From contig JAVRLK010000001.1 in NCBI GenBank assembly GCA_031961545.1, positions 6,596-70,595 on the forward strand: a stretch of 64,000 nucleotides of DNA, in the 5' to 3' direction. Position 1 is the first letter of the stretch. Each line of letters opens with the position of its first letter. A program made the translations under genes and the position numbers. The DNA is from Thermoplasmatota archaeon (GTDB taxonomy: Archaea; Thermoplasmatota; Thermoplasmata; Thermoplasmatales; ARK-15). Under the pieces are notes generated by a model, which saw only the letters and a program-made list of their open reading frames with translations, ran no database searches and had not been told where the DNA came from. Below, one piece after another: positions 1 through 64,000 of this stretch.

Positions 1-1
1 G

Positions 2-922
2 AAATGCTCAAGGTGTGAAAGGGAAGCGGTCGCTTATATAAGATACAGTGGAGAACATCTCTGCGCAGAGCACTTTATGGAATTCCTTGAAAGAAGGGTA
101 AAGCATGAGTTAAGAAAACAGGTGAACCTGAAAAGTGGTGACAGGATTGTCGTTGGTGTTTCTGGAGGTAAGGACAGTACAACAACACTCTACCTTTTAA
201 AAAAGATCCTTTCACACAGGGATGATATTGAAATAATAGCCGTAACAATTGATGAGGGTATAAAGGGATACAGGGACATTGCCATAGAAAGGGTTAGGGA
301 TTTTATTTTGAATCTTGGCGTTGAATACCATATATATTCCTATAAGGATCATTTCAATGTCACAATAGATGAAGTTTCAAAGATTGATCATGAAATTTTA
401 CCCTGCTCATACTGCGGTGTTTTCAGGAGATATTTGCTAAATAAGGCTGCAAGAGAATTGAAAGCAAATTACCTTGCAACGGGTTTGAACCTTGATGATA
501 CCGCCCAGAGCGTAATAATGAACTTTGTCCGCGGTGATCTTGAAAGACTTGCAAGACTTGGACCCCATGAAATAATAAAGGAGGATCTCGTACCCAGGAT
601 ACAGCCATTGAGAACTATACCGGAGAAGGAAGTGATGCTATATGCAATTCTCAAAAAGATTCCATTCTATCACGGGACCTGTCCGTACGCGGATCTTGCA
701 ATAAGAAATGAGTTCAGGAGCGCAATAGATTCTTGGGAGGAAAGAACACCTGGATCAAAATACGCGATACTTTCAACCTTCGATCAGATCAAACCCTTGC
801 TTATTCCTTCCTACAAAAATTTTAAACTAAACAGGTGTGAAAGGTGCGGAGAACCCACCGTTGGAAAGATTTGTAAGGCATGTGAACTCAGGGAAAGGAT
901 TGAAAATCTTCAGAAAATGTAA
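2..922 (+). CDS. tRNA 2-thiolation PP-loop ATPase, TtuA/NcsA (Ncs6/Ctu1) family; 5' end runs off the window
   Basis: PP-loop SGGKDS. The frame stays open upstream of the tracked ATG (77) back to nt 2 and encodes a Zn-finger-like KCSRCEREAVAYIRYSGEHLCAEHF. PCSYCG and a C-terminal CERCGEPTVGKICKAC are also present. Confidence 0.8.
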   Translation, partial: KCSRCEREAVAYIRYSGEHLCAEHFMEFLERRVKHELRKQVNLKSGDRIVVGVSGGKDSTTTLYLLKKILSHRDDIEIIAVTIDEGIKGYRDIAIERVRDFILNLGVEYHIYSYKDHFNVTIDEVSKIDHEILPCSYCGVFRRYLLNKAARELKANYLATGLNLDDTAQSVIMNFVRGDLERLARLGPHEIIKEDLVPRIQPLRTIPEKEVMLYAILKKIPFYHGTCPYADLAIRNEFRSAIDSWEERTPGSKYAILSTFDQIKPLLIPSYKNFKLNRCERCGEPTVGKICKACELRERIENLQKM

Positions 923-2250
923 CTTGAAGGATTGATTTTTCTCAGAATTAAATCTGCGGTTAAATTTATTATGCTGTAAAGGTCGGAAACAGCAGGACAG
1001 TATGCGGTTTCCAGCGCGCTCAAATCCTGCGCGCTGAGACCAGCTTTTATGGCCAGTGCAATAACATTGATTTCCCTTGATGCATTTCTACCTATTGCCT
1101 GTGCCCCCAAAACTTTACCATTTTCATCGCAAACAATTTTCATCGTTATTTCCCTTCCACCAGCATATTCAGGTTTGTCAAGCGTTTTTCCTCTTGCGCT
1201 CACCACCTTCATTTTATTTGCAAAATAGGATTCAGTTAATCCAACAGCGGAAACTTCAAGGTCACCGATAACAGAAACAAAATTACCTAGAGCACCTGAA
1301 TAAATTGCATTCCTGCCGGCAAGGTTTATGCCAGCAACAATTCCCTGTTTTGCAGCCGTTGTTGCAAGTTGAATAACAAATGGTGATGAATCAACAAAAT
1401 TTTTAACAATAACGCAATCACCTGCAGCATATATATCCTCCCTTGATGTTTGCATTCTTTCGTTAACAACAATATAACCCCTTTCCATCTTCACCATTCC
1501 CTCAAGTATTTTTGTGTTGGGTGAAACACCTGTTGCAAGTATTACCATTTCAGCATCATACCTTCCATTGGATGTTTCAATTCCCCTAATTTTTCCATTC
1601 TCAACAACTATTTCATTAACCCTTGCATTCAAATTAACTTTAATACCACTGGATTCAAGGTAATCTTGGACAATTTTTGCCATGTCCTGATCAAGTGCCC
1701 TTGGAAATACCTGTGGGAACATTTCAAAAACCTGGACGTTCAGACCTTTAACCTTTAATGCATATGCCATTTCAAGACCTATTGCTCCCGCACCTATTAC
1801 AGCAACATTTTTCACACCAGTTGAAATATATTTTTCTATATTTTCCGCATCCTCAAGTGTTTTAACAACAAAAACACCTTTTCCAACATATTCCCTTGCA
1901 TTTTTTATTGGTGGTATGAATGGATCCGCCCCACTGGCAAAAAGTAATTTATCATAGCCTATTTCTTTTTCCTCACCTGTCTTTAAATTTTTTATAAAAA
2001 CTTTCTTTCCATTGGGATCAATTCTTTCAGCCATATAATTCAAATAAACCTGGATCCTCTTTGTTCTCGGAAATGGATGCTTTAAATCATTAAAATTACC
2101 CGATTTTTCAAAAATAAGCGGAATACCGCAGGGTGAATATGATTCATATTCATGCTTTTCAATGATGGCAATTTCCTCATCCCTGTTTAATGATGTGATC
2201 CATCTTGTTGCATAAACTGCAGCTGTTCCAAGACCAATTATAACTATCAT
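910..2250 (-). CDS. FAD-dependent pyridine nucleotide-disulfide oxidoreductase (NADH oxidase / CoA-disulfide reductase family)
   Basis: N-terminal Rossmann IVIIGLGTAA, single redox Cys in YSPCGIP, second dinucleotide fold VAVIGAGAIGLEMA, and AAGDC near the C-terminal domain. Confidence 0.8.
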   Translation of the reverse strand: MIVIIGLGTAAVYATRWITSLNRDEEIAIIEKHEYESYSPCGIPLIFEKSGNFNDLKHPFPRTKRIQVYLNYMAERIDPNGKKVFIKNLKTGEEKEIGYDKLLFASGADPFIPPIKNAREYVGKGVFVVKTLEDAENIEKYISTGVKNVAVIGAGAIGLEMAYALKVKGLNVQVFEMFPQVFPRALDQDMAKIVQDYLESSGIKVNLNARVNEIVVENGKIRGIETSNGRYDAEMVILATGVSPNTKILEGMVKMERGYIVVNERMQTSREDIYAAGDCVIVKNFVDSSPFVIQLATTAAKQGIVAGINLAGRNAIYSGALGNFVSVIGDLEVSAVGLTESYFANKMKVVSARGKTLDKPEYAGGREITMKIVCDENGKVLGAQAIGRNASREINVIALAIKAGLSAQDLSALETAYCPAVSDLYSIINLTADLILRKINPSSYIF

Positions 2251-2566
2251 ATGTAGGGTAAAATATTAAAATCATAAAAATTTTATTACCAACTCATTTT
2301 TAATAATAAAAGTAATAAATTATGGATCTTTTTCCACAAAAATTAAATCACTACACGACCTTCGAAAGTCAAATCAATTAACGGTTGACAAACTCCGACT
2401 CTTACACCTGCATTGTCATGAAAGTGCAGACAAAAGAAATTTTTTCATAACTTCTACTTTGAAAATAAAAATAAGACTGTTTCTTGAAAAATTTGTTAAT
2501 TATCTTTAACTTTTGTCAAAGAAAATATATATATATCTTTGTTAATAACATTTATTTGGGTTACAT

Positions 2567-4492
2567 ATGGCGGAAGGAAAATTAAATAAAAGGGGAATTG
2601 CTTTTATAATATCCATTATAATTATACTTTCAGGTATTGCTGTCATAGTATATGCTCAATTAAATGAACAGTTAATTTATGTAAGGGTGGTTGATACTAA
2701 TGGAAATCCCATATATAATGCTACAATCCAGGGAATGATGCTTACACCACCATCAAATGGTTCCATATTCCAGACAGTATTTTTAACGCAAACCGAGCAT
2801 AATGGTAATGCAGTTGTTTCAAACTTCACTTTACTTAAAAGGATCTCAAATGAATGGTTAAGATACTACCATGGAAATTTCTCAAAAGCATCCTACCTTC
2901 CAGAGCTGATTCTTTTTGTAACATACAAATTCAATGGAAGTTTGTATTTTAAAGAAGGTAGTATATCCCTCACTCCAAAGGACATTTTAAATGGAATGTC
3001 AGGAAAGGCAGTTGTTGTGGTGAAACATGACAAAAGTGAACATTTAGTGAATGAAACGAATGTTACAACCTCTGTTCAATTAAATTCTTTGGAAAATAAA
3101 ATACAAAATAATATTGGTATCCTTTTACGAAACATTACCTTTCCCGAACCTTATTTTTACTGGGTAATGCAAAATAATACTTTCTATCCATCGAAACCTG
3201 GTCACCTCGCACAGATCCCCATTGCATGGGCTACATTTGCTGGTAGTGCTTATGGCGAGATTGTTACACAAATTGGGGTATTTCCAGCATCTTATGCTGG
3301 CTTGGTTCTTAATCCCTTTTCATCAAAAAATTTAGAATTTAATACTGGTGGTTCGGTTCTCACTGTCGAGTATTCGGGAATTGTAAAAAGTGCTCTAGTA
3401 TTTTTAGGGGACAAAACATTGAATAGGTTTAGCGTTGGATCATCCGGTTACATATATATAATGGGGCAGATTGAACTGGCTACTTATCAATTATATTACA
3501 TTCCTTCTGAAGTAGGAATGCCTGAGCCTCTAAATGACTATATGGCTGAAGCAGCCATTGTTTCTATAAGTACATCAAATAATCAGGTTATATTGGGTAA
3601 TGGAACAGGGATACCTTCTGTATTTTCAAAACTATCGAATTATACAAATTATCAGTTTTATAATGCAAGTAGTGGAACAGGCTCCGCTCCTAACTCCCAG
3701 ATTTTCTCTGGGGAAATTTACCAGAGTTTTGAAAATTACGGACTATTAGTTCAAGCTGTTATACCAATAGGTGAAATTCTTGCTGCAGAAGCTGAACCTG
3801 AAACTGAGATTTTAGGAATAGCCAGCTCAATTGTAGGTGCTATTCTTGGATTTTTTGTATGGCAAAGCTATTCAGGAGCTATGTTTACTACTATTGCTTA
3901 TTGTGCAGCACCTGGGCAAATAGTAGATGCATATGTTCTCTATTCAGATGTATCTTATCAAATAAATGGTCAGGGTTCCATAGAACTACCAATGATGGGT
4001 GCATACATCTACACAACATCATCATCTGGCGGTGGTGGAGAAGGTTGTGTGGTTTACGAAACAAACATCACATTATCAAATGGAGAACAAATACCTGTAC
4101 AGGATCTTAAGGTGGGAATGAAAACACTCTCCTACGATCCAAATACTGGAGAATTAATTACAACAACGGTCTCTCAAATTAAGGTTTTGAATTCTTCTTA
4201 TATTATGATAATAAATGGAAATATTGAGGTGACAGGATTAAACATACAACCAATATTTGTAAAGTTTGAAAATGGATCCGTTGGCTGGACTATGATCGGA
4301 AATTTGAACTATACAATGCAAATATACTGCCCTCTGAATAACACATGGGTTCCCGTAACATCTCTTAAAATCATATTCGGGAATTTCACCGTATATGATA
4401 TAATGACTGCAAGACAGATTTCAGGAGGATACGTTTACAGTGATTACATAGCAAATGGATATCTTTTGGATTCAAAACCAACACCGATATAA
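2567..4492 (+). CDS. secreted or membrane sequon-rich protein with a C-terminal Hint (Hedgehog/intein-like) domain
   Basis: N-terminal signal or anchor GIAFIISIIIILSGIAVIVYA|QL and at least 12 N-x-S/T sequons. A hydrophobic helix ILGIASSIVGAILGFFVW precedes SSSGGGGEG|CVVYETNITLSNGEQIPVQDLKVGMKTLSYDPNTGEL (Cys codon 4046-4048). The protein ends YIANGYLLDSKPTPI. Confidence 0.75.
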   Translation: MAEGKLNKRGIAFIISIIIILSGIAVIVYAQLNEQLIYVRVVDTNGNPIYNATIQGMMLTPPSNGSIFQTVFLTQTEHNGNAVVSNFTLLKRISNEWLRYYHGNFSKASYLPELILFVTYKFNGSLYFKEGSISLTPKDILNGMSGKAVVVVKHDKSEHLVNETNVTTSVQLNSLENKIQNNIGILLRNITFPEPYFYWVMQNNTFYPSKPGHLAQIPIAWATFAGSAYGEIVTQIGVFPASYAGLVLNPFSSKNLEFNTGGSVLTVEYSGIVKSALVFLGDKTLNRFSVGSSGYIYIMGQIELATYQLYYIPSEVGMPEPLNDYMAEAAIVSISTSNNQVILGNGTGIPSVFSKLSNYTNYQFYNASSGTGSAPNSQIFSGEIYQSFENYGLLVQAVIPIGEILAAEAEPETEILGIASSIVGAILGFFVWQSYSGAMFTTIAYCAAPGQIVDAYVLYSDVSYQINGQGSIELPMMGAYIYTTSSSGGGGEGCVVYETNITLSNGEQIPVQDLKVGMKTLSYDPNTGELITTTVSQIKVLNSSYIMIINGNIEVTGLNIQPIFVKFENGSVGWTMIGNLNYTMQIYCPLNNTWVPVTSLKIIFGNFTVYDIMTARQISGGYVYSDYIANGYLLDSKPTPI

Positions 4493-4643
4493 ATTAAACT
4501 TTTTACCAATCTTATGTAAATATATTATAAAATATCAGCCGGCATATTTGCAATTTTTTGTAAAGTTTCCTTTTCCATGAAATGAAGATTACCCAGTATA
4601 ACAATTGTATGCAAAGGTCCACAGATCCATTTCCTCTATTATC

Positions 4644-4732
4644 CAATGAAAATAATAGCATACAATATAAGAATGATAATAGTCCTAAATGATTCTGGAA
4701 TTATTTTTATTGTAGAGGTTTTCTACAGAGCT
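4644..4732 (+). mobile_element. solo terminal remnant (about 89 bp) of the IS5-like element found intact at 44945-45949
   Basis: caatgaaaataatagcatacaatataa...ttgtagaggttttctacagagct is the reverse complement of 44945-45033 with few mismatches, including the terminal AGCTCTGTAGAAAACC. Confidence 0.85.
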
Positions 4733-5109
4733 TAGTTTGATCAAACTCTTTTATATTTACTTTCATTATAATGAGAGGTGTGTTTGCACAACATGTTTAA
4801 TCACTCACATCTCCATTTACATGCAATTTAAATATTTTATTCATAAAATAATTTAGTTAACATACTAATCATTTTGGAAATATTTATATCCTTTTCATTC
4901 ATATTTCATTTTGCCTCCTGAGGACTCTTATCCAGGAGTTATCTCCTGCTTACACAAAATTCTTATCATTGTCATAGATTTGTTCGATCAATCTTTAATG
5001 ATTATTTAATTCATAAAAATAATGAAATTGATTTTTTAAAAAATTTAATATGAAATATAAAAATTTTAAATGACAAAGATTATAATCGAATAGTAATTCT
5101 CTGTTCCGG

Positions 5110-6027
5110 GTGATTGCCTTGAAGAGGGATCTAGTTTCAGTCCTGGATGTGAAGGATGATATGATGGAAATAATAGACCTGGCATTTAAAATAAAGAAAA
5201 AACCAGAAGAATACATGGAAAAGTTGAAGGGAAAGAGCCTTGCAATGATCTTTGAAAAACCATCAACAAGGACAAGAACGAGCTTTGAGGTTGCAATGAC
5301 ACAGCTTGGTGGTCATGCACTTTACATGAGCCCAAGAGATATGCAGATGGGAAGGGGAGAAACAATATCCGATACAGCAAAAGTTCTGAGCAGATATGTT
5401 AATGGAATTATATACAGAGCATTCGATCACAAAATGGTTGTGGAACTCGCCCAAAATTCATCCGTACCTGTTATAAACGCACTGGATGATTATGAACATC
5501 CTGCGCAGATAATAGCAGATATAATGACAATGATTGAAAAGAAGGGAAGAGATAGAAAATTGAAGGTTGCATTTGTTGGTGATGGAAACAATGTTGCAAG
5601 ATCCTTGCTCTATGGATGTGCAGTAGTTGGTTTTGATTTTTCAATCGCAACACCGAAGGGATTTGAGCTATCACAGGAGGATCTTAAAAAGGCACAGGAA
5701 GTTTCAAAGGGAAGATCAAAAATTGTTTTCACAAACGATCCTGTTGAAGCTGTGAAGGATGCTGATGTTATTTACACGGATGTATGGGTTTCCATGGGAC
5801 AGGAGGAGGAAAAGGAGAAGAAGGAAAAGATATTCAGGCCATACCAGGTCAACAAGGATCTTGTGAAGCATGCAAAAGAGGATTATATTTTCATGCACTG
5901 CTTACCCGCACACAGGGGACTTGAGGTAACTGAAGATGTTATTGACGGACCTAACAGTGTTGTATTTGATGAGGCTGAAAACAGGCTTCATGCACAGAAG
6001 GCATTGCTTGTGAAATTTTTATCCTAA
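5110..6027 (+). CDS. argF: ornithine carbamoyltransferase
   Basis: Carbamoyl-phosphate motif STRTR, HPAQ, DVWVSMGQEEE and HCLPAHRGLEV. The start appears to be GTG. Confidence 0.9.
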   Translation: MIALKRDLVSVLDVKDDMMEIIDLAFKIKKKPEEYMEKLKGKSLAMIFEKPSTRTRTSFEVAMTQLGGHALYMSPRDMQMGRGETISDTAKVLSRYVNGIIYRAFDHKMVVELAQNSSVPVINALDDYEHPAQIIADIMTMIEKKGRDRKLKVAFVGDGNNVARSLLYGCAVVGFDFSIATPKGFELSQEDLKKAQEVSKGRSKIVFTNDPVEAVKDADVIYTDVWVSMGQEEEKEKKEKIFRPYQVNKDLVKHAKEDYIFMHCLPAHRGLEVTEDVIDGPNSVVFDEAENRLHAQKALLVKFLS

Positions 6028-7709
6028 ATTTTCCTTTTAAACATTTTTTCAAGTTCTTCTTTTCCTATTTTTATCATTGTCGGTCTCCCATGCGGACATG
6101 TATATGGATTCCTGCATTTCATCAGATCATAAAGAAGAATTTTCATATCCTTTTCGGATAACTTCTGGTTTGCCTTTATTGCACCCTTGCAGGCCATTGT
6201 TGCGATTGTTTCCCTTTTCCTTTCCTCAATCCCTTTCGTTCTATTTTTCCCAAGTTCGTTCAGTCCTTCAATGAAAGCATCAACTATTTCATTAATTTTA
6301 AAGAATGATGGTACTGTTCTTAAAACAACATGGTTCTGGAAAATATCGAATTGGAAATTAAGGGAGGAAAAAATATCCTTCTCCTCCCTCAAAATTTCAA
6401 TCTGCCATGGCTCAAGCTTTATTGTTATTGGATCTATAAGGTTCTGAATACTCTTTCTGTTTATATCATCCTCAAGTTTCTCAGTCCTTATCCTTTCATG
6501 TGCTGCATGCTGATCCACAATCAGCATGCCATTCCCTGTATCCACAATTATATACGTATCAAGTATTTGCCCAACAATTTTTAAGGATCCGAGATCGGGC
6601 AAATTCTCATCAATTTTTTTCTGTATTATTCCTTTTTCTGTTTCAAATGTAATCTGTTTCTCCAAATCCAGCATTTTATCAATTTTCTCAAGTGCTGGAA
6701 ATTCACTGACAATATCGGGTATTAAATTCACATTTTTCAATGCTTTTTGAATACTTTCCTTTACAAGATTCAATAATTCATTTTCATTTGAGAATTTAAC
6801 AAAAATTTTTGCAGGATGAACATTTACATCGATAAACTGTGGATCCAGGTAAATTTTTATGATTGCTATGGGAAAGCTATCCCTGAACAATAAAGATCCG
6901 TATGCTGATATTATTGATTCAACAATTTCAGGACTTTTCACGGGCCTGTCATTCACATATATGTATATATGGTCCTTACTCTTCCTTGTCAATTCAGGCT
7001 TGCTGATTATACCCCTTATTTCCGCATTATTGTTTTTATTTTCAATGTTCAACATTTTCTTTGCAAGTTCAGGGGAATAAACATATGTGAATCTATCAAT
7101 TAATGAATTCACAACAGGTATGTTGAATATCTGCCTTCCATTATGAGTTAGTGTGAATGATACATCCTCCCTTGCAAATAGATAGTTTATGAAAATTTCC
7201 TCTATTGCCTGAAATTCATTCATATCAGATTTCATAAATTTTCTTCTTGCAGGAAGGTTAAAAAACAGATCCATAACGTTGATCAATGTACCTTTCATCG
7301 GTCCCCTTTCCTCAATCTTCATAATTTTATTTGCCTCACAGTAAATATATGTGGAAACATCACCCTGGCCGGTGAGTATTTCAAATTTAGAAACTGAAGA
7401 AATACTGTATAAAGCCTCGCCCCTGAAACCGTATGTTCTTATTCTGTTTAAATCCTCCTTACCGGATATCTTGCTCGTTGCATGTTTTTCTATGCTTAAC
7501 AATGCATCCTCCTTTGACATGCCAGTACCGTTGTCCTTAACGGAAATTAACGTTTTACCCCCATTTTTTATTGAAACATCAATCTTTTTTGCACCCGCAT
7601 CAAGTGAATTTTCTATCAACTCCTTAACAACACTTGCAGGTCTTTCAACAACCTCACCTGCTGCTATCAATTTCACAGTTTCATCATCAAGAATTTTTAT
7701 TTTTGCCAT
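6024..7709 (-). CDS. mutL: DNA mismatch repair protein MutL (endonuclease-type C-terminal domain)
   Basis: GHKL ATPase N-terminus AAGEVVERPASVVKELIENSLDAGA. C-terminal DQHAAHERIRTE fits DQHA-x2-E-x4-E, and CPHGRPT is present. Confidence 0.9.
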   Translation of the reverse strand: MAKIKILDDETVKLIAAGEVVERPASVVKELIENSLDAGAKKIDVSIKNGGKTLISVKDNGTGMSKEDALLSIEKHATSKISGKEDLNRIRTYGFRGEALYSISSVSKFEILTGQGDVSTYIYCEANKIMKIEERGPMKGTLINVMDLFFNLPARRKFMKSDMNEFQAIEEIFINYLFAREDVSFTLTHNGRQIFNIPVVNSLIDRFTYVYSPELAKKMLNIENKNNNAEIRGIISKPELTRKSKDHIYIYVNDRPVKSPEIVESIISAYGSLLFRDSFPIAIIKIYLDPQFIDVNVHPAKIFVKFSNENELLNLVKESIQKALKNVNLIPDIVSEFPALEKIDKMLDLEKQITFETEKGIIQKKIDENLPDLGSLKIVGQILDTYIIVDTGNGMLIVDQHAAHERIRTEKLEDDINRKSIQNLIDPITIKLEPWQIEILREEKDIFSSLNFQFDIFQNHVVLRTVPSFFKINEIVDAFIEGLNELGKNRTKGIEERKRETIATMACKGAIKANQKLSEKDMKILLYDLMKCRNPYTCPHGRPTMIKIGKEELEKMFKRKI

Positions 7710-7747
7710 CGATCATTCAATTATAAACAATATAAAAAAATTTAGTA

Positions 7748-8536
7748 CTATGGAATGGTGAACTCCTTTGTAAGGATCTTTTCCTCCTCTCCAACAACCT
7801 CGGCAAAAACTTCAAAATAATCCTTTATACCTGAAGTTTGAATTTTATTTTTCAAAAGTTCATCTATCTGGAATATACCCGCTGAATTCTTCATCTTTAT
7901 TTTTATTTTCACAGGTTTTTTCTCACCATCCATTACCTTTACCCATTCTATTGCCATTGCTGAAACAGAATGTATTGAGATTTTTCCAGCGCTGAATGGT
8001 ATTCTTGCCCTTCCCTGTGCCATGTCAAGGGCGTCGGCGATCTTTACTATTCCTCCTTCAACTGTCAGAGGAAGAATATCAGACCTGTGCGAATATATGC
8101 AATGAAGAATTTCCATTTTAACAATTTCCCTCTTTTCATCATCGTAAAGAGCAGAAATTAATCTGTCTATTATTGGACCGGCTACGATTGTGCTCAACAG
8201 TTCATGATCCATTCTGTGTATTGCATGACCAACATCATGCAGAACGGATGCAAGAAAAACAACCCCCTCTGCATCATCATTACCCATTCCATAATTTTTA
8301 ACTATGCTTGGCACAACACCGTGTTTTATTAAAATTCTTAGTATCTTTATTGCAAAATTTGCAACAATTTTTATATGAACAGGTCCATGATCCGTTATTC
8401 CCATTCTATCAACAGCGGTTATATTTGATGCCCTGAGGAGCGTTTCAATCTCCCCATCATCCTTAATTAAATCCTGAAGATACTTTAGTTTTTCATTTTT
8501 TAATACAGGTACCTTTATGTCGAGCATAAATTTCAA
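7748..8536 (-). CDS. HD-domain metal-dependent phosphohydrolase
   Basis: DHGPVHIK, then LHDVGHAIHRMDHE, then KIADALD. It lies 39 nt upstream of mutL on the same strand. Confidence 0.7.
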   Translation of the reverse strand: MKFMLDIKVPVLKNEKLKYLQDLIKDDGEIETLLRASNITAVDRMGITDHGPVHIKIVANFAIKILRILIKHGVVPSIVKNYGMGNDDAEGVVFLASVLHDVGHAIHRMDHELLSTIVAGPIIDRLISALYDDEKREIVKMEILHCIYSHRSDILPLTVEGGIVKIADALDMAQGRARIPFSAGKISIHSVSAMAIEWVKVMDGEKKPVKIKIKMKNSAGIFQIDELLKNKIQTSGIKDYFEVFAEVVGEEEKILTKEFTIP

Positions 8537-8607
8537 TAATTTTTCTCTTTAATATTTTTTTCCAAATTTTTACAAAAATTTTTAATTTTAAAAAAGAATG
8601 AATAATT

Positions 8608-8952
8608 ATGATAATTGTGGAAAGGATTTATGATTCAAAAAGCAATGGTTTCCGTATCCTTGTTGACAGGATCTGGCCCAGGGGATTGAAAAAGGAAAAG
8701 GCCAAAATAGATCTATGGGCAAGGGAAATTGCACCAAGCGATGAATTGAGAAAATGGTTTTCCCATGATCCTGAAAAATGGAATGAATTTTTGATAAAAT
8801 ACGAAAATGAACTTTTAAACAATAGCAAATTTAGGGAATTTCTTGATGAATTGAAAAAAGTAAATAGGGATATAATTTTCCTTTACTCATCAAGGGAAGA
8901 AAAATATAACAATGCAAGTGCCCTTAAAATTATTGTTGAAAAATATCTTTAG
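8608..8952 (+). CDS. DUF488 family protein
   Basis: RILVDRIWPRGLKKEKAKIDLWAREIAPSDELRKWFSHDPEKWNEF matches the characteristic DUF488 pattern. Confidence 0.7.
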   Translation: MIIVERIYDSKSNGFRILVDRIWPRGLKKEKAKIDLWAREIAPSDELRKWFSHDPEKWNEFLIKYENELLNNSKFREFLDELKKVNRDIIFLYSSREEKYNNASALKIIVEKYL

Positions 8953-9730
8953 CTTTGATATAATCTTCCCTCGATCTGAAAATGTATTTAAGATAAACAT
9001 TTTCATTAAGGTAAATATAAAAACCAATCGCCCTGAAAACAATACCCTTCCATTCAGGAGTGATGTTAAAAAATTCAATAATGTTATTATCAAGAACCTT
9101 ACCTATTTCCTTTCCAAGAAAATATGCTTTCTTTGAACCCAGCAAAAAACCGTATCTGTAATGGGGGAATCCACCATCAATTATACCAAAATCACCTGCA
9201 CCATAGAAATTTCCATACCTTAAAGGCTTCACTTTTCTTAGAATATACCATTCCTTCAATATTATTTCATCTGTAACGTAAAATTCACCTGTTATTTTAT
9301 CTTCCTGAATTTCCAGAACAAGACCTCCCCTTGCCCTCAGATAATCGTTTCTATTTCTTATCTCCACATGTATGTGCGGATCTGTCCATGGTCTAAAATA
9401 GGGTGAAATGTAAAGTTCTCCAAGGGTTTCTTCTGGATCAACAGTATCACCTATATTTACGGATGGTTTAACATGTAGAATCTTTACATAAAATCCATCA
9501 GAATCAATAATAAGAACATGCTCCTCCATACCATTCTTTCTCATTCTGTGAACCCTGTAATCAACAACTTTGCCATAGACGGGTGAATTCACATAACACA
9601 ATTTTCTGCTTGATGGAAAAATATCCACGGCCTTGAATTCCCTATGTGAAAGGAAAGGTGAATTGAGGAATGTGATGAATGAATCGTTATCAGCATAAAT
9701 TTCAACCCCATGTTTTGCTATTAAATTCAT
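8930..9730 (-). CDS. hypothetical protein with an M23/LytM-like (duplicated hybrid motif) segment
   Basis: GDTVDPEETLGELYISPYFRPWTDPHIHVEIR resembles the M23 G-x-V-x-G...HLHfE core. No signal peptide is seen. Confidence 0.45.
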   Translation of the reverse strand: MNLIAKHGVEIYADNDSFITFLNSPFLSHREFKAVDIFPSSRKLCYVNSPVYGKVVDYRVHRMRKNGMEEHVLIIDSDGFYVKILHVKPSVNIGDTVDPEETLGELYISPYFRPWTDPHIHVEIRNRNDYLRARGGLVLEIQEDKITGEFYVTDEIILKEWYILRKVKPLRYGNFYGAGDFGIIDGGFPHYRYGFLLGSKKAYFLGKEIGKVLDNNIIEFFNITPEWKGIVFRAIGFYIYLNENVYLKYIFRSREDYIKAKDIFQQ

Positions 9731-9784
9731 ATTAAGGTGAATAAAAAATAAAGATTTATTATTATTGATTGATTAAAGGATGAG

Positions 9785-11455
9785 ATGAAGGATCTAATAC
9801 TTCTTCATGCACCGAGCATATACGATTTCAGGAAAAGGTACAGAATCTACGGTCCTGTTAGTGATGTTATACCATCCACACCAATCTTTGAAATGTATCC
9901 AATAGGTTTCATAAGTTTAATTTCGGACCTTATACCTAAAGGTTATAAAGTTAACATAGAAAATCTTGCTGTACAGATGATTCTGCATGAAAATCTGGAT
10001 GTTGAAAGAAAAATATCAAAGCTCGATGCAAGTATGATAGCGATGGATCTTCACTGGCTCCCCCATGTGCATGGTGTTATAAACATTGCAAAAATGGTTA
10101 AGAAATACCATCCAGATACACCAATAATCCTTGGTGGATTATCGTCCACCTATTTCTATAAAGAATTGATAAATTTCCCTTTCATAGATTTTATTTTACT
10201 TGGGGATACAACCGAACCATTTTTTTCAGATCTTATTGAAACATATCAGAAAAATGGTGATTTTTCAAAAATACCGAACCTTGTATGGAAGGATAATGGA
10301 AGGGTAAGAATAAATAACATTGAAAATCCTGAAAATTACATAAATAGCGTTAAACTTGATTACCATGCATTTATGAAAATGTGTTTTTCAAACCTTAAGA
10401 TAGAATCATCCTTCCCGTATTCTGACTGGACAAAATCACCTAGCGCCATGACGTTCATACAGAAGGGATGCCATCACAACTGCCTTATATGCGGTGGATC
10501 CAAGTTCTCATATGAGAATTTCTATTTCAGAAAATCCGTATCATACAGACCTGTTGATAATGTCATAGAGGATCTTATTTCAATACAGGAAAATTTAGGT
10601 GTGCCCGCGTTTATCATAGGTGATATACATCAGGCAGGGCAGAAATATCAGAAGGAACTTTTAAGCAAAATAAAGGAGAATGGAATAGATATACCCATAA
10701 TGTTTGAAATATTCAATCCTGCACCGGAAGAATACTATCAGGATCTTGAAAAAAATGTTTCAGAATACACCATGGAAATTTCCCCTGAATCTTCCAGTGA
10801 GGAAATAAGAGCAAGGGCTGGAAGGTATTACACAAACTTTGCCCTTGAAAAGAATCTTGATTATGCCAAAAAACATGGTGCAAGAAAAATGGATGTTTTC
10901 TTTTCGATCGGCCTTTCAGGACAGAAGATAGAGGATGTATTCAACGATATAAAATACATGGATAGAATATGGGATAAATATTCATCCTGGCTCCACATGT
11001 TCACATCACCCATAGCACCATTCCTTGACCCTGGCAGTTTGGCCTTTGAAAGGAATGAACTTTACGGTTACAGGATCTTTGCAAGAACGCTCATGGATCA
11101 TTACAACCTCCTGGATAAAAGCGTAAGATGGACCGATGCATTGAACTACGAAACCCTATGGATGAAAAGGGAAGATATTGGTCTGGTCAGTTTGAAGGCA
11201 GGATACGAGATAGCAAACTTAAGGTTAAAGAAGGGTCTGGATTCAAATCCTATGACCGTTGAGAAAATACAGGAATATATTTCAACTGTTGTTACGGATG
11301 GAGGGGATCCTTTACCAAGGAACTACATAGGGCCGATAATTTACAGCAAGGATGAACTTGTATGGTCCAGGAACATTAGGATTAAAAGTGTGAAATGCCT
11401 TGGAGTTAATCTATACAGAAAAATTTACAACCTTCTCTTCGGAAAAAATTTGTAA
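9785..11455 (+). CDS. B12-binding-domain radical SAM protein (class B)
   Basis: N-terminal B12-like Rossmann segment (MDLHWLPHVHG...IILGGLSSTY) and the radical SAM cluster motif CHHNCLICGG (C-x3-C-x2-C). Confidence 0.75.
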   Translation: MKDLILLHAPSIYDFRKRYRIYGPVSDVIPSTPIFEMYPIGFISLISDLIPKGYKVNIENLAVQMILHENLDVERKISKLDASMIAMDLHWLPHVHGVINIAKMVKKYHPDTPIILGGLSSTYFYKELINFPFIDFILLGDTTEPFFSDLIETYQKNGDFSKIPNLVWKDNGRVRINNIENPENYINSVKLDYHAFMKMCFSNLKIESSFPYSDWTKSPSAMTFIQKGCHHNCLICGGSKFSYENFYFRKSVSYRPVDNVIEDLISIQENLGVPAFIIGDIHQAGQKYQKELLSKIKENGIDIPIMFEIFNPAPEEYYQDLEKNVSEYTMEISPESSSEEIRARAGRYYTNFALEKNLDYAKKHGARKMDVFFSIGLSGQKIEDVFNDIKYMDRIWDKYSSWLHMFTSPIAPFLDPGSLAFERNELYGYRIFARTLMDHYNLLDKSVRWTDALNYETLWMKREDIGLVSLKAGYEIANLRLKKGLDSNPMTVEKIQEYISTVVTDGGDPLPRNYIGPIIYSKDELVWSRNIRIKSVKCLGVNLYRKIYNLLFGKNL

Positions 11456-11474
11456 AGTGAAAAAGATAAACTTC

Positions 11475-11979
11475 TATGGAATTTTCCGAATTGATTTTAA
11501 AAAGGAGATCAATAAGGGCTTTTAAGGAAAAGGATGTCGATGAAAAAATAATAAAAAAGATAATGAATGAAATAAATCAGGCACATTCAGTGAGAATTTG
11601 CAATCATTCAGTATTTATATTATAAGGGATAGGGATACCAAAATGGAATTATGCAAGGCAGCATACGACCAGGAATACGTTTACAAAGCTTTCTTTCTTT
11701 TTTGTTGCTGATAGAAAAAGATCAATGGAAAATATATAAAAGGGATGGGAACTCTATTCAATACAAATGCAACAATTGCAGCAACTTTTGCAATACTGAG
11801 TATTGAAAATTCAGGTCTTGGATCCGTATGGGTTGGTTCCTTTGGCGATCAAATGGTTTCAAAAATCTTAAAGATTGGTGATGTGATGCAATTGCAATAA
11901 TACCATTCGGTTATCCTGATGAAAATCCGGAAAAGCATGAAAGAAGAAATATTGAAGAAATTTTTATCTCATATCCCTG
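11475..11979 (+). pseudogene. nitroreductase-family gene, multiply frameshifted
   Basis: MEFSELILKRRSIRAFKEKDVDEKIIKKIMNEINQA is followed by a stop. Nitroreductase-like sequence continues in other frames (ENLQSFSIYIIRDRDTKMELCKAAYDQEYVYKA; LGSVWVGSF; AIAIIPFGYPDENPEKHERRNIEEIF). No ORF of 60 aa or more is tracked here. Confidence 0.75.
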
Positions 11980-13112
11980 ATGTATTTTGCTATAACAAGC
12001 CTCATGGCCTCGGATGTCCCAAGGCTTAATGTTGTGTTGTGTGCATCCCTTGCAAGTCTTTCAACAACAGTTCCCCTAGTGTATCCATATCCACCAAGAA
12101 TTTCAACAGCATTTTTAACATGTTTCATTAGAGCTTCCGATACAAAAAGTTTTGTCATGGCAGCATTAAGTCCAGCACTTTCATTTTTATCTATAAGTAA
12201 AGCTGTATTGTAAACCATAAGCCTGGATGCCTCAAGGTCCGTTAACATATCCGTTAAATACCCCTGTATGTACTGGTATTCAAATATCTCCTTCTCCATG
12301 CTCTTTCTAGTTTTTGCAAACCTTGATGATTCTTCAAAAACACGCTGTAACATACCAAGTGCAAGTGCTGAAATATTAACCCTTCCCCTTTCCAGAACGG
12401 TCATTGCTACCTTTATTCCCTCATTCTCCTTTCCAATAACATTCTCAGGTGGAACAGGAGCACCATTATACTGCAAACCAGCTATTGCCGCTCCCCTGAA
12501 TCCTGTTAAATGTATAGGTGGCCCAACCCTGAAGTTTTCAGTACCCTTTTCAACAAGAAATGCCGTAATACCCTTTGCTCTTAGTTCTGGAGCTGTCTTG
12601 GCAAAAACTATGTAATAATCCGCAACAAGTGCATTGGTAATAAAATACTTTGATCCATAAAGGTAATATTTTCCATTCTCCTTTTTTGCTGTGCTTTTTA
12701 TACCAACAACATCAGTTCCTCCTGTTGGTTCAGTTAAGGCAAATGTGCCTATCTTTTTACCCCTTGCAACATCCTTAAGGATCTTTTTCTGCTCTTCATT
12801 GCCAAAAAGAAGTATTGTCTGGTCGAATAAACTTTCAACCTCCATTATGAATGCACTGTTTGGATCAACCCTTGCCACTTCCTCAATTGCAATAACAAGC
12901 TTTATCCTGCTTGTTCCATTCCCTCCATATTCCTCAGGTATTCCATAGCCAAGAATACCCGCCTCACCTAAAGCATGTAAAGAATCCCAGGGAAACTCCT
13001 CCCTTTCATCCCACCTCTGTGCATTCTTTTCAATGTTCTTTTCAACAAAATTCCTTATGCTCATCCTGAAATCCTCAAGATCCTTGCTCAGAAATGATAT
13101 CATGCTTAACAC
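11964..13112 (-). CDS. acyl-CoA dehydrogenase
   Basis: ALTEPTGGTDV, a C-terminal ILGGYGY...ERLARDA pattern, and about 380 aa. Confidence 0.85.
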   Translation of the reverse strand: MLSMISFLSKDLEDFRMSIRNFVEKNIEKNAQRWDEREEFPWDSLHALGEAGILGYGIPEEYGGNGTSRIKLVIAIEEVARVDPNSAFIMEVESLFDQTILLFGNEEQKKILKDVARGKKIGTFALTEPTGGTDVVGIKSTAKKENGKYYLYGSKYFITNALVADYYIVFAKTAPELRAKGITAFLVEKGTENFRVGPPIHLTGFRGAAIAGLQYNGAPVPPENVIGKENEGIKVAMTVLERGRVNISALALGMLQRVFEESSRFAKTRKSMEKEIFEYQYIQGYLTDMLTDLEASRLMVYNTALLIDKNESAGLNAAMTKLFVSEALMKHVKNAVEILGGYGYTRGTVVERLARDAHNTTLSLGTSEAMRLVIAKYIRDMR

Positions 13113-13152
13113 CTTGAAATTAAAAGGAAAAAAATATTAAAAACTTTTTCAC

Positions 13153-14640
13153 TCAATAAACCTTTTCACCACCAACATAAACTTCCTGTTTAATGTTTTT
13201 TAACTCTTCCGGATCATTTATATCGAATGGATCCCTTTCAAGAATTATGAAATCGGCAAATTTTCCTTCTTCAAGAGAGCCAATTGAATATTCCTGTAAT
13301 GCCTTTGCCGAGCCCATTGTATAACAGTAAAGTGATTCTTCAAGATCAAGGCACTGATTTTCAGTATAATTGAAAATTTCAAGTTTTTCATATTTACCCC
13401 TTGTCATTGCGGCATAAATTGTTAACCATGGATTAACAGGTTCAACCGGTGAATCCGTTGAAAATGCAACATTTATTCCCCTCTCAACCATATCCCTGAA
13501 CCTGTATACCCATTTCATTCTTTCCTTACCAACTCTATCAATTATCCAGAAATCTGAGATGATGAAATGGGGCTGAACAACAAGTGTTAAATTTAATTTT
13601 TTTGCAAGATCAAGCTGATCGTCCCTCATGACCGATGCATGCTCTATCCTTACATTCCCATAAACCTTCGCTATATCCAGAGCAAAATCTATACCACCAT
13701 CACCTATAGCATGTATGGCTATCTGACCATCCTTATCCCTTATAATTTTTTCAATATTTTCCTTCTTTTCCACAACCTGCCCGTATGTTTTTTCATCACT
13801 GTACATTTCCGTCAGGTAGGCTGTCCTTGCACCAAGTGATCCATCAGCGAACAACTTTATGCCCTTTATTTTCAATTTTTCATTGATCTCCATGCTTTTC
13901 AATTTACTATTTTTGTTCATGTATGCAAATACCCTCAATCTCAATTTTCCTTCATCATTTATTTTTTTTAAAATATTGAAAATTTCATCACTTACCGAAA
14001 CAAATCCAACGGATGTTATTCCATTGGATAGAACATGATCCATGGCCTGTTCAACCATTTTTTTCTTTATATCCTCCGGTATCATCCTGTTGAACTTTTT
14101 CCTGAACAGTTCAAATACTTCCTCCTTAACAATACCAAGTGGTTCATTGTTTTCGTAAGGGAAATTCTCTCCCTCCTTTTTATAATCAACAAGTTCAAGC
14201 ATTTTTGTGTTAACAACAGCTGCATGCAAACATACCCTTGTCAAAAGTACAGGTCTATCATCAACAACATCATCAATATCATACCTTGTTGGCCACCTTT
14301 TTTCTTCAAACATTTCCTGATCCCATCCATGACCCATTATTGGCCCTGAACTATTCTCTGCAAATTCCTTCAGTTTTTTCTTCATTTCCTCAATGGATTT
14401 TACATTTCTTAAATCAAGTATGTTCAAAAACTGACCAATTTCATCAAGATGCAGATGAGCATCAATGAATCCCGGCAGAACAGTTTTTCCATTCAAATCA
14501 ACAATCTTTTCGGACAGTTTTTCTATTTCAATTGATTTTCCAACCTTAACAATCTTATTATTTTCAACAAGCATTGCCTCCTCCACTCTCTTTGGCTTAA
14601 AACTCACATATATTTTACCGTTAACAAATCCAACCTTCAT
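13153..14640 (-). CDS. amidohydrolase-family metallohydrolase (YtcJ-like / amidohydrolase 3)
   Basis: PGFIDAHLHLDE metal motif, AIHAIGD, FSTDSPV and a C-terminal GKFADFIIL pattern. Confidence 0.75.
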   Translation of the reverse strand: MKVGFVNGKIYVSFKPKRVEEAMLVENNKIVKVGKSIEIEKLSEKIVDLNGKTVLPGFIDAHLHLDEIGQFLNILDLRNVKSIEEMKKKLKEFAENSSGPIMGHGWDQEMFEEKRWPTRYDIDDVVDDRPVLLTRVCLHAAVVNTKMLELVDYKKEGENFPYENNEPLGIVKEEVFELFRKKFNRMIPEDIKKKMVEQAMDHVLSNGITSVGFVSVSDEIFNILKKINDEGKLRLRVFAYMNKNSKLKSMEINEKLKIKGIKLFADGSLGARTAYLTEMYSDEKTYGQVVEKKENIEKIIRDKDGQIAIHAIGDGGIDFALDIAKVYGNVRIEHASVMRDDQLDLAKKLNLTLVVQPHFIISDFWIIDRVGKERMKWVYRFRDMVERGINVAFSTDSPVEPVNPWLTIYAAMTRGKYEKLEIFNYTENQCLDLEESLYCYTMGSAKALQEYSIGSLEEGKFADFIILERDPFDINDPEELKNIKQEVYVGGEKVY

Positions 14641-14730
14641 GGTTATTTAAAAAGAAAATTTAAATAAAAATGTTATTGAAGAAAAGATTATAAACCATTG
14701 GTGAATTCACGTTTACACACAGGTGTTAGG

Positions 14731-14838
14731 ATGAAAAGGAGCTCAAGAGTCTGGAAGAAAAGAGGACAGATGCGCTGGAAATGGAGAAAGAAGAGGATGC
14801 GAAGATTGATGAGACAGAGGAGAGCCAACAGGAAGTAA
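14731..14838 (+). CDS. rpl41e: ribosomal protein L41e (35 aa)
   Basis: MKRSSRVWKKRGQMRWKWRKKRMRRLMRQRRANRK is the extremely basic archaeal L41e pattern (RWKWxKKRxRRL). It is too short for the ORF track. Confidence 0.75.
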   Translation: MKRSSRVWKKRGQMRWKWRKKRMRRLMRQRRANRK

Positions 14839-14839
14839 C

Positions 14840-14985
14840 GGGGGCATGGGGTAATCAGGTATCCTAGCGGGCTCCAGTTATGGAAATGATTCTCCAGTGG
14901 GTCAGCTGATAAATGATGATTAACTGGAGCAATGATCCAGTTAAGGAGAGACCCGCGGATCTGGGTTCAAATCCCAGTGCCCCCA
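14840..14985 (+). tRNA. tRNA-Trp (CCA) with a 73-nt intron after position 37
   Basis: Acceptor GGGGGCA/TGCCCCC. Anticodon stem GCGGG/CCCGC with loop CU-CCA-G|intron|A. T arm CTGGG-TTCAAAT-CCCAG and discriminator A. Confidence 0.9.
14878..14950 (+). ncRNA. tRNA-Trp intron with box C/D guide architecture
   Basis: Degenerate C box AUGAUUC (14886-14892), D' CUGA (14906-14909), perfect C' AUGAUGA (14913-14919) and D-like AUGA (14932-14935). Spacers are 12-13 nt and complementary to the pre-tRNA. Confidence 0.7.
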
Positions 14986-15315
14986 CTTTTACTCAGGGGA
15001 TATAGATACATACCAAAAAATGAACCTTAATCTGGACTAATATATAAATTATAAGAAATAGAAAAGTTATTTTTTGTGATATGATCTTGAAGAACATATC
15101 GCATACTGAAAACGGATTAAAAAATTTTTGAAATAAAATCTAAGTTCGATTATCAAAATGAAACAAAAAAATAAATAAGGGGAGTTAGGGGCTTCAGAAT
15201 GAGAAATGAAGTTTGGTTTTTATTTATACTTTGACACTCCTTGTTTTAAGAAATTAAAAATGTGTTAAATAAATTAGTTTTATATTTGTACTGCTCAAAA
15301 AAATAGATATTTTTA

Positions 15316-16251
15316 TTATAAGTCTTTTTTAACCTTTTTCTTTTTTAAATATACTAATGAGATTGAAATGATTAAAATCACACCTATTGATACTGCGAGA
15401 ATGAAATAATAATTAATTTGCTGTGAAGCACCCATTGGTATGTTTGTGGAATTCAATATTATGCTAGAATTAATCCAACAATAAACCGTGATAGGTCCAT
15501 CAACTAAAGTTGTTATATTTGCATTCCACTTTACTATAATTCCTGAATATTTATCTATATAAGCTGTTGCATTTCCAGAGCTAGAGGTAAGATTATCACA
15601 GAAATTCACTTGTACTTTAATTACAGGATATATTTCATTGTTTATATTTATGGTTAAATTACTACTTGCATTTGCATTTATTTCAGACGGAGGAAATATA
15701 GAAACAATTCCTGTTTCAGGATTGGAACTGCTTCCGAAATCTAATGAAAGTACAGTTGAAAGATTCTTTGGCACAAATCCCTTACTTAATTCATTCAAAG
15801 TTTTTTGGTTTATGAAAAATATAGTGATTGGTTGATTTATGTTTGCAGTTTCATTGAAATATTCTCTAAAATTATAATTAAATGTAAGGTTCCAAAATTT
15901 ATAATTATTCTTGGTAGCTTCAACATCTTGGGGGTATGGAAATAAGGCTATTATAGCAGGATTCCCTGGAACAGATTCAAGATAAGAAAATGTCTGAGTT
16001 TCCTGATTAATAGAAAGAATCTTATATAATAAAATTGAGGTTGTGTTGAGATAAGTATGTTTTGTCTCACTAGTGATATATACATTACTATTTTTTTCAA
16101 AATATTTAACGTAAGCACCTAAAAAAGCCCAGACAGGCTCATTTATGTTATTACCTTCTACAATACTACTGAATGTAAACATAATAAGCAATAAAATTAA
16201 AAAGAATGATATGATTTTGAATTTTTTCAGAGAGTTTTTAACTTTTTTCAT
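15316..16251 (-). CDS. type I membrane protein with many N-glycosylation sequons (signal peptide plus C-terminal TM anchor)
   Basis: N-terminal IISFFLILLLIMFTFSSIVEG and about 11 N-x-S/T sequons. C-terminal TM YYFILAVSIGVILIISISLVYL is followed by KKKKVKKDL. It starts 4 nt after the upstream Hint protein gene. Confidence 0.7.
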   Translation of the reverse strand: MKKVKNSLKKFKIISFFLILLLIMFTFSSIVEGNNINEPVWAFLGAYVKYFEKNSNVYITSETKHTYLNTTSILLYKILSINQETQTFSYLESVPGNPAIIALFPYPQDVEATKNNYKFWNLTFNYNFREYFNETANINQPITIFFINQKTLNELSKGFVPKNLSTVLSLDFGSSSNPETGIVSIFPPSEINANASSNLTININNEIYPVIKVQVNFCDNLTSSSGNATAYIDKYSGIIVKWNANITTLVDGPITVYCWINSSIILNSTNIPMGASQQINYYFILAVSIGVILIISISLVYLKKKKVKKDL

Positions 16252-16255
16252 TTTT

Positions 16256-17332
16256 TCACCCGCATGGATTTGCTATTTTATCCGCAAGCACATATTCCCA
16301 TCCTATAAAATTATGATTTATTAGCAGGACAAAATCATACATTATTATTGGATTATTAACCTTTTCTATAGAAAACACTGGAATGGTTGTATTGGTAATA
16401 GGATCGTATAAAGTATCATTCAATGTTAAATTACTTGCATCTATAAATCCTCTTTCTGTAAGAACCGCTTGATCTCCTGCAATTTCTAAATACCCATTGA
16501 TAACATAACTAGAATTCTCATATGAAATTAGTACCTCCTTCACCATTGCTGGTTGTAATTGACCTGTAGTCATATTATATGTCATTAATTCATCTCCTGC
16601 CGAAATGTCCTGAGCTAAAATATAAGTATAATTTGCTGTTAAAATAGGGGTAGATCCTGATACACAACTTCCTCCACCTTTACCACTTTCATTAAGACCT
16701 CCATTATTTAAAAACTGTTGAACAGTTCCAACTATAAGAGATGAAGTCATAATGCCATATCCATCAGCTTCTGGATAACCAGCAGGATAATTTGGATCAT
16801 TTAAGAACTTTACTTCAACAGTTATATTAAGGGGTAAATTGCTATAATTTACTTCATTTACTGAATTAAGTATAGATAATAGATGTACTTCACAATCTTG
16901 TTCTGATTCATTTAATGTCCAAGCAAAACCAGCTGCAAGATCTTGGTAACTTTGGGGTAAACCTTGTGAAGTTATTATGTACGTGGGAGTGTAAAATGTT
17001 TTAATACCAGATACATTACTAAAAATTTGTATTAGAAAATGAGTATCTCCATTGAAGGTAGTGTTAGCATAAGCCCATAAATTGATAGCAAGCTTACCAG
17101 TAGAAGTATCATTTAAAAAAGTAGCATTCACAGTAATGGATGCCCAATTTCCATGATCATCATATACTTCTGCATAATCATATCCTGGATTATTCTTCCA
17201 GTTATAAACATAGAGAAGTGTTTGTTGACCATGGACTAAAGGGATAACCATGATGATCAAAAATAATGCAACTCCAATAACCATTATTTTATTGTTCTTT
17301 ATTGATTTTCCATAACCCTTTCTCATTTTCAA
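16256..17332 (-). CDS. secreted sequon-rich protein with a C-terminal Hint (Hedgehog/intein-like) domain
   Basis: Signal peptide IMVIGVALFLIIMVIPLVHG|QQ and 8 sequons before the linker. GKGGGS|CVSGSTPILTANYTYILAQDISAGDELMTYNMTTGQL follows (Cys codon 16664-16666). The protein ends NHNFIGWEYVLADKIANPCG. The Hint part aligns with that of 2567-4492. Confidence 0.75.
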   Translation of the reverse strand: MKMRKGYGKSIKNNKIMVIGVALFLIIMVIPLVHGQQTLLYVYNWKNNPGYDYAEVYDDHGNWASITVNATFLNDTSTGKLAINLWAYANTTFNGDTHFLIQIFSNVSGIKTFYTPTYIITSQGLPQSYQDLAAGFAWTLNESEQDCEVHLLSILNSVNEVNYSNLPLNITVEVKFLNDPNYPAGYPEADGYGIMTSSLIVGTVQQFLNNGGLNESGKGGGSCVSGSTPILTANYTYILAQDISAGDELMTYNMTTGQLQPAMVKEVLISYENSSYVINGYLEIAGDQAVLTERGFIDASNLTLNDTLYDPITNTTIPVFSIEKVNNPIIMYDFVLLINHNFIGWEYVLADKIANPCG

Positions 17333-17458
17333 ACCTCCCTCAGATAAAAGTAATTGGTTTCAGTATATATATTTAATCCAGGGAAAGTACAATTCAAAAA
17401 AGATTATATACCTTTAACAGTAATAAACTAAAAATTGAGAATGTCTTAGGAGGTATGT

Positions 17459-18049
17459 ATGATATCTTCATACAAAAAATTTGCATCTGGTGCAAATATG
17501 GATAATATTCCATACCAATATGGACTTTCAATCCCCGGCCATTCGTTTGAATATATAGACGTAAATCCTTCAGATCCTAATATTCATATCTATACAACAT
17601 TGAAACCTCCCAAAAAACCGAGAAAAAAGCTTATGGCTATAATAATTGGTATTATTGTAGTTATTATTGTCATTATGGCAATGGATGTAACAATATTCTC
17701 CAAGCCCATGGTAACAATTTCAGCTGTAGATTTAACCATTTTATATGGTCCGGTACCATTAGGACATAATAGTGAATATTTGGGATACTATTATCGAACA
17801 TTACCCGGATTTAATGCTACTCCCGGAAGTATTGTTGAATATAATATTACGCTCACTTCCACAGCAAGAAATTTGACACATTCCATAATTTCAATATACA
17901 CTCCAACTTCAGGCTTCAGTATTATTTCTGTTTCACCAAGTCTTCCTTATTCATTCCCTCCGGGATCCACATTTACGCTCACACTTTTTATAAAAACACC
18001 TGATGAAAGTCTTTGGGGATTTTTACACATAGATTTAAAAACTTCATAA
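17459..18049 (+). CDS. single-pass (type II-like) membrane protein, function unknown
   Basis: AGGAGG lies 5 nt upstream. PPKKPRKKLMAIIIGIIVVIIVIMAM forms the TM, followed by a beta-rich ectodomain of about 115 aa with sequons. Confidence 0.6.
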   Translation: MISSYKKFASGANMDNIPYQYGLSIPGHSFEYIDVNPSDPNIHIYTTLKPPKKPRKKLMAIIIGIIVVIIVIMAMDVTIFSKPMVTISAVDLTILYGPVPLGHNSEYLGYYYRTLPGFNATPGSIVEYNITLTSTARNLTHSIISIYTPTSGFSIISVSPSLPYSFPPGSTFTLTLFIKTPDESLWGFLHIDLKTS

Positions 18050-18161
18050 AATTTTTAAGTTTTAATAAAAAAATTTATATCTTAATTTGAATATTTGTTA
18101 TGCGTATATATTCTCTCATCTCAAAATTTGAAAATTTGATAAAATATGTTTTTGAAAAATA

Positions 18162-18535
18162 TCACACCCTTCTTATTTTTGACATTTCCTCATAAAGTAT
18201 TTTCAAAACTTCCTGATAATCCCTGTTTCCTTCTTCAACATCCTCCATCTTTTTTTCAAGAATTTCTGTTCTTTCCTCACTGACAAAATTGCCATAATGT
18301 TTTGATAAAAATGCTTGAACCGTATAGCCAATTTTTGTTGGTATTAATTTTCCATTCCTTTCAATAACATAGTTTCTTTTTGAAAAGTCTTGAGATTAAT
18401 GTGGCATAGGTACTTGGTCTTCCAATACCCTTTTCCTTCATTACCCTTTTAACATATGCCTGTGAATATGGATAAATTTTTGTTAATCTTTTTTCCACCT
18501 CAATTTTTACGGATCCTGTCTGTAAAGGTCTCTGA
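18162..18535 (-). pseudogene. type IA DNA topoisomerase C-terminal fragment, 5'-truncated at the IS end and frameshifted
   Basis: KEKGIGRPSTYATLISRL is the topo IA signature. A 1-nt frame change occurs in the A-run near 18371-18387. The sequence then continues RNYVIERNGKLIPTKIGYTVQAFL...MSKIRRV to a stop at 18162-18164. No N-terminal part lies on the other side of the IS. Confidence 0.65.
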
Positions 18536-18548
18536 CATACTCCCCGCA

Positions 18549-19772
18549 CTAAAGTGCGAGAGTTCTGCGTATAGGTTCTCTATCGAGAACCATTTCACGC
18601 ATATACTCGCCGTGCCCCGACGAGGGAGCTATACGCTCCAAACCTCTTTTTAATATGTTTATTGATGCATTCAAGTCTCTATCCATATTAATTCCACAAA
18701 CAGGGCATTTGAATACCCTGTTGCTTAATTTTAGCTCATGATTAACATAGCCACAATTTGAACAGGTCTTGCTCGAGTCCTTTGGATCCACCTTTATTAT
18801 CTCTCTACCATATAGTTCCCCTTTCCATTCCAATATACGGAAAAATTCACTCAAAGATATGTATTGCAGATACTTATTCACTTTTCTCCTTACCACTTTG
18901 CTTCCTTTTTCTGATTCCTTCAACTTTTTCAAATTAAGATCTTCCACAACCACATATTCGTGGCTATTGAATATGTGGTTTATCGCCTTGTAATAGAAAT
19001 CTATCTTGATGTTCTGAATTTTCTTCAATATTTTGTCTCTCCTTCTCTCCAATCCCTCTATTCTCTTTGATCTCTTTATTCCCCTCTTTTTGTTTATTGC
19101 ACTTTTCTTATCAATTGTACTCTGCAATCTCTCCTCTTTACGAACCAGAGACATTATTCTCTTTGTCTCCAGTGATATTACTTCTCCATTGCTCATGGTT
19201 ATTGTGTTCTTTACACCCACATCTATGCCTACCGCTTCACCATTCTTTTCTTTTTCCTCTTTCTCCTTTTCGTACACAATGTAAGCAAAGAAACCATTCG
19301 CATCCTCTTTTACCCATACCTGTTTTGCTGTTCTCTTTATTCTATCCCATTCTGCCTTCTTTGTTATCTTGTCCTTGATGCTCACCCATCCAATGCTTGG
19401 AAGATAAAGCTTTATGCCCTCAAACTTAAACCCCTGTGGAAATATCAGTATGCCATCATACCTGCTTTTTTTCTTAAACTTTGGAAATCCTTTCTTTCTT
19501 TTTATTCCATCTTTCAAACTTCTATTCAATTTCCTGGCGATCTGTTGAAGCGTTTGACTTGGAGATTTTTTCAAAAATGGATATTCTTCCTTCATTCTTG
19601 TTATCTCTTTACACATATCCGAATAGAATAGAAATTTCTTCTCTTTTCTGTATATCTCCTTGTTTTTCTCCAGTAACTTATTCCACACAAACCTAATATT
19701 ACCTAATGATTGCTTGAGCAACTGAATTTTTGACCGCCTTGCGTATATTTTAACCTTGATTACACTTCTCAT
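18549..19772 (-). CDS. tnpB: TnpB (RNA-guided RuvC-like nuclease of IS200/IS605)
   Basis: RuvC-I GIDVGVKN and RuvC-II VVVEDLNLK. Zn finger CSNCGY...CPVCG. RuvC-III DRDLNASINI. Confidence 0.9.
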   Translation of the reverse strand: MRSVIKVKIYARRSKIQLLKQSLGNIRFVWNKLLEKNKEIYRKEKKFLFYSDMCKEITRMKEEYPFLKKSPSQTLQQIARKLNRSLKDGIKRKKGFPKFKKKSRYDGILIFPQGFKFEGIKLYLPSIGWVSIKDKITKKAEWDRIKRTAKQVWVKEDANGFFAYIVYEKEKEEKEKNGEAVGIDVGVKNTITMSNGEVISLETKRIMSLVRKEERLQSTIDKKSAINKKRGIKRSKRIEGLERRRDKILKKIQNIKIDFYYKAINHIFNSHEYVVVEDLNLKKLKESEKGSKVVRRKVNKYLQYISLSEFFRILEWKGELYGREIIKVDPKDSSKTCSNCGYVNHELKLSNRVFKCPVCGINMDRDLNASINILKRGLERIAPSSGHGEYMREMVLDREPIRRTLAL

Positions 19773-19820
19773 TTTCCCTATCCCATTGCATCTTTAAGCT
19801 TTATGATCTCACTACTGACA

Positions 19821-20162
19821 TTATCCACTGTGGATACAAAATTTGCCCTTGTCCATAACCTCTGAATCCTTAAATCCAAAATCTGGAAAATATTTTTTTA
19901 ACCATTTTGAAGATATTCCCTTGAAATACTTTACAATCTGAGATGGGACATATCTTGTCGGTGCTGATAAAAATAGATGTATGTGTTCTCGCATAACCTC
20001 ACCTGCTATTATCTCAATCTCATACTTATAGGCTATTTCATAGAATATCTCTTTGAATTTCTTTGCAATTTCCCCTGTTAAAATATGTCTCCTATACTTT
20101 GGTATGAAAATAATATGATAGTTCAACAGATATACTGAATCTCTGGTTGATTTAAACTGCAT
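19821..20162 (-). CDS. tnpA: IS200-type Y1 (HUH) transposase TnpA, apparently C-terminally truncated
   Basis: YHIIFIPKYRR and the HUH motif HIHLFLS. It is only 113 aa, and I find no C-terminal Tyr helix in frame. Confidence 0.7.
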   Translation of the reverse strand: MQFKSTRDSVYLLNYHIIFIPKYRRHILTGEIAKKFKEIFYEIAYKYEIEIIAGEVMREHIHLFLSAPTRYVPSQIVKYFKGISSKWLKKYFPDFGFKDSEVMDKGKFCIHSG

Positions 20163-20304
20163 TGTTTAATATATATATAATTTCTTAATAAACATTTCGA
20201 CGATTCATCCCTGCTTTAAAAAGCGATGCTTTCTCGCCATTTTTTGTAAATTACGGGGATCATGAATGAATATTGGATATCATTTTATTAAATTTTGTTG
20301 ATTT

Positions 20305-21579
20305 TTATTCAAATACCTTTTCCTCCACAAGTTCGAAATCCAGTGCATCCTCTTCCAGTTTCCTTTTATCCTTCCAGTATTCAGGATTCGTTATTTCCTT
20401 AACAAATTCATGCTTTATGATCATTTTCATAACTTCATTTGTTCCAGTCCAAATCATTCCAAGCCTTGCATCCCTGAGAAGCCTTTCAACAGGGTATACT
20501 GTGGTATATCCAATTCCACCTAAAATCTGCATGGCATTGTTAACAGCATTCCACATTGTTTCAGTTGAAACAAGCTTTGCCATGGAGATCAATTTCCTTG
20601 CATGGCCTAGCGGAATTTTCTTTTTTTCCAATTCATCCGCTGCCCTTGCTGCCTGGTAAACTAATGCCGATGCACTTGAAAGTGCTGCAAGGCTTTCAGA
20701 TATCTTAAAGCTAACACCCTCATGCTCAATAATCTTTGTTCCAAAGGCTTTTCTCCTCATTGCATAATTTGTTGCTATTTCAATTGCACCCATTCCAACA
20801 CCAACAGCACCGGCAGCTGTTGTTAACCTTTCAGGAACCATCATTAAATTGAAAACATCATACCCTTTATTCATTTCACCTATCAGATTATCTTCAGGTA
20901 TTTCAGCATCCTTGAAAACTATTCTTGCCGTACCTCCACCCTTTGTACCCATAAGTCCATAAACTGTTTCAACCTTTAAACCTGGTGTATCCCTATCAAC
21001 AATGAATGCACTTATTGCCTTTGTCCTGTTTGGATTTGATGGATCCGTTATTGCATATGTAACAAAGAAATCAGCCCCCTGTCCACCAACAATAAACCTC
21101 TTCTGACCGTTCAGTATGAATTTTCCACCACTCTTAATTGCTGTTGTTTTCATCATACCAAAAAGATCGGATCCGCCGGACGGTTCTGTTATTGCCTCAG
21201 CACCGTATAAGGTTCCGGATGTTATTCCTTTCAAATACTTTTCCTTCTGTTCCTTTGTTCCAAACTTGTTTATTGGTTCTCCAACAATCGTTCCCAAAGA
21301 ATACATACAGCTAAGGGTGAATCCAAGATAACCCATTTCCTCAACGGCTGCCATATCCCCTACCCATGTCATTTCCCTTCCACCATAGATCCTGGGGTAT
21401 CTTAACCCAAGGAGATTTTCCTTTGCAACAATTTTAATGAAATCTTTTGGGAATTTCATTTCTTCCCTTTCCATTGATCTGATTAAATCTGATGGTATTG
21501 ATTTCACTGTCCTTCTTGCAAGATATTTTATTTCCCTTTCCTGATCATTCAACAAAAAGTCCTCCATAGACTTTAACAT
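20305..21579 (-). CDS. acyl-CoA dehydrogenase
   Basis: AITEPSGGSDL and a C-terminal QILGGIGYTTVYPVERLLRDA pattern. Confidence 0.85.
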   Translation of the reverse strand: MLKSMEDFLLNDQEREIKYLARRTVKSIPSDLIRSMEREEMKFPKDFIKIVAKENLLGLRYPRIYGGREMTWVGDMAAVEEMGYLGFTLSCMYSLGTIVGEPINKFGTKEQKEKYLKGITSGTLYGAEAITEPSGGSDLFGMMKTTAIKSGGKFILNGQKRFIVGGQGADFFVTYAITDPSNPNRTKAISAFIVDRDTPGLKVETVYGLMGTKGGGTARIVFKDAEIPEDNLIGEMNKGYDVFNLMMVPERLTTAAGAVGVGMGAIEIATNYAMRRKAFGTKIIEHEGVSFKISESLAALSSASALVYQAARAADELEKKKIPLGHARKLISMAKLVSTETMWNAVNNAMQILGGIGYTTVYPVERLLRDARLGMIWTGTNEVMKMIIKHEFVKEITNPEYWKDKRKLEEDALDFELVEEKVFE

Positions 21580-21666
21580 GAAAACTCATCACATAAATCT
21601 TTGGTTTATCCAAGAATTTTGAAAAGTAGCAGAAAAAGTTTAATAGTAAATTGTTTTAGAAAAATT

Positions 21667-22680
21667 ATGAAATATTTGAAGTATGGAAACACGGGAACTT
21701 TTGTTTCCGCTCTGGCCCTTGGGTCCATGACCTTCGGTGAAAAGAACCTATGGAAACTTGGTGGTGTTAACCAGGAAACAGCGAACAAAATGGTAAAAAT
21801 TTCCATAGATGCAGGTATAAATTTATTTGATACCGCCGATGTTTATGAAGGGGGAGAGTCTGAAATAATACTTGGAAGGGCTCTTAAGGATTATAGAGAT
21901 CAGGTAATGATTGCAACAAAGGTAAGAGGGAGAACGGGAAATGGTGTTAATGAACTTGGTCTATCAAGACATCACATGACAATAGCATTGAGAAAAAGTC
22001 TTGAAAGGCTAGGGACAACATGGGTTGATATTTACCAGTATCATGGCTGGGATGTTGAAGGAAACATAAATGAAATGATAGATACAATTCAAAACTTTGT
22101 TGACCAGGGTAAAGTTCTATATCCTGCATTTTCAAACTTTGCAGCATGGCAGATGGCATATATACAGGGTATTGTTGAAGAAAGGGGATACGCAAGATAT
22201 GAAAGTGCCCAGATGAACTACAATTTAATAAACAGGGACGTTGAATATGAAGTATTACCATTTCTCAGGTTCAACAAAATGTCCCTTCTTGTATGGAGCC
22301 CTCTGCACGGTGGTCTTTTGTCGGGAAAATACGACAGGAATGAAAAGCCACCAAAGGGTACGAGGATGGGAGACAGAGGATATTTCTTCCCCTACTTCGA
22401 TGAAGAAAAGGGATGGGACATTGTTGATGAAATTAAGAACATTGCAAAAGAACAGGGCTGTAAACCATCACAGGTTGCCCTTGCCTGGCTTCTTGAAAAG
22501 GATGTCATAATCCTTCTTGGTGCAAGAACAGTTGAACAGCTCCAGGAAAATATAGAATCAATCAATGTAAAATTAACTAGGGAACAGATGGAAAGGCTTG
22601 ATAAAATATCTGCACCAAGATCCATGTATCCAAACTGGATGATTGAGAGACAAAACCAGGAAAGGGTTCCAAAACAGTGA
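21667..22680 (+). CDS. aldo/keto reductase
   Basis: MKYLKYGNTGTFVSALALGSMTFG and DTADVYEGGESEIILGRAL. I prefer the ATG at 21667 over the tracked TTG at 21601. Confidence 0.85.
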   Translation: MKYLKYGNTGTFVSALALGSMTFGEKNLWKLGGVNQETANKMVKISIDAGINLFDTADVYEGGESEIILGRALKDYRDQVMIATKVRGRTGNGVNELGLSRHHMTIALRKSLERLGTTWVDIYQYHGWDVEGNINEMIDTIQNFVDQGKVLYPAFSNFAAWQMAYIQGIVEERGYARYESAQMNYNLINRDVEYEVLPFLRFNKMSLLVWSPLHGGLLSGKYDRNEKPPKGTRMGDRGYFFPYFDEEKGWDIVDEIKNIAKEQGCKPSQVALAWLLEKDVIILLGARTVEQLQENIESINVKLTREQMERLDKISAPRSMYPNWMIERQNQERVPKQ

Positions 22681-22756
22681 AATGTCTGAAAATAATTAAA
22701 ATTTTTAAAACGTTTTAACGATACTTTTATATAATTATACCTTATTATTTTTTTAT

Positions 22757-23746
22757 ATGGAGAATAAAAAGATGATTGATCTGGAAAATACAATCGAAAG
22801 CAAGGAATATTTAAACAGGAGAGTATTTAAAAAACAGGCCATAGTTTCCATACCCATTTCTATTCTTGGTGAAGAACTAAAAGGAATAATCAAAAAGGGT
22901 ATTCTCTATTTTGATTACGCCAGCAATTCCTATTATTATTCAGTTTTTAAAACGGATCCAAACTATTATGAAATAGTTCAAAAACTAATTCAACTGAAGG
23001 GTAAAACCTTTGAGTTGGAATCCACAATATGGCTCCAAATTCCAATTGCATCTAGAATTTATCCAAAACTTGGTGAAAAGCTTCCGGCAAAAAAATTATT
23101 TGAAATTGAAGAGTGTGTATTTTATCCTTCAGGTATTGTAAAAAATGGAAGAATATACCACCTGATTCAATATACGGAGAAAGCTGAAAGAGAGTTTACG
23201 GAATTAATAATAAAATACATCAATGCATTTAATGAGATCCTAGGACCGGGTGCATTTGTTCTTGAAGAAATATCTGAAGTTACTGATTTTCTAGAATTTT
23301 TGAAAAAGTTGGATGTTAATTTAAATTTAACGGAGGTGATTTTCAGCGCTTCATATCCTGAAGATTTTATCGCCTTGGGTAAAAATCTTTCCATAGATCC
23401 TGAAAATGCTGAGTTAATTATTATGGAAAATGAAAAATTAACAACCTTCAATGTAAAGTCATTCCTCTCCTCTGATAATGAAATACGGAACTTTTTGAAG
23501 GGACCTGTATCTGAAATGCTGAATAGATTCAATTTCCCCATGTATCTTGAAATTGAATGTAAAAATGGAAAATGTATCCTAAAATTTTTATATGAAAGGG
23601 AACGTGTAAATGGTCTGTACCAAACTCTATACTGGTTAATAGACATGGGTATCGATATAATTCTTGAAAGAGTAACACAGATAAATTTAGAGGGATCATC
23701 GGGGGGAGGGGGGGATATTGAGAATATAAATCCTGAAGAATTCTGA
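22757..23746 (+). CDS. hypothetical protein with no recognisable family
   Basis: Long clean ORF of 329 aa ending in a Gly linker plus acidic tail EGSSGGGGDIENINPEEF. No motif was recognised. Confidence 0.6.
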   Translation: MENKKMIDLENTIESKEYLNRRVFKKQAIVSIPISILGEELKGIIKKGILYFDYASNSYYYSVFKTDPNYYEIVQKLIQLKGKTFELESTIWLQIPIASRIYPKLGEKLPAKKLFEIEECVFYPSGIVKNGRIYHLIQYTEKAEREFTELIIKYINAFNEILGPGAFVLEEISEVTDFLEFLKKLDVNLNLTEVIFSASYPEDFIALGKNLSIDPENAELIIMENEKLTTFNVKSFLSSDNEIRNFLKGPVSEMLNRFNFPMYLEIECKNGKCILKFLYERERVNGLYQTLYWLIDMGIDIILERVTQINLEGSSGGGGDIENINPEEF

Positions 23747-23803
23747 ATTTTGTCGGCAATTGTCGAGAATAAATTTTTATAATTGTCGATATTAAGATCA
23801 AGC

Positions 23804-23986
23804 ATGCAGGAAATTTTGGTTCCGAAAGCAAGGGAAATAAAAAACAATGAAATAGAGTGCCCTATATTGAAAATGTTTTTCGATGTGACAAACAGGGAAA
23901 AGGTCTCTTTGCTTGAATGCAAAAAGTGCAAGAATTTTGTTGGAATAAGAGAAAACCAGGTTCTTTGCGCCTATGCATGGATTTAA
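23804..23986 (+). CDS. small Cys-containing hypothetical protein (60 aa)
   Basis: MQEILVPK...ECPILK...ECKKCKNF...LCAY could form a small Zn ribbon. A TATA-like tttttata (23774-23781) lies about 25 nt upstream of the ATG, consistent with a leaderless transcript. Confidence 0.35.
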   Translation: MQEILVPKAREIKNNEIECPILKMFFDVTNREKVSLLECKKCKNFVGIRENQVLCAYAWI

Positions 23987-24006
23987 AAAATTAATTTTTA
24001 ATTTTT

Positions 24007-25470
24007 TTATTTTAGATATTTCTCCTCAAGGTATTTTATCAGGTATTCGGGATTGTATGTTTCTCCAAAACTTCTATTTAAAAGATCCTTTGGAGCGTAT
24101 ATTGATCCATGCCTGTGTATTTTTTCACGCAGAATTTCTTTTATTCCACTTATGTTATTTTTCTCCAGGTAATCACTGAATTCGGGTATTTTGTATTTTA
24201 TCATTGCTGATATAACATTTCCAAGTGTATATGTTGGAAAATAGCCAAAGGATCCATTGGCCCAGTGAATATCCTGAAGAACTCCCTCAGAAACATTTTC
24301 AGGTCTTACACCAAGATATTTTTCCATAAAATCGTCCCAGATTTCTGGCAGATCCTTTACCTCTATCTTATCTTCCAGAAGAAGTTTTTCTATTTCATAC
24401 CTTAAAACTATGTGGAAATTGTATGTAACCTCATCAGCATCAACCCTGATCAAACTTGGGTAAACTGTGTTGAAATAGGTGTAAATATCATCAACACTGT
24501 ATTTTCTTGCAGATCTGACATTTTCAACTATGTGTGGATACATCATCTCAACAAAAGGCCTTCCCCTTCCAAGTATATTTTCGAAAAACCTTGATTGTGA
24601 TTCATGCATGCCAAGGGATGGTGCACCCTTAACAGGTGTGAATTCAAGCTGTGGATCCTTTTGAAGTTCATATATGGCATGACCGGATTCATGTATTGTT
24701 GAATAGAATGTTGATTTGAAGTTTATTCCTTCGTATCTTGTTGTTATTCTCACATCGTTTATGGAAATGGATGTTGTAAATGGATGTGCTGAAACGTCCA
24801 TCCTGAACCTATCCATTGGCATTTCAAGTATTTCCAGAACTTTTCTGTTTAACATTTCCATCCTTTTAACATCATACTTTTTTCTCTCAAGAGGATGTTT
24901 CCTTGAAAACCTTCCATCCGATATTATCTTTTCAAGTATGGGTTTACATTTATACTGTATTGTTCCAAAAACATTATCTGCATCGTCAACGGTGAAACCT
25001 TCCTCAAAAAGATCAAGGAGTGCATTGTATGGATGTTTTTCATAACCCAGTTTTTCAGCTATTATTCTTTCAATTTCAACTATTCTCTCAAGGTAGGGGC
25101 TGAATCTGTAAAAATCACCCTTTTTCCTAGCCTCCCTCCATACAACTGAAGATTCCGTTGTTACCTTGCTCAGATCCTTTAGAACTTCTGGAGGTATTGA
25201 TACATAGAAATGTATATCCCTCTTCAATCTTCTTACAATACCCCTATCAAAATCTTCAAGATCACGATCTTCAATACTCTCAACCCTTTCCTTTATTCTG
25301 TAAAAAAATTCCTGCTGCATTAGTTCAAGGTTGGATATTACCTCACCCCTTATTTCAATACCACCCTGTGGCATGTATGTTTCAAGATCCCAGTTCAAAA
25401 GTCTCTGTGCATGTGATATTGACTCATATTTTCTATATTCACCAAGAATTTCCTTGATCTTTTCGTTCAT
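24007..25470 (-). CDS. M32 carboxypeptidase (carboxypeptidase Taq family)
   Basis: HESGHAIYE zinc motif, GMHESQSRFFEN and DIHWANGSFGYFPTYTLG. Confidence 0.9.
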   Translation of the reverse strand: MNEKIKEILGEYRKYESISHAQRLLNWDLETYMPQGGIEIRGEVISNLELMQQEFFYRIKERVESIEDRDLEDFDRGIVRRLKRDIHFYVSIPPEVLKDLSKVTTESSVVWREARKKGDFYRFSPYLERIVEIERIIAEKLGYEKHPYNALLDLFEEGFTVDDADNVFGTIQYKCKPILEKIISDGRFSRKHPLERKKYDVKRMEMLNRKVLEILEMPMDRFRMDVSAHPFTTSISINDVRITTRYEGINFKSTFYSTIHESGHAIYELQKDPQLEFTPVKGAPSLGMHESQSRFFENILGRGRPFVEMMYPHIVENVRSARKYSVDDIYTYFNTVYPSLIRVDADEVTYNFHIVLRYEIEKLLLEDKIEVKDLPEIWDDFMEKYLGVRPENVSEGVLQDIHWANGSFGYFPTYTLGNVISAMIKYKIPEFSDYLEKNNISGIKEILREKIHRHGSIYAPKDLLNRSFGETYNPEYLIKYLEEKYLK

Positions 25471-25553
25471 GAAAAGTTCATGAAAATTTTAATTAAAAAT
25501 TTTTTGGTAGTTTTTTAAAAAATTTTTTATATGTTTAAATTCTATTTTTAAAC

Positions 25554-26036
25554 ATGAGCATCCTTGATGAGATGGATGCCTACAGCGGAAAGATAACAAA
25601 AATACTTCATCAGCATCATATTGAAATTATTAAGGAGTGTGAAAATTTTTTGAATGGTAATATGGATGATAAAAAATTCCTCGAATTTGTTGAAAATTTT
25701 GTTGAAACACATATGGAAATTGATGAAAAAATAGTTATACCTGAGTTAAAAAAGAAAATTGAAAGGTATTACCAGTTAATTTTTGATAGAGAAATTCATG
25801 AAATGAATGCTGAGCATTTTGGAATAAGAAACCTGGTTTACAAGGCGAAAATACATGAGAATAAAAGGGATTATACCATTGAACTGGTAAGAAGAATAAT
25901 AATTTCAACATACAAGGAGGAAAAAATTTTCTTTGGATTAATTGAAAAACATACAGATGAAAACGATAAGGATAGAATTGTTAAGAATATTGATGGTTTC
26001 CTAGGGGATAGGAAAAAGGATTTTAAAGTTTTATAA
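25554..26036 (+). CDS. hypothetical protein, possibly a hemerythrin-like HHE domain
   Basis: Repeated H/E-rich helices: HQHHIEIIKE, THMEIDEKIVIPEL and AEHFGIRNL. Confidence 0.35.
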   Translation: MSILDEMDAYSGKITKILHQHHIEIIKECENFLNGNMDDKKFLEFVENFVETHMEIDEKIVIPELKKKIERYYQLIFDREIHEMNAEHFGIRNLVYKAKIHENKRDYTIELVRRIIISTYKEEKIFFGLIEKHTDENDKDRIVKNIDGFLGDRKKDFKVL

Positions 26037-26074
26037 AACAAAAATTTTTTTAACATTAAAATTTTTTGTTAATT

Positions 26075-26677
26075 ATGAGCGTGAAAATTTCTATAATATA
26101 TTATTCTCTCTATGGATCCACATACCTTCTTGCAAAGGAGATTGAAAAGGGAGCTCTTGATGAGGGGGCTGAGGTAAGATTGAGAAGGGTGCAGGAAACG
26201 ATACCTGAAGAAATATGGAAGAATTTAAAGGGCGTTCCAGAAGCTAAAGAAATGCAGAAGGATGTTCCAATAGCAACAATTGATGATCTTGTATGGGCAG
26301 ATGGTATTGTTCTTGGTTCACCAACAAGATTTGGTAATATGGCCGGGCAGATGAAAAATTTTCTTGATCAAACAGGATCTCTCTGGGCAAAGGGTCTTCT
26401 TTATGGAAAACCGATCGCATTTTTCACAGGTGCATCAACAATACATGGTGGTCATGAAACAACAATACTCACCATGTCAACCTTTGCATACCATCATGGT
26501 ATGATAATCGTACCGTTGGGTTATCCAAGCGATTACGTGGGAAAAACGAGATCTGGTGGTGGACCCTATGGACCATCACACAATGGAAATTCAAGGGACT
26601 TAACTGGTGAGGAAAGAGAAATTGCCAGGGAAATGGGAAAAAGGATAGTTCAGGTTGCTAAAAAATTAAAGGATTAA
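26075..26677 (+). CDS. wrbA: NAD(P)H:quinone oxidoreductase, WrbA-type flavodoxin-like protein
   Basis: KISIIYYSLYGSTYLLAKEI, GSPTRFGNMAGQMKNFLD and GGHETT. Confidence 0.85.
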   Translation: MSVKISIIYYSLYGSTYLLAKEIEKGALDEGAEVRLRRVQETIPEEIWKNLKGVPEAKEMQKDVPIATIDDLVWADGIVLGSPTRFGNMAGQMKNFLDQTGSLWAKGLLYGKPIAFFTGASTIHGGHETTILTMSTFAYHHGMIIVPLGYPSDYVGKTRSGGGPYGPSHNGNSRDLTGEEREIAREMGKRIVQVAKKLKD

Positions 26678-29600
26678 ATTTTTTCAAGCAATTTTAGAGC
26701 TATTTCCACAGCCCTTTCAAGCTGAACATCCCTTCCCATCGAATAATCCTGGGGAGTGTTTTCCACATAAATATCCGGTTCTGTTCCTCTATTTTCAATT
26801 CCGAATCCCACATCCTTAAACCAGAATGCGTATTCAGGTTGCGTCACAACAGTCCCATCAATGAGCCTTCTCCTTGGATTTATTCCAATAACACCTCCCC
26901 ATGTTCTTGTTCCTATAAGTGGCCCTATTTTCATAAGCTTGAATGCGTGGCTGAAAATATCACCATCAGAACCCGATAATTCATTGGTAAGGCATACAAC
27001 AGGTCCCTTCGGTGATTCTGGTGGATATTCTGTTTTCATTCCATGCCTTGGATTATCGTATCCTATGATCTTCCTGTTCAATACTTCGAGCAAAAGTGGT
27101 GAAACGTATCCTCCTGTATTAAATCTAACATCTATTATTAGCGCCTCATGCTCACTTTCTTCAAGATAGTTTAAGAAGAATTCGTTGTATCCCCTGTTAC
27201 CCATATCAGGTATGTGAACATATCCAACCCTGTTATTGCTTATTCTATGAACAAAATCCTTGTTGTTCTCAACCCATTCCCTGTAAATTAGATAAGATTC
27301 ATCACCGAGAAGTTTAACGTTCCTCGTGATCCTTTCATTTTTTCTTAATAATGTTATCGCGACAGTTTCATCTGCCATGTTAAGAAGGACCTTCCCTGGT
27401 GGGTTTGTTTCATCAAGGTCAATACCGTTTATTGATAGAATAACATCGCCCTCCATGGCATCGGCACCTGACTTTGATAATGGTGAAATATCATCCATCC
27501 TTCCCCTGTAAATTTTCTTTATGTAATATTTTCCATTGTAATCTATCTCACCACCAAGAAATCCAATGTTTTCCCTTGGTGAATAATGGTAATCACCAAG
27601 ATACTCGTATGAGTGTGATGTTCCAAGTTCGCCCTGCAATTCCCATATGAGATCCGAAAGCTCTGACCTTGTAGAAATTTTATTTAAAAGATCATAATAT
27701 TTTTTGAAAATATCATCCCATTTTATGTTTTCATCCCTCCAGTAATTTTCCCTCATCAATGACCAGGTTTCATAAAGCATCTGGCTGAATTCTTGTAAGG
27801 GATTTATTTTTAATTTTATCCTTGAAATGTCAATTATTCCTGTTTCCTTTCCTGGATTTGTATTTTTCATTTCACTTTTTTCTGTGGAACTAACAACCCT
27901 CAGCATATTTTCATTCTTATACAACATTTTTGTTCTATCACCTGACAAAACAAAAAATTCGGCCTTTTCAACAAACACTTCATCCTTTCTATCATTAATG
28001 TTGTAATGTCTTATTTCACCGGCGGATTGATCCTGTGATGATAATGTTAGATTATGGTATAGAAAACCATTCTTTACACCTGCAATCCTGAAATATCTTC
28101 CTTCAGGTAAGGGAACAGGTATGATCCTTTCATCAATGTTTTCAAACTCAATCTTAATTTCTTTCTGCTCCCCATCAGGTTCATAGAGAAATGGGTTCTT
28201 TATTCCACTGTTAAGTGTGATTAAATAAATTTTTGAAGGTAAAGGATAGGAAAGGTTGTATCTTATAATTTCATAAACAGGTGAGGAACTGTGCAGGGAT
28301 ATGAAATAAAGGTATCTGCCAAGTGGATCAAAGGAAGGTGAAAAGATCCATCTGTAATTCTTTTTAATATCAACGAATTCCATTGTTTTTATGTTCCTTA
28401 TCCTCAATCTATTTTTATTCTTTTCCTCAGAGATCACATATGCTATGTAATTATCATCAGGTGAAATATCAAGGTATTCTATTTCCTCACTTTTAGTTCT
28501 GTCAATAAACTTTAATTCCGATTTTTCAAGATCAACGAGATAGAGTTCCTGTCTCATTGTTGATATAAAAGCAATCTTCCCTGAATTTGATACCCAGAGA
28601 TGCTGTATTGGTCCAACATCCGTATCTATGATCTTTTCAATTCCATTCTCACCGAATATGGTGATCTTTTCCTTTCCATTTTCTACAAGAACTGCTATGT
28701 TTTTATTATCCCTGGTGAATTGAACTAGCCTGTTCCTTATTCTATCGTTAACAAAAACAGGACCTTCCCAGTTTTTCATCCTTGCTACCTTTCCCCTTAT
28801 ACAGAGGGCAATTTCCTCACCGTTCTGGTTGAGGGAAATTCCATCAAGATAATTGAGGGGATTTTCAATCATCCTTTCCTGCAAATGCTTTTTTGAACCA
28901 TAAATATCAAGAGATAATTTTTTCAATTTTCCATCGTAAATGTAAATATCCCCGGCCATCTGAAATACAATTCTTTTTCCATCAGTGGATGCAAACCTCG
29001 CGTAATAATCATTGTTATCTGTGTGAACCATTAAATCATTACCATCAAGATCACAGGAATATATTCTTCCAATCCCTTCATGGTCGGATATGAAAAATAT
29101 TCTACCATTCAAGAGCATTGGTGATGCCAGATTACCATTAATATTCTCCAGAATTCTTTTAAAAGTTTTTCCACCATCCTTTGAAACCCATATCTGGCCT
29201 ATTGTACCTCCCCTGTACCTCTTCCATCTTGCTGGATCAGCGGTGTTTCTTCCAAGTATAATTATATTATTTTCAATGTAAATATCGTTTGCCGGACCAT
29301 ATGGGAGCTTTTCGGGCATACCAGCTTCTGGATCAATGTAAAAAATTTCGTTCCATGCATTCTTTGGACTTTTATGACTTGATGAAAAGTAGATTTTACC
29401 GTTGAAAAATCCCAGTACCTTTAAATTTCTGCTACCCAAATATGTCAGCCTTTTTATATTTCCTCCATTTGATGGAATAACATAAAGGTCCGATTTAATT
29501 GCATTTCTTTCATCACCATGATTTCTGTATAGGGCGAATGCAATCAGAGATCCATCTTCTGATATTTTTGGGTACTTTACAACACCAAAACCATCCGTGA

Positions 29601-29697
29601 GCCTTCTCAGATTTTCATCATATATCCATAGGTCATCTTCTGTTACAAATGCTATTTTATTATCCCTTATGGATGGATACATCAGATAATGATCCAT
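26674..29697 (-). CDS. tri: tricorn protease
   Basis: 1007 aa. Beta-propeller N-terminus (IAFVTEDDLWIYD...), a PDZ-like segment and an S41-like C-terminus (NELSGSDGDIFSH). Collinear with the Thermoplasma tricorn core as I recall it. Confidence 0.85.
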   Translation of the reverse strand: MDHYLMYPSIRDNKIAFVTEDDLWIYDENLRRLTDGFGVVKYPKISEDGSLIAFALYRNHGDERNAIKSDLYVIPSNGGNIKRLTYLGSRNLKVLGFFNGKIYFSSSHKSPKNAWNEIFYIDPEAGMPEKLPYGPANDIYIENNIIILGRNTADPARWKRYRGGTIGQIWVSKDGGKTFKRILENINGNLASPMLLNGRIFFISDHEGIGRIYSCDLDGNDLMVHTDNNDYYARFASTDGKRIVFQMAGDIYIYDGKLKKLSLDIYGSKKHLQERMIENPLNYLDGISLNQNGEEIALCIRGKVARMKNWEGPVFVNDRIRNRLVQFTRDNKNIAVLVENGKEKITIFGENGIEKIIDTDVGPIQHLWVSNSGKIAFISTMRQELYLVDLEKSELKFIDRTKSEEIEYLDISPDDNYIAYVISEEKNKNRLRIRNIKTMEFVDIKKNYRWIFSPSFDPLGRYLYFISLHSSSPVYEIIRYNLSYPLPSKIYLITLNSGIKNPFLYEPDGEQKEIKIEFENIDERIIPVPLPEGRYFRIAGVKNGFLYHNLTLSSQDQSAGEIRHYNINDRKDEVFVEKAEFFVLSGDRTKMLYKNENMLRVVSSTEKSEMKNTNPGKETGIIDISRIKLKINPLQEFSQMLYETWSLMRENYWRDENIKWDDIFKKYYDLLNKISTRSELSDLIWELQGELGTSHSYEYLGDYHYSPRENIGFLGGEIDYNGKYYIKKIYRGRMDDISPLSKSGADAMEGDVILSINGIDLDETNPPGKVLLNMADETVAITLLRKNERITRNVKLLGDESYLIYREWVENNKDFVHRISNNRVGYVHIPDMGNRGYNEFFLNYLEESEHEALIIDVRFNTGGYVSPLLLEVLNRKIIGYDNPRHGMKTEYPPESPKGPVVCLTNELSGSDGDIFSHAFKLMKIGPLIGTRTWGGVIGINPRRRLIDGTVVTQPEYAFWFKDVGFGIENRGTEPDIYVENTPQDYSMGRDVQLERAVEIALKLLEKI

Positions 29698-29737
29698 GAA
29701 AAATTAAATAAAAAATAAATGAATAAATTTTTTGCTT

Positions 29738-30904
29738 TTATTTTCTTTCCTCTATTCTTACAAATTTTCTATCACCTGGTCCTCTATAAACAGCCCTTGG
29801 TCTGATAAGTCTGTGCTGTTCCTCCACATATTCAATGAAGTGCGCCTGCCAGCCTGTTATCCTTGAAAGTGCAAACAGTGCTGTATAGATGTTGTTCCTT
29901 AATGGAAATCCTATTGACATGTAAACTATACCTGAATAATAATCCGTGTTTGGATATATTCCCTTTATACCATAGTTCTTTATACCCAATTCTTCAAGTT
30001 TTGTTGCAATCTGGTAGTATTTCTTTGCCTCCTCACTCCTTGATATGAGCTTTTCAGCAATTCTTTTGAAAATCTTTGCCCTGGGATCGTATGTTTTGTA
30101 TACTCTGTGACCGAAACCCATAAGCCTTCTCTTTCCAGTTAATATATTTTCATTGAACCATTTTTCAACATTTTCAACAGATCCTATTTCAGCAAACTGT
30201 GCAATTGCAGCCTCGGCCGCACCACCGTGCAATGGACCCTTCAATGCGGCAAGGGCGGCTGTAACACCAGAATATATATCTGATAGTGTTGAAACAGCAA
30301 CAAGACCTGCTGTTGTTGATGCTGGAACCTCATGATCAGTGTAAAGTATTAGGGCTGTGTTCATTGCATCTATCTCATCCCTTGTAACATCCCTTCCAAA
30401 GGTTGCCCTTAAGAATGTTTCAGCCTCAGTGGGATACGGTTTTACCTTTACTGGATCCATGCCCATTATATGCCTGTAAACGTTGGCTGTTATTGCAACC
30501 ATTCTTCCAATCTGTACCGCGGCAACGTCCCTGTTTGTTTCCTTGTTCCACTTGAAGTTTGTTTCCTTTGCTGCCAGAGATGCAAAAGCTGTCATCTGCA
30601 TGGCAACTGCATCGGATTCCCTTGGTAATTTTCTTATAATGTCTATAACAAAATCTGGAACATTATATCCCTCTTCTATTTTCTTTCTGAAATTATTTAA
30701 CTGTTCCATTGTAGGAAGTTCTCCATAAAGAAATAGATACTGTATCTCCTCGGCAAGTGCATTATTGTTAACAATATCTTCTATGGAATATCCACCATAT
30801 TTCAGTATACCCTTTTCACCATCTATTGTTGTTAACCTTGTCCACTTTATGTTAACATCTTCAAGTCCTTTGCTGATTTCTTCACTTTCTGGCATTTTAA
30901 ACAC
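29738..30904 (-). CDS. gltA: citrate synthase
   Basis: EEISKGLEDVNIKWTRLTTIDG, LILYTDHEVPASTTA and GFGHRVYKTYDPRA. From memory it looks highly similar to T. acidophilum citrate synthase; no alignment was run. Confidence 0.95.
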   Translation of the reverse strand: MFKMPESEEISKGLEDVNIKWTRLTTIDGEKGILKYGGYSIEDIVNNNALAEEIQYLFLYGELPTMEQLNNFRKKIEEGYNVPDFVIDIIRKLPRESDAVAMQMTAFASLAAKETNFKWNKETNRDVAAVQIGRMVAITANVYRHIMGMDPVKVKPYPTEAETFLRATFGRDVTRDEIDAMNTALILYTDHEVPASTTAGLVAVSTLSDIYSGVTAALAALKGPLHGGAAEAAIAQFAEIGSVENVEKWFNENILTGKRRLMGFGHRVYKTYDPRAKIFKRIAEKLISRSEEAKKYYQIATKLEELGIKNYGIKGIYPNTDYYSGIVYMSIGFPLRNNIYTALFALSRITGWQAHFIEYVEEQHRLIRPRAVYRGPGDRKFVRIEERK

Positions 30905-31022
30905 CTCAAAAGCCTATTAAAAATTCATTATTTAAACATTTTACACTTTAAGTTAATGTTCATTTTCGTTAATTTTTGAAGATTAAAAGAATTTAAATAT
31001 TTCTTCAAATTACCATTTTCAA

Positions 31023-31108
31023 TGGGGAGCTTCTGAAAGAGGCTGAGAGGATTCCTGAATGAGGAATCGACCCATTGAACCTGATCCGGGTAATACCGGC
31101 GGAGGGAT
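31023..31108 (+). promoter_or_regulatory. TPP (THI-box) riboswitch
   Basis: GGGGAGC..GCUGAGA-GGAUUCC..GGAAUC-G-ACCC-AUUGAACCUGAUCCGGGUAAUACCGGCGGAGGGA matches the THI element core. Its 3' GGAGGG doubles as the SD, 6 nt before the ATG at 31114. Confidence 0.9.
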
Positions 31109-31113
31109 TAATT

Positions 31114-32358
31114 ATGGAAATAAAAAAATCGGTAAGAAAAACGGAATATCAGAAGGGACTTTTGATTTCATCCTCCATGGGTATGTTTGTCTGGGGTATT
31201 ATTGCTGCGATAGCTCCACTGACCACATCATGGCCATTCATTGAAACATTGCCAAAGATTTACGAAAGTATATTCCTTTTTTTACCAACAACATTCATGA
31301 TGATTGGTAATCTTATTTTTGGCGTTCTTGCAGATTACGTGGGCAGGAAGAGAATATATCTTACAACAATCTTTCTTTATGCTGCAGGCTTCTTTACAAT
31401 CTTTTTTGCAAATAATGTATACATTTTAGTTCTTGGTATTGCACTGAGTGAACTGGGTGTTGGTGGTGAGGAGGTTACAACTCTATCATTAATATCTGAA
31501 GATATACCTGTAGAGGAAAGAGGATTGTATCTTGTTTTTGTTCCAAACATGAACAATATTGGTAGCACAGTCATTGCCTTCATATTCCTTTACTTTTATT
31601 CTTCATCAATATATATACAAAAATTATATTTTGTTGGTGTAGCACTATTTGCAATTTCCATTGCAGTTATTACAAGATACAGGGTTCCAGAATCTTTCAG
31701 ATGGCTTAGGGATGTAGGTAAAAATAAGGAAGCAATTGAAGAAATGAAAAAAATATCACTCACACCTGAACCAAAGAAGGTAAAAGCACCAAGTTTCGTG
31801 CCAACTCTCTTATTCCTCGGTGTACTTGGAATTTCACAGTATTTAACTTTTGGTCTCATGGCATATATAATTGGACCTTACTATTTCCCACAAAATAGCA
31901 GTTTGATAATTTTCATGGCATCTCTTGGTGCATCGGTTGCTGGCTTTATAGCCATGTATGCAATAAATATAAGCAGGAAAATTTTCGCACTGTTCTCCTA
32001 CTTTGGTGGTTTTATTACAACAATACTCATACTTTATTTGTTTAACATCTTTGAAAATTTCTATATATTCCTGATAATGCTTTTCATAAACATGATGTTT
32101 TCTGAATTTGCATGGGCAACAAGGACAACACTTGAACCTGAACTTTTCCCCACAAAAATAAGATCCACCGCTATTGCACTAATCAGAATTTTCCCAATGA
32201 TATCATATATATTTTCAGTTTTTTTCACAGCCACATTTACTTTACAGCAATTTATAATTTACAATATTGTTCTCTGGGGCATCGGGGCGATCTTTACTTT
32301 GATATGGTATTTCATTGGAATTGAAACAAAAGATATCAGTATGGACTTCATTCAATAA
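31114..32358 (+). CDS. MFS-type transporter, riboswitch-controlled (candidate thiamine or precursor transporter)
   Basis: About 12 predicted TM helices and an MFS loop DYVGRKR. The start was moved to the ATG at 31114 because the tracked start (31075) lies inside the riboswitch. Confidence 0.75.
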   Translation: MEIKKSVRKTEYQKGLLISSSMGMFVWGIIAAIAPLTTSWPFIETLPKIYESIFLFLPTTFMMIGNLIFGVLADYVGRKRIYLTTIFLYAAGFFTIFFANNVYILVLGIALSELGVGGEEVTTLSLISEDIPVEERGLYLVFVPNMNNIGSTVIAFIFLYFYSSSIYIQKLYFVGVALFAISIAVITRYRVPESFRWLRDVGKNKEAIEEMKKISLTPEPKKVKAPSFVPTLLFLGVLGISQYLTFGLMAYIIGPYYFPQNSSLIIFMASLGASVAGFIAMYAINISRKIFALFSYFGGFITTILILYLFNIFENFYIFLIMLFINMMFSEFAWATRTTLEPELFPTKIRSTAIALIRIFPMISYIFSVFFTATFTLQQFIIYNIVLWGIGAIFTLIWYFIGIETKDISMDFIQ

Positions 32359-32361
32359 TTT

Positions 32362-33150
32362 TTATTTTTTTAATAAAGCAACCAACATACCAAAGTAAGA
32401 TGGAAGGGCATATTCAAAAAATTCTACCCTGAAGTTAATGTTTTTCCTTAAAATACCAAGTAATATAAGAAATGACCAGTAACTGTCAGGTTTTGCATCT
32501 TCTATTATTTTTTCATCAATATTTTTCAAACTTTCAAAATCATTTTTCCTGAAAATTTCAATAATTTTATCATCAAATATTTTTGCATTTGGACTGAAAC
32601 CATATGGTCCTGATTGTAGATGTCCATGAGCCTGATCTGCACTCACAATCAAACCAATTTTCTTTTCATTATTCTTCAATACATTTCCGATCAATTCACC
32701 GAACCTTATTGAAACATTCTTTTCTAAACCTCTTGCTGGAGTGATCAAAACTATTTTTCTATGTTTTTTGTTTAGAAAATACAAAGGTATAAAACTACCC
32801 CAGTCAAGATAGATCCTTGAAGCCTTTCCTTCAAGAGCACCGAAATTTACTCCAACAACGGGCATTGATTCATTCTTTGCATTCCTGTATATTTTTTCTG
32901 CAAGATCCCTGTCACATTTAAAGTTCAATCTTCTCTTTCCAAGATTACCTGATGCATATTCCGTTAAAATTACTGCAAAGTGATCTTCAATTCTAATATT
33001 ATGTGGTGTTAAAATAACAATTGAATCCAGATCATATTTTTCAAATTCTTTTACAAGATTTTCCATGGCATTCCTAAGTTTTTTCGATTCCTCATCTTTA
33101 GGATCTAAAATCTCTTCTCCGTGCGGAACTATGGCAATAATTTCTATCAT
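32362..33150 (-). CDS. LigB/DODA-type class III extradiol dioxygenase-like protein
   Basis: IAIVPHGEE, LDWGSFIPLYFL, SADQAHGH and DSYWSF follow the typical LigB-family pattern. Confidence 0.55.
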   Translation of the reverse strand: MIEIIAIVPHGEEILDPKDEESKKLRNAMENLVKEFEKYDLDSIVILTPHNIRIEDHFAVILTEYASGNLGKRRLNFKCDRDLAEKIYRNAKNESMPVVGVNFGALEGKASRIYLDWGSFIPLYFLNKKHRKIVLITPARGLEKNVSIRFGELIGNVLKNNEKKIGLIVSADQAHGHLQSGPYGFSPNAKIFDDKIIEIFRKNDFESLKNIDEKIIEDAKPDSYWSFLILLGILRKNINFRVEFFEYALPSYFGMLVALLKK

Positions 33151-33194
33151 CGTTTTAATTATTTCTCGACTGTATATAAAACTTTGTAAAATAT

Positions 33195-33528
33195 AGTTCT
33201 GGGAAAAACATCTATAATAAAAAGTAAATCCAGAATCATTTTTGAATAATATTCTCCCATATATTATATGCTATTGTTTTCATTGTAATTTCTTTTTCAA
33301 ATCTTTTTGTAATTATTGATCCCACAAAGGATCCTTTTTTCTGAATTAAAAATTACACTGTATCAACAATCAGTCTTCCATTTTATTATTCAGGTAAATG
33401 CCTTTTCATCCTATTCCTGTTTTCTAAGTTGGTAGATTTATTGGAACATTTTCATTTATTCCGGGTTTTATTGCAAAAAAACAAAATTTTTTATCATTAT
33501 TTTCAATGTTTTTTTATTCTTTTGAATC
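33195..33528 (-). mobile_element. degraded remnant (about 330 bp) of the IS5-like element (end plus transposase C-terminal region)
   Basis: Collinear by eye with 44945-45290 at roughly 70-75 percent identity. For example, agttctgggaaaaacatctataataaaaa aligns with agctctgtagaaaacctctacaataaaaa, and caggtaaatgccttttcat with caggcaaatgccttttcat. Confidence 0.7.
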
Positions 33529-33534
33529 TTGAAT

Positions 33535-33702
33535 ATGACCAAAAATGATAAGATAGTTTTACACGTAAGAATTACTGGAAAAGCTAAAAGATTCGTTTCA
33601 TTTCAAAAATTTATAAGATACGTTGGAAAGTTCTATAAACTATGGATCGCAACAAGGGAGGAGATAGCAAGGTACTGGATTAAAAATTATAAAAAATTTT
33701 AA
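33535..33702 (+). pseudogene. C-terminal fragment of a polysaccharide deacetylase (PuuE-like) gene
   Basis: IVLHVRITGKAKRFVSFQKFIRYVGKFYKLWIATREEIARYWIKNY resembles the conserved C-terminus of that family. Only 55 codons remain, abutting the IS remnant. Confidence 0.4.
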
Positions 33703-33744
33703 ATCTTTAAAAATATTTATTTTATTGTATTTCATTATCCAATT

Positions 33745-35220
33745 ATGAATGCTCTTATTTCGGTATGGGATAAAACAGGCATTGAAAAATTTGCCAAGGA
33801 CCTGATTTCATTGAATATTAAAATTTTTTCAACTGGTGGAACAAAAAAATACCTTGAGGATAATGGACTCATGGTTCACGGTATTGAAGAAATAACAGGT
33901 TTCCAGGAATTACTTGGTGGAAGGGTAAAAACACTTCACCCTAAAATTTTTGCAGGTATTCTTGCAAGGGAAGACCAGATGGATGAATTGCTAAAAATGG
34001 GAATTGAAACCATTGATATTGTTGTTGTTAACCTTTACCCCTTTGAAAAAACTGAAAAGGATTTGGGAAAACTTGTTGAGATGGTTGACATTGGTGGTGT
34101 TTCTCTTTTAAGGGCTGGTGCAAAAAATTTCCAAAGGGTAACTGTTTTATCGGATCCTCAGGATTTTCAAACTGTAATCGATGAAATTAGAAATTTTGGA
34201 AATACAACAATTGAAACAAGAAAATACCTTGCACTCAAGGCCTTTTTCATCACATCAAGATACGATGGAATAATAAACAAAACCTTCCATGATATCTTCT
34301 ACCCAGATAAACTAAATCCAGGCCTTTCAATACACGGAATAAAATTCATGGATCTAAGGTATGGTGAAAACCCGCAGAATCCAGCAATATTTTACAGCTA
34401 TGGGGAAAAATCATGGATTCCAGTCATGGGTGAAATTTCATACAACAATATACTTGATTTTGATTCAGCCTGGAATGTTGTTAATGAATTCAATGAAAGT
34501 GCTGTTGCAATAATAAAACACACAAATCCCTGCGGGGCGGGTATAGGTAAGGATTTCATTGAAGCTTACAAAAAAGCATACGATTCAGATCCACAATCTG
34601 CATACGGTGGTGTTGTTGCCTTTAACGGTAAAGTTGATTTTGAAACTTCACAGCTTTTAAGGGGCCATTTCTATGAGGTTGTTGTCGCTGAAGATTTTAC
34701 CGATGATGCTCTGGAATTTTTTAAATCAAAGAAAAAGAACCTGAAGGTTGTAAAGATGTTAAAAAAGCCCGAGGGTTTTGAAATAAGGAGTGTTTCTGGT
34801 GGAATACTCTATCAGAAATATGTTGAAAGGGATCCTGAATTCAGGGTTGTTACAAAGAGGGAGCCCAATGAAAAGGAAAGAAATGATCTTCTCTTTGCAT
34901 GGAAAATAGCAAAGCATGTTAAAAGTAATGCAATAGTCCTTGCAAAGGATTTGGGTACGGTGGGTATAGGTGCAGGGCAGATGTCAAGGGTTGATTCAGT
35001 TAAGATTGCAATTATGAAATCAGAGGGAAGGTCAAAAGGTGCGGTTCTTGCATCGGATGGATTTTTCCCATTCCCGGATAATGTTGAGGAAGCTGCAAAA
35101 GGTGGTATTAAGGCAATAATACAACCAGGTGGATCAAAAAGGGATGAAGATGTAATTAAAGTTGCTGATGAATACAACATTGCCATGGTATTCACAAATG
35201 TGAGAATATTCAAACATTAG
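33745..35220 (+). CDS. purH: bifunctional AICAR transformylase / IMP cyclohydrolase
   Basis: ALISVWDKTGI, GGRVKTLHPKI, KHTNPCGAG and AIIQPGGSKRD. Confidence 0.95.
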   Translation: MNALISVWDKTGIEKFAKDLISLNIKIFSTGGTKKYLEDNGLMVHGIEEITGFQELLGGRVKTLHPKIFAGILAREDQMDELLKMGIETIDIVVVNLYPFEKTEKDLGKLVEMVDIGGVSLLRAGAKNFQRVTVLSDPQDFQTVIDEIRNFGNTTIETRKYLALKAFFITSRYDGIINKTFHDIFYPDKLNPGLSIHGIKFMDLRYGENPQNPAIFYSYGEKSWIPVMGEISYNNILDFDSAWNVVNEFNESAVAIIKHTNPCGAGIGKDFIEAYKKAYDSDPQSAYGGVVAFNGKVDFETSQLLRGHFYEVVVAEDFTDDALEFFKSKKKNLKVVKMLKKPEGFEIRSVSGGILYQKYVERDPEFRVVTKREPNEKERNDLLFAWKIAKHVKSNAIVLAKDLGTVGIGAGQMSRVDSVKIAIMKSEGRSKGAVLASDGFFPFPDNVEEAAKGGIKAIIQPGGSKRDEDVIKVADEYNIAMVFTNVRIFKH

Positions 35221-35231
35221 TGGTGATTATA

Positions 35232-35795
35232 ATGGATCCTGTGGGTGAAATAATCAGGTATGGAAAAATTCTTCAAAATTTCAATTATGTTCATTCAACA
35301 CACAGCGGTAATATAAGTGTTAGACTTGGCAATAAAATTTACATAAAAAAACATGGGAAAATGCTCGGTTATCTGAAAAAGAATGATATTATTGAACTGG
35401 ACATGGATGATGAAAAAAACTATGATAAGGCATCCGTAGAGGTTTATGTTCACAGGGAAATATACAGAAAAAGTGATAAGAATGCAATAATACATGCGCA
35501 TACACCATACGCTATAATTGTTTCACTCTTTTATGATAAAATCTATCCTGTGGATGATGAAGGAAAGTATTATCTGAGCTATATACCTGTGGTGGAGGCT
35601 GAGAAAACAATAGCTTCAATGGAAGTTGGTGAAAAATTATCAATTATTTTGAAAGAAATTCCTGTGGCCATAGTAAAGGGTCATGGAACATTTTCAGCAG
35701 GAAAAGATCTTGACGAGGCTTTGAAGTATCTTAGCCTCGCTGAATCCATTTCACATTTAAAATACCTTTATGATACATATTCAAAGATTCTATAG
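35232..35795 (+). CDS. class II aldolase/adducin-domain protein
   Basis: HSGNISVR, IHAHTPYA and KGHGTFSAG. The ATG at 35232 is preferred over the tracked GTG at 35220. Confidence 0.65.
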   Translation: MDPVGEIIRYGKILQNFNYVHSTHSGNISVRLGNKIYIKKHGKMLGYLKKNDIIELDMDDEKNYDKASVEVYVHREIYRKSDKNAIIHAHTPYAIIVSLFYDKIYPVDDEGKYYLSYIPVVEAEKTIASMEVGEKLSIILKEIPVAIVKGHGTFSAGKDLDEALKYLSLAESISHLKYLYDTYSKIL

Positions 35796-37631
35796 CTTCT
35801 CAACGTTCACAAAAGTTGTGTTAACTGCTGATACACGACCGTATTGTTCCTGGACCTCATCGGTTGTAAGATAATTCACATTCCACCCATATATGCTCGG
35901 CCATGATCCTTTATAAATTACAATGCACTTTTCCTTGACACTTTCATCAACCTTCACCCTTGTTTTTATGCTTCCAAATTCATTGTAAATCCTCACAGGA
36001 TCATTATCTTTAATCCCCAGAATAAAAGCATCTGATGGATTCATATGTGCGAATGTATCGAATGAATAAAGATTGTTGTGTTGGCTTGATATACCCTGCA
36101 CATGTGTTGGACTGAGCAATCTAAATCCATTATTTTCATATTTTCTGTAATTTTCAAGATCCCTTAAAACAGAGTTCAGATTCACATTTATTTTATTATT
36201 TATTCTTTCTACTTTTATAAAACCATCCTTGAAGAATTTTTCTTCATCCAGGTTTGCCCTTCTAAGTATATTTTTGATTATTGTCTTTTCGTCCTCAAAA
36301 AGGTATGGATCCTTAAGATCAAGCTTCCTGGCAAGTTCAACAAACAGATCATGGTTTGATTTTGCCTCACCCATGGGATTGAAAATTTTCTGATTGTAGT
36401 TAAGATAATCATGGTAATAGGAATCAACAATATCCTCATGCTCAAAAAATGTTGTTGCGGGCAAAAATATATCGGAATAAAGGCCCGTATCCGTCATGTA
36501 AATATCATGAACAACAACGAAAATATCCTCATCCATCAAAACTTTCCTCAATAAATTTTGGTTTGAAAGTGAAACAAGGGGATTATGGTTGTATACTATC
36601 AACATTTTTATGTTGTTTTTTATAATTTCCCTTCCAAGATCAGCCTGGTTTATTATTTTCCTTTTATCGTTTTCACCGGAAACATATGTGTAATCGATTC
36701 TATGTTTTGCATCATAGATGAACCTGCCCTCCTGTCCGATTATTGCAAGAAGGTATGCTATCATCTTTACAGCAGTTGCACCATAAAGGTTTCTCTGAAA
36801 ACCGTAACCAATATGGACAACAATTGGTTTCAGCGTTATAAGGTCATCAACAAATTCCTCAATTATTTTTTTATCAACACCTATTATTTTTTCCATTCTT
36901 TCAGGATCGTGATCAAAAGCATATTTCTTTGCTGGTCCTATATCATAACCCTTTTTATGTAGAATGTTCAACATGGTGAGGATAAGGTCAACATCCGTTC
37001 CAACCTTCAATCTAACATGGACATCTGAAGATTTTGCACTCTCCGTTATTAAAGGATCAACAACATATATTTTCCCTGATGATAGTTTTGCCATTCTCCA
37101 TCCATGTACATTTGTCCATGCTGGATTTATACCCCAGTAAACAACAAGTTTTGAATTTTTAATTTCCTCAGGATCCACACCTATTGATGTTCCAAAAATT
37201 TCCTTGAGTGCAAGAGAACCTGCCTCATCGCATATTGAATGGTTAAGTTTTGCAAAACCCAGATAGTTAAAAAGTCTTTGAGGGAAATGGTATGAGATTA
37301 TTCCCCTATTACCCGCATACTCAACAGGTAAAATACTATCTGGACCATATTCCTCCATAATTTCCTTTATTTTTCTGGATAAAACATCAAGGGCATAATC
37401 CCAGGTTATTCTTCTGAATTCACCCGAACCCCTTTTTCCAGTTCTTTCCATTGGATAAAGAACCCTGCCATTGTAATGCGCATCAACAAAATGTTTGGAC
37501 TTAAGGCATAAAAATCCGGATGTGATGGGATGGTTTCTGTTCCCTGTTATTTTTAATCTATTGTTCTCAAATATGCTTATTATTGAACAGGAATCGTAAC
37601 AGTCCTTTGGACAGGCCGAATAATATTGCAT
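35790..37631 (-). CDS. molybdopterin oxidoreductase (DMSO reductase/MopB superfamily), cytoplasmic
   Basis: N-terminal FeS motif CPKDCYDSC...C, 613 aa, no Tat signal and no in-frame TGA. Confidence 0.75.
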   Translation of the reverse strand: MQYYSACPKDCYDSCSIISIFENNRLKITGNRNHPITSGFLCLKSKHFVDAHYNGRVLYPMERTGKRGSGEFRRITWDYALDVLSRKIKEIMEEYGPDSILPVEYAGNRGIISYHFPQRLFNYLGFAKLNHSICDEAGSLALKEIFGTSIGVDPEEIKNSKLVVYWGINPAWTNVHGWRMAKLSSGKIYVVDPLITESAKSSDVHVRLKVGTDVDLILTMLNILHKKGYDIGPAKKYAFDHDPERMEKIIGVDKKIIEEFVDDLITLKPIVVHIGYGFQRNLYGATAVKMIAYLLAIIGQEGRFIYDAKHRIDYTYVSGENDKRKIINQADLGREIIKNNIKMLIVYNHNPLVSLSNQNLLRKVLMDEDIFVVVHDIYMTDTGLYSDIFLPATTFFEHEDIVDSYYHDYLNYNQKIFNPMGEAKSNHDLFVELARKLDLKDPYLFEDEKTIIKNILRRANLDEEKFFKDGFIKVERINNKINVNLNSVLRDLENYRKYENNGFRLLSPTHVQGISSQHNNLYSFDTFAHMNPSDAFILGIKDNDPVRIYNEFGSIKTRVKVDESVKEKCIVIYKGSWPSIYGWNVNYLTTDEVQEQYGRVSAVNTTFVNVEKL

Positions 37632-37710
37632 AAATTTAAAAAGTGATGTAAATTAAAAATTTTACTCTTAGAGACAATCAATTTTTATAATAAAATACAT
37701 TTCAACAGTT

Positions 37711-38061
37711 ATGAACTGGCCCCTTGTAATGGATATTTTGAAAAATTCCGAGAACAGTTTCCTGATAAAAATCAGGACTAAAAAGGGGCCCATATCCCTT
37801 GAAAAATTCATAAGAAAAAAGTTCTCAAAGATGGGTGAATTCTATCTTTTAAACCACTGGTCCCCCTATTCAAAGATAGGTGTTATTGAAATAATATTTG
37901 GAAACAGAAAAATATTCATAGAGTGGATTGCGAATAAGGAGAAGGAAGAAATTATTGATGTGAAGAAAATAGATAATTTTGATATAGAGGGATTTGAAGA
38001 ATACCTTTCATCCCTTGGTGTTGAGAGCAGCGTTCTCAGACTTATGCGCTGGGAATTATAA
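37711..38061 (+). CDS. hypothetical protein (116 aa)
   Basis: Clean ORF. Its last 50 or so codons are duplicated at 45950-46108. Confidence 0.55.
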   Translation: MNWPLVMDILKNSENSFLIKIRTKKGPISLEKFIRKKFSKMGEFYLLNHWSPYSKIGVIEIIFGNRKIFIEWIANKEKEEIIDVKKIDNFDIEGFEEYLSSLGVESSVLRLMRWEL

Positions 38062-38155
38062 AAAATTTATTTTAAAAGTAGCGGGGGGTGGATTTGAACC
38101 ACCGATCTACGGGTTATGAGCCCGTCGGGATTTCCTGGCTACCCTATCCCACTTT
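37898..38155. repeat. direct repeat copy 1 (3' end of the hypothetical gene plus a tRNA-iMet copy)
   Basis: Aligns with 45950-46201 with a few indels. The tRNA part is identical except for three substitutions. Confidence 0.9.
38079..38153 (-). tRNA. tRNA-Met(CAT), initiator-type, variant copy with an imperfect acceptor stem
   Basis: AGTGGGATAGGGTAGCCAGGAAATCCCGACGGGCTCATAACCCGTAGATCGGTGGTTCAAATCCACCCCCCGCTA. It has A1:U72 and GGG/CCC in the anticodon stem. U3:G70 is a wobble pair and A7:C66 is a mismatch. Confidence 0.7.
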
Positions 38156-38284
38156 GCCATTTTCACTGCCTGAAGTTAGGGATAGATAGATTGAGATAGA
38201 AGTACTAAAAAAGAAGGTTAATGCCTGATTACAAGGCAATTCAAACTTTTTAGCGTTTATTTTTGAAAATGGTAAAAATGGCTT

Positions 38285-40060
38285 TTAATAAAGCAAAACG
38301 GAAACGATTATTACGATCATGAAGGAAACGAGCATGTATACCGTATACCAAGCAATCGAACTGTTCATGAACTTTCTTGTGACTATGAAGCACATTTTCC
38401 TATAGCCTCTCCCAGTGGAAACCATAACATACCAGAAAATATCAGTCACTGAAATGGGCTGGTTATCACTTCTGATCTTTGTCCTGAGAATCCTGCGCAG
38501 CATCAATCTTATGTTGTTTGCATATGCGAACGATGTGTATTCCCCCGTTACTGGTCTTCCACTGTTCCAGACATCTGCCGTCCTGACCTTCGGTTTTCTG
38601 AAAACAGCATACGCCACTAGGGAAAAAATCAGAATAAGTAAGATAATATAATCGGGCGACAGCAGACCAAAATCTGCCACTGAAAACCTGGATACTATCG
38701 CGAAGCCATTGAAGACAAGCACTGATGGTACGCCACCCCTGAATATTTCTGGAATAAAAATGATGGAGATTGCAAACAGGACAAGAATCAGAGACCCAAT
38801 ACTGAACAAGGTAACAGCCTCTATCTTCCTGGCTTTACCCTTCCTTGCCCTGAATAATACAGAAAAAGAAAGGACCTTCATCATAGATCCCGTGGCCATT
38901 CCTTCGGATATTGCTATCACTGATCCAACAATTATTGCAATAATACCTATATAGCCCCCAAGGAAAGCCTGCATGAAAAATGATTCAAGGAGCATCCAGA
39001 CCGCAAGTCCGCCTATTGTTGGAAAGAGACCTGACAGAGACAAGGTGGAGAGAAGAGTACCAAGCCTCATCCATCTGTCTTCTGCAAACCCTGCCTCCCC
39101 AAAGTACTCCTTTCCAGTACTTCCTATTGATAGGAAGAGACCTGTTTTTGACAGGGCATGTGACAGGGTAAAGATAATTACTGTTATGAGAACGAATTCC
39201 TTCAGGATTGCATTATCTGATACGAGATACAGGCCAAAAGCCGCTAAAATTGCGGCCTGATTCTCTATCGTGCTGAATCCACCGAGCATCTTCATTTCCT
39301 CTGAAATGTAGGCATATATTGATACGAAAATGATCGAAATACTTGCTATTATCAGGAAAATTATTCCTATGTAAATCAGTCCAGAGCTGGCTGCACTCAG
39401 GAATATCATTTTATTTATTAGGTACACCCCCATCAATGTCATTGTTGCGCTGAATACAGCGGATGCATTTGCCGGTGCATTTCCATGCGCTATGGGAAGC
39501 CACTCACTTATCATAAAGGGGAACATGCCCATCTTGATCAGCGATCCCAACGATACAAGAAGAAGCGGTACTAAGCTTCTAACTTGAATAAAGCCAAATG
39601 AAGAATTTCCAGACATTACAAATGATGATATGGCACCGGCAATGATCAGCACTGTACTAAATTCGCTGAATGCCATAAAGGTGAAGGCGGGCCCTTTCCG
39701 ATTCTTATTCAATGCAACTATGAGATAAGATGAAATGGACATTATTTCCCATCCAGAAATTAGTAAAAGGTAGTTGTTTGAAACAAGTATTATTGCCATC
39801 CCAAGAACAGTTAGTGACAAAAGTGGTGCCAGCCATTTTCCATAATTTTCTCCGTAAGATAATGAATATATGCCTGCAAAAAACCAGACCATCGCAGCTA
39901 TGATGGAATAATAAGAAAGATAATCACACGGTACATACTGTGTAACTCCAAAAATCAAGGAAGAAACTGAAAGTATCAGGTAGGATGCCTTCCTGTTGAA
40001 TATTCCGACTAGTGCTGCAATTCCGAATAGTACAGGCCCAAGATAGGAAAGCATAATCAT
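38285..40060 (-). CDS. antiporter-like membrane subunit (HyfB/HycC/NuoL family)
   Basis: 591 aa and polytopic. It has LLISGWEIMSISSYLIV and LPIAHGNAPANASAVFSATM motifs. Confidence 0.75.
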   Translation of the reverse strand: MIMLSYLGPVLFGIAALVGIFNRKASYLILSVSSLIFGVTQYVPCDYLSYYSIIAAMVWFFAGIYSLSYGENYGKWLAPLLSLTVLGMAIILVSNNYLLLISGWEIMSISSYLIVALNKNRKGPAFTFMAFSEFSTVLIIAGAISSFVMSGNSSFGFIQVRSLVPLLLVSLGSLIKMGMFPFMISEWLPIAHGNAPANASAVFSATMTLMGVYLINKMIFLSAASSGLIYIGIIFLIIASISIIFVSIYAYISEEMKMLGGFSTIENQAAILAAFGLYLVSDNAILKEFVLITVIIFTLSHALSKTGLFLSIGSTGKEYFGEAGFAEDRWMRLGTLLSTLSLSGLFPTIGGLAVWMLLESFFMQAFLGGYIGIIAIIVGSVIAISEGMATGSMMKVLSFSVLFRARKGKARKIEAVTLFSIGSLILVLFAISIIFIPEIFRGGVPSVLVFNGFAIVSRFSVADFGLLSPDYIILLILIFSLVAYAVFRKPKVRTADVWNSGRPVTGEYTSFAYANNIRLMLRRILRTKIRSDNQPISVTDIFWYVMVSTGRGYRKMCFIVTRKFMNSSIAWYTVYMLVSFMIVIIVSVLLY

Positions 40061-40725
40061 TTCTCCTCCGTATTTCTTTTATTTTCTTTGTAATGACCCT
40101 TATCATTTCTCATAACAGCGTTAAGGGCAGCCAATATTGTATACGGAGAGGGAGGGCATCCAGCGATCTCAACATTATATTTTTCTCTATCCAATGGTGG
40201 TTCTCCAATGATCCCACCGGATAATGCACATGTTCCTAGTGCAATGATGAGTTTTGGTTCCGGCATAGCATCATAGGCTCTTTCAAGAGCCTCTTTCATG
40301 CCAGAAGTCATTGTTCCCATAACAATGATAGCATCGGCATGGCGGGGTGTGTTGACCACAAATATACCTAGACGATTTGCATCGTACTGTGGCGAGAATA
40401 TGCTGAAAAACTCTGTGTTGCACGCCCCGCAGGTACCGGAATCTATCACAAATACATGGAATGAACGCTTGAACGTTTTATTATAACTTTTTATTGTGAA
40501 CATATTCTGATCACCGGTTGGCTGTAAATCTGGCAGGCATCTACGGCAGAATATGCATTTCTCTCTGATCCATAAACCGTTGTTTATAGCGTTCACAGGG
40601 CATTTATCACTTCCATTTCCTACAAGGCTGGATGGCCATAGCGGTGCCTCAACAGATTCTACTGTTGGGAATTTTTCCGTTTTTATTCCCTTCCTTATCC
40701 CATTGAGAAACCATATGTTGCTCAT
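40057..40725 (-). CDS. NuoB/HycG-like small subunit fused to a degenerate HycF/NuoI-like ferredoxin segment
   Basis: NuoB cluster ligands are present: DSGTCGACN, LGTCALSG and GCPPSP. The N-terminal 70 aa carry DKCPVNAI...CIFCRRC. Confidence 0.8.
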   Translation of the reverse strand: MSNIWFLNGIRKGIKTEKFPTVESVEAPLWPSSLVGNGSDKCPVNAINNGLWIREKCIFCRRCLPDLQPTGDQNMFTIKSYNKTFKRSFHVFVIDSGTCGACNTEFFSIFSPQYDANRLGIFVVNTPRHADAIIVMGTMTSGMKEALERAYDAMPEPKLIIALGTCALSGGIIGEPPLDREKYNVEIAGCPPSPYTILAALNAVMRNDKGHYKENKRNTEEK

Positions 40726-41891
40726 CTTATCATCACCGCAAGTTCAGAAATCCATATTCCAAAACTTTCCCAGTTGAAATGGAAATCAGTGAATATATTT
40801 CCTGCCATAGATTTTATAAACGCATCAATATTAATCAACGAGGGGGACGCAATCTGCAGATCCTTTAGAATCCCATTTTCTATGTTTACGTAGTAGAAAA
40901 GGTCACCCTGAGGGCTCTCAATTCTAGCTGCGCCTTCTCCACTCATATGCGAAATAGGGGCAGCATCCGAATTTCCGCTGTATTCTATGGCTCTTGATAT
41001 TATTTCTGCAGATTCCAAGATTTCCTGACTTCTCACATAGAACCTTCCAAATGCATCAGGTTCATCAAATAAGAATGGCCTGAAACCGAGTTCTGAGTAT
41101 GGAAGATCTTTGGTGTCAATTCTAGCATCTATTTCCATCCCGGCTGCTCTGGCCGCCGGTCCGGTTAAGTTCCCTTCTTTGATTATTCCATTGTTCTGAA
41201 GTCTGTTCAGAAATATCTTTGACCGTAAAAGCCCATCAAATATTCTGGAAAAATCGTCTCTAATCCTTTTAACGGCGGAAGCTATTTTAGCTGTTTTCAA
41301 ATTGCAACCGCCTATAGAAGAAGCTGAAAAGAAATATCTATGGCCTGCTGCCCGGGAGATGATCCTTGACATTTCTTCCTGGAGGTATGCTATTTGATTC
41401 TGTGGAACGCCGAAACTCGCTGATTCGCACAGCCGTTTCACCACTTCCAGATTACTTCTCATCCTTTCCAGCTCGATCATTATCAATCGTGAATAGCGTA
41501 CACGTTCAGGTACTTCAATTCCAAGCGCATCTTCAACGGCAATTTCGAAGGCTATGGCATGTGATGCGGCATGAAAGCCGTTGATCCTCTCCACCATAAG
41601 CAGAGCATCACGTGGATCCAGTCCTATAATCTTCAATGTCCGTTTTTTGACGTATGGATCAACGTCGACGTGCTTTATCAGTTCACCTGGAGTATGTATA
41701 TCAAAAGCTACGGATTCAAGTAATCCACCTGTTGCGGGCCCATATTCAAAGGTGAACTCTCCCGGAAAATTCCAGTAGGTTTCCCAGGAAATGTCTATTC
41801 TCTTATCCGATATGGTTCTCTCGTATATTGAATATTTTTCGGTATTCCCGATGAATCTACCTTCAGGTTGGCCAAATCTATAATATCTCAC
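40722..41891 (-). CDS. NuoD/HycE-like large subunit lacking the NiFe-ligand cysteines
   Basis: MVERINGFHAASHAIAFEIAVEDALGIEVPERVRYSRLIMIELERM aligns with the hydrogenase L1 region R-x-C-G-x-C-x3-H, but reads N-G-F-H. The C-terminus has no D-P-C-x2-C. Confidence 0.8.
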   Translation of the reverse strand: MRYYRFGQPEGRFIGNTEKYSIYERTISDKRIDISWETYWNFPGEFTFEYGPATGGLLESVAFDIHTPGELIKHVDVDPYVKKRTLKIIGLDPRDALLMVERINGFHAASHAIAFEIAVEDALGIEVPERVRYSRLIMIELERMRSNLEVVKRLCESASFGVPQNQIAYLQEEMSRIISRAAGHRYFFSASSIGGCNLKTAKIASAVKRIRDDFSRIFDGLLRSKIFLNRLQNNGIIKEGNLTGPAARAAGMEIDARIDTKDLPYSELGFRPFLFDEPDAFGRFYVRSQEILESAEIISRAIEYSGNSDAAPISHMSGEGAARIESPQGDLFYYVNIENGILKDLQIASPSLINIDAFIKSMAGNIFTDFHFNWESFGIWISELAVMIR

Positions 41892-43224
41892 CGAACATCA
41901 CCACCAGATAAAAAACCCCGATAAAAAGGGGAATTGAGGACGAAATTATGGAAATGACCTGCATGATTCCCTTATTCTCCCTACCTGGATGTGAATCGCC
42001 GAACACCATTCCCGTTACGTTATAATTCATGGAGATGAATGCTGCGGTCAGAAATATTATTACTATGATGAATTGTGCATACATGTGCAGGGAAAAGATA
42101 TCAGCAAGTATTAGGAACTCACCGAAGAATGTCCCAAACGGAGGTGCGCCGGTAACAGCCAGTGAAGACATTATCAGGGATGTGGATGTGTAGGGCATGG
42201 ATCTTGCCATGCCACTGATCTCTTCTATCTTCTTCTTTCCTGTGAATTTCAAAATATTTCCGGAAGAATAAAAAGCGGCAGCCTTTCCAAAACTGTGGGA
42301 AAGCAGGATAAGCAGTGCACCTGTCAGCCCAAGTGGTCCGCCTACAGCCAGGCCAAGCAGAGCCAGGTTCATGTTCTCCATTGAGGAATATGCAAACATC
42401 CTCTTGTACCTAGTCTGGTAGCCGATAAATATTGATGCCGCCGCTATGGAAATCACAGCAAACCAGACATATAGAGACCTTAACGGTTCAATTTCATAAA
42501 CCATATACAGTACATACAGAGCTGTTGGGAGGAGAACACCTGATAACATGGCACTTACGGGTGATGGGGCCTCACTGTGCGCATCCGGAAGCCAGGTATG
42601 TACAGGAAAGACACCAACCTTTGTGCCGAAACCTATCAGGGCAATTGAAACGGCAAGAACCATTATTCTTGAATGCACATGTGAGGCTATAGAAACAGAG
42701 ACAGAAAGTGTTCCGAGCGTATAGTAAATCAGTATGATGGAAATGAAGGCAAAAGTTATCCCTACGGAAACTATAATGATATATCTCCACGTTGCCTCCA
42801 GAGAAGTTTCAGTTTTTTCCGTTATTAAGAGAAGTGCAGATGAAATTGTAGTTGCCTCCAGTCCAACCCACATCAGGCCATAGTTGTTGACCTCAAGCGA
42901 AAATAGCATGGATGAGGTGAACAGGTCAAGGAGGAGGTAATAACTGGATTCACTGATTCCCATTCTGTTGATTCCTTTCAGGTACTCTGTCGAATAAATA
43001 GTGGAGAGAAGGTACACCGAAAGCACCATTATTATGAAAAACATTGTTGAATTCTGTACAAAAAAGAACCCCACCTCCGGGCGGATAAAATACATGGCGC
43101 TCCCGGCAATTAAATCTATGGAGGCTACAATCACCGAGGCCTGTTTTATCCAGTTACGATAAAATATTCCGGCTGTCGCTGGTAGCAGAATAACCATAAT
43201 CGCAAGAAAATCGCCGTAGGTCAT
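41878..43224 (-). CDS. antiporter-like membrane subunit (HyfF/HyfD/NuoN-M family)
   Basis: GLMWVGLEATTISSALLL and VHTWLPDAHSEAPSPVSAMLSGVLL. Confidence 0.8.
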   Translation of the reverse strand: MTYGDFLAIMVILLPATAGIFYRNWIKQASVIVASIDLIAGSAMYFIRPEVGFFFVQNSTMFFIIMVLSVYLLSTIYSTEYLKGINRMGISESSYYLLLDLFTSSMLFSLEVNNYGLMWVGLEATTISSALLLITEKTETSLEATWRYIIIVSVGITFAFISIILIYYTLGTLSVSVSIASHVHSRIMVLAVSIALIGFGTKVGVFPVHTWLPDAHSEAPSPVSAMLSGVLLPTALYVLYMVYEIEPLRSLYVWFAVISIAAASIFIGYQTRYKRMFAYSSMENMNLALLGLAVGGPLGLTGALLILLSHSFGKAAAFYSSGNILKFTGKKKIEEISGMARSMPYTSTSLIMSSLAVTGAPPFGTFFGEFLILADIFSLHMYAQFIIVIIFLTAAFISMNYNVTGMVFGDSHPGRENKGIMQVISIISSSIPLFIGVFYLVVMFGEIL

Positions 43225-43874
43225 CCTTTCAACTCCTCCAAAGATTCATGGCTAAATTTTTCCAGCACAACGATAGATGATACTACCACAAGTGCCAGGA
43301 CGTCAAGAAAAACACTTACATCTATAATTAAGGGTATTGGCATAAGGAAGATTGCAAATAGTACAAGAGAATTTTCCTCCTCAACATAGCCGATTATCTG
43401 AGTAAATGTTATCTTTCTGGAAGCTATCAAAAATAGCCCCTGAAAGAAAAGCGCTATGGGGAAGACAAGTACAGCAGAATTGCCGGAATCCAATAGAAAC
43501 GAACGAAGTATAATTCCGGAGAATGCTACGAAATATATTACGAACACGGAAGGGACAATGAACATGAGGTCAAGAAGGAAAAGATAAGGAAGATTGACAT
43601 TCTTTTCATAGAGGTACACTTTCTCTTTAGGTACACTTTTCTCGAGAAAGTAGTTGACCAAAAAAGCCCTCAGGACAATTATCAGCACCCCGAGTATAAA
43701 AAAGGCGTATAATCTTTCTTCCCATCCTATAATGAATGCTATAATGGCTATAAGGGTTGACTGAACTGATTGTCCCCTTATCATTGAAACGATGAATTCC
43801 TGTCCCTGAATATAAAAACCGGAAATCATTATGATACTGGCAATCATATATACAACCATATCTATGTTGTTCAT
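43221..43874 (-). CDS. HyfE-like small membrane subunit
   Basis: 217 aa with about 6-7 TM helices. Its position between the NuoH-like and NuoN-like genes matches hyf operons. Confidence 0.55.
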   Translation of the reverse strand: MNNIDMVVYMIASIIMISGFYIQGQEFIVSMIRGQSVQSTLIAIIAFIIGWEERLYAFFILGVLIIVLRAFLVNYFLEKSVPKEKVYLYEKNVNLPYLFLLDLMFIVPSVFVIYFVAFSGIILRSFLLDSGNSAVLVFPIALFFQGLFLIASRKITFTQIIGYVEEENSLVLFAIFLMPIPLIIDVSVFLDVLALVVVSSIVVLEKFSHESLEELKG

Positions 43875-44815
43875 GGTATCACCTCAGATAATATGAGGAA
43901 AAGTATGGAAAACGTAAATGCCGCAGCAAGATAGTCCATTACCCTGAACAACCGAATCTTGGCGAGAGTAGTCTCAACAACAAGCACAATGAATATGAGC
44001 AGGAGCCATTTTGCAATCATTACGAAAGGATTGATCAGGAAATATGGTGATGATGAAAAAAGTCCCCAGGGGACGAGGAAAACATTAAGGAGAACGGAAC
44101 CAAGAAGGTATTGCTTTATGTATGATGACCATTTAACTATGGCAAGGAGCTTGCCACTGTATTCATAATTCATGCCTTCATCTATCATTCCAAGTTCCTG
44201 CAGTCCAGAACTTTCTATCGGTATCTTCCCCGTTTCATATAAGAATAGCATAAAAAATGCCAGAGCTGAGAATATATGCGGGAGTGAAAGGTTCTCAAGA
44301 GGGTGTGATATTAGAAAAGCACTGGTAATATACGGATTATTTGTACCAGTTAACAGTGAAACCGCAAAAAAAACTGTAATTAGCGTTCCCTCAGAAAGAA
44401 AATTGAAGGACATTGACCTTGATACTCCCAGGGCTGCGTAATTGCTTCCTGAATCCATTGCTGCAGCATTCTTCAGGAATGCAGCAAGAGAGAAAAGTAT
44501 TGCACCACCGAGAAAATCACCGGATGCAGTAAAGAATATAGGCACGGGAATCACAACCGGTATCATAATCGCTATAAGGGAGTATATTCCGAATAAAATG
44601 TTTGGAACGTACTTGAAAAGTAATCCCGATCCACTCGGTATTATAGTCACTTTATGGAAAAGTTTCCAGAGATCGTAATAGGGCTGGAATATACTGGGGC
44701 CTCTGCGGGATTCAACCATGCTTTTGAATTTTGCAAGTATTCCCGCAAAAAACGGCGCACTAAGAACAACAAAAAAATATTGCGTAAGCGTTTCCACCAG
44801 AGTTAACGTATTCAT
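43871..44815 (-). CDS. NuoH/HycD/HyfC-like membrane subunit
   Basis: ESRRGPSIFQPYYDLWKLFHK is typical of HycD/NuoH. The protein is polytopic and 314 aa. Confidence 0.8.
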   Translation of the reverse strand: MNTLTLVETLTQYFFVVLSAPFFAGILAKFKSMVESRRGPSIFQPYYDLWKLFHKVTIIPSGSGLLFKYVPNILFGIYSLIAIMIPVVIPVPIFFTASGDFLGGAILFSLAAFLKNAAAMDSGSNYAALGVSRSMSFNFLSEGTLITVFFAVSLLTGTNNPYITSAFLISHPLENLSLPHIFSALAFFMLFLYETGKIPIESSGLQELGMIDEGMNYEYSGKLLAIVKWSSYIKQYLLGSVLLNVFLVPWGLFSSSPYFLINPFVMIAKWLLLIFIVLVVETTLAKIRLFRVMDYLAAAFTFSILFLILSEVIP

Positions 44816-44816
44816 A

Positions 44817-44840
44817 TTAAATCACCAGTTAAATCACCAG
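44817..44840 (-). repeat. exact 12-bp tandem duplication carrying the Shine-Dalgarno sequence of the first operon gene
   Basis: The minus strand reads CTGGTGATTTAA-CTGGTGATTTAA-T-ATG. Confidence 0.9.
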
Positions 44841-44929
44841 TTTCAGGTAGGCGTTATCAGCCAGCACAAAAACTGGCGGTTTACTTAGGTGGAAACGCCA
44901 TTCCACGGATTTCACTACATTTATATGAA

Positions 44930-45857
44930 CTATATAAATTTATCAGCTCTGTAGAAAACCTCTACAATAAAAATAATTCCAGAATCGTTTAGGACTACTA
45001 TTCTCCTTATATTGTATGCTATTATTTTCATTGCAATTTCTTTTTCAGATAGTTCTGGAATTCTTGATCTCACAAATGATCCACTTTTTCTTTTTATTAC
45101 TGAATGCACCGTTTCAACTATCGGCCTTCTATTGTATTCTTCAGGCAAATGCCTTTTCATTCTTTTTCTATGTTCTCCTCTAGTACGATGTATTGGAACA
45201 TCTTTATTTCTTGCAGGTATTATTGCCATAAGACCATATTTTTTGGCAATGATATGATTTTCTTCTGAATCATATCCCCTGTCACCAATAATGATCCTGA
45301 ATTTTCCAATTATTTCCCTATCCATATTTTCCAATGTTTTCTTGAACTCTTTTGAATCATGAATCTCTCCAAAGTAAGCATCATATGAAACAATCAGTTG
45401 TGAATGATCATCCACACATATTGTTGTTTTAACATACTTTTTCTTAACCTTCCTTCCAAAATCATCAAGCCTTTTATCGTAGTGAAAAGAATGATAATCC
45501 ACAGAATATCCAGTACTGTCAATTACCATTCTGTTTCCTAACATTCCCATAAAAAATTTCAGGATTTGATTGAAAACAAATGTAATGAGTGCTTTATCAA
45601 TCCTTTCTGAAAATTTCTGAATTGTTGTAAAATGTGGTATTTCAGAGAGAGAATAAAAGCTCAACAAATGCAGGATTTGATGCTATTATTTCAATAACAT
45701 CACGATAACTTAGATTATTCCAGTTTTTGTAAATAAATATGACAAAAAGCTGGTAGATCATATATTTCTTCTTGGAAAATTTGGAAGAATAAGCTAGAAG
45801 AAGTCTTTTGGATATAATTACAGCCTGTTCGATAAATTTATATTCATGTGATTTCAT
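44930..45857 (-). CDS. IS5-family DDE transposase encoded in two overlapping frames (+1 shift needed)
   Basis: The 71-aa and 245-aa ORFs overlap at 45642-45667. DDE elements are VIDSTGY, IIGDRGYDSEE and NRRPIVETVHSVIKRK (R-x3-E-x6-K). Confidence 0.75.
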
Positions 45858-45949
45858 TAAGAATTAGGGGGATTTTTGTCATATTATGTCTTCCATAAAT
45901 CCGACTAAATCCCCTAAATAAATACTTTACTTAGGATTTCTACAGATGT
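44945..45949 (-). mobile_element. IS5-family insertion sequence (about 1 kb)
   Basis: Imperfect terminal inverted repeats: AGCTCTGTAGAAAACC on the left and ACATCTGTAGAAATCC as the reverse complement of the right end. It carries a DDE transposase. No target-site duplication is evident. Confidence 0.8.
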
Positions 45950-46108
45950 TGGAGAATAGAAAAATATTCATGGATTGCAAATAAGGAGTAGGATGAAATT
46001 ATTGATGTGAAGAAAATAGATAATTTTGATATAGAAGGATTTGAAGAATACCTTTCATCCCTTGGTGTTGAAAGCAGTGTTCTCAGACTTATGCGCTGGG
46101 AATTATAA
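45950..46108 (+). pseudogene. truncated duplicate of the 3' end of gene 37711-38061
   Basis: ...EIIDVKKIDNFDIEGFEEYLSSLGVESSVLRLMRWEL, with an internal stop upstream. It starts exactly at the IS right end. Confidence 0.8.
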
Positions 46109-46124
46109 AAAATTAATTTAAAAG

Positions 46125-46199
46125 TAGCGGGGGGTGGATTTGAACCACCGATCTACGGGTTATGAGCCCGTCGGGATTTCCTGGCTACCCCACCCCGCT
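46125..46199 (-). tRNA. initiator tRNA-Met (CAT)
   Basis: AGCGGGGTGGGGTAGCCAGGAAATCCCGACGGGCTCATAACCCGTAGATCGGTGGTTCAAATCCACCCCCCGCTA. The 7-bp acceptor stem is perfect with A1:U72. Three G:C pairs close the anticodon stem. Confidence 0.9.
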
Positions 46200-46236
46200 T
46201 TTCAACCTTTAATGAAATTTTCCCTTAATAAGTTTT

Positions 46237-48534
46237 TCATTCGGAGATTTTCTGCTGACTTATTTCCTCCTTTCTGGATTTTATATGTGAAAGTATTATT
46301 TCCTCCATTTCCCTGTCGCTTACACCCTTGTAAAGAACCTGTTCCCTCTTGCTCCTGTCCCTGTATATGGTTATCCCCTTGCATTTAAGCTTGTATGCAA
46401 GCATAAATGCCTTTTCCACTTCATCTATTGTTGCCTCATTCCTCATATTTATTGTTTTACTTACAGCATTATCCGTATGTTTCTGAAAAACTGCCTGCAT
46501 AAGGACATGCCATTGATAATCTATATCGTGTGAAGTTAAGAATATCCTTTTTATATCCTCGGGTAAATTCAGATGCTGTATTGATCCCGTTCTTGAAACC
46601 TCCCTCATTATATCCTCTGAGTAAAGATTCCTTTTTCTCAATTCTTCCTCAAAAAGCTGGTTGACCTCAAGAAGTTCTGTTCCCTCAAGCACCTGCCTTA
46701 TGAACACAAGACCAAAAAGCGGTTCAATTCCCGATGACGTACCCGCAATAATTGAAATACTGCCCGTTGGTGCTATGGTTGTTGTTGTTGCATTCCTCAT
46801 CTTTATTCCCCTCTCGTACCATATTGACCTGTCCCATGCATAGAATGTCCCCTTTGTTTTCGCAAGATCCACGCTCGCTTCATGGCTCACCTTTTCAATG
46901 AATTCCATAACCTTTTCGGCAATATCAAGGGCCTCCTTTGATGCATATGATACCTTTAGTTTAATAAGCATCTCAGCAAATCCCATAACACCCAGACCAA
47001 TTTTCCTTGTCTGTTTTGTCATATATTCTATCTGCGGTAAGGGATAATTGTTTGCATCTATTACATTGTCAAGGAAATGAACTGCTATCCTTATAACCTT
47101 CCTTAACTTTTCCCAGTTTATCGATCCATTCTCAACAAACTTTGATAGGTTTATTGATCCAAGGTTGCAAGACTCGTATGGTAATAAAGGCTGTTCACCG
47201 CATGGGTTTGTTGCCTCAATTTCACCAAGGTATGGTGTTGGATTTTTTCTGTTTATTTCATCAATGAATATAACACCAGGATCGCCTGTTTTCCATGCCT
47301 GTGATACTATAAGGTTCCATATCTGTCTTGCCGGAACCCTTGAAACAACCTCCCTGTTCCTTGGATTTATTAATTCAAAATCTTCATCATTCTCAACAGC
47401 GTCCATGAATTGATCGGTAACGGCAACGCTAAGGTTAAAATTCTTAAGTTTTCCCTCAAAACCCTTTGCATTTATGAACTGAAATATATCAGGGTGATCA
47501 ACCCTCAGAATACCCATGTTTGCGCCCCTTCTCCTTCCACCCTGCTTTATAACATCAGTTGATACATCGAATATCTGCATGAATGAAACGGGTCCTGACG
47601 CAACACCCATGGTTGATCCAACAATATCACCCTGTGGCCTCAACTTTGAGAATGAAAATCCTGTACCTCCTCCTGATTTGTGTATCAATGCTGTGTATTT
47701 AAGAGCATTGTAAATGCTTTCAATTGAATCTTCAATTGGTATAACAAAACAGGCACTCAACTGCCCAAGACTTGTATTTGCATTCATGAGTGTTGGTGAA
47801 TTTGGTATGAACTGTAAATTCACCATTATTTCATAAAACCTTTTTGCAATTTCCTCGATTTTGTTCCATTTTTCATCAAGTATTTTCAAAACATCATTGA
47901 AGGATACCTTCATTGCCCTGTCGGAATTGAGTGAAGAATATGCCCTCTGCAACATTTCCCTTTCATACTTTGACAATGTTACGTTCCTTGGAACATAATC
48001 TGAATAAACATCCCTTTCCTTCTGTTTTTTGTTTATGTCAAAAACATCCTCATCGTAAAGTATATCTACCAAAGCTACGTATCTTGCAACCCTCCAGAAC
48101 ATTTCCCTTGGTGTTTCTATTATCTCCCCTTTCTCATTTTTCAAAAGATACCTTGCCTCAAGAACTCTTACAGCATTTATTGTTAATTTCAGATCATCCT
48201 TTATGCCAAAAAGATATTTCATTTCCCTTATTTCCTTTCTTTTCTGTCTGTAAAGAATATACGCCTTTGCTGTTTTTACAAGACCCCTCTCCATCAATGT
48301 TTCCTCTACAAGATCCTGTATATCCTCAACCCCCGGTACCCCATTTTTGAATTTCTCAATCAATTTATTTTCAACAATCTCCCCTATTTTTTCACTCTCT
48401 TCATCAATATTTTCAACTTCCTTTGTTTCATTAAGAGCCTTTTTTACAGCATTAACAATCTTTGATCTGCTGTAAAGTACGTAATCTCCGTTCCTCTTCC
48501 TGACAAGACTTATCATATTTAAATATATATTCAA
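46237..48534 (-). CDS. nrdJ: class II (adenosylcobalamin-dependent) ribonucleotide reductase with an N-terminal ATP-cone
   Basis: ATP-cone VRKRNGDYVLYSRSKIVNAVKKAL, SPTLMNA, SACFV and TNPCGEQPLLPYESCNLGSINL. Its 765 aa leave no room for an intein. Confidence 0.9.
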   Translation of the reverse strand: MNIYLNMISLVRKRNGDYVLYSRSKIVNAVKKALNETKEVENIDEESEKIGEIVENKLIEKFKNGVPGVEDIQDLVEETLMERGLVKTAKAYILYRQKRKEIREMKYLFGIKDDLKLTINAVRVLEARYLLKNEKGEIIETPREMFWRVARYVALVDILYDEDVFDINKKQKERDVYSDYVPRNVTLSKYEREMLQRAYSSLNSDRAMKVSFNDVLKILDEKWNKIEEIAKRFYEIMVNLQFIPNSPTLMNANTSLGQLSACFVIPIEDSIESIYNALKYTALIHKSGGGTGFSFSKLRPQGDIVGSTMGVASGPVSFMQIFDVSTDVIKQGGRRRGANMGILRVDHPDIFQFINAKGFEGKLKNFNLSVAVTDQFMDAVENDEDFELINPRNREVVSRVPARQIWNLIVSQAWKTGDPGVIFIDEINRKNPTPYLGEIEATNPCGEQPLLPYESCNLGSINLSKFVENGSINWEKLRKVIRIAVHFLDNVIDANNYPLPQIEYMTKQTRKIGLGVMGFAEMLIKLKVSYASKEALDIAEKVMEFIEKVSHEASVDLAKTKGTFYAWDRSIWYERGIKMRNATTTTIAPTGSISIIAGTSSGIEPLFGLVFIRQVLEGTELLEVNQLFEEELRKRNLYSEDIMREVSRTGSIQHLNLPEDIKRIFLTSHDIDYQWHVLMQAVFQKHTDNAVSKTINMRNEATIDEVEKAFMLAYKLKCKGITIYRDRSKREQVLYKGVSDREMEEIILSHIKSRKEEISQQKISE

Positions 48535-48567
48535 CTAAAAGAAAAACTTTTTCCTAAAAAAAAGAGT

Positions 48568-49227
48568 TTATTTGGCCTTGTTGTAGGCCTCCATTACAAA
48601 CTCTATGAAATTTTCTTCAGGATATGCTCCAACAAACTGTACATCCTCGTTTATCACAATGTGCGGTACACTTGAAACACCATACTTGTCAGCCCAGTCG
48701 GGGAATTCAATTGCCTCAATCATTTCACCAATTATGTGTTCGTTGTATTGAGCAAACTTATGGGCAACCCTGACAGCCCTCGGGCAGTATGGACATGTGG
48801 GTGTAACAAAAACCTGTATCCTTATATCCTTATCAATTTCATCAAGATGCTCCTTCACATTACCCTTGAATTCAACCTTTCTTGATGAAACACTCATTAT
48901 ATCCTCAACAAGACTTGAAAATTCATATCCTGCCGGAATACCAATATACCTTATCCTTGATCCATATGTGAGTTTATCGTCCGTTACAACTGTTGTTGGT
49001 GCATGTTCAATACCAAGCTTCTTTGCCATATCACTGTTAACGTCATAATTTTCAACATGAATAAGATCCGATAAAGATGCAAGTTCCTTTGCTATTTCTA
49101 CAGTTTCATTGCAGTACCTGCATGATGGATCGTTTGTTGTGAATATCAACAACTTTACATCCTCTTTCATGTGTTTCTCGAATTCCTCCTGAAGGTATTT
49201 TCTATCCTCTTCACTTATTAATGCCAT
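48568..49227 (-). CDS. protein disulfide oxidoreductase (two thioredoxin folds, glutaredoxin-like)
   Basis: Two CxxC sites: CRYC and CPYC. Confidence 0.8.
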   Translation of the reverse strand: MALISEEDRKYLQEEFEKHMKEDVKLLIFTTNDPSCRYCNETVEIAKELASLSDLIHVENYDVNSDMAKKLGIEHAPTTVVTDDKLTYGSRIRYIGIPAGYEFSSLVEDIMSVSSRKVEFKGNVKEHLDEIDKDIRIQVFVTPTCPYCPRAVRVAHKFAQYNEHIIGEMIEAIEFPDWADKYGVSSVPHIVINEDVQFVGAYPEENFIEFVMEAYNKAK

Positions 49228-49279
49228 TTAGTATCACCTTTCCATACCCAGATTACTCATAATATTTATACTTTTCTTA

Positions 49280-50131
49280 TTAAAATGAGATAAGAGCATT
49301 GATAATCACAAGGATAAAAATCACTGCAAGGTAGGGTGATGATAATTTGAATATTTTGAATGCAATGTTTTTTTCAGGCTTTTTGAAAAGCTTTATGACC
49401 ATATAAATTAACAATGCATCCGGGATAAAAATTAAAAAGGAGAAAAATGGATTAATTATTAAAAAAATTAAAAATGAAGATATTACTAATAAAATTGTAA
49501 AAATGCCTATCATTTTAATTGTGTATGTTTCACCCTTAACAACAGGTAACATTGGTACTTTTGCTCTTCTGTAATCATCCACATATCTTATTGCAAGGCT
49601 CCATATGTGTATGGGTGTCCATAGAACTATTGTAAGCATTAGCAAAAATGGTGTTACCGAAATTATTGAATTGGTTAATCCTGACCATACAACAAGAACA
49701 GGAGCACCTCCGGCAAATGAACCTATAATTATGTTCCAGGGTGTTTTTCTTTTTGTAAACCAGTTATAAAGGAAGGGATCGAATATTATTCCAAATATTA
49801 TCCATAAAAGTGCATAATAGAAAGAAAAATAAAGAAGAAGAATTGATGATAATATTATCAATATGGCACCAAAATAAACAGCCTTTTCAGGTTTTATCCT
49901 TCCGCTTGGAATTGGTCTTCTTTTTGTTCTTTCCATGACGGAATCAATGTCCCTGTCAATATAATTTGTTATGGCATTTGTTCCCATAACAGCAAGGAAT
50001 AAAGAAATTATTAAAAGAAGAAATGGAAGATTGAACTCCCTTGTTAATGCACCTCCAGCAACACCTCCAAAAACCAACAATAGTGTTTCCTTGAACTTTC
50101 CAAGCTCCAGATAATCCTTGAATGTTGCCAT
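49280..50131 (-). CDS. ctaB: protoheme IX farnesyltransferase (heme O synthase)
   Basis: UbiA-family motif NYIDRDIDSVMERTKRRPIPSG and a polytopic protein. Confidence 0.85.
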   Translation of the reverse strand: MATFKDYLELGKFKETLLLVFGGVAGGALTREFNLPFLLLIISLFLAVMGTNAITNYIDRDIDSVMERTKRRPIPSGRIKPEKAVYFGAILIILSSILLLYFSFYYALLWIIFGIIFDPFLYNWFTKRKTPWNIIIGSFAGGAPVLVVWSGLTNSIISVTPFLLMLTIVLWTPIHIWSLAIRYVDDYRRAKVPMLPVVKGETYTIKMIGIFTILLVISSFLIFLIINPFFSFLIFIPDALLIYMVIKLFKKPEKNIAFKIFKLSSPYLAVIFILVIINALISF

Positions 50132-50226
50132 TATTATCCAACTATGAAAACAAATCTTTTTCTAAAAAGTTTTTCATTTGAATTTTGGAAAAGTATAAAA
50201 TAATGTTTCCCTTTTAAATTTTCATA

Positions 50227-50898
50227 ATGAATTACATTTATACGTTTAATGAAAATTTTTTCGTTGATAATTTTAAAAAAAGGTTGAACAGATTTGTTGT
50301 TGAAACAGAATCAGGGAGGAGATGCCATCTTCACGATCCTGGGAGGCTTGAGGAACTGCTTTATCCCGGCGCACCACTTTATATGGTTGAGAAATCGAGG
50401 GGTTTGAAATGTGAAATATATTATACCAGGAAGAACGATGAGTATGTTTTGATAAATTCTAAAATACACTCGGATATTGCTGAGAACATAATAAATTCTG
50501 ATCTTTTTAAGGATTTTAAAATTATAAGAAAGGAAGTTAAAGTAAAAAAGAGCAGAATAGATTTTCTCCTTGAGCATAAAAACAGGGAATTTTACCTTGA
50601 GGTAAAGGGATGCACATTAACAAAGAATGGTGTCGCACTCTTTCCTGATGCACCTACTGAAAGGGGAAGAAGGCACGTGGAGGAATTGGAGAATCTAATT
50701 GAAAAAGGGTACGAAGGGGGTGTGATGTTTCTTGTTTTCAGAAAGTCTGAATATTTCAGCCCAAACTGGGAAACGGATCCAGAATTTTCGGAAGCATTGA
50801 AAAGAGCATATAATAAAGGTTTGAAAATTTTTCCTGTTCAACTATACTTTGATGGTAAAAACATTTATGCTGAAAATTTGTTAAAATTAAAAATTTAA
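50227..50898 (+). CDS. sfsA: SfsA-family protein
   Basis: KRLNRFVVE...CHLHDPGRLEELL, SRIDFLLE and FPDAPTERGRRHVEEL. Confidence 0.85.
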   Translation: MNYIYTFNENFFVDNFKKRLNRFVVETESGRRCHLHDPGRLEELLYPGAPLYMVEKSRGLKCEIYYTRKNDEYVLINSKIHSDIAENIINSDLFKDFKIIRKEVKVKKSRIDFLLEHKNREFYLEVKGCTLTKNGVALFPDAPTERGRRHVEELENLIEKGYEGGVMFLVFRKSEYFSPNWETDPEFSEALKRAYNKGLKIFPVQLYFDGKNIYAENLLKLKI

Positions 50899-51767
50899 AA
50901 TTTCCTGTCAAGGTATGGTTCAATGATTTTTAAGCAAAGGTTCCAGAGTATATTTTCATTCTCCCTTGAATAATATTTATCCTTAACCTTAATTTCCATC
51001 ATTCCAGCAAAAAATTTTCCATTCAGATTTTCAACATCCTTCGATGATGCAAGATAAACTGCTGTCAATGCACCTTCCTCAGGTTTTGACATGAAAGGTC
51101 TACTAAGGCTCAATAGTATGCTCCATAAGAAACCCTTTTCCACATTCTTTCCAAAGTTTGTTGCAACAACACCCGGATGAAGTGTATAAACATTTATATT
51201 TTTGTATCCCCTTGCCCTCAATTCAGATGAAAGGTGCCTTGCAATCCATATCACATAAAGCTTGGATAATGCATATGCTCTAAACGAACTGTAATTCTTC
51301 TCAAATTGAAAATCATTGAAATCCGGCCTTTTTGCGTATCTATACAAAAGAGAGGATGTGAATATTATTCTTGCAGATTCACTTTTTGATAAAAGATCAA
51401 GTAGTAAAAGAGTTATTAAAAGTGGTGATAAAACATTAAGTGTTAATGTTTTTTCATAACCATCCACTGTCAATTCCTTTTTTTTACCAAATATACCTCC
51501 AGCATTGTTTATTAGAACATCAATTCTATCAAATCTATTCTTAATCTCTTCACTCATATTTTTTATTTCCTCAAAAGAAAGAAGATCAGCACGAAAACCG
51601 TATATTTTTTCATTTCCACTTTTTTCTTTTATCTCCCTGATTACATTTTCAATTTTCTTTTCATTTCTACCATGTATTATTATTGTATATCCCATTTTTG
51701 CAAGGGAAATTGCAGCAGCCTTTCCTATACCATCGGTTGATCCCGTTATCATTACAGTTTTATCCAT
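50895..51767 (-). CDS. short-chain dehydrogenase/reductase
   Basis: ITGSTDGIGKA, NNAG and YALSK. Confidence 0.85.
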   Translation of the reverse strand: MDKTVMITGSTDGIGKAAAISLAKMGYTIIIHGRNEKKIENVIREIKEKSGNEKIYGFRADLLSFEEIKNMSEEIKNRFDRIDVLINNAGGIFGKKKELTVDGYEKTLTLNVLSPLLITLLLLDLLSKSESARIIFTSSLLYRYAKRPDFNDFQFEKNYSSFRAYALSKLYVIWIARHLSSELRARGYKNINVYTLHPGVVATNFGKNVEKGFLWSILLSLSRPFMSKPEEGALTAVYLASSKDVENLNGKFFAGMMEIKVKDKYYSRENENILWNLCLKIIEPYLDRKF

Positions 51768-51815
51768 ATTTGAGAGTAAGAAGATTGTTTTCTTAATCTT
51801 TTTGAATTAAAAAAG

Positions 51816-51888
51816 TGGACCGGCGGGGATTTGAACCCCGGGCCTCCACATTGCAAGTGTGGCGATCTACCAGCTGATCTACCGGCCC
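51816..51888 (-). tRNA. tRNA-Ala (TGC)
   Basis: GGGCCGGTAGATCAGCTGGTAGATCGCCACACTTGCAATGTGGAGGCCCGGGGTTCAAATCCCCGCCGGTCCA, with the G3:U70 identity pair. Confidence 0.9.
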
Positions 51889-52622
51889 TCTTCCTCTTTC
51901 CTTTTTTCTCTCATTTCCCTTCTTTTCTTTTCCATCTCTATTTCCTTTAATTCTTCCTCCGACAATTCAACCTTCCTCTTTCTTGCCTTCTTTATGTACT
52001 TAGGGGGTATTTCCTTTGTTATATAAATATACTTTGTTGCCCTGTATATTTCAATACCATCATTCATTGCTTCCTTTGCGTTTATTTCAAGCACTATGGG
52101 ATCATCAGACCTATGCCTTCCCGCTATGTATGCCTCCTCGTATGTCCTTGAAAGATGTACCCATTTTCTCTCTCCGGGCTTTATGCCAATCTCCTTTATG
52201 AACTCTTCCTCCTCTGGAACAATTGCATAATAAAGTTTTTCAGGTATATTGTCCCTGGGAAGATCCGAAAGATCAACGTTTATTGAATGACCGTAAACGG
52301 CCCTTACCTTTCCCTGGGATGGATCGTACTGAAACCTGCCTTTTGGATCCGTTAACACAAAGGATTCTATGTGAATATTCTTAAGCCACCTGAACTTCCT
52401 TTCATTTTTCTTTATTCCATTGACTATATCCTGTATTTTTGCCCATCCTTTTTCATCAAGAACAACATCAAACTTCTCAGGAAAATGCCTGAGTATGCCT
52501 GTAACTATCCTGCTTATGGCTTCAAATTCCCAGTCGTTAAGCAATAATTTTCCTTCCGACCCACATATGGGACATTTTTCGCCCCTGAAAGGTCCATGTG
52601 TTTCGCAGCTTTTAAGTTTCAT
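51879..52622 (-). CDS. kptA: RNA 2'-phosphotransferase (KptA/Tpt1) with an N-terminal Zn ribbon
   Basis: ISRIVTGILRHFPEKFDVVLDEKGWAKIQDIV, VRAVYGHS and WVHLS. The N-terminal CETHGPFRGEKCPIC forms the Zn ribbon. Confidence 0.8.
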   Translation of the reverse strand: MKLKSCETHGPFRGEKCPICGSEGKLLLNDWEFEAISRIVTGILRHFPEKFDVVLDEKGWAKIQDIVNGIKKNERKFRWLKNIHIESFVLTDPKGRFQYDPSQGKVRAVYGHSINVDLSDLPRDNIPEKLYYAIVPEEEEFIKEIGIKPGERKWVHLSRTYEEAYIAGRHRSDDPIVLEINAKEAMNDGIEIYRATKYIYITKEIPPKYIKKARKRKVELSEEELKEIEMEKKRREMREKRKEEEGR

Positions 52623-52665
52623 ATGTTCACATCCCGGGATTAAACAATTTTAAGATAAAAACCTT

Positions 52666-53517
52666 TCATTTCATGATTTCATTCTTTATATCCTCAGCAA
52701 GGGAAACAACACTCTTCGGATTTTCAACAGTATCTGTTGATATCAAAACATCAACGTACATCTGTATTCTATCGAGAGCATTTGAAACAAAAAGACCATG
52801 GACACATCCAACTATTACCTTACCAGCTCCCTTATCCTTCAGGATCCTTGATGCGGTTATTATTGTTCCACCGGTTGAAATTAAATCGTCTATTATTGCA
52901 ACCGTTTTTCCCTTTACCTCAATATCGCCCGTTTCCATTGTTACCCTTTCACTATCTATCCTCTTCTTTTCAAACTGAACAAACGGTATGCCGAGAATTT
53001 CACTTACAAATTTTGCCCTCTCATAGGATCCCTTGTCAGGTGAAACAATAAGATCTGGGTTGAATTTTTTGAAGTATTCAGCAATTGCCCTCTCCCCTTT
53101 TATTTCTATAGCAGGAACTCTGAACCATTTTAAAATTTCACTGTTATGAAGATTCACTGTTATAACCCTGTCAACGTTTTCAGATAAATGTTCTGCCATT
53201 ACCTTTGCACTTATAGGTTCACCATCATTGAACCTTTTGTCCTGTCTTCCGTAACCAAAATATGGTATCACGGAAACAAGGCTTTTTATTTTATACTGCC
53301 TTATTGCATCTATTGTTATTAAATACTCAACAATGTTTGTATCAGGATATGTGTTTTGAACATAAACGATATCCTCACCATCCAGATTTTCATGAATTCT
53401 GACATAACATTCACCATCGGGAAATCTTTTAATTTCCCTGTGTATCATTGGAAAACCCGTAACCTGCGCCAATCTTTGAGCGAGGACAAGCGATCCGGAT
53501 CCACTTAAAATTTTCAT
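52666..53517 (-). CDS. prs: ribose-phosphate pyrophosphokinase
   Basis: KRFPDGECYVRI and the PRPP loop AIIDDLISTGGT. Confidence 0.9.
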   Translation of the reverse strand: MKILSGSGSLVLAQRLAQVTGFPMIHREIKRFPDGECYVRIHENLDGEDIVYVQNTYPDTNIVEYLITIDAIRQYKIKSLVSVIPYFGYGRQDKRFNDGEPISAKVMAEHLSENVDRVITVNLHNSEILKWFRVPAIEIKGERAIAEYFKKFNPDLIVSPDKGSYERAKFVSEILGIPFVQFEKKRIDSERVTMETGDIEVKGKTVAIIDDLISTGGTIITASRILKDKGAGKVIVGCVHGLFVSNALDRIQMYVDVLISTDTVENPKSVVSLAEDIKNEIMK

Positions 53518-53551
53518 AGTTTCCGTATTGTATTAAAACTAAAAAACTTTC

Positions 53552-54805
53552 GTGGAAAGTTTTTTAAATTATTACTCATTTGTGAAAAATATGTTGAGTA
53601 TAGAAAAGGTAATGAAAATCTTGCTCACTTCACTTATTTTTGTTTCAATTTCAATGATAATACGATTCCTTGGTTTTATTTTAACAGATAACTATGCAAT
53701 TTTGATTGAAACCATTCATATGGGCATAGATGTTGTTATTACAACCCTCATATTGATAGCACTTAGAATTATTTACAGTAAATTTTCAAATAGGTTTTCT
53801 TTCGGTCTCTACAAGCTTGAGGATCTCATTTCACTTTTTCTTGGTCTTTTTATAATTTATTCAGGTATTGAAATAATAATTTATGGCATTTCTTCAATAC
53901 CTTTTCATTCACTATACGCCTCCATAGTTCAAATTTTTTCTATCGTTCCCCTTATTTTTGCAGGTGAGATAAAATACAGATTTGGTAAAATGAACAATTC
54001 ACCAAGTATAATGTCAGACGGCATGCATACATTCACGGATGTATTTGAAGGAACTGGTGTTGCTCTGGGTCTTTTACTCAATTATTTCACTGGTTCAATT
54101 ATTTTCTATTACTTTTCCATCGTTCTTGCAGGTATTGCACTCTTCATTGCCTCAATTGAAATAATAAAAAATTCAATACTTGACCTTATGGATCTGCCAA
54201 GGGATAGGAATGTTCTGAAAAGCATTGAGAATGTAATTGAATCTTTCAGTGAGGTTAAAAAATTAACAGGACTTTACGTAAGATGGGCAGGATCCGTTAT
54301 ATTTATTGAAATTATTGTTGAAATGGATCCCTCTTTAACAATAGAGGAAGCACATCCAATAACCGAAAAAATTGAAAAGAGAATTAAAGATGAAATCAAC
54401 AATGTAATTTCAGTCGTAACTCATGTTGAACCATCAAAAAGGAAAAATTTCAGATTGATTGTTCCTGTTAAGGAAAAGGATATAAATTCTGAAATACATG
54501 AAAAATTTTCAAAGTCACCTTATTTCGCCATTGTTGACATAAGCAATGGATCATACACTGTAAATTTTATTGAAAATGATCTTAACATTGATGAAAAAAG
54601 TCTTGTGGGTGTTAAGGTAATAAAAAATCTTTTAAAGTATGGAATAACGGATATAATTACTGTGAACATAGGAGAGATTGTTTTCGGCCTTTTATCAATA
54701 CATAAAATAAATTGCTGGAAAACTGATGGTGGAACACTTAAGGAAAATATTGATAGATTCCTAGAGGGAAAAATTGAAAAGTACGTTTTTAAGGATGAGA
54801 CTTAA
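53552..54805 (+). CDS. cation diffusion facilitator transporter fused to a NifX/NifB-C-like (dinitrogenase FeMo-cofactor-binding family) domain
   Basis: CDF HxxxD motifs IHMGIDV and MHTFTDV. A cytoplasmic CTD follows, and then RLIVPVKEKD...SPYFAIVDISNGSYTVNFIEND...GITDIITVNIGE. The start codon is uncertain (GTG at 53552 or ATG near 53594). Confidence 0.7.
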   Translation: MESFLNYYSFVKNMLSIEKVMKILLTSLIFVSISMIIRFLGFILTDNYAILIETIHMGIDVVITTLILIALRIIYSKFSNRFSFGLYKLEDLISLFLGLFIIYSGIEIIIYGISSIPFHSLYASIVQIFSIVPLIFAGEIKYRFGKMNNSPSIMSDGMHTFTDVFEGTGVALGLLLNYFTGSIIFYYFSIVLAGIALFIASIEIIKNSILDLMDLPRDRNVLKSIENVIESFSEVKKLTGLYVRWAGSVIFIEIIVEMDPSLTIEEAHPITEKIEKRIKDEINNVISVVTHVEPSKRKNFRLIVPVKEKDINSEIHEKFSKSPYFAIVDISNGSYTVNFIENDLNIDEKSLVGVKVIKNLLKYGITDIITVNIGEIVFGLLSIHKINCWKTDGGTLKENIDRFLEGKIEKYVFKDET

Positions 54806-55649
54806 TTTTCTTTGATGCTATTATTTCCTGAACAAGCTTTGCACCGAGCATGGATGTATTACCGTTGTCATAGTGTGGAACAATTTCCACTATATCAGCA
54901 CCAACAAGTTTTTCCCCTATTGAAAAAATTATTTCCCTAACATCCCATGGTGTTAGACCATATGGCTCTGGCGTTGCAACAGCGGGTGCATAAGCTGGAT
55001 CTATTCCATCCATATCTATGGATAGATATATTTTATTCCCCATTCCATTTATTTTTTCAATTACCTTTTTTATGCCCAATTCCCTTACATTAAAGGATGT
55101 AAAATAACTTAAATTTTTGAAATCATTATCAAGATACTCTTCAGGGGATACTGATCTTATACCAACACTTAAAATTCTATCCTTTCCAAGTTTTTCATAT
55201 GCCCTTCTTGCCACGCAGGCATGGCTGAATTTTTCGTTGAGATAACTGTCCCTGAAATCTGAATGGGCATCTATGAACACAATGGATGCACCTATTTTCT
55301 TCAATGTATCCAGTGTTCCAATTGTGACCGAATGTTCACCACCGAGCATTATTGGAAATTTACCATCTCCCACTATTTCTGAGAATATGGAATTTACATC
55401 CTCAATCATATCAGAAACATTGCCTGATTCGTAAAGATTTCCCATATCATGTATTTTAACGTCCCTGAAATAAAATTCTGGATCTATGAGAAAAGATTCA
55501 AGGTTTATTGATGCCTCCCTTATTGAGTTTGGAGCAAACCTTGCACCGCCCCTGAATGATGTTGTTCTATCGAATGGCACACCGAATAAAACAAATTCAC
55601 TTTCCTCGTAGGAAGATTCTGAATCGGCGAACTTTAAAAGGTTTGCCAT
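54789..55649 (-). CDS. speB: agmatinase (arginase family)
   Basis: GGEHSVT, DAHSDF and SIDMDGIDPAYAP. Confidence 0.85.
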   Translation of the reverse strand: MANLLKFADSESSYEESEFVLFGVPFDRTTSFRGGARFAPNSIREASINLESFLIDPEFYFRDVKIHDMGNLYESGNVSDMIEDVNSIFSEIVGDGKFPIMLGGEHSVTIGTLDTLKKIGASIVFIDAHSDFRDSYLNEKFSHACVARRAYEKLGKDRILSVGIRSVSPEEYLDNDFKNLSYFTSFNVRELGIKKVIEKINGMGNKIYLSIDMDGIDPAYAPAVATPEPYGLTPWDVREIIFSIGEKLVGADIVEIVPHYDNGNTSMLGAKLVQEIIASKKIKSHP

Positions 55650-55650
55650 T

Positions 55651-56046
55651 TTATGCCTTCATTATTTTTCTTTTTCCCATTGCTTCCCAGTACTGAATTT
55701 CCTGACTTTGCTGTATCTGTCCCTTCAGTTCTTCAGGTATTGGTAACTCGAATGTCTCAAAGGTTGTTGTATCCATAATCTGTGCCACATCTCCCTGAAC
55801 GGAGATAACCTGGCCAGTCTTTTTGTCTATTATTGGCATTTTTACCTTGTGTTTCACAGGATAAACAACACTCCTTTTCTGTCCATCGAACACGCCAATT
55901 GCAACTATTCGTGCTTTAGCCTCACCATGCTTACCTGGCTTTGATGTTGTGAATTCAACTATCCTGCAAGGCTCATCATCAATAACTATATAGCTACCTT
56001 CCCTAAGTTCCCTTACCTCAACATCCTTCCATGACATTTTTGACAC
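55651..56046 (-). CDS. translation initiation factor 5A (aIF5A)
   Basis: Hypusination loop [14 protein letters not shown], 131 aa. Confidence 0.9.
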
Positions 56047-56090
56047 CTATACATCAAGGAAATTTAAATACATTTATGAATTTTTCTAAT

Positions 56091-57461
56091 TCAATGTTTC
56101 AAAATTTTTTTATAAAAATCCTGTAAAATTTTTTCCACCTCCTCCTTTTTTAAAAGACCCTTTTCAACAATGATTTCCTCAACCCTTTTATTCTTTTCAT
56201 AGGATTCCTTAACAAGTTCAGCCACATTTTTATAACCAATATAGGGTGAGAAGGCAACGGCATTTATCTGACTATTTTTTAAAAGTTCTTCAACCCTTTT
56301 TTCATTCACAATCATAAACTTAACAAGCTTCTCATTGAAAATGTTCAATGCATTTGTTAAAATGTTCATACTTTCAAGCATTGAATATGAAACAACAGGT
56401 GTAAAAACATTTATTTCAAGGTTCCCCATTTGATTTGTCTGGGAAACAAGATAATCGTTTGATATAACCCTGAGACAGGACATAATTACCGCTTCAGCTA
56501 TTGATGGGTTTATCTTTCCTGGCATTATTGATGATCCCTGCTGAACGGCAGGTATTTTTATTTCATTAATACCTGCACCGGGACCGGATGACATGAACCT
56601 TATATCGTTTGAAATTTTTATTGTATCTTCAGCAAGAATTCTCAGTGATGATGAAAAATATGAAAAATCCGAAAGGGATTGCATTACCTCAAAAAGGTTT
56701 TCAGCCTTTCTTAAGTTTCTACCTGTTGAATTTTTAAGGCATTCTATAACAATATCCTCGAATCCTTCTGGTTTATTCAATCCAGTACCGACTGCAGTTC
56801 CACCAATGTTCAACCTTAAAATAAATTCCAAGGCATTTTCAATTCTTTTAAGATCTGATTTAAGGGAATTAACATATCCTGAAAATTCCTGTCCAAAACT
56901 TATTGGTGCCGCATCCATCAAATGTGTTCTGCCTACCTTAACAACATTTCCATACTCTTCAATTTTTTTCTCAAAGGATTCAATTAGTGATTCTATTGAT
57001 TTTTTTAAATTATCATATTTTTTTATTATTGCAAGTCTAATCGCACTTGGATAAACATCATTTGATGACTGGGATCTGTTAACATCGTCGTTTGGATCAA
57101 TTTTCATATTAAAAATTTTTAAAGAAACCTTACTGATTACCTCATTAACATTCATGTTTGTTGATGTACCCGCACCGGCCTGATAGGGATCCACTGGAAA
57201 ATAATCCATGCTGAAATTTTTAATTATATAATCAATTGAATTCACAATTGCCCTATACTTCTCTTCTTCCAGATTTTTCAACCTATAGTTTGCATAGGCA
57301 GAACATTTTTTTATCATAAGCAGGGATTCAATAAGATCCCTGTCAGGCCTTAAACCTGAAATGCGAAAATTTTCAACTGCCCTAACTGTATTAATTCCAT
57401 AGAAAACATTATCAGGAATGTCCACTTCCCCGAGTAAATCCTTCTCCTTCATATTCATCAT
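56091..57461 (-). CDS. class II fumarate hydratase / aspartate ammonia-lyase family enzyme
   Basis: GSSIMPGKINP signature and TVRAVENFRISG. The two activities cannot be separated by eye. Confidence 0.8.
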   Translation of the reverse strand: MMNMKEKDLLGEVDIPDNVFYGINTVRAVENFRISGLRPDRDLIESLLMIKKCSAYANYRLKNLEEEKYRAIVNSIDYIIKNFSMDYFPVDPYQAGAGTSTNMNVNEVISKVSLKIFNMKIDPNDDVNRSQSSNDVYPSAIRLAIIKKYDNLKKSIESLIESFEKKIEEYGNVVKVGRTHLMDAAPISFGQEFSGYVNSLKSDLKRIENALEFILRLNIGGTAVGTGLNKPEGFEDIVIECLKNSTGRNLRKAENLFEVMQSLSDFSYFSSSLRILAEDTIKISNDIRFMSSGPGAGINEIKIPAVQQGSSIMPGKINPSIAEAVIMSCLRVISNDYLVSQTNQMGNLEINVFTPVVSYSMLESMNILTNALNIFNEKLVKFMIVNEKRVEELLKNSQINAVAFSPYIGYKNVAELVKESYEKNKRVEEIIVEKGLLKKEEVEKILQDFYKKILKH

Positions 57462-57674
57462 TTATTTTATTTATATTTAAAATTTTTTAAATTTTAAATT
57501 GGCTATTTTTTCTTTTTAATTAACTTTTGAAATTTTAATAATCAAAACTTTTTTTATAAAAAAATTAAGAAATCAGAGAAAATAGAAAAAAACGAGTTTT
57601 TCTGGTATTTTAGTAGTAATATTTATATACAAGAATTCTTATTTCTACCGTGTAGAACAGGATGGTGATAAAAA

Positions 57675-57944
57675 ATGGTTGGAATTAGTGAACTGAGCAA
57701 GAATGTTGCAAAGAAGGCAAAGGTAACACAGAGAACAGCAAGGGAGGTTATAAAGACCTTCCTCAATGAAATCGTTGACTCGGTCAATGCAGGAAAGAAA
57801 GTGAACCTTGTGGGATTCGGAATATTTGAGAGAAGGGTACAGAAGGAGAGAAAGGCAAGGAACCCACAGACAAAACAGATAATAAACGTACCAAGCAAGA
57901 AGAAGTTCGTTTTCAGGGCATCAAGCAAAATAAAATATAAATAA
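57675..57944 (+). CDS. HU-family DNA-binding protein (HTa type)
   Basis: MVGISELSKNVAKKAKVTQ...GFGIFERRVQKERKARNPQTKQIINVPSKKKFVFRASSKIKYK is very close to Thermoplasma HTa as I recall it. Confidence 0.9.
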   Translation: MVGISELSKNVAKKAKVTQRTAREVIKTFLNEIVDSVNAGKKVNLVGFGIFERRVQKERKARNPQTKQIINVPSKKKFVFRASSKIKYK

Positions 57945-57947
57945 AAA

Positions 57948-58373
57948 TTAAATTTTTTCTTTTTTTATTACCTCTATATTTTTTATACTTGTATATGGGT
58001 ACTGACCATTTTCATCCTTTTCAAGGTATTTAACCATATCCCATATTGTTAAAAGTGCTGATGTTACCCCAGCCAGTGCCTCCATTTCAACACCTGTTTT
58101 ATAATGTGCACCAACAGTACAGTTCACCTTAATCCTGTTACCCATAACAGTGAATTTTACATCAACCTTTTCTATGGGAACAGGATGTGTATGTGGAATA
58201 ATCAATGTTGTGTTTTTCACACCCATTATTGCTGATACCCTTGCAACTTCAAAAATATCCCCCTTCTTTATCTCTTTTTTCAATATTGATTCAACAGTTG
58301 ATGTTTTAAGAACTATCTCTCCCTCAGCCTCGGCCTCTCTGTAAACTATATCCTTATTGCTTATGTCTATCAT
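57948..58373 (-). CDS. moaC: cyclic pyranopterin monophosphate synthase
   Basis: KGDIFEVARVSAIMGVKNT, GVEMEALAGVTSALLTIWDM. Confidence 0.85.
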   Translation of the reverse strand: MIDISNKDIVYREAEAEGEIVLKTSTVESILKKEIKKGDIFEVARVSAIMGVKNTTLIIPHTHPVPIEKVDVKFTVMGNRIKVNCTVGAHYKTGVEMEALAGVTSALLTIWDMVKYLEKDENGQYPYTSIKNIEVIKKEKI

Positions 58374-58410
58374 TGATGTTAATTAAAAAAAGGAAAATAA
58401 AAAACTTTTC

Positions 58411-60510
58411 TTATTTTTCAAGGATTATTCTTGCATCAACAACTTTCAGACCATGCTCATAGAGTATCGTTGGGTTTGCATCAAGTTCCTTTATTTCAGG
58501 GAAATCCACTACAAGTTGAGATATTCTGCTTATTGTTTCACCAAGTGACTCAAAGTCCCTGGGTTTTTCTCCCCTTGCACCCTCAAGTATTGCCCTTCCG
58601 GATATTTCCCTTACCATATCAAGTGCTGTGGATTTTGAGAATGGAGCAACCCTGAAACTGACATCCTTGAGAACTTCAACAAAAATACCACCTAGACCGA
58701 ACATAACCGTTGGACCGAACTGTATATCCTTTGTTGCACCAATTATACTTTCAATACCCTGGGGTGCCATTTCCTGTACGGCAATTCCTATTATTTCCGC
58801 GTTTGGAACCTTCTCCTTTACATTTTTTATTATTTTATCGTATACTGAAATAAGCTCGTCCCTTGATTTTATGTTTAAAACAACACCTCCAACATCGCTC
58901 TTATGTATTACCTGAGGTGATACAATTTTTGCAACAAGAGGGAAATTAAGTGACGATAAAATTTTATCCACTTCATCCTTTGATTTCATTAGAACCGTTT
59001 TTGCCACGTCAACACCATATGCTGAAAGTATTTCCTTTGCTTCTATTTCCGTTACATAGGATCTATTTTCCTTCCTTATATTATCAAGTATTGCCTTTAC
59101 CTTTCCAGTATCCACATCCTCGAATCTCTGGAATTCATCAAATCCTCTCTCTATGATCCTTCCATACTCTCTAAGGGCTGCCATTGCGCTTATTGCCCTA
59201 TCTGGTGCGCGGTAAACTGGTATTCCCTTCTTCTGTAACCATTCTGCTGCCCTTTCCGTTACCTCACCACCAACGTAGGAAACGGTTATGGGCTTCGTTG
59301 CTCTATTACAGTTTGTTGCTGCATAAATTTCCATGGAAAGTTCCTGAGGATCGGAAATCGCTGTCTCGCAATAAAGAATAGTGATACCATTTACCCATGG
59401 ATGTTCAAGCGCTATTTTTATTGCATTACTGTACCATTCCGCTGTTGCCTCACCCGTCAGATCAACAGGGTTCTTGGCACTTCCAAAATCTGGCATTATT
59501 TCCTTGAGTTTTTGTTTAAGATCCTCGGGAGGATCCTTCAATGGAATACCATATTTTTCAGCCGCATCCGTTGCAAGAACACCAACACCACCACCATTCG
59601 TTATAATTAAAAGATTTTCTCCTTTCATGGGTGGCTGGAGTGAAAGGGCAAGGGATCTATCGAATAGATCATCAAGAGTATAAGCCTGAACCACACCTGC
59701 CTGCTTAAATGCTGCAGAATATACCTTACCTGAACCCGCAAGTGAACCTGTATGTGATGCTGCTGCAACAGCTCCCCTCTGTGAAACACCGGATTTCAAT
59801 GCAACTATTGGCTTATCAAGTATTCTTTTACAAACATCAATGAACTTCCTCCCATTCTTTATACCTTCAACATAGAGCGATATGCATGCTGTGTCCGGAT
59901 CGTTTCTGAAATAATCTATAAGATCAGCAAAATCAAGATCGCTCATATTACCTATACTTATTAAATAGGACATACCTACCCTGTCAACCCAGGTTCTTGC
60001 ATCAAGTGCAATCAAAAGGGCACCGCTCTGTGAGATCATCGTTATTTTTCCAGGGTAAGGAAGGTAAGGTCCAAAGGATGCGTTCATTTTCATTGGGTTG
60101 CTCATTATGCCAACAATGTTGGGACCAAGAAGTCTCATATTATATTTCCTTGCTATTTCAACGATCTTTTCCTCAAGATCCTCCCTTCCAATCTCACTGA
60201 ACCCTGAAGCTATAACTGCAACACCCTTCACACCTTTTTTACCACACTCCTCTATCACCTGTGGTGTAATTGCTGCTGGAACGGTAATTACAGCAAGATC
60301 AACGTCATCAGGAATATCAAGAACACTGTGGTAACATTTTAAACCAAGAATTTCATCGGCCTTCGGATTTACGGGATAAATCTTTCCTTGATATTTAGAA
60401 TCCAAAAGATTTTTAACTACACTTTGACCTATTGCATGGGGATCCCTTGATGCACCTACAATTGCTATCGATTTTGGTTTGAACATTGGATCCAGATTGT
60501 CCATAAACAT
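58411..60510 (-). CDS. acd: ADP-forming acetyl-CoA synthetase (fused alpha-beta)
   Basis: PKSIAIVGAS, GPNIVG, QSGAL and a C-terminal ATP-grasp region. 699 aa. Confidence 0.85.
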   Translation of the reverse strand: MFMDNLDPMFKPKSIAIVGASRDPHAIGQSVVKNLLDSKYQGKIYPVNPKADEILGLKCYHSVLDIPDDVDLAVITVPAAITPQVIEECGKKGVKGVAVIASGFSEIGREDLEEKIVEIARKYNMRLLGPNIVGIMSNPMKMNASFGPYLPYPGKITMISQSGALLIALDARTWVDRVGMSYLISIGNMSDLDFADLIDYFRNDPDTACISLYVEGIKNGRKFIDVCKRILDKPIVALKSGVSQRGAVAAASHTGSLAGSGKVYSAAFKQAGVVQAYTLDDLFDRSLALSLQPPMKGENLLIITNGGGVGVLATDAAEKYGIPLKDPPEDLKQKLKEIMPDFGSAKNPVDLTGEATAEWYSNAIKIALEHPWVNGITILYCETAISDPQELSMEIYAATNCNRATKPITVSYVGGEVTERAAEWLQKKGIPVYRAPDRAISAMAALREYGRIIERGFDEFQRFEDVDTGKVKAILDNIRKENRSYVTEIEAKEILSAYGVDVAKTVLMKSKDEVDKILSSLNFPLVAKIVSPQVIHKSDVGGVVLNIKSRDELISVYDKIIKNVKEKVPNAEIIGIAVQEMAPQGIESIIGATKDIQFGPTVMFGLGGIFVEVLKDVSFRVAPFSKSTALDMVREISGRAILEGARGEKPRDFESLGETISRISQLVVDFPEIKELDANPTILYEHGLKVVDARIILEK

Positions 60511-60564
60511 ACACCTATGATCCCTAATACTTTCAGGTTAATTTTATTTTTTATCCACTTTTTC

Positions 60565-61851
60565 CTAACTCATACTTTGCTTATTGTCGAAGTATTCCAG
60601 GGTTACTGTCTTCTGTTCCCCCGTCAACATATCTTTAATTTTAAGTGTTCCAGTTTTAGCTTCTTCGTCACCAACAATTATTATAAACTTTGCTCCAATT
60701 TTATCAGCATACCTTAACTGCCATGAGAGACTTTTTCCAGTAAGGTCAATATCTGTAATATATCCTCTCCTTCTAAGTTCCTTTAAAATTTTGATTCCAT
60801 ATTTTCTATTATTACCCTGAATTGCGATAAAATAGTCAACACTTTCATCATATTTTGGCCATAAACCCTCCCTTTTCAACAATAATTCAAGAACCGCATC
60901 ACCCATACCGAAACCTACTGCCGGTACCTTTTCACCACCAAAAAGTTCAACCACATTATCGTACCTTCCACCTCCAAGTATCGCCCTGAATTCACCTTTT
61001 TTATCATGTGCTTCAAAAACAATACCTGTGTAATATGCAAGTCCCCTTACAATTGAAAAATCAAAAATGAATTCACCATAACCATATTCTATCAAAAATT
61101 CCTGAAGATTACATAATGTTTCCATTCTTGGTTCATATCCAATGATTGAAGAAACAGTCTTTTCAATATCATTGAAATTCCCTTTCACACCTATTATTTT
61201 TAAAATTTCCTTTGCTATTTCATCACCATTTATGGAAGAGAGATCCCTGTAAAATGTTTCCTCATCAACCTTACCCATCCTATCTATGACCCTTAATGTT
61301 TTTTCAACTTCAACAACACCCAATTTCAAGAGAATTTTTTCCATCAATTCCCTGTCGCTTATCCTCATCACATACTTTCCTTTCAAACCTAAGGAATCAA
61401 GGATTGCCATGGCAAGTGAAATGACCTCAGCATCCGATGCTATGTTATCTGATCCAAAAATATCAGCATTGTACTGATAAAATTCCCTCAACCTTCCTGA
61501 CTGGGGTTCCTCATACCTCCATAATTTTGGTATTGAAAACCATTTTATTGGTTTTAAAAAATTTTTCCTCTGTGCAACCATTCTTGAAACTGATGGTGTG
61601 ATTTCCGGTACAAGTGTTATTTCCCTACCTCCCTTATCAACAAAAGAAAAAGTTTGTTTAACAATCTCCTCACCGCTCTTTATTTTGAATATTTCAAGGG
61701 GTTCAACACTGGGAGTCTCAATTTCCTTGAAATTAAAACTTCTTGAAATTTCTCTCATTTTATTGAAAATTTTAACTCTTGGCACCATTTCTTCAGGATA
61801 GAATTCCCTGAATCCTTTGAGTTTCTGGAGATTTTCCATTTTTTTCACCAT
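60565..61851 (-). CDS. hisS: histidyl-tRNA synthetase
   Basis: KGFREFYPEEM, FRYERPQ-like WRYEEPQSGRLREFYQ, and GGGRYDN. I prefer a start at 61851 or 61839. The tracked 52-aa N-terminal extension looks non-coding. Confidence 0.85.
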   Translation of the reverse strand: MVKKMENLQKLKGFREFYPEEMVPRVKIFNKMREISRSFNFKEIETPSVEPLEIFKIKSGEEIVKQTFSFVDKGGREITLVPEITPSVSRMVAQRKNFLKPIKWFSIPKLWRYEEPQSGRLREFYQYNADIFGSDNIASDAEVISLAMAILDSLGLKGKYVMRISDRELMEKILLKLGVVEVEKTLRVIDRMGKVDEETFYRDLSSINGDEIAKEILKIIGVKGNFNDIEKTVSSIIGYEPRMETLCNLQEFLIEYGYGEFIFDFSIVRGLAYYTGIVFEAHDKKGEFRAILGGGRYDNVVELFGGEKVPAVGFGMGDAVLELLLKREGLWPKYDESVDYFIAIQGNNRKYGIKILKELRRRGYITDIDLTGKSLSWQLRYADKIGAKFIIIVGDEEAKTGTLKIKDMLTGEQKTVTLEYFDNKQSMS

Positions 61852-62162
61852 CACTCTTAAATCTTTACATAGATTAAAACATTTTTTATTTAAAGCTATT
61901 TTTTGAGATTCTGCCAGTACACAAAGATGGCTCCGATAGATTTTTGGCTTTAATAAGCCCACAAAAAAAATATAGATAAAATGGTATATAAAATAATACG
62001 CTCTCATTACCTTTTTATGGAATTATTCACCATAATGTAAAAACTAAATGATCATGAAAATTTCAGCATTAAAATGTTTTGAAATTTAATTTAAAAAGCG
62101 CATTATGAAAATCTCTAAATTTATATCGTAGTTTATATTACTTCTTTTTAGGACTGACAGAA

Positions 62163-63425
62163 ATGACAGAAATAACAGCTGTTCAAATATTTTATTTCTT
62201 CGCTATTCTGGGATTTATTCTTGTAGTTGCAAGGTTCCTTGGATTTTTGGGGGAAAGGCTTTTTGGTCTTCCAACAGTTTTGGGGGAGATTATTACAGGT
62301 ATTATAATTGGACCATTTGCTCTGGGTTATTACATATTTCCAACAGAGGGAATTTTTACTCCTTTAACAACACAGACACCTGTCCCAACAACCTTATACA
62401 TGTTCGGACAGGTTGGTGTTGTTATTCTTCTGTTTTACATTGGGCTTGAGAGTGATATTAAAAGATTTATAAAAGGATCTTTTTATGGTATCATTACAGC
62501 CATATCGGAAGGTACAATGTCATTCCTTCTCGTTACTCTTTTTGTATATTGGTATAGTAAAGATTTATTGACTTCACTTTTTATGGGTGCTATTTTAGCA
62601 AGTACATCTATAGGTATAACAGTTAGAGTACTAAAGGACATGAAAAAATTGGATTCAAAGGAAGGAATGGGAATACTTGTAATAGGAGTTTATGATGATA
62701 TAATAGGCATAATTTTCTTTATAACTGTAATGAATATAGCTTCAAACAAATTTAGCATTCAATCTATTATTCTTACCATAATTGAAGTGATAGTTTTTAT
62801 TGTAATTTTCATAATTATTGGTACGAAGCTAAATAGATGGATTTCCAGAACCTTAGGTCTATTTAAACATAGAGAAACAAGATTTGCAATAGTTATAACT
62901 ATACTATTTTTATTGACTGTTCTTACCATTCAACTCGGTCTTACAATGGTCCTTGGATCTTTCATTTTTGGTCTGGCACTTTCAAAGATTAAACAGAAGG
63001 ATGAGATCCTTGAAGATCTAAAAGGTTTATTCGATTTTTTTGTCCCCATTTTCTTTGTTACAGTTGGTATGATGATGAATTTGGCAAATATAATTCCAAG
63101 TCTTGTTGTTACATTAATAATATTTGTTGGTGCATATCTAGGGAAAGTTGTGGGCGCTTCAATACCATCAATGTATTTTGGTTTTTCAGTTAAAGAATCT
63201 TTCAGGATAGGTAATGCATTATTGCCACGTGCGGAGGTACCTCTGGTTGTATCATCCATAGCACTTGTTCAGGGTTTTATTTCAGAACAATTTTATAATG
63301 TATCCATACTTATGGTTTTATTAACTATAATACTGGGCCCAATACTGTATGTGAGACTTTCAAAGGAGGCAGAAAATGAAGGGAACAATACTGAGAAGGA
63401 AATACATTCAGAGAATAACAGGTAA
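62163..63425 (+). CDS. cation:proton antiporter (CPA2 / Kef-NapA type)
   Basis: About 12 TM helices with N-terminal LGEIITGIIIGPFALG. Confidence 0.75.
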   Translation: MTEITAVQIFYFFAILGFILVVARFLGFLGERLFGLPTVLGEIITGIIIGPFALGYYIFPTEGIFTPLTTQTPVPTTLYMFGQVGVVILLFYIGLESDIKRFIKGSFYGIITAISEGTMSFLLVTLFVYWYSKDLLTSLFMGAILASTSIGITVRVLKDMKKLDSKEGMGILVIGVYDDIIGIIFFITVMNIASNKFSIQSIILTIIEVIVFIVIFIIIGTKLNRWISRTLGLFKHRETRFAIVITILFLLTVLTIQLGLTMVLGSFIFGLALSKIKQKDEILEDLKGLFDFFVPIFFVTVGMMMNLANIIPSLVVTLIIFVGAYLGKVVGASIPSMYFGFSVKESFRIGNALLPRAEVPLVVSSIALVQGFISEQFYNVSILMVLLTIILGPILYVRLSKEAENEGNNTEKEIHSENNR

Positions 63426-63999
63426 GAATGCTTTTATAATTACACCAAAAAATAGGTATTCAAGATTACTTTCCGAAAACCTAAATTTTTCTTATTTGTT
63501 AATATTTAATGATGATGTAAAATTCATAATTCATCCCTCACAGGATGATGGTTCACTTTCAAAAGAAAATGTTGTAATAACAACAGATCCGGCGGGAAAG
63601 GTGAAGGAAATAATAGGTGATAAAAAATTATTTTCATGTGAAAGGATAGAGGAACTAAAAACGGAATTCATAAATGTGGATAACATTTTCAGAAAACCCT
63701 ATAAGGATGAGATAAAAATAATAAAAGAGGGTTATGAATTGCTTGATGAAGCGTTTGGAAGTGCTTTGAAGAAAATTTTTATTGGAATGAAAGAATATGA
63801 AATAAGGGCAGAATTTGAATACGAATTGATTAAAAGAGGTTTCGATGGTTTTGTTTATCCAAGCGTGGTACTTTCGGGTGAAAGATCTTCCTTTCCCATA
63901 TCATTCACATCTAACAATGTGTTTAAAGAGAACAATGTCCTCCAGATTGATCTATCTCCCATTTACAGAGGTTTTGGTCTTCACATGTCCAGGGTTTTA
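63376..63999 (+). CDS. M24-family Xaa-Pro peptidase, 3' end beyond the window
   Basis: ATG at 63376 preceded by GGAGG. The frame is open to the window end and encodes IFRKPYKDEIKIIKEGYELLDEAF...EYEIRAEFEYELIKRGFDGFVYPSVVLSGERSS. It is absent from the ORF track because no stop is reached. Confidence 0.7.
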   Translation, partial: MKGTILRRKYIQRITGKNAFIITPKNRYSRLLSENLNFSYLLIFNDDVKFIIHPSQDDGSLSKENVVITTDPAGKVKEIIGDKKLFSCERIEELKTEFINVDNIFRKPYKDEIKIIKEGYELLDEAFGSALKKIFIGMKEYEIRAEFEYELIKRGFDGFVYPSVVLSGERSSFPISFTSNNVFKENNVLQIDLSPIYRGFGLHMSRVL

Positions 64000-64000
64000 T

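Follow-up and report, generated by a model that had tools for sequence, protein, structure and literature searches.

A C-terminal Hint domain without the canonical histidines in putative surface glycoproteins of Thermoplasmatota archaea

HINT domains are known as inteins, as the autoprocessing domains of Hedgehog proteins, as bacterial BILs and as pretoxin modules. To our knowledge, nearly all of them depend on the block-B histidine, and in canonical inteins and Hedgehog the mutation of this residue abolishes thioester formation. As far as they are summarised in PMC7765530 and PMC5874633, BILs fall into types A, B and C (Amitai et al. 2003; Dassa et al. 2004). B-type BILs have retained the N-terminal intein motifs, T-x-x-H included, and have lost the C-terminal motif (PMC7765530), and PT-HINT (PF07591) is a module of polymorphic toxins that precedes the C-terminal toxin (PMC3482391).

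In the window, that is, the whole stretch of 64,000 nucleotides of Thermoplasmatota DNA that we analysed, the gene at 2567-4492 on the forward strand encodes a predicted secreted or membrane glycoprotein of 641 aa with a C-terminal Hint domain (residues 494-641, 148 aa; 4046-4489, forward strand, as are all positions within this gene). The AlphaFold2 model of this domain, built with 38 family sequences, is all-beta (pLDDT 91.7, pTM 0.85), and in the model the last 148 residues are a HINT fold. Foldseek returned 48 PDB matches at E <= 1e-3, and the top ones listed are without exception BILs, inteins or Hedgehog. BIL2 of Tetrahymena BUBL1 ranks first (E 5e-9, TM 0.77), the Cth BIL 2lwy scores TM 0.75/0.83, BIL domains and mini-inteins lie at TM 0.70-0.77, and the TvoVMA, DnaB and DnaE inteins as well as Hedgehog 1at0 (TM 0.65) are also found. 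When searched against the PDB sequences, the profile of our alignment A3 retrieves the Spl DnaX mini-intein (6.5e-11) and the Cth BIL (3.9e-10), and the 2567-4492 product alone returns only chance matches to tissue factor. PF01079 scores 12.2 bits (E 0.14) against this product and does not reach its gathering cut-off of 29.7. Among 38 family members, 15 match Intein_splicing and only three Hint_2 (PF13403), and there are matches to PT-HINT, all of them weak; at curated thresholds no Pfam or NCBIfam model matches the domains that we call Q-type.

BILs (2lwy, 6y75) provide the best structural and profile matches of the Q-type domain. Both are about 140-150 aa long, have no endonuclease and are found not in housekeeping genes but in secreted proteins that are variable and not conserved, and in both cleavage is expected rather than splicing. 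As in B-type BILs, the C-terminal His-Asn is missing. However, BILs are bacterial and retain the N-terminal motifs (PMC7765530), whereas the Q-type is archaeal (Thermoplasmatota) and always the last domain, has Gln throughout in place of the block-B His, does not keep the Thr, carries Asp in blocks F and G, and is dense in sequons. The His-Asn without +1 nucleophile of A-type BILs fits the H-type relatives (...LVHNK), but not the Q-type. With Hog/Hedgehog (PF01079; 1at0) the protein shares the fold and the order of signal peptide, secreted N-terminal domain, Gly-Cys junction and C-terminal Hint, but the Q-type is prokaryotic, has neither the sterol-recognition extension nor T-x-x-H, and resembles Hog less in sequence than it does BILs and mini-inteins. 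The closest non-Q relatives in the exhaustive search are of PT-HINT type, often in tandem arrays, and the extracytoplasmic location and self-cleavage of PT-HINT would be further likenesses; PT-HINT, however, keeps Thr-x-x-His and His-Asn and is followed by a toxin, whereas nothing follows the Q-type domain. Blocks A, B, F and G of class 1 mini-inteins (Spl DnaX, Ssp DnaB, Npu DnaE) are recognisable in the Q-type (CV..T.I, xxxQP, VYD...DYIANG.LLD), which nevertheless is not inserted in a host protein and lacks the +1 nucleophile, the terminal Asn and the block-B His. Of the hallmarks of a HINT domain, the 2567-4492 protein thus shows the fold, the profile similarity and the Cys nucleophile without the Thr-x-x-His of block B, and of those of an intein it shows neither insertion with a C-extein nor a C-terminal (His-)Asn.

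The putative nucleophile, block A position 1, is Cys494 (codon TGT, 4046-4048), and the putative scissile bond is Gly493-Cys494. Of 219 aligned domain instances, 199 have Cys and 18 have Ser at position 1 (217 in all), Ser being the only recurrent substitute, and the Cys is always preceded by a flexible Gly-rich linker, GGGGEG in this protein. The column statistics reveal no conserved second Cys in the Q-type domain, in which Cys accounts for 0.9% of the residues. We discarded a disulfide role for Cys1, which has no conserved partner Cys, and a lipobox at GGGG-C, which, some 490 aa into the protein, would be in the wrong place. For block B, the preliminary description had reported a missing histidine at TGLN. 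There is indeed no His, but the position is Gln561 (IQP; 4247-4249) and not Asn559: Gln561 aligns with the His of TGNH in Spl DnaX and of DHP in the Cth BIL, and its column is invariant in alignment A3. The subfamily of the 2567-4492 protein has a two-residue insertion in block B when compared to the AGDQ of a paralog in the window, and at Q-3, where the block-B Thr would stand, the Q-type has Leu, Ala or Ser. Position 4 of block F, which is Asp611 of a Tyr-Asp pair here (4397-4399), is Asp in 79 of 93 Q-type instances versus Asn in 102 of 121 H-type ones. The C-terminal pair had been read as Asp-Ser instead of His-Asn, and the profile alignment agrees: Asp635 of Asp635-Ser636 (4469-4474) falls on the penultimate His of the intein ...LLVH(N), and the protein ends five residues after the pair. 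The canonical His residues are therefore absent, as had been claimed, with Gln561 in block B and Asp635 at the C-terminus. Across the family, the two columns of this pair hold Asp, Tyr, Gln or Glu, and then Asp, Lys, Arg or Ser. The most conserved columns include Gln72, Tyr116-Asp117 and Gly30, and the block-F Asp and the terminal Asp occupy known intein active-site positions and co-vary with the Gln. In homolog L003, Cys1 (now Tyr) and the block-F Asp (now in YN) have been lost together, which adds to the catalytic footprint. As read from these alignments, the signature of the Q-type is a Gly-rich linker followed by Cys (or Ser) 1, Gln in block B, Tyr-Asp in block F and Asp in block G.

The paralog, a signal-peptide protein of 358 aa, lies on the reverse strand at 16256-17332, and its Q-type Hint domain has Cys223 at 16664-16666 and Gln288 at 16469-16471. 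BLASTP between the two proteins aligns residues 485-630 of the 2567-4492 product with residues 214-355 of the second, and the Hint parts are 31% identical over 151 columns (E 4e-12). Since no segment other than this C-terminal one is significant, the N-terminal parts are unrelated at the sequence level. The two C-termini are thus homologous, and the 2567-4492 protein is, as proposed, a Hint-terminated paralog with an unrelated ectodomain. An exhaustive HMMER search made the wider family visible (5376 representatives at E <= 1e-3, 1176 at E <= 1e-10); a word-indexed protein search had found only 8 and 5 close relatives, and 5 in its profile run. The Q-type comprises at least 69 clusters at 50% identity. 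The family clusters are named only 'hypothetical protein', and a literature search on Hint domains of archaea, Thermoplasma or surface proteins returned nothing relevant. By these searches, the Q-type is a large, previously uncurated HINT subfamily. Among the best 150 representatives, 90 of the 93 Q-type instances stand at the extreme C-terminus and 110 of the 121 His-type instances are internal; across the family the protein ends 0-7 residues past the Hint fold. Upstream, the domain is fused to Peptidase_S8 (subtilase), Pro-kumamolisin, CarboxypepD_reg with DUF2341, and unknown domains, which extends the modular cassette suspected from the two window proteins to dozens of N-terminal architectures. 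The relatives of the 2567-4492 protein come from Thermoplasmatota MAGs, and the neighbours of one homolog, L006, include acid-protease and archaeal markers. From these few loci, the Q-type seems to be restricted to Thermoplasmatota and acid-linked.

If the domain were a degenerate intein or a pretoxin-HINT cassette whose C-extein or toxin had disappeared, it would be an ordinary remnant; the weak Pfam matches of family members to Intein_splicing and PT-HINT speak for this, as do the PT-HINT-type tandem arrays that are the nearest non-Q relatives. We rejected this explanation, which has almost no likelihood left, on the end point shared by eight orthologs and by distant homologs, on the terminal position of the Q-type throughout its many clusters, and on the purifying selection acting on the domain. 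There is also no homing endonuclease, no interrupted host protein and, within the window, no Hint-like sequence downstream. The common end point in related genomes and the terminal position agree with the preliminary description, which had set the cassette apart from intein remnants.

The surroundings of the gene fit its earlier portrayal as an accessory locus, since it is non-syntenic and accompanied by an insertion sequence (IS) end. A solo IS end of the DDE_Tnp_1 family, a remnant, lies at 4644-4735 on the forward strand. Bases 4644-4732 begin 152 nt past the stop codon, close to the 150 bp first estimated, and are 94% identical to 44945-45033, the end of an element with a transposase ORF at 44930-45550 (DDE_Tnp_1); a third copy at 33173-33285 is 76% identical. 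The window also encodes a tricorn protease (E 3.5e-159 to the solved chains 1k32 and 1n6d), an enzyme of Thermoplasma acidophilum, in keeping with a Thermoplasmatales-like host. When we compared the neighbours of the family members in the window and at five homologous loci (L001-L004 and L006), we found no similarity and no synteny, and hence no conserved partner gene, which argues for an autonomous Hint module.

The start and the end of the 2567-4492 protein are common to eight close homologs. Residues 1-30 (2567-2656) are a signal peptide or signal anchor with a hydrophobic core at 10-28 (Kyte-Doolittle 2.98), which is kept in homologs, and the -3/-1 rule predicts cleavage between VYA and the following Q. 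The fast-evolving, sequon-rich ectodomain (residues 31-392; 2657-3742) has a weak Ig/CarboxypepD_reg-like signal at residues 34-84 and weak Pfam matches to DUF7382 and Big_1, and differs from that of homolog L001 in 20% of the amino acids and 14% of the synonymous codons. It is followed by a hydrophobic hairpin (residues 393-432; 3743-3862), composed of a first arm LLVQAVIPIGEILAA, the acidic loop EAEPETE and a second arm ILGIASSIVGAILGFFVW, and by a beta-rich, sequon-free linker (residues 433-493; 3863-4045) that ends in the Gly-rich junction SSSGGGGEG. Full-length AlphaFold2 modelling with the eight close homologs reached a pLDDT of 30.3 and gave no usable structure for the ectodomain or the hairpin.

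The protein has 18 sequons, 12 of them before Cys494, which matches the minimum previously counted in the N-terminal region, and six inside the Hint domain. Its density of 2.8 sequons per 100 aa compares with about 0.4 in the cytosolic ORFs of the window, and its Hint domain is denser in sequons (4.1 per 100 aa) than its own ectodomain. Five of the six Hint sequons recur at the same position in 9-13 of 14 distant relatives, to which identity is only 42-54%. In the family, Q-type Hint domains have 3.3 sequons per 100 aa versus 1.4 expected from composition, H-type domains have 0.53, and the hydrophobic region and linker have 0.27. Archaeal N-glycosylation takes place on the outer face only, and because the Hint domain carries positionally conserved sequons we infer that it is extracellular. 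The TM-like helix announced about 60 aa before the Cys is present (ILGIASSIVGAILGFFVW, residues 415-432, 62 aa N-terminal of Cys494), but the idea that it moves the Hint domain to the other side of the membrane is contradicted by both the conserved sequons and the family alignment, in which it forms part of a hydrophobic hairpin: two short Gly/Ala-rich arms, one of them this helix, enclose a short Pro/Gly/Asp loop and would lead the chain back to the side from which it came. One segment, residues 413-431 (Kyte-Doolittle 1.91), exceeds a simple hydropathy threshold, as expected if the helix were a single span with a cytoplasmic Hint domain. This topology is nevertheless highly improbable in view of the density and conservation of the Hint sequons, the restriction of glycosylation to the outer face, the two-arm hairpin and the equally sequon-rich Hint domains of members without any internal hydrophobic segment.

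The most likely function of the domain is extracellular N-terminal autocleavage at Gly493-Cys494, and we consider it reasonably probable that the protein is a Sec-exported, N-glycosylated Thermoplasmatales-like surface protein whose terminal Q-type Hint cleaves itself there. With neither a C-extein nor a terminal Asn, the domain can neither splice nor cyclise an Asn, and the lack of a C-extein leaves only N-terminal cleavage or transfer, as in Hedgehog. Cys494 would attack the Gly493 carbonyl in an N-to-S acyl shift, and water would resolve the thioester, so that the Hint domain with its glycans would come off and leave a mature protein of about 460-490 aa. The latter would be held in the membrane by the hairpin at 393-432, and also by the N-terminal anchor if this is uncleaved. 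With all three canonical His replaced by Gln, Asp or a variable residue, and the block-F Asn by Asp, the active site looks like one rebuilt for the acidic outside of these cells, which would keep His protonated at all times and which chemically favours the N-to-S shift. Autocleavage is thus possibly acid-adapted.

No other part of the protein is as well conserved across the orthologs as the Hint domain (88-95% identity versus 62-80% for the ectodomain), and the comparison places the domain under strong purifying selection. A second role of the domain, such as binding or folding, is therefore probable. Three observations count against autocleavage: the block-B hallmarks are gone, with Thr turned into Ser, Ala or Leu and His into Gln; a throw-away propeptide is not expected to be the most conserved, glycosylated part; and two homologs without the nucleophile, L003 with Tyr and P0061 with Arg at position 1, both retain the remaining domain, which can therefore persist without it. 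The same conservation, together with the conserved sequons, the nucleophile-free homologs and the loss of both T-x-x-H and His-Asn, would suit a pseudo-enzyme, a dead Hint fold that stays attached and, in glycosylated form, serves as a module for structure, binding or anchoring; it could, for instance, dock surface proteins and exo-enzymes to something conserved on the surface of these wall-less cells. We regard this as unlikely, although it deserves weight. Cys or Ser is almost always retained at position 1 behind the flexible Gly-rich linker, as a lone conserved extracellular Cys without disulfide partner; the two Asp at intein active-site positions co-vary with the Gln; and the domain is always exactly terminal, which a mere binding module need not be.

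Alternatively, a hydroxyl of a membrane lipid, lipoglycan or glycan could take the place of water in resolving the Gly493 thioester, so that the mature protein (in relatives, proteases) would be covalently tethered to the wall-less cell surface in a Hedgehog-like transfer. The Hedgehog-precursor architecture is in favour of this option, as are the many members, including the paralog and the S8/S53-type protease fusions, whose sole anchor is a probably cleaved signal peptide. In addition, the BIL domain that is the top structural match has reportedly been proposed, in the work on BUBL, to conjugate through its thioester. Such a transfer is nonetheless improbable, as there is no adduct-recognition extension (the protein ends too soon after the Hint fold) and no conserved partner gene, and the 2567-4492 product has a hydrophobic anchor of its own. 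A histidine-free, acid-working site of Cys, Gln, Asp and Asp whose thioester serves, outside the wall-less cell, to esterify secreted glycoproteins and proteases by their C-terminus to a membrane lipid or lipoglycan has a similarly slim chance of being correct.

The biogenesis of the surface of wall-less acidophilic archaea is poorly understood. Here, a large archaeal clade has Hint domains at the end of exported, heavily glycosylated proteins, including proteases, in which the nucleophile is kept and every catalytic His has been replaced by Gln or Asp. If they are active through autocleavage, these domains catalyse the N-to-S acyl shift in a new way that should function even at very low pH, which bears on the mechanism of inteins and on acid-triggered self-cleaving tags. 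If inactive, they illustrate cleanly how a HINT pseudo-enzyme can be turned into a module of the cell surface. That archaea have precursors built like those of Hedgehog is relevant to the origin of C-terminal autoprocessing domains, and esterification to a lipid or lipoglycan, if true, would parallel Hedgehog cholesteroylation in a prokaryote and provide a means of anchoring other than sortase or archaeosortase. For the organisms themselves, an active Q-type domain would mean that wall-less acidophilic archaea mature or anchor their surface proteins in this way.

The gene at 2567-4492 (+ strand) encodes a 641-aa protein whose C-terminal Hint domain starts at Cys494 (codon 4046-4048, +). Pairwise BLASTP aligned residues 485-630 with residues 214-355 of the product of 16256-17332 (- strand; 31% identity, E-value 4e-12), and returned no similarity to this product for the N-terminal 490 residues. 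The two proteins are thus paralogous in their C-termini alone, as the preliminary description had proposed, and theirs are exactly the two Hint domain copies in the window. The target carries 18 N-x-S/T sequons, 12 before Cys494, in agreement with the earlier count of at least 12 for this region, and 6 after it. Their density is 2.8 per 100 aa, compared to approximately 0.4 in the cytosolic ORFs of the window. Beginning 4 nt downstream of the paralog, 15316-16251 (-) encodes a sequon-rich protein (311 aa, 3.5 sequons per 100 aa) whose N-terminus bears a signal and whose C-terminus bears a transmembrane segment and then a KKKK tail. Given the 4-nt gap, the two genes are probably co-transcribed; no homologs of 15316-16251 were found beside other Hint family members. 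A TnpB/Cas12f-like OrfB_IS605 gene (18549-19772, -, 407 aa) lies about 1.2 kb from this cluster.

In a single-sequence Pfam search, the match of the target to PF01079 reached an E-value of only 0.14. A profile built from both C-termini of the window and their relatives (A2) matched the solved Clostridium thermocellum BIL (bacterial intein-like) domain (1.9e-7) and several mini-inteins, and a profile of 38 family domains (A3) matched the Spl DnaX mini-intein (6.5e-11) and the C. thermocellum BIL (3.9e-10). The AlphaFold2 model of the 153 C-terminal residues, computed from the A3 alignment, is all-beta (pLDDT 91.7, pTM 0.85). Foldseek returned 48 PDB matches to it at E <= 1e-3, and the best 50 listed were all HINT structures, led by BIL2 of the Tetrahymena BUBL1 locus (TM 0.77). 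The C. thermocellum BIL (0.75/0.83), Hedgehog 1at0 (0.65) and the TvoVMA, DnaB and DnaE inteins were also among the best matches. Together, profiles, model and structural matches make the HINT fold and homology secure, and by fold and profile the domain belongs to the HINT superfamily.

An exhaustive HMMER search with A2 detected 5376 representatives at E <= 1e-3 and 1176 at E <= 1e-10. We typed 238 re-aligned domain instances from the best 150 proteins of the 5376, which split cleanly in three by their block-B residue. Cys (199 of 219 aligned instances) or Ser (18 of 219) at position 1 is common to all types. The H-type (121 instances; C-F…T-x-x-H…Y-N…H-x-Y…H-N), which Pfam calls PT-HINT, is internal in 110 instances and frequently forms back-to-back tandem arrays (…LVHNK followed by GGGC FL…). 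Such arrays in P0053, P0014, P0029, P0034 and P0059 (locus L008, 2976-6170) hold up to 4-5 complete Hint domains without spacer domains, an unusual layout for self-cleaving modules. The Q-type (93 instances; Gly-rich linker, then C-V…[S/A/T]-x-x-Q-P…Y-D…D-Y-I-A-N-G-x-L-L-D-[K/S/D]) occupies the extreme C-terminus in 90, with the stop 0-7 residues after the signature. The E-type (21 instances) has Ser1, Glu at the block-B position and a C-terminal tandem arrangement; its members P0017, P0020, P0039, P0055, P0062 and P0084 are sequon-rich, with D-x-x-E in block B, and always form a pair whose first copy ends in NGYLIDK and second in NGYLI-stop. The block-B His of the target had been described as absent, which holds, but its occupant is Gln561 by profile alignment (…TGLNIQPIF…) and not the Asn of TGLN. 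No Pfam or NCBIfam model captures the Q-type, leaving the window domain without a match to such a model; Intein_splicing is weakly matched by 15 of the 38 family members, and source names read 'hypothetical'. At locus L004, a 63-aa Hint-like fragment (9323-9511, +; E-value 6e-13 to the Q-type profile) directly follows the stop codon of P0143 (6001-9306), a 1101-aa Q-type protein, and may represent either a tandem split by that stop or a second copy in decay. Short Cys-containing tails (…PCG, …IIC, …GGIHAC, …LMC, …CGGCL) end the paralog (16256-16282) and several Q-type subfamilies; the tail of the target's subfamily (…LLD[KS]K…) has no Cys.

In the A3 alignments, the His of T-G-N-H pairs with the family Gln, and the penultimate His of …LLVH(N) with the final Asp. 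All canonical His positions (B:10, F:13, G:6) are replaced in the Q-type, as is F:4 Asn by Asp, and Gln B:10, Asp F:4 and Asp G:6 are conserved in a domain with few charged residues. Ser is the sole recurrent substitute for Cys1, a flexible Gly-rich linker precedes it and it has no conserved partner Cys. With the terminal position, these features point to retained chemistry at the Gly493-Cys494 bond. In relative L003, Tyr replaces the nucleophilic Cys and the block-F YD has become YN, with the rest of the domain kept, as would be expected if the two positions were functionally coupled. Since the target has neither C-extein nor terminal Asn, the possible reactions would be N-terminal cleavage or thioester transfer to another nucleophile, and no others. 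We consider extracellular N-terminal autocleavage the probable activity. From general chemistry, the active site may have been remodelled to work in the acidic surroundings of Thermoplasmatales-type cells: at low pH His would be permanently protonated, carboxylates would titrate in a useful range, and acid would favour the N-to-S shift since the released amine is protonated.

Mutating the His of T-x-x-H kills canonical HINT enzymes. The absence of this essential His, the existence of variants without nucleophile and the strong constraint on the domain speak against activity and would all fit an inert binding module, a reading that we regard as possible but unlikely in view of the near-universal Cys/Ser1, the linker, the strictly terminal location and the conserved active-site positions. 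Within the protein, constraint is strongest on the Hint domain (88-95% identity among orthologs, versus 62-80% for the ectodomain), which suggests that this domain has an additional role, for example in binding or folding. Between the target and its L001 copy, amino-acid differences are 4.7% in Hint and 20% in the ectodomain, and synonymous-codon differences 7% and 14%; these alignments indicate a fast-evolving, possibly diversifying ectodomain.

Q-type domains contain 3.3 sequons per 100 aa, 2.4 times the composition expectation, compared to 0.53 in the H-type, and the Hint part within the target's own family reaches 4.4. Five of the six target Hint sequons (542, 569, 581, 591, 606) keep their alignment position in 9-13 of 14 relatives, despite identities of just 42-54%. 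As archaeal N-glycosylation takes place on the outer face, we infer from these conserved sequons that the Hint domain lies outside. The hydrophobic helix ILGIASSIVGAILGFFVW (residues 415-432) had been suggested as a feature that could place it on the opposite membrane face. In the family alignment, this region consists of two arms rich in Gly and Ala, each about 15-20 residues long, on either side of a short Pro/Gly/Asp loop, and would be a hairpin or re-entrant anchor returning the chain to the same side. Hairpin and dense, positionally conserved sequons both contradict a cytoplasmic Hint domain, which is very improbable. If the N-terminal signal is cleaved, as predicted between …VYA and Q, the hairpin may anchor the mature protein in the membrane.

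What precedes the terminal Q-type domain is unrelated from one architecture to another: P0018 is a subtilase, P0060 a pro-kumamolisin/sedolisin-type protease, P0089, P0110 and P0114 are adhesin-like with CarboxypepD_reg+DUF2341, and many proteins have no recognisable domain. This bears out the modular cassette suggested earlier. The target's full-length family (about 600-660 aa) includes L002, L003, P0068, P0081 and others. GTDB matches come from Thermoplasmatota MAGs; another Hint family member (L006) neighbours archaeal and acid-protease genes. We detected no synteny around the target gene, not even between it and the L001 copy, which is 81% identical, and no conserved neighbour gene beside family members in the window, L001-L004 and L006. 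Diverse fusions and unconserved surroundings make the module look autonomous and the locus variable. The IS remnant expected downstream was recovered at 4644-4732, where the sequence matches the terminus of a DDE_Tnp_1 transposase element (44945-45033) at 94% identity. This IS end of about 90-110 bp has three copies (4644-4735, 44945-45033, 33173-33285); a transposase ORF remains at one (44930-45550), the others being solo ends. A fluoride riboswitch (44841-44914, -) directly abuts that copy and a TPP riboswitch lies at 31013-31124 (+), both above the Rfam gathering score. The window also encodes a full-length tricorn protease homolog (26674-29697, -; E-value 3.5e-159 to 1k32 and 1n6d, the solved tricorn protease chains, an enzyme of Thermoplasma acidophilum), in support of an origin of this DNA in a Thermoplasmatales-like organism.

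The domain differs from every known HINT class considered. Unlike inteins it has no C-extein or Asn and fails their defining tests, and unlike PT-HINT it has no toxin; that it is a remnant of an intein or toxin cassette is hardly credible. It lacks the sterol-recognition region of Hog and falls below the Pfam cut-off, and Hedgehog-like transfer to lipid or glycan, for which the thioester route would serve, is improbable. A-type BILs are set apart by their His-Asn and B-type BILs by their T-x-x-H, both missing here. The most fitting description of the Q-type C-terminal Hint is that of a new and large HINT variant from archaea. The literature searched contained no description of archaeal C-terminal Hint on surface proteins, and a specialist would find surprising both an active site in which His is invariably replaced by Gln and a Hedgehog-like architecture in archaea.

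Follow-up and report, generated by a model that had tools for sequence, protein, structure and literature searches.

The window analysed here, a 64,000-nucleotide stretch of DNA from a Thermoplasmatota archaeon, encodes on its minus strand (16256..17332) a protein with a predicted signal peptide whose final domain is a genuine Hint-fold module, with a likeness to Hint structures far beyond chance. Judged against its relatives, this domain is not a one-off degenerate copy but a member of a clade with its own residue set. We incline, with modest confidence, to the view that the product is an exported N-glycoprotein whose last 136 residues form a BIL-like Hint autoprocessing module, self-cleaving via a thioester.

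Protein layout and the Hint fold

The open reading frame, which ends in a stop codon at 16256-16258, gives 358 aa from TTG 17332. In NCBI's call for the same gene, P0001, translation begins two codons further on, at ATG 17326, for a product of 356 aa. This ATG has GGAGGT 6 nt upstream and is therefore the more probable start. Residue numbers used below for the window Hint protein follow the 358-aa numbering, and all features of this gene lie on the minus strand. The gene is also supported by homologues, which are 54%, 49%, 46% and 40% identical to the window protein.

A hydropathy scan found only one hydrophobic segment above threshold, at the N-terminus (residues ~10-42). The predicted signal peptide (aa 1-35; 17228..17332) comprises a basic n-region, an 18-aa hydrophobic core and the motif V-H-G|QQ. 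Small residues at -3 and -1, followed by Gln, are kept in orthologues (A-H-A|Q in P0002, A-K-G|Q in the L004 protein), and the signal peptide is probably removed after Gly35. The passenger domain that follows (aa 36-216, 181 aa; 16685..17227) is beta-rich and carries 8 N-glycosylation sequons. Pfam and NCBIfam scans of this region gave no match, and it could not be assigned to a fold or family; in the full-length AF2 model it has a pLDDT below 50, with strands predicted nonetheless. Next come a Gly-rich linker, GKGGGS (16667..16684), whose Ser222 is the -1 residue of the predicted scissile bond, the Hint domain itself (aa 223-351, 129 aa; 16280..16666), and a C-terminal tail, KIANPCG (16259..16279), which is disordered in the model.

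N-x-S/T sequons are not confined to the passenger. Residues 1-222 contain 8 and the Hint domain contains 6 more, so that the mature protein has 14, compared to 4.9 +/- 1.9 in 2000 shuffled sequences, none of which reached 14. One of those in the Hint domain, NLT, is conserved in the near-family alignment. Both the enrichment inside the Hint domain and the conserved NLT suggest that this domain is placed outside the cell.

Evidence for the fold grew with the depth of the profile. Used singly, the window sequence gave only E=0.1, to a DnaX mini-intein. A 5-sequence family profile matched the BIL domain 2lwy at E=8e-4, and a 38-sequence profile run against the PDB matched 2lwy at E=1e-12, 7cfv at E=3.8e-10 and BIL2 at E=1.3e-9. 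The full-length AF2 model (pLDDT 47) still matched Hint folds; a domain-only model of the Hint domain, with a pLDDT of 91 and a pTM of 0.84, was used instead. With this model, Foldseek returned 62 PDB matches at E<=1e-3, and all 50 of the matches listed are Hint-fold proteins. TM scores were 0.87/0.81 to BIL2 (6y75) and 0.82/0.84 to the BIL domain 2lwy, the latter with an rmsd of 2.0 A. Hedgehog structures (TM 0.70, 6tyy) rank 44th among the matches listed, after BIL domains and many mini-inteins.

Curated domain models were less responsive. For the window protein, Pfam reported no Hint model even at E<=10, and NCBIfam reported nothing. Some relatives gave Pfam matches below the cut-offs, to Vint (E=0.0047), PT-HINT (0.001-0.11) and Intein_splicing (0.27), and a few more distant clade members have precomputed matches to PF13403 or PF14890.

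In the HMM alignments, the block-B Thr is matched by Ala285, the block-B His by Gln288 and the terminal Asn by Asp351. Codons were checked for the nucleophile position, Cys223 (16664-16666), for Gln288 (16469-16471), for Asp333 in block F (MYDF; 16334-16336), for Asp351 (16280-16282) and for Cys357 in the tail (16262-16264), which is conserved in the near subfamily. The domain thus reads AGDQ at 285-288, where T-x-x-H is canonical, and NHNFIGWEYVLAD ends in Ala350-Asp351, at the His-Asn position. A sequence-only reading of this DNA had proposed a signal-peptide protein ending in a Hint module, and the profile and structure searches bear it out, as does the superposition that it suggested as a check (TM 0.82-0.87 to BIL domains, 0.70 to Hedgehog). 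Its statements on residues (GKGGGS before Cys223, AGDQ for T-x-x-H, a terminal Ala-Asp for His-Asn) agree with the sequence and the alignments, and so does its count of 8 sequons ahead of the Hint domain. Its estimate of about 6 residues after the domain falls one short of the actual 7, and it named no strand. The profile check against known Hint families succeeded in part: the PDB search was positive, the Pfam Hint models negative.

Gln/Glu-type domains and known Hint families

Conservation was counted on the domains found in the best 150 of 1846 relatives, which are not phylogenetically independent. Within that set, 66 domains are of the Gln type. Position 1 is Cys in 47 of these and Ser in 12, which accounts for 59 of the 61 with an aligned residue there; at -1, 45/66 have Gly or Ser, block F has Asp in 56/66, and Asp stands at the terminal or penultimate position in 47/66. 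In the 38-sequence alignment, whose members are 29-79% identical to the window domain with a mean column identity of 44%, the Gln288 column keeps Gln in at least 90% of sequences. Ser at position 1 pairs with Glu in block B (Fisher p=2e-6), and among the relatives listed the terminal Asp accompanies Cys1. The close homologues, at 40-54% identity, retain every key residue.

His-type relatives from the same search have T-x-x-H in 74 and His-Asn in 71 of 118 domains, and mostly Asn in block F. An NJ tree computed after masking of the catalytic columns sets them apart as a clade of their own and places 82 of the 89 Gln/Glu-type domains in one pure clade. This purity, obtained without the catalytic columns, argues that the Gln/Glu residue set is an inherited, maintained state. 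By alignment, the signature of the clade is Cys or Ser at position 1, Gln or Glu in block B, Asp in block F and Asp for the terminal Asn. The altered residues are therefore not a sign of decay: the entire clade conserves them, which speaks for a different kind of active site and against one that is being lost. The interchange of Cys and Ser at position 1 fits a nucleophile, not a disulfide partner.

On the tree, then, this is a near-monophyletic Hint clade, previously undescribed, whose named members so far are Thermoplasmata. Literature searches for a C-terminal Hint domain in archaea or Thermoplasmata returned nothing relevant, in keeping with the earlier remark that no archaeal example has been characterised. 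A locus search with the 5-sequence alignment found two loci only, both in one Thermoplasmata MAG, and a protein homologue search with the domain alignment added few useful members. The named organisms nearest to the window are Aciduliprofundum-like Thermoplasmata. These have an S-layer, which weakens an earlier argument from a wall-less lineage. Acid peptidases are fused to, or encoded beside, clade members, and from these proteases and the Aciduliprofundum-like affinity of the window alone, most clade members would appear to be acidophiles.

The position of the domain within its host is similarly constrained. Among the best 150 of 1846 relatives, the C-terminus of the protein lies no more than 11 residues from the Hint domain in 61 of the 66 Gln-type domains; in His-type relatives the domain can be anywhere in the protein. 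Gln-type passengers are diverse exported proteins, including S8/S53 (sedolisin-type) peptidases with a pro-kumamolisin domain. In one relative, P0126, the Hint domain separates the passenger from a TM anchor, which would make sense only if the passenger-Hint junction is cut. Tandem C-terminal Hint copies occur in the Glu-type subgroup. From these architectures, the module is probably a portable C-terminal processing cassette carried by many unlike exoproteins. If the domains are active, exoproteins of Thermoplasmata, secreted acid proteases among them, would mature or be anchored via a shared autocatalytic C-terminal cassette, a mode undescribed in archaea.

Among known systems, BIL domains (2lwy of Clostridium thermocellum; BIL2 of the Tetrahymena BUBL, 6y75/6tmm) are the best match to the window domain both in sequence (E=1e-12) and in structure (TM 0.82-0.87, rmsd 2.0-2.6 A). 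They are known to self-cleave rather than splice. Common to both are a length of ~135-150 aa with no endonuclease insert, variable and often secreted hosts, Cys1 after small residues, and no obligatory +1 nucleophile. The A and B types of BIL domain are attributed, in the summary given by PMC5874633, to Amitai et al. 2003 and Dassa et al. 2004. Unlike BIL domains, with T-x-x-H and, in the A type, His-Asn, the window domain has Ala-x-x-Gln and Ala-Asp; BIL domains lie between two flanks, whereas domains of this clade come last, with a tail of 0-11 aa in 61/66 Gln-type cases; and the hosts here are archaeal.

Mini-inteins (Spl DnaX 7cfv, Ssp DnaB 1mi8, Npu DnaE and others) share the fold (TM 0.75-0.81), the block order A-B-F-G and the block-F Asp. 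The window protein differs in having no exteins, no Asn, no Cys, Ser or Thr at +1, and a host that is not conserved. We rejected an intein identity: Ala350-Asp351 is followed by Lys352, with 7 residues to the stop codon, and the host is a variable secreted protein. A PT-HINT or toxin identity was likewise rejected, as no domain follows the Hint module and the downstream gene encodes a 311-aa surface/membrane glycoprotein, not a small cytoplasmic immunity protein.

Likeness to Hedgehog and Hog proteins is one of architecture: a signal peptide, a secreted passenger, a Gly-rich junction, Cys1 and a C-terminal Hint domain of the same fold (TM 0.70 to 6tyy) with no C-terminal splice junction. The junction itself is Ser-Cys-Val here and Gly-Cys-Phe in Hedgehog. 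Hall et al. reportedly found in 1997 that Hedgehog needs the SRR for sterol transfer. The same need is given in PMC2362128, where Hog is defined as Hint plus SRR/ARR. A Hedgehog/Hog identity is not supported, since no SRR/ARR follows the Hint domain and Hedgehog structures come only 44th among the Foldseek matches listed. The window protein has neither a sterol/adduct region nor T-x-x-H, and BIL domains and mini-inteins are structurally nearer to it. The sequence-only reading had called the module Hedgehog/BIL-type and drawn a cholesterol analogy; with BIL domains nearer and the SRR/ARR region absent, that analogy is left without structural support.

Bacterial secreted proteins with a divergent C-terminal Hint-like domain (from Myxococcus, Stigmatella, Photorhabdus and others) were reported by Burglin 2008 (PMC2362128), and also by Dassa & Pietrokovski, and described as a further Hint subgroup of unknown function (PMC2362128). 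Compared by description only, they resemble the window protein in that a signal peptide and an unrelated N-terminal region precede a Hint-like domain right at the C-terminus, and differ in that they are reported to keep motifs A and B. A secreted passenger with a terminal Hint domain, best known from Hedgehog/Hog, exists in archaea too, and the archaeal architecture bears on the question of the origin of Hog and Vint domains (PMC2362128).

Proposed cleavage chemistry

Splicing is excluded, as had already been concluded from the sequence, because there is no C-extein, the block-B Thr and His are absent, the domain ends in Ala-Asp instead of His-Asn, and the +1 residue is Lys352, with 7 residues to the stop. 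For a domain of this composition, only N-terminal (thio)ester chemistry would be conceivable. Its likeliest function would be self-cleavage at Ser222|Cys223 through a thioester, by an acid-adapted active site. With a cut at this bond, the predicted junction peptides are a passenger end of ...FLNNGGLNESGKGGGS and a Hint fragment starting with CVSGSTPIL.

In this mechanism, Sec export and removal of the signal peptide after Gly35 would be followed by folding of the Hint domain outside the cell, in a mildly to strongly acidic medium. An N-to-S acyl shift would move the Ser222 carbonyl to the Cys223 thiol, with Gln288 polarising the scissile bond or the oxyanion and Asp333 and Asp351 acting as a proton shuttle instead of His. 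Block homology leads us to expect that Cys223, Gln288, Asp333 and Asp351 cluster in space. The thioester would then be resolved, by default by water, and a glycosylated passenger of ~187 aa would be freed from the 136-aa Hint fragment.

Low pH favours N-to-S and N-to-O acyl shifts, as it protonates the amine that is freed. There is precedent, too, for a carboxylate or amide replacing His in acid-active hydrolases, namely the sedolisins (Ser-Glu-Asp) and eqolisins (Glu-Gln). The parallel lies in the use of Glu, Gln or Asp for His at low pH and is an analogy of catalytic logic only, the folds of these enzymes being unrelated to Hint. If the domains are active, Hint chemistry can run without the block-B His, on a carboxylate/amide set that would parallel the Ser-Glu-Asp and Glu-Gln solutions of the acid proteases, and the cassette could provide a naturally acid- and heat-tolerant self-cleaving or thioester-generating tag for protein engineering.

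Several points count against thioester cleavage. The canonical block-B Thr is also absent from the window domain. Of all intein residues, the block-B His is the most strongly conserved, and Gln is unable to shuttle protons. In favour of the mechanism, a few natural inteins do lack this His and compensate (PMC6333167). In the Tko CDC21-1 inteins the acyl shift is possible without it (PMC6333167), but these have a bulky Leu at -1; the residue here is Ser or Gly, so this known steric compensation does not apply. Where the -1 residue is small, the block-B His is essential in Ssp DnaB (PMC6333167).

Neighbouring genes and alternative readings

Only 4 nt after the Hint gene, on the same strand, begins a gene for a 311-aa protein (15316..16251), predicted to have a signal peptide, a glycosylated beta-rich ectodomain, a C-terminal TM helix and a KKKKVKKDL tail. 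A homologue of this partner, 44% identical, occupies the same position in L001, and a gene for a membrane or surface protein lies immediately 3' of the Hint gene in L002, L004, L010 and L012 as well. The close homologues examined are part of a two-gene unit with a surface or membrane protein. The sequence-only reading had overlooked both this conserved downstream gene and the second Hint protein of the window (2567..4492). Larger relatives have a conserved upstream gene, abutting the Hint gene, for an N-anchored protein. In the near subfamily, the Hint module may work with the product of the next gene, which at some of the examined loci is a surface protein anchored in the membrane. At a distance of 1.2 kb from the Hint gene there is an IS200/IS605 element.

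These neighbours matter for a variant in which a specific nucleophile takes the place of water in resolving the thioester. The Hint domain would then be an ATP-independent extracellular ligase or anchor, and the passenger would be tethered covalently to the surface. The acceptor could be a hydroxyl on a membrane lipid, lipoglycan or N-glycan, comparable to cholesterol in Hedgehog, or else the co-encoded membrane protein, through its N-terminus or one of its side chains, comparable to isopeptide formation by BIL2. We consider this unlikely, if attractive on several counts. A generic C-terminal cassette on unrelated, otherwise anchorless exoproteins resembles known sorting and anchoring signals, and a suitable partner is at hand: in the window, L010 and L012 it combines a signal peptide with a C-terminal TM helix and a Lys-rich tail, in L001 it is homologous to that of the window, and in larger relatives the abutting upstream gene could supply it. 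BIL2, a top structural match, makes isopeptide conjugates, so that Hint conjugation to Lys is known from experiment (PMC8616854). On the other side, the Gln-type domains have no SRR/ARR-like adduct-binding region, with 0-11 residues after the Hint domain in 61/66. The L002/L004 partner has no clear TM anchor, and between different loci phmmer found no significant homology among partners and hhalign gave 37% probability over the N-terminal 60 residues, so these are positional analogues only. General chemistry cuts both ways: at low pH hydroxyls are still available and thioester hydrolysis is slow, but amines are protonated and poor nucleophiles.

Extended to the whole clade, the Gln/Glu-type cassette may be an archaeal ATP-independent extracellular ligation device for sortase-free surface anchoring, its active site (Cys/Ser-Gln/Glu-Asp-Asp) re-invented for low pH, a proposal that we regard as rather a long shot. 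Such a device would form a (thio)ester at the new C-terminus of the passenger in acidic medium and hand the passenger on to the co-encoded membrane protein or to a hydroxyl on a membrane lipid, lipoglycan or glycan. By analogy, it may be the prokaryotic counterpart of Hedgehog cholesteroylation or BUBL conjugation.

It is also improbable, in our estimate, that the domain has no catalytic activity and is retained for a structural, oligomerisation or surface-binding role, Cys223 and the acidic residues being needed for folding or ligand binding. Such a role would be in line with the joint loss of the block-B Thr and His and of the His-Asn pair, with Pfam Hint models under threshold, with the tandem C-terminal copies of the Glu-type subgroup, which are typical of wall- or surface-binding repeats, and with the inactivity of block-B His mutants of standard inteins that have a small -1 residue (PMC6333167). 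It fits poorly with a Cys or Ser that follows a flexible Gly/Ser linker at position 1 in 59 of 61 aligned Gln-type domains and interchanges as nucleophiles do, and with Gln/Glu, block-F Asp and terminal Asp columns that are among the most conserved and co-vary with the type of nucleophile. The placement of the P0126 domain between passenger and TM anchor also speaks for cleavage. If the domains are inactive nonetheless, the family, missed by current domain databases, would be a clear case of a Hint fold put to non-catalytic use.

In the near subfamily, Cys223 and Cys357 might form a disulfide, either as a redox trap that allows processing upon reduction only or as a staple of the domain ends; we think this very doubtful. 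Cys357 is invariant in the five closest sequences (5-sequence alignment), the two termini of a Hint domain come together at its active site, the protein would be extracellular, and redox-trapped inteins exist, one of which (PDB 3nzm) is among the Foldseek matches. However, most members of the clade have no Cys in the tail, the occurrence of such a Cys in 14/47 Cys1-type versus 2/21 Ser1-type relatives is not a significant difference (p=0.12), and the tail is disordered in the model. Such a bond would, moreover, modulate the thioester mechanism, not replace it.

We find it hardly credible that the domain is what decay left of an intein, or of a polymorphic-toxin PT-HINT deprived of its C-terminal cargo. 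In favour are the nearby IS200/IS605 element and the weak matches that some relatives have in Pfam to PT-HINT, Vint and Intein_splicing. The reading is contradicted by the cargo-less C-terminal architecture of 61/66 Gln-type relatives, a coherent clade under clear constraint, key residues that are all kept in homologues of 40-54% identity, and hosts that are variable exoproteins rather than conserved intein hosts.

The window holds a second protein of the same type. An hmmsearch of its open reading frames with a profile of the family identified, at E=2e-29, a 641-aa protein encoded on the plus strand (2567..4492), which has a signal anchor at its N-terminus and carries a Gln-type Hint domain at its C-terminus. 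The corresponding residues are Cys494 (nt 4046-4048), Gln561, Asp611 and Asp635, and the tail reads SKPTPI.

Organization and fold of the Hint protein

The Hint gene occupies 16256..17332 on the minus strand and encodes 358 aa when read from a TTG. The database version of the protein (P0001) starts instead at ATG 17326, two codons downstream, and with GGAGGT located 6 nt ahead of it this ATG is probably the start codon. Strand and start fill gaps in an earlier, sequence-only reading, whose residue-level statements all proved correct when sequence and codons were verified. In the TTG numbering, the protein consists of a signal peptide (residues 1-35, ending V-H-G before QQ), a beta-rich N-terminal part or passenger (36-216), a GKGGGS linker, the Hint domain (Cys223 to Asp351; 129 residues, codons verified) and a tail, KIANPCG. 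The tail is short, as had been noted, although it numbers seven residues rather than about six.

Apart from the N-terminal segment the protein has no hydrophobic stretch, and the mature protein contains 14 N-x-S/T sequons (4.9 ± 1.9 expected from shuffling), six of which fall within the C-terminal Hint domain. The protein is extracellular in character. One sequon, N-L-T at residues 301-303 (motif A-x-NLT-x-ND), is kept throughout the close clade, and its conservation implies that the Hint domain would be glycosylated outside the cell. There are exactly three cysteines: Cys147 in the passenger, Cys223 at position 1 of the Hint domain and Cys357 in the tail. Two related proteins, P0002 and P0005, likewise have one Cys in each of these parts, and the passenger cysteines of the three proteins do not align. 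It is conceivable that a passenger-tail disulfide could hold the fragments together after cleavage.

The C-terminal domain is a Hint domain. Pfam and NCBIfam scans of the protein did not recognise it, and the single sequence matched a DnaX mini-intein no better than E=0.1. A profile built from the five nearest homologues (40-54% identical to the query) matched the Clostridium thermocellum BIL (bacterial intein-like) domain 2lwy at E=8e-4, and a profile of 38 family domains matched 2lwy at E=1e-12, the Spl DnaX mini-intein at 3.8e-10 and Tetrahymena BIL2 at 1.3e-9. Modelled with AlphaFold2 on the 38-domain alignment, the domain gave a mean pLDDT of 91 and a pTM of 0.84. When this model was compared with the PDB by Foldseek, only Hint-fold proteins appeared among the 50 matches listed, with TM scores of 0.87/0.81 for BIL2, 0.82/0.84 for 2lwy (rmsd 2.0 Å), 0.74-0.81 for mini-inteins and 0.70 for Hedgehog. 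A significant Hint-fold match, set beforehand as the test of the proposed C-terminal Hint module, was therefore obtained by both family profile and predicted-structure comparison.

BIL domains are the nearest known relatives. They self-cleave (PMC5874633), and BIL2 conjugates a ubiquitin-like passenger to lysines (PMC8616854). In architecture the protein resembles Hedgehog/Hog proteins but lacks the adduct-binding region (SRR/ARR) that defines the Hog domain (PMC2362128). Tested against the defining motifs of inteins, Hog, A-type BIL and PT-HINT, the domain fits none of them and is therefore classed here as a new variant inside the Hint superfamily and outside these four groups. Bacterial secreted proteins that end in a divergent Hint domain, themselves uncharacterised, are also mentioned in the literature (PMC2362128). 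Literature searches on such archaeal Hint domains found no paper.

A clade of Gln- and Glu-type domains

HMM alignments place Ala285 and Gln288 at the block-B Thr and His positions, Asp333 at block F (Asp or Asn) and Ala350-Asp351 at the terminal His-Asn. The family profile was run exhaustively with HMMER against 1.84 billion representatives and returned 1846 proteins at E<=1e-3 (248 at E<=1e-10). Domains of the best 150 of these were re-aligned and grouped by their residue in the block-B His column, giving 118 of His type, 66 of Gln type and 28 of Glu type. Position 1 is Cys in 113/118 His-type domains, Cys (47) or Ser (12) in 59 of the 61 aligned Gln-type domains, and Ser (18) or Cys (5) among the 28 of Glu type. 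Block F has Asn in 101/118 His-type domains and Asp in 56/66 Gln-type and 24/28 Glu-type domains. The C-terminal end is His-Asn in about 72/118 of His type, and Asp is terminal or penultimate in 47/66 of Gln type; Glu-type ends are mostly unaligned. Placement also varies: His-type domains occur anywhere in the protein, often in tandem arrays, Gln-type domains lie <=11 residues from the C-terminus in 61/66 cases, and Glu-type domains form C-terminal tandem pairs.

In a neighbour-joining tree built with the six catalytic columns masked, one pure clade apart from the His type holds 82/89 Gln/Glu-type domains. Ser1 goes with Glu at block B (Fisher p=2e-6) and, in a residue listing, terminal Asp goes with Cys1. 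The counts in this comparison are not phylogenetically independent. Given the conserved residue types and the pure clade, the 'degenerate' residues pointed out in the sequence-only reading are, from this comparison, the maintained signature of a distinct subfamily, and not the decay of a single copy.

A tandem pair of C-terminal Hint domains occurs in the Glu-type subgroup and also in one protein of Gln type (P0047, P0051, P0061, P0066, P0073, P0078, P0081, P0102). In these pairs the nucleophile is usually Ser, within an 'SV.G' motif, and the sequence runs to the stop as '...NGYLIT', the terminal Asp being absent.

Predicted activity

On sequence grounds, protein splicing is excluded, as already held in the sequence-only reading, because only seven residues trail the domain and the +1 residue is Lys. 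Following Sec export, the protein would fold outside the cell, an N-to-S acyl shift would take place at the Ser222-Cys223 bond, and resolution of the thioester would set the passenger free. Cys223-dependent self-cleavage by either route, hydrolysis or transfer, appears likely, and we somewhat favour thioester hydrolysis as the best explanation. That the thioester is handed to another nucleophile seems unlikely, and the suggested transfer to a lipid was not upheld.

It is also doubtful that the Hint domain is a non-catalytic module. Against activity, the block-B His, the most conserved intein residue, is missing, and the -1 residue is Ser or Gly, not bulky as in the few natural inteins lacking this His; in Ssp DnaB, with a small -1 residue, the His is essential (PMC6333167). 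Against a non-catalytic role, position 1 alternates between Cys and Ser, straight after a flexible linker, and Gln/Glu and two Asp are strongly conserved where the Hint active site is lined. The four active-site positions are conserved and co-vary across the clade, in counts that are not phylogenetically independent. Moreover, one relative, P0126 (610 aa), consists of a passenger, a Hint domain of Gln type whose first residue is Ser, and a 39-aa membrane-anchoring tail with a TM helix and basic KRKHK, an order that makes sense only with a cut junction and suggests shedding through self-cleavage. The Hedgehog-type mechanism put forward earlier is not supported, SRR/ARR being absent and the Hedgehog TM only 0.70 vs up to 0.87 for BIL.

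Sedolisins (Ser-Glu-Asp) and eqolisins (Glu-Gln) follow the same logic of His replacement. By analogy, the change from His/Asn to Gln/Glu plus Asp would be chemically sensible for a domain working outside an acidophile, because low pH favours acyl shifts to Cys or Ser.

Carriers and gene neighbourhood

Relatives carry diverse exported passengers with cleavable-looking signal peptides. Among these are peptidases of the S8/S53 type, one of them bearing a pro-kumamolisin activation domain; others contain CarboxypepD_reg or Ig-like domains or are repeat proteins with the motif 'ESGLPSG..W.V'. In two loci, neighbour genes encode a Peptidase_A4 and a pro-kumamolisin protein. The named sources are Thermoplasmata MAGs, one of which bears two paralogues. 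A second exported Hint protein (641 aa) is encoded in the window at 2567..4492 on the plus strand. Its terminal Gln-type domain (profile E=2e-29), GGGGEG/CVVYETN...NIQPIF...VYDIM...NGYLLDSKPTPI up to the stop, belongs to the 'TDQP / NG.LLD.K' subgroup, in the same clade as the first.

A minus-strand partner gene (15316..16251) begins 4 nt past the end of the Hint gene. Its 311-aa product is a type-I membrane glycoprotein: a signal peptide leads into a beta-rich, glycosylated ectodomain, which is followed by a C-terminal TM helix and a tail reading KKKKVKKDL. Among the loci carrying relatives, L001 has a homologue in the same position (44% identical). Directly after a small Hint protein, L010/L011 and L012 encode a protein of 400-412 aa in which a signal peptide precedes a beta-propeller-like ectodomain, a TM helix and a Lys-rich tail; L002 and L004 have a downstream gene for a 304-317-aa signal-anchored glycoprotein. 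Upstream in L006 (3278..4000) and L009 (3223..3999), homologous genes (phmmer E about 1e-7) for a conserved 240-258-aa N-anchored glycoprotein, with no family assignment, have stops abutting the starts of Hint genes encoding exoproteins of 694 and 820 aa. Homology between partners from different loci was not demonstrable; judged from these sequences, what is conserved is the arrangement of Hint gene plus partner gene, not the partner family.

A divergently transcribed gene at 17459..18049 (plus strand) encodes a 196-aa type-II membrane protein without a family match; its cytoplasmic N-terminus of ~57 aa is joined by a TM helix to an ectodomain that is small and beta-rich. Upstream of the Hint gene, at a distance of 1.2 kb, is an IS200/IS605-type element (18549..20162, minus strand) that comprises a TnpB/Cas12f-like OrfB (18549..19772) and the Y1 transposase TnpA (19821..20162). 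The ornithine carbamoyltransferase of the window is closest to those of Thermoplasmata MAGs, with 76% identity to Aciduliprofundum sp. and 67% to A. boonei. Two riboswitches score above the Rfam gathering threshold: a fluoride riboswitch (44841..44914, minus strand; 45.1 bits) and a TPP riboswitch (31013..31124, plus strand; 78.7 bits) just upstream of ORF 31075..32358, the latter consistent with Thermoplasmata.

Follow-up and report, generated by a model that had tools for sequence, protein, structure and literature searches.

Insertion of a complex-I-like operon and a decayed insertion sequence beside an initiator tRNA gene, with duplication of the target, in a Thermoplasmatota archaeon

INTRODUCTION

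How did a 7.8-kb block of DNA come to lie between two direct repeats that each contain an entire initiator tRNA gene? We addressed this question for a locus in a 64-kb stretch of an archaeal contig (hereafter, the window). We found that the block, which consists of an operon and a decayed insertion sequence (IS), was inserted beside the initiator tRNA gene, and that approximately 255 bp of the target was duplicated. The rearrangement is real and fairly ordinary; it is not an island of the integrase type.

RESULTS

A duplicated target and its empty site in relatives

Repeat finding and alignment placed the left repeat at positions 37894..38155 and the right repeat at 45946..46201. The two are approximately 255 bp each, in direct orientation and approximately 94% identical. 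The preliminary description of this locus had claimed such repeats, each with a whole initiator tRNA, and had suggested aligning them; MAFFT aligned the full segments (37894/37898-38155 with 45946/45950-46201). Each copy comprises the 3΄ part of a 116-codon gene (hyp) and the whole tRNA, which amounts to the tRNA plus 180 bp of the neighboring gene. Outside the first 12 tRNA bases, we counted 15 difference events between the copies, among them indels of 5 bp and 1 bp, and the longest run without a mismatch was 74 nt.

The intact hyp gene (37711..38061, plus strand), whose function is unknown, has its last 55 codons within the left repeat, followed by a spacer and the left tRNA copy. Searches of Pfam and NCBIfam assigned its protein to no family, and an exact look-up of this protein as encoded in the window returned no match; orthologues were present in L001 and L013 (96% identity) and in L011, L014 and L015. 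Because the corresponding piece in the right repeat (45946-46107) is cut at codon 62 and frameshifted by the 5-bp deletion, the right repeat is the derived copy. Beyond it lies nrdJ, encoding a B12-dependent ribonucleotide reductase (46237..48534, minus strand; NCBIfam NF005010, 1178 bits), the right neighbor of the target site.

In four relatives with 93-96.5% identity (L001, L013, L014 and L015), we found the empty site that had been predicted, namely, hyp, one intact tRNA-iMet and nrdJ. The left junction is also present in L011, on a JGI contig that was assembled independently. These four empty sites, together with the L011 junction, indicate an insertion with a long target duplication.

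At seven of the 15 left-right differences, other lineages vary as well; there, the right repeat groups with the empty-site lineage L013 and the left repeat with L011. We rejected a mutation cluster at the edge of the right repeat, as the pattern is a population haplotype also found in L011.

One functional tRNA gene and one probable pseudogene

ARAGORN and Rfam identified an initiator-type tRNA-Met(CAT) in each repeat on the minus strand, namely the left copy (tRNA*, 38078..38153, 53.4 bits) and the right copy (46124..46199, 62.0 bits). Both retain the initiator hallmarks as read off the sequence (CAU anticodon, A1:U72 and G29-G31:C39-C41). The right copy, whose acceptor stem is paired, is the functional gene; each of the four empty-site relatives has one tRNA-iMet identical to it, and its native upstream region by nrdJ is preserved. 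The left copy bears U3, A7 and A9, exactly the three changes reported previously, which yield a U3:G70 wobble and an A7:C66 mismatch; its acceptor stem is not fully paired, with unpaired 5΄ bases, and the cloverleaf is lost in its predicted fold. Moreover, the native upstream region with a TATA-like sequence is gone, and the tail of the operon stands in its place. The L011 orthologue of tRNA* has A2, A7 and A12.

The earlier suspicion that the left copy is impaired thus agrees with its stem mispairs, lower score and lost upstream region, and judging from these sequence features, tRNA* is most likely an inactive pseudogene. The two initiator tRNA genes of the preliminary description are better read as one functional gene and a by-product. 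Two lineages show no change at all in the body of tRNA* (positions 13-76), whereas its first 12 nt and the adjoining tail evolve fast. A derivation of these 12 nt from the donor tail was rejected as less parsimonious; it would require seven changes, including convergent transversions, versus five transitions from the tRNA.

A native operon with a fluoride riboswitch

The block is occupied by six genes and one IS (37.9-46.2 kb). According to Pfam and NCBIfam, the six genes form an operon resembling group-4 hydrogenases and complex I (38285..44815, minus strand), with a membrane arm and NuoB/NuoD-type subunits; operon proteins scored above the cut-offs of NF005046 and NF005042. In order of transcription, they encode a NuoH/HyfC-like protein (314 aa), a membrane protein (217 aa), a HyfF-like protein (448 aa), a NuoD-like protein (389 aa), a NuoB-like protein with an N-terminal Fer4 motif (222 aa) and a HyfB-like protein (591 aa). 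In the PDB alignment, the NuoD-like subunit has RINGFHAASH opposite RMCGICSFSH of MbhL, that is, N and H in place of the N-terminal CxxC, and a direct reading of its C-terminal 100 residues found no Cys. As this 'large subunit' has no NiFe-binding cysteines, the complex is not a hydrogenase.

The preliminary description had correctly listed the operon and an IS5-like element as the contents between the repeats; it had overlooked a fluoride riboswitch aptamer (RF01734) in the operon leader (44841..44914, minus strand; 45.1 bits versus a gathering score of 34), which ends 26 nt ahead of the ATG. The aptamer scored above the gathering threshold at all seven loci examined (the window, L002, L003, L007, L009, L010 and L011), and the operon is predicted to be under fluoride-riboswitch control. 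Upstream lies a TATA-like box, GATAAATTTATATAG (44930..44944, minus strand), a putative promoter at the upstream edge of the unit common to all contexts; homology with L002, L003, L007, L011 and L012 all stops there. Downstream, the window, L011 and L007 share a 3΄ untranslated tail of 129 nt (38156..38284, minus strand) that accompanies the operon and includes a short hairpin and a T6 stretch. A simple terminator scan of this tail found no intrinsic terminator.

The block had been described as richer in GC, and it is (41.7% versus 34.7%). The excess belongs to the operon (41.7%), the highest-GC 6.5-kb stretch of the window; the IS has 31.3% and the flanks 34.6-34.9%. Likewise, GC3 is 0.39-0.48 in the six operon genes versus 0.30 ± 0.05 in the other 40 ORFs. 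A foreign origin inferred from this composition was considered and rejected. The GC content of the operon is 41-44% in all but one context and exceeds that of the flanks in most, including Thermoplasma volcanium, and the divergence of its copies approximates that of the rest of their genomes. The operon is conserved in Thermoplasmatales, with homologues throughout the order; no relatives were found on viral contigs, and plasmids gave only matches of ≤32% identity. By these comparisons, the operon is native to the order and not foreign.

The operon occupies at least five contexts (window/L011; L002; L007/L004/L008; L003/L012; T. volcanium/L010), and its position changes repeatedly within the genus. 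The donor locus is not within the window. In L007 and L004, the operon tail is followed by AAAAGCGGGGT and then by unrelated DNA; no donor locus of the L007 type was found in other lineages, and the members of the 370-aa cluster all came from the L007 lineage.

The insertion sequence and the two junctions

The IS (44945..45945, minus strand) was assigned to the IS5 family by Pfam and NCBIfam and delimited by comparison of ends. It is decayed: its transposase (PF01609 and PF05598) is split into frames of 71 aa and 245 aa, whereas a single ORF encodes the 311-320 aa of intact relatives. Because of this split, its NF033579 score is 123.5 bits, under the cut-off of 140. Of its two ends, the inner one retains an intact inverted repeat, AGCTCTGTAGAAAACC, and the outer one is missing the terminal GAGCT (4-5 bases) that all other ends examined in the IS family possess. 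No target-site duplication (TSD) was observed; the flanks, AGCT.. and ATGT.., differ. The right end of the IS had been placed at 45949 and lies at 45945, and the reported direct abutment on the repeat and lack of a TSD hold. The joint between the IS and hyp is blunt, with 0-1 nt of identity, and is known from this one assembly alone. The other joint, between the tail and tRNA*, lies at the 5΄ end of the tRNA, within the 11-nt stretch AAAAGCGGGGT.

This is the only IS within 37.9-46.2 kb; the only other hits of a self-BLAST were distant relics, one at 33.2 kb and one at 4.6 kb. A composite or one-ended transposition was rejected, given the single IS, its cut outer end, the missing TSD and a tail end that, by eye, is unlike the IS inverted repeat. 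The earlier view that this is an inserted block and no simple transposition therefore stands, and an IS-mediated origin is circumstantial, with one frameshifted and truncated IS to build on.

DISCUSSION

A proposed recombination event without integrase or transposase

We lean toward illegitimate, microhomology-type recombination, catalyzed by neither an integrase nor a transposase, as the origin of the insertion-duplication. The ancestral order would have been MoOR (a molybdopterin oxidoreductase gene), hyp, tRNA-iMet and nrdJ. The 7.8-kb block, in the order decayed IS, promoter, fluoride riboswitch, six-gene operon and 129-nt tail, would have been joined directly 5΄ of the tRNA gene, leaving approximately 255 bp of target (hyp codons 62-116, spacer and whole tRNA) on both sides. 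The first joint would have formed at the tRNA 5΄ end inside the 11-nt stretch, which also ends the operon tail elsewhere, and the second by blunt fusion of the truncated IS end to hyp codon 62. Precisely this geometry would result from a template switch during replication or repair that returned 255 bp behind its point of departure, or from insertion at staggered breaks. Whereas the insertion, the duplication, the junctions and the lack of recombinase genes are read directly from the DNA, the template switch is what we infer. Several points count against this account. The IS/hyp joint comes from this one assembly, and the donor locus lies outside the window. The 11 nt shared with L007 may be what is left of an earlier tRNA* copy there and not a microhomology that was used, and the seven polymorphic repeat sites are less easily reconciled with a clean duplication within one chromosome than with two parental haplotypes or gene flow at a later time.

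These sites bear on the main rival, a homologous integration of the Campbell type, which we consider rather unlikely. A circle carrying the IS, operon, tail and one 255-bp copy, perhaps excised from another lineage via its own repeats, would have integrated by a single crossover in hyp/tRNA. Such a crossover should leave an insert between direct repeats, the two copies here differ in population haplotype (right near L013, left near L011), and the identity profile between the window and L011 is strongly mosaic (91-99.5%), which indicates frequent homologous exchange. However, such an event would account for the spread of the arrangement and not for its origin, because the circle needs the IS/hyp and tail/tRNA joints already. 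Furthermore, a right copy almost entirely of the recipient type would require a crossover only a few bases from the edge of the repeat.

It is improbable that two haplotypes, one with an IS in hyp and one with an IS and the operon between nrdJ and the tRNA, recombined within their common IS. The same haplotype pattern would agree with this, both the window and L002 have IS5-type elements adjoining the operon at its upstream edge, and relics of ISs turn up often (at 33161-33543 and 4644-4732 in the window, in L014 and at the end of L007). However, a normal insertion in hyp predicts an intact outer repeat and half a TSD, whereas 4-5 bases are missing here, and neither of the two rare haplotypes required was observed.

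Equally doubtful is a discrete mobile cassette, in which the fluoride-responsive operon would be moved by a mechanism not yet described. The operon occupies at least four positions among genomes that are 87-97% identical, its upstream cut is always 1-9 nt from the same base, just 5΄ of the promoter and riboswitch, and in three lineages its last bases are the first 8-76 nt of tRNA-iMet. The conserved pseudo-tRNA body could be a tRNA-like 3΄ element or a recombination site recognized in trans.

An assembly artefact, through a strain chimera or misthreading at the IS or the 74-nt tRNA core, is less probable still; the two repeats would then not bracket the operon on one chromosome. In its favor, the contig derives from a short-read MAG, the lineages occur together, the L016 contig, from the same sample as L011, breaks within the tRNA, and no other contig has the IS/hyp joint. 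On the other hand, L011 provides the left junction from an independent assembly, and the private changes of the right copy (the 5-bp deletion and substitutions) occur in none of the empty-site strains, and therefore the right repeat is a separate physical locus. In addition, the IS has no near-identical copy on record (best match, 90% identity), and reads exceed the 74-nt identical core in length.

A tRNA island that later lost its integrase is scarcely credible: the tRNA site, direct repeats, atypical composition and empty sites would all be expected of one, but searches of all real ORFs (Pfam and NCBIfam) found no integrase or remnant and there is no coding space for one, the repeats hold a whole tRNA plus neighboring sequence with no short, partial-tRNA att core, the block carries an operon of housekeeping type that belongs to the order and has no viral or close plasmid relatives, and the unit has no flanking repeats in L007 or L003. 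For these reasons, the integrase/att model was rejected, and nothing indicates that the integration by recombination at the tRNA locus proposed earlier was site-specific.

Comparison with known systems

The integrative islands found at tRNA genes in bacteria and archaea include tyrosine-recombinase islands and proviruses, for example, SSV-type and TKV-type integrations. The present block resembles them in its tRNA site, direct repeats, distinct composition and presence or absence among close relatives. It differs in that it has no integrase, its 255-bp repeats hold a complete tRNA and part of hyp, one border is a truncated IS end, and it carries an operon that belongs to the chromosomes of the order. 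The locus offers a clean, comparatively dated case of a tRNA-flanked and compositionally odd archaeal 'island' without any integrase, and such signatures are therefore not automatic proof of horizontal transfer or site-specific integration.

The closest parallel for the favored microhomology-type recombination is with events of the MMBIR/FoSTeS type, which are insertion-duplications produced by microhomology-mediated template switching or end joining. Here as there, a distant segment is brought in, the flanking target is doubled, the joints share 11 nt and 0-1 nt, and there is no recombinase signature. In contrast to such events, an IS end makes one joint here, the 11-nt identity can be read in either direction, and the mechanism is not known from Thermoplasmatota.

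The encoded complex shares NuoH, two antiporter-like subunits, NuoB and NuoD with group 4 [NiFe] hydrogenases, Ehr, MBS and complex I. The best solved match is subunit L of P. furiosus MBH (6cfw_L, E = 5e-21); unlike in group 4 [NiFe] hydrogenases, the NuoD-like subunit here lacks both CxxC motifs for NiFe ligation. Ehr-type complexes are cysteine-less relatives of these hydrogenases.

Fluoride riboswitches (crcB motif, RF01734) have been described as controlling 'formate hydrogen lyase' (FHL) operons (Weinberg et al. 2010, PMC2864571; review PMC11139923, citing Baker et al. 2012). Similarly, the aptamer lies directly upstream of hydrogenase-4/FHL-annotated genes at each of our seven loci; the operon here differs in being positionally mobile within one genus. 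Such modules carry a formate hydrogenlyase or hydrogenase annotation, and the FHL label is a misnomer in this case because the NuoD-like subunit has no NiFe cysteines. Fluoride toxicity is especially high at low pH, and the module is for this reason a candidate fluoride/pH-stress system. The locus shows that a complex-I-like module, predicted to be governed by a fluoride riboswitch, moves along the chromosome in Thermoplasmatota of acid hot springs.

A duplicated initiator-tRNA segment flanks the insertion

The window holds a real insertion-duplication at its initiator-tRNA locus, and the arrangement was built by ordinary rearrangement processes; the repeat-bracketed block of the preliminary description is confirmed, and the interpretation given there holds in part. 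The two segments described there are genuine direct repeats (37894/37898–38155 and 45946/45950–46201), which are ~94% identical on alignment, with one 5-bp and one 1-bp deletion in the right copy. Each contains 55 codons from the 3' end of a 116-codon gene of unassigned function (hyp), a 16-nt spacer and a full-length minus-strand tRNA-Met(CAT), located by tRNA detection at 38078–38153 (left copy, tRNA*) and 46124–46199 (right copy). The intact hyp (37711–38061) is convergent to tRNA*.

An empty site (a molybdopterin oxidoreductase gene [MoOR], hyp, one intact tRNA-iMet and nrdJ), envisaged earlier as a check on the insertion, was found in four assemblies of relatives of this Thermoplasmatota lineage, which is known from hot-spring MAGs: L001 (JAVRLI010000015; 93% identical), L013 (JABEBW010004104; 96.5% on the right flank), L014 (JGI Ga0079637_100040, a 54-kb contig; 95.8% on the right flank) and L015 (Logan; ~95%). 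In all four, the segment doubled in the window is single copy and the tRNA matches the window's right copy at every position. A further JGI contig, L011, is 96.5% identical over window 36920–44944 and has the window's left junction (operon, operon tail, tRNA*, hyp, MoOR); upstream of the operon it carries a different IS, at which the contig ends. L013 also has a ~420-bp insertion between MoOR and hyp (L013 697–1117), not present in the window, L001 or L011, that holds two 68-nt direct repeats (712–779 and 1049–1116; 82% identical) and is possibly a small non-autonomous element.

Anatomy of the block

Along the minus strand (46.2 to 38.1 kb), the functional tRNA is followed by a hyp fragment (cut at codon 62 and frameshifted), an IS5-family element (44945–45945), a TATA-like box (44930–44944), a fluoride riboswitch (RF01734; 44841–44914, minus; 45.1 bits versus a gathering score of 34) and six genes (44815–38285, minus). 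Protein-family profiles identified these in order as NuoH-like, a 217-aa membrane protein, HyfF-like, NuoD-like, NuoB-like with a ferredoxin motif, and HyfB-like; the 129-nt operon tail (38156–38284), tRNA*, intact hyp and MoOR complete the order. A tandemly duplicated 12-nt unit (CTGGTGATTTAA twice; 44816–44840, minus) lies in the riboswitch–ATG interval and doubles a Shine–Dalgarno-like GGTGA; it is also found in L011 and is absent from the operon loci L007 and L002.

In the NuoD-like subunit (40722–41891, minus), RINGFHAASH aligns with RMCGICSFSH of P. furiosus MbhL, N and H replacing the N-terminal NiFe cysteines, and there are no C-terminal cysteines. Because the NiFe cysteines are missing, the complex cannot be a NiFe hydrogenase, and database names such as 'Ni,Fe-hydrogenase III large subunit' or 'formate hydrogenlyase' do not fit this operon. 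The NuoB-like subunit, read directly, appears to keep four cluster cysteines.

The operon in other contexts

Operon homologues were found across Thermoplasmatales, with T. volcanium (L009) proteins 70–74% identical. The operon lies between tRNA-Leu and zf-C2H2 in L003 and L012 (87%); in L007, L008 and L004 (92.7%) the order is DnaG, SAMP2, a 370-aa gene, an IS relic, operon, tail, a 37-aa ORF and a 541-aa gene; in L002 it follows a MetE-like gene, a 110-aa gene and an IS5-like element; and T. volcanium and L010 present other contexts again. These comparisons indicate an operon native to Thermoplasmatales yet positionally unstable.

The upstream homology of all contexts ends at the TATA-like box (window 44944), and the operon-shared sequence begins within 1–9 nt of one base (TGGATNAAGATAAATTTATATAG) in every context (window 44930–44953; L002 4140–4160; L011 695–715; L007 5115–5135; L003 6945–6965). 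The riboswitch lies 5' of the operon at 7/7 loci (window, L002, L003, L007, L009, L010 and L011). Three different IS types abut this boundary, which may be a hot spot for IS insertion or may be kept by selection at its place immediately upstream of the promoter.

The GC contrast estimated earlier (~42 versus ~35 percent) was reproduced, at 41.7% for the operon and 34.7% for the flanks (IS, 31%). The operon is the highest-GC 6.5-kb stretch of the window, and GC3 of its genes is 0.39–0.48 versus 0.30 ± 0.05. Flank GC is 33–39% in L003, L007, L012 and T. volcanium, and ~45%, as high as the operon, in L002 and L010. Because operon GC is similar (41–44%) in every context compared, the contrast is a property of the operon and not evidence of recent foreign origin. 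Operon divergence (3.5–13%) and flank divergence (3.5–8%) run parallel.

Probable decay of the left tRNA copy

Both tRNA copies have the initiator hallmarks A1:U72 and G29-31:C39-41. The left copy carries U3, A7 and A9, as previously noted for positions 3, 7 and 9; its Rfam score is 53.4 bits versus 62.0 bits for the right copy, and the cloverleaf is lost in its predicted fold. The intact tRNA starts with AGCGGGGTGGGG, tRNA* of the window with AGTGGGATAGGG and tRNA* of L011 (L011 7500–7575) with AACGGGATGGGA. The inferred substitutions number five, all transitions (G-to-A or C-to-T) within the first 12 nt, and positions 13–76 equal the functional gene in both (0 changes in 64 nt). The two tRNA* sequences differ at 4/12 versus 0/64 positions (Fisher p = 4e-4), beside a tail that differs by 11.5%. 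No substitution has a compensating partner, so base pairing in the acceptor stem and D-stem is not maintained. A TATA-like region lies upstream of the right tRNA; at tRNA* the operon tail, with a T6 run, stands instead. From these features we read tRNA* as a by-product pseudogene. The suspected impairment of one of two initiator tRNAs is supported, with one functional initiator tRNA left beside one probably decaying copy.

Candidate causes of the conserved tRNA* body are gene conversion and constraint. The simplest idea is conversion from the functional copy that fails near the homology edge; the adjoining spacer, which is not homogenised, counts against it. Contig L016 (JGI Ga0213457_155204), from the same metagenome as L011, ends ~30 nt into the tRNA (1358–1405), which would fit a tRNA that acts as a branching repeat in the graph of that assembly.

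Junctions and origin of the arrangement

The inner IS end carries the family terminal repeat AGCTCTGTAGAAAACC. The outer end (..CTACAG joined to ATGTTGG) is without the terminal GAGCT, which L002 has at its outer end and L007 where its contig ends; inner ends retain most of it (AGCT in the window, GGCT in L002). At the right joint, the outer end runs directly into hyp codon 62, the two sharing no more than 1 nt. Flank comparison found no target-site duplication at the IS ends, in agreement with the preliminary description of this joint. The transposase is in two frames (71 and 245 aa; intact relatives are single ORFs of 311–320 aa), and the nearest recorded relative of the IS is only 90% identical. 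Relics of the same element, 76% and 94% identical to it, lie at 33161–33543 and 4644–4732; at the former, ~345 bp of the window stand against 2.2 kb in L001 (1587–3815), where there are two ORFs of 470 and 295 aa; in L014 this site is occupied by an IS relic and three small ORFs.

At the left joint, the tail leads directly into tRNA* position 1. The L007 and L004 versions of this tail close with ...GAAAATGCAAAAGCGGGGT, beyond which the DNA is unrelated, and this end is an exact 11-nt match to the native tRNA context AAA+AGCGGGGT. The identity is either microhomology used for the joint or a relic of the unit leaving a tRNA site.

The block geometry fits illegitimate, replication- or repair-associated recombination. 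A distant segment would have been inserted, leaving 255 bp of target on both sides, with short identity at one joint, blunt fusion to the truncated IS end at the other, and no recombinase; a template switch that resumed behind the point it had left, or insertion between staggered breaks, may have been the route.

Between the left and right repeats, 7/15 differences fall at sites polymorphic among other lineages, where the right copy groups with L013 and the left with L011. Window/L011 identity is likewise mosaic (91–99.5%): 98–99.5% over 42.3–44.9 kb, 92–97% in the rest of the operon and ~93.5% in the MoOR flank, the five lineages being otherwise roughly equidistant. This mosaic suggests frequent homologous recombination among lineages and, with the haplotype pattern, weighs against a simple single-chromosome event. 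The repeat haplotypes and mosaic identity therefore indicate that homologous exchange between lineages shaped the locus, either as Campbell-type integration of an excised circle or after insertion.

Recombination between IS copies of different haplotypes is disfavoured by the truncated IS end. Misassembly is unlikely: although the IS/hyp joint is known from one short-read contig, the left junction was independently assembled in L011, the right repeat copy carries changes of its own, and no recorded IS copy comes close to identity. Integrase-type integration at the tRNA is essentially excluded, since ORF and protein-family searches found no integrase or other recombinase in the block and no coding space is left for one. 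The block is not a new kind of element.

Predicted fluoride regulation

Elsewhere in the window, a TPP riboswitch (RF00059; 31013–31124, plus; 78.7 bits) lies upstream of, and overlaps, the mechanical start of ORF 31075–32358, whose L014 orthologue is an MFS/sugar-transporter-type protein.

For the operon, a fluoride-induced ion-translocating redox module would be functionally plausible in acidophiles, where HF entry acidifies the cytoplasm. The findings are of moderate interest for archaeal genome dynamics and fluoride biology. Weinberg et al. 2010 (PMC2864571) reported the crcB-motif (fluoride) riboswitch 5' of 'formate hydrogen lyase' (FHL) genes and also its occurrence in archaea, and a statement in PMC11139923, citing Baker et al. 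2012, places FHL among the commonest functions associated with it. Because this pairing is already published, regulation of the operon represents a known association; new here is an 'FHL' that is without the NiFe site and moves within a genus.

Follow-up and report, generated by a model that had tools for sequence, protein, structure and literature searches.

A fluoride riboswitch precedes a six-gene operon for a putative nickel-free Ehr complex in a Thermoplasmatota archaeon

The window analysed here, a stretch of 64,000 nucleotides from a Thermoplasmatota archaeon, carries at 38285-44815 an operon of six overlapping, translationally coupled and intact ORFs, which encode, in this order, a NuoH-like, a HyfE-like and a HyfF-like subunit, a hydrogenase-like large subunit, a small subunit and a HyfB-like subunit (Table 1). 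An earlier sequence-only reading had described this overlapping gene set, and the ORFs and their Pfam and NCBIfam matches bear the description out. Values of dN/dS between 0.12 and 0.33 in all six genes indicate purifying selection. Also in line with that reading, the operon contains no genes for NuoC, NuoE/F/G or maturation, and none for NuoI; beyond the operon, tblastn with the E. coli proteins did not find hypA-F or hycI in the genome, a 91% complete MAG of 204 contigs with an estimated contamination of 8%. A canonical nuo operon that includes a true NuoD, with its His and Tyr present, is located on another contig.

Table 1. Features in and around the operon, in window coordinates.
Feature	Position	Strand	Basis
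Molybdopterin oxidoreductase (MopB family), weak FdhA similarity	35790-37631	-	profile matches
Direct repeat copy 1: 3' end of intact 116-aa gene and tRNA-Met(CAT) copy 38078-38153	37894-38168	.	repeat comparison
HyfB/NuoL-type antiporter-like subunit, 591 aa	38285-40060	-	NCBIfam NF005046 'hydrogenase 4 subunit B', 728 bits
Small subunit, NuoB/HycG core, 222 aa	40057-40725	-	Pfam Oxidored_q6, E 1e-23
EhrL-type large subunit, 389 aa, GTG start	40722-41891	-	ORF list, Pfam, alignment, AlphaFold2
HyfF/NuoN-type antiporter-like subunit, 448 aa	41878-43224	-	NCBIfam NF005042 'hydrogenase 4 subunit F', 644 bits
HyfE-like small membrane subunit, 217 aa	43221-43874	-	weak hhalign match, length, operon position
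NuoH/HycD/HyfC-like membrane subunit, 314 aa	43871-44815	-	Pfam NADHdh, E 5.8e-31
Exact tandem duplication of 12-nt unit AACTGGTGATTT containing the Shine-Dalgarno, between aptamer and ATG	44817-44840	-	alignment
Fluoride riboswitch aptamer (crcB motif), operon 5' leader	44841-44914	-	Rfam RF01734
IS5-family element, between repeat and riboswitch, inside island	44930-45949	-	Pfam DDE_Tnp_1, NCBIfam IS5
Direct repeat copy 2: decayed 3' fragment of 116-aa gene and intact tRNA-Met(CAT) 46124-46199	45946-46214	.	repeat comparison, sister genome

The membrane subunits resemble their hydrogenase counterparts. By BLASTP, the NuoH-like subunit matches HycD with an E value of 3.6e-33, against 0.003 for NuoH. 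Across its family, the residues equivalent to the E-channel residues D63, K66, R148, E157, E228, K274 and R293 of NuoH show a conservation of 95% or more. In the HyfF-like subunit, which is 41% identical to E. coli HyfF, Glu123 (TM5), Lys202 (TM7), His310 (TM11) and Glu369 (TM12) are invariant across 39 sequences, as are Glu105 (TM5), Lys176 (TM7) and His301 (TM11) across 34 sequences of the HyfB-like subunit. The remaining membrane protein gave no Pfam or NCBIfam match, and no similarity was found when it was compared with NuoK, NuoJ and NuoA; the name HyfE-like reflects an hhalign match to E. coli HyfE that is weak yet co-linear (P 44%, E 2e-4, residues 131-196 against 123-189), and the length and operon place that the two share. 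The small subunit has a proximal [4Fe-4S] site of the hydrogenase type (CxxC...C...CPP), with C99, C102, C166 and C190 present in 38-39 of 39 sequences, and, at its N-terminus, a half-ferredoxin (C42-P ... C57xxC60xxC63) that provides for another [4Fe-4S] cluster and keeps its four Cys in 34 of the 39.

The large subunit had been read as a NuoD/HycE-like protein. Its ORF and the sequence quoted for it are present, and it matches Complex1_49kDa (PF00346, E 4.7e-22) as well as NiFeSe_Hases (PF00374, E 3.6e-11), with MbhL (6cfw_L, E 5e-21) as its best solved relative by sequence. An AlphaFold2 model with a pLDDT of 93.6 finds its closest fold in HycE (7z0s_E, TM 0.83), and the folds of MbhL and NuoD match too. 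The more specific proposal, that both cysteine motifs of the Ni-Fe site are replaced, also holds. In the match to 6cfw_L, ERMCGICSFSH of MbhL pairs with ERINGFHAASH, and in a MAFFT alignment of the large subunit with E. coli HycE, HyfG and NuoCD and the genome's own NuoD, RVCGICGFAH and DPCYSC of HycE stand opposite RINGFHAASH and GIWISE. Because the pairwise match and the alignment give the same picture, we consider the motif register correct, with no Cys misplaced. The positions of Cys1-4 are occupied by N104, H107, W380 and E383, which are conserved in 100, 98, 100 and 100% of 138 relatives; the only Cys residues of the protein are C155 and C196, neither of which lies at a former ligand position. 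Glu59, the proton-relay Glu in the beta1-beta2 loop, is 100% conserved in the same 138 relatives, and the quinone ligands His38 and Tyr87 of NuoD (T. thermophilus numbering) are replaced by L58 and G105. By homology to the Ni-Fe site, N104, H107, W380, E383 and E59 would cluster in a remodelled former Ni-Fe pocket.

In databases this protein goes under the names 'formate hydrogenlyase subunit' and 'Ni,Fe-hydrogenase III large subunit', and these names, together with the NiFeSe_Hases and Complex1_49kDa matches, would suit a true [NiFe] hydrogenase or formate hydrogenlyase, or else a canonical NuoD paralogue. However, none of the four Ni-Fe Cys is present in the checked register, the search for hyp and hycI in the genome found neither, the score in the NuoD equivalog model is 107 bits against a cut-off of 360, and the true NuoD is encoded elsewhere. 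The absent Cys and the score below cut-off refute both identities at the sequence level, and we give them practically no credence.

Which known class the complex belongs to can be read from the combination of features. Two hallmarks of the group 4 [NiFe] hydrogenases (Hyf/Hyc/Mbh/Ech), the CxxC proximal cluster and the relay Glu, are present, whereas the four Cys ligands are missing; for NuoD, the equivalog score, His38/Tyr87 and the nuoA-N operon setting are all lacking. MBS is distinguished by a shortened proximal motif of three Cys, a large subunit that retains two Cys, and an Mrp-type Na+ module (PMC7684303), and here we found a four-Cys proximal motif, no Cys at the ligand positions and no homologues of MbsA-G in the operon. 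The pattern expected of Ehr, in contrast, is complete: homology to group 4 and NuoD, absence of the L1 (RxCGxCxxxH) and L2 (DPCxxC) Cys, NuoB-, NuoH-, HyfE- and NuoL-M-N-like subunits, maturation genes not found, and a matching phylogenetic placement. In a FastTree phylogeny of 149 sequences from the best 150 matches, in which rooting on NuoD was assumed, the large subunit falls into a clade of 22 representatives with the signature N-x-W-E (support 0.998), nested within a clade of 120 representatives that has no member with the complete CCCC set. It is thus placed among Cys-less relatives, outside the true hydrogenases and NuoD. The Ehr reading, first made from the sequence alone, is sustained by the Cys-less group 4 homologue, the Geobacter-like subunit set, the Cys-less clade and the separate nuo operon, and these results support the view that the six subunits make up a predicted intact, Hyf-derived and nickel-free Ehr complex of a kind that is common across Thermoplasmatales.

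The type example of Ehr is GSU0739-0745 of Geobacter sulfurreducens (Coppi 2005; Marreiros et al. 2013, as cited in PMC6349859 and PMC7894505), whose subunits are listed in PMC7894505. Shared with it are a large subunit homologous to group 4 but without the Ni-Fe Cys, the small subunit, NuoL-, NuoH- and HyfE-like subunits, and the absence of maturation genes. In contrast to the seven Geobacter genes, the operon described here has six; its large subunit is short (389 aa), lacks a fused NuoC-like domain and carries its own N-H-W-E signature at the four former Cys positions, its small subunit is fused to a half-ferredoxin, and a fluoride riboswitch lies in front. Compared with E. coli Hyf/Hyc (Hyc structure 7z0s), all subunits are nearer to Hyf/Hyc than to Nuo, the order hyfC-E-F-G-I is kept, HycE is the best fold match and the hydrogenase-type CxxC small subunit is shared, whereas the Ni-Fe site, HyfA/HycB, HyfH/HycF, HyfD, FdhF, HycI and Hyp are missing and the large subunit has neither the N-terminal NuoC-like domain nor the C-terminal cleavage peptide. 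With MBH (6cfw) and MBS (6u8y) of Pyrococcus furiosus it has in common a ferredoxin-type peripheral arm, a NuoH-like anchor and antiporter-like subunits, and MBS offers a precedent for such complexes working without a Ni-Fe site; unlike either, it lacks an Mrp Na+ module and homologues of NuoC and NuoI, and unlike MBS it has four rather than three Cys at the proximal cluster and lacks the two Cys retained in MbsL.

Closer to home, it has already been published that the 'putative group 4 hydrogenases' from Thermoplasmatales and AMD plasmas have lost both nickel-binding motifs (Yelton et al. 2013, PMC3750248). These proteins belong to the same family and to the same six-gene operon, and the 'formate hydrogenlyase subunit 3' operon of T. 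volcanium GSS1, at about 1,528.5-1,535.1 kb of BA000011, has the same six genes, with a large subunit 70% identical. The riboswitch and the conserved replacement residues are not mentioned in PMC3750248, and in contrast to the operons described there, the one in the window is a recent import into a family otherwise devoid of it.

This last point follows from the genomic context. The operon was not found in any of 15 genomes of the same family, and its nearest copy, at 91% nucleotide identity, belongs to another family. A sister genome (L050) has an empty site with a single copy of a repeat that, in the window, flanks an island of raised GC3 with junctions at about 38156 and 45946. The tRNA-Met(CAT) in the first repeat copy has three substitutions in its 5' acceptor strand; in the donor lineages, a tRNA-Met beside the operon, sought as the source of the 270-bp flanking duplication, was not found. 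These observations support horizontal acquisition of the operon, as suggested before by the impression of an acquired island, and its absence from the host's whole family marks it as accessory. An assembly chimera or contamination of the MAG would also place a segment of deviating GC3, with its nearest relative in another family, into a genome of 204 contigs and 8% contamination. We nevertheless think this very unlikely. The island sits deep within the longest contig (142 kb, island at 44-52 kb), and both flanks match a same-genus genome at 94.6% nucleotide identity; the repeat copies, moreover, differ from each other by 5-10% and each runs on into host sequence, a pattern that no assembler would create. 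Also inside the island, the IS5 element exists in many genomic copies, often at contig ends, and occupies the same place in the nearest relative (L013).

We also looked for genes that travel with the operon. When the ORFs around 41 loci were clustered, the six operon genes were the only recurrent ones; the neighbours that recur at 7-8 loci only (a KaiC-like ATPase, an enolase-superfamily protein, an aconitase and a TPR protein, as identified from sequence) are housekeeping genes. Near none of the 41 loci did we find a donor module (NuoEFG, HycB, FdhF) or a conserved partner gene. One candidate within the window is the MopB gene, located on the same strand 650 bp past the 3' end of the operon. 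It could provide the electron-input module of a formate-linked FDH-Ehr complex; such complexes have been proposed for Riflemargulisbacteria, and the Ehr subunits of Geobacter are more abundant on formate. However, the gene lies outside the island, is found at the same place where sister genomes have no operon, and is not near the operon at the other 40 loci, which leaves a formate-linked complex exceedingly improbable. MopB was rejected as an Ehr partner, since a sister genome has it without the operon.

A feature of the locus that the sequence-only reading had missed is the fluoride riboswitch. The aptamer, on the coding strand 26 nt before the first operon gene, scores 45.1 bits (E 5e-10) over the full RF01734 model (1-64), whose gathering score is 34. 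It lies before the operon in 37-39 of 40 related loci, that of Thermoplasma volcanium among them. Of 33 loci searched in the first clade, 23 have it adjoining the first gene at the gathering score, as do 3 of 4 in the second clade; with a model trained on the lineage, it is recovered in 10 more at E≤4e-7 and, weakly, in 2 more. Compensatory changes are visible in the alignment. In an alignment with 11 relatives, the 12-nt insert before the ATG occurs in the window only and adds a second Shine-Dalgarno copy. In the predicted ligand-free fold, the first copy pairs with ACCGCCAG of the aptamer. With this duplication, and with the IS5 element starting some 15 nt ahead of the aptamer, the operon may be regulated and supplied with a promoter in another way than in the relatives.

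The crcB motif RNA and the fluoride regulon (Weinberg 2010; Baker 2012, as cited in PMC11139923 and PMC8004769) give this linkage its context. The same aptamer counts Na+/H+ antiporters and 'formate hydrogen lyase' genes among its most frequent targets (PMC11139923). While these reviews take the latter name at face value, as a metabolic shift, our results suggest that the 'formate hydrogen lyase' genes of the regulon are nickel-free Ehr, at least in this lineage. Our literature search found no paper that links Ehr by name to fluoride, and nothing relevant on expression of the operon in Thermoplasma. CrcB was not found in the genome; a genome without detected CrcB would fit a dedicated fluoride-handling machine, a reading taken up below.

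What, then, might the complex do? Ehr complexes occur widely and are related to complex I and to the energy-converting hydrogenases; in the literature consulted, no experiment assigns them an activity, a substrate or an electron partner. The riboswitch provides a first handle on their function, and cultivable relatives such as Thermoplasma volcanium make this functional clue testable. Its position before the operon suggests a role in surviving fluoride, and the recent transfer of the complete cassette, riboswitch and operon together, into a family without the operon suggests that its function is accessory and related to stress. Acidophiles suffer severely from fluoride, since at low pH HF passes freely through membranes. 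According to reviews, the cytoplasm turns acidic when HF enters (PMC11139923).

Our favoured reading is that the operon encodes a fluoride-induced, ion-translocating complex that offsets the acid load of HF and is probably electron-driven via its two [4Fe-4S] clusters, a model we regard as evenly poised between right and wrong. At low external pH, HF would diffuse in and dissociate, burdening the cytoplasm with both F- and H+. The aptamer would bind F- in the form of a Mg-F complex and thereby free the Shine-Dalgarno from its pairing with the ACCGCCAG element, so that the six coupled genes are translated. Their product may be a complex-I-like machine reduced to the minimum. Ferredoxin, as the likeliest donor of low potential, would pass electrons to the [4Fe-4S] cluster of the half-ferredoxin and on to the proximal one, from which they would reduce an acceptor other than H+ in the former Ni-Fe pocket (N104, H107, W380, E383 and E59), where the NuoH-like subunit adjoins. 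The redox energy could then drive export of H+, or another cation, through the two antiporter-like subunits, restoring pH and ion gradient. The pocket itself, without Ni-Fe ligands and without His38/Tyr87 of NuoD, counts against the proposed redox role.

Alternatively, the complex may be a redox-independent secondary transporter, an Mrp-like cation/H+ antiporter or F-/H+ exchanger, in which the hydrogenase-like cap serves structure or regulation and no net flow of electrons passes through the Fe-S clusters. This would agree with the lack of a detected donor module or partner near the 41 loci. It would also agree with the members from Methanobacterium and Micrarchaeota, in which the riboswitch is present and the N-terminal cluster domain absent, so that electron entry via this domain is not universal in the family. 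On the other hand, all eight Fe-S Cys, the former active-site positions and Glu59 are conserved in the present clade, which a purely structural cap hardly explains, and we judge a redox-independent transporter doubtful, if worth serious attention.

Thermoplasma species respire sulfur. In an ordinary respiratory role unrelated to fluoride, the complex would be a second ferredoxin:quinone oxidoreductase or, for the anaerobic sulfur respiration of Thermoplasmatales, a ferredoxin:polysulfide reductase resembling MBS. Its architecture is complex-I/MBH-like, and MBS is an example of catalysis by a [4Fe-4S] cluster alone (PMC7684303). Nonetheless, such a role seems improbable to us, given that the riboswitch is almost universal before the operon, that the small subunit has the hydrogenase-type CxxC, with the three-Cys cluster of MBS and the two Cys of MbsL absent, that the quinone His/Tyr of NuoD are missing, and that the operon is accessory, being absent from the host's whole family.

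A more daring variant of the fluoride model, and in our estimation a long shot, is that the former Ni-Fe pocket has been rebuilt as an anion site, with N-H donors from Asn104, His107 and Trp380 and carboxylates from Glu383 and Glu59, in a dedicated fluoride-handling machine. Such a site would bind F- or HF, and the machine would then either expel F- through the NuoH-like channel or gate redox-driven proton pumping according to whether F- occupies the site. If this were true, a first substrate would be known for the orphan Ehr class, and the complex would represent a kind of fluoride resistance system unrelated to Fluc and CLC-F.

The large subunit is a real reading frame (GTG start, 389 aa), with the sequence quoted in the sequence-only reading. 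It matches the Pfam families Complex1_49kDa (E 4.7e-22) and NiFeSe_Hases (E 3.6e-11) and falls far under all curated NuoD and hydrogenase cut-offs in NCBIfam, the top one being the NuoD equivalog with 107 bits vs a cut-off of 360. Among solved structures, the closest is the MbhL subunit from the membrane-bound hydrogenase of Pyrococcus (6cfw_L, E 5e-21), whose ERMCGICSFSH lies opposite ERINGFHAASH of the query. Upon alignment with E. coli HycE, HyfG and NuoCD and the genome's own NuoD, RVCGICGFAH and DPCYSC of HycE correspond to RINGFHAASH and GIWISE, and the four ligand positions are therefore occupied by Asn104, His107, Trp380 and Glu383. Thus, the register of the sequence-only reading was correct: both NiFe cysteine motifs are replaced, and no cysteine ligands had been misplaced. 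The NuoD quinone ligands are absent too (His38 is Leu58 and Tyr87 is Gly105), and the hydrogenase proton-relay Glu is retained as E59. A confident AlphaFold2 model (65 homologues, pLDDT 93.6) has its top fold matches in HycE (TM 0.83), complex I 49-kDa subunits and MbhL.

Over 138 family sequences, N104, W380, E383 and E59 are conserved in 100% and H107 in 98%; farther six-gene clades carry N-[H/F/Y]-W-E at the former Cys positions, with T-F-Y-D in one clade. Compared with the two nearest copies, dN/dS lies between 0.12 and 0.33 for all six genes. Judged from these sequences, the former Ni-Fe site is one rebuilt under selection, not one in decay. When 1.84 billion representatives were searched, all four cysteines were present in only 22 of the ~140 best full-length matches, and a NuoD-rooted FastTree phylogeny places the query in an N-x-W-E clade (support 0.998) nested in a clade of 120 representatives without any Cys-complete member. 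Another contig of the genome (C2) carries a canonical nuoABCDHI...LMN operon, with the quinone His and Tyr present in its NuoD, and a placement of the query inside canonical NuoD, with the other nuo genes elsewhere, does not hold. The six-gene operon also occurs in a second, more distant clade from other Thermoplasmatales (loci L061-L064 in genomes G019, G033, G087 and G124; 33-41% identity), where these positions read N-H-W-E or T-F-Y-D, and both operon clades co-occur in some genomes.

The proposed identity as an energy-converting-hydrogenase-related (Ehr) complex is supported by the kinship to group 4 hydrogenases, the absent Ni-Fe ligands and the match to the published description, in which Ehr complexes are related to group 4 hydrogenases, lack Ni-Fe ligands and are suspected of linking redox reactions to the translocation of ions (PMC6349859). 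For the Geobacter Ehr, the subunits listed include NuoL-like and HyfE-like ones besides the large and the small subunit (PMC7894505). The query is 70% identical to “formate hydrogenlyase subunit 3” of Thermoplasma volcanium, which has the same six-gene operon, and the loss of both Ni-binding motifs in Thermoplasmatales was already reported by Yelton et al. 2013 (PMC3750248). The family as such is known; added here are the invariant replacement residues, the recent transfer and a near-universal fluoride riboswitch.

Features of the operon, its leader and its surroundings, with related features on other contigs
Feature	Position	Strand	Details
Six-gene operon	44815-38285	-	
Large subunit	40722-41891	-	
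NuoH-like subunit		-	HycD 3.6e-33 vs NuoH 0.003
217-aa subunit		-	HyfE, weak only: BLAST 8e-4; hhalign P 44%
448-aa subunit		-	HyfF 3e-69
Small subunit		-	HycG 3e-28
591-aa subunit		-	HyfB 4e-24
Fluoride aptamer RF01734	44841-44914	- (coding strand)	full-length; Rfam 45.1 bits vs gathering score 34, E 5e-10
Tandem duplication	44817-44840		exact, 12 nt
IS5-family element	44930-45949		
Direct repeats	37894-38168 and 45946-46214		~270 bp, 90-95% identical, tRNA-Met(CAT) in each
tRNA-Met(CAT), beside RNR	46124-46199		
tRNA-Met(CAT), other end of island	38078-38153		
MopB (molybdopterin oxidoreductase)	35790-37631		613 aa
Second aptamer in genome (locus L066)	C21:6906-6965		
Second aptamer of locus L037	13498-13561		

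As the sequence-only reading had it, the operon consists of six overlapping reading frames (overlaps of 4-14 nt). All six subunits resemble E. coli Hyf/Hyc more closely than Nuo, in the order hyfC-E-F-G-I, then B; of 41 loci compared, 36-41 have the unit unchanged, and we found no conserved neighbour gene around it. The small subunit keeps all four proximal-cluster cysteines with hydrogenase-type spacing (C99xxC102, C166, C190) and has an N-terminal half-ferredoxin (C42-P ... C57xxC60xxC63) with ligands for exactly one cluster. Of 39 sequences, 34-39 keep these eight cysteines; the five that deviate are one truncated ORF call and four Methanobacterium/Micrarchaeota members without the N-terminal domain (MAG loci L035, L037, L040 and L042, where Phe replaces His107). 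A reductase resembling the Pyrococcus sulfane sulfur reductase MBS is disfavoured, because the three-Cys proximal cluster and the two retained large-subunit cysteines of MBS are both missing here. In both antiporter-like subunits, the TM5 Glu, TM7 Lys and TM11 His are present in all sequences, and the NuoH-like subunit retains equivalents of NuoH D63, K66, R148, E157, E228, K274 and R293; the coupling machinery therefore looks intact.

Overlooked in the sequence-only reading, a fluoride aptamer lies 26 nt ahead of the operon's first start codon. At the Rfam gathering score, aptamers precede the first gene in 23 of the 33 related loci searched (T. volcanium included), abutting the start codon in 20 and lying 160-385 nt upstream in three Methanobacteriaceae loci; three of four second-clade loci have one. 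A lineage covariance model built from 27 gathering-score matches adds 10 loci at E<=4e-7 and 2 more weakly, with one related locus lacking an aptamer even by this model. The alignment contains compensatory changes in P1 and the pseudoknot. In the ligand-free predicted fold, the Shine-Dalgarno sequence (CUGGUG) is paired to the aptamer segment ACCGCCAG, which is consistent with a translational ON switch. The tandem duplication (AACTGGTGATTT), missing from eleven relatives, places another Shine-Dalgarno copy downstream of the sequestered one, and fluoride control could be less tight here as a result. The four loci without half-ferredoxin have strong aptamers (58-62 bits) despite this loss, and in L037 another one stands ahead of an inorganic pyrophosphatase. 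Only one other fluoride aptamer exists in the present genome, on contig C21, preceding a pair of small coiled-coil ORFs (77 and 123 aa) and a 384-aa MFS transporter; since the 91%-complete genome yielded no CrcB/Fluc (PF02537), the MFS protein may be the fluoride exporter.

The genes most frequently controlled by this riboswitch include “formate hydrogen lyase” and Na+/H+ antiporters, according to reviews, which also describe how HF entering cells under acidic conditions lowers the cytoplasmic pH and depletes the proton-motive force (PMC11139923, PMC8004769). Our literature search found no paper tying Ehr by name to fluoride. Beside the directly observed sequence features, conservation, riboswitch linkage and transfer, we infer a scheme of induction, donor, acceptor, transported ion and direction of transport, to which we give about an even chance: a fluoride-induced, ion-translocating Ehr complex, in this clade probably powered by ferredoxin via two [4Fe-4S] clusters. 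Fluoride would induce the operon, electrons would pass from ferredoxin through the fused and the proximal [4Fe-4S] cluster to an acceptor in the N/H/W/E pocket, and their flow would drive ion translocation, offsetting the load of acid and ions that HF brings in. The main rival, which we consider rather unlikely, is an antiporter independent of redox chemistry: the lack of any donor module and the relatives without the entry cluster speak for it, the conservation of cluster ligands and pocket against it. The riboswitch makes Ehr function testable in cultivable Thermoplasma.

The source genome is a MAG of 1.55 Mb in 204 contigs (91% complete, 8% contamination), and the window lies within its longest contig. 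Using tblastn with E. coli proteins, we found in it no nuoE/F, hypA-F, hycI or other hydrogenase large subunit, and NuoG gave only a weak match to a molybdopterin enzyme. The cytoplasmic MopB just outside the island is weakly similar to FdhA/DmsA and reaches none of the curated cut-offs. Its pairing with the operon as an FDH-Ehr system was rejected since sister genomes that lack the operon still have MopB in this position, and it is therefore no dedicated partner.

The suggestion of an acquired island holds. The direct repeats flank the operon and the IS5 element, and in a same-genus genome with 94.6% nucleotide identity on both flanks, MopB, a 116-aa gene, tRNA-Met and RNR directly adjoin one another, with a single copy of the repeat and without the operon. 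The large subunit is absent from all 15 genomes examined from the host's family and present in 82 of 151 from the order; the nearest operon copy belongs to a MAG from a different family and shows 91% nucleotide identity over 7.1 kb, IS5 and leader included. All six genes rank in about the top 4% of the genome in GC3, and most nuo genes, including all nuo membrane subunits, are lower. A chimeric assembly is unlikely. Of the two tRNA-Met(CAT) copies, the one beside RNR agrees with sister genomes, and the one at the opposite end of the island carries three substitutions in its 5' acceptor strand and probably does not function. The 270-bp duplication exceeds a normal target-site duplication in both length and divergence. 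The IS5 element, whose transposase frame is split in this copy, is multi-copy (76-95% identical, several at contig ends), probably accounting for part of the assembly fragmentation. The nearest relatives (L005, L006 and L013) are three operon versions (87-94% aa identity) on three contigs of one Thermoplasmataceae MAG with different coverages; two of these contigs stop at the same point within the HyfB-like gene, suggesting strain mixtures or an insertion there.
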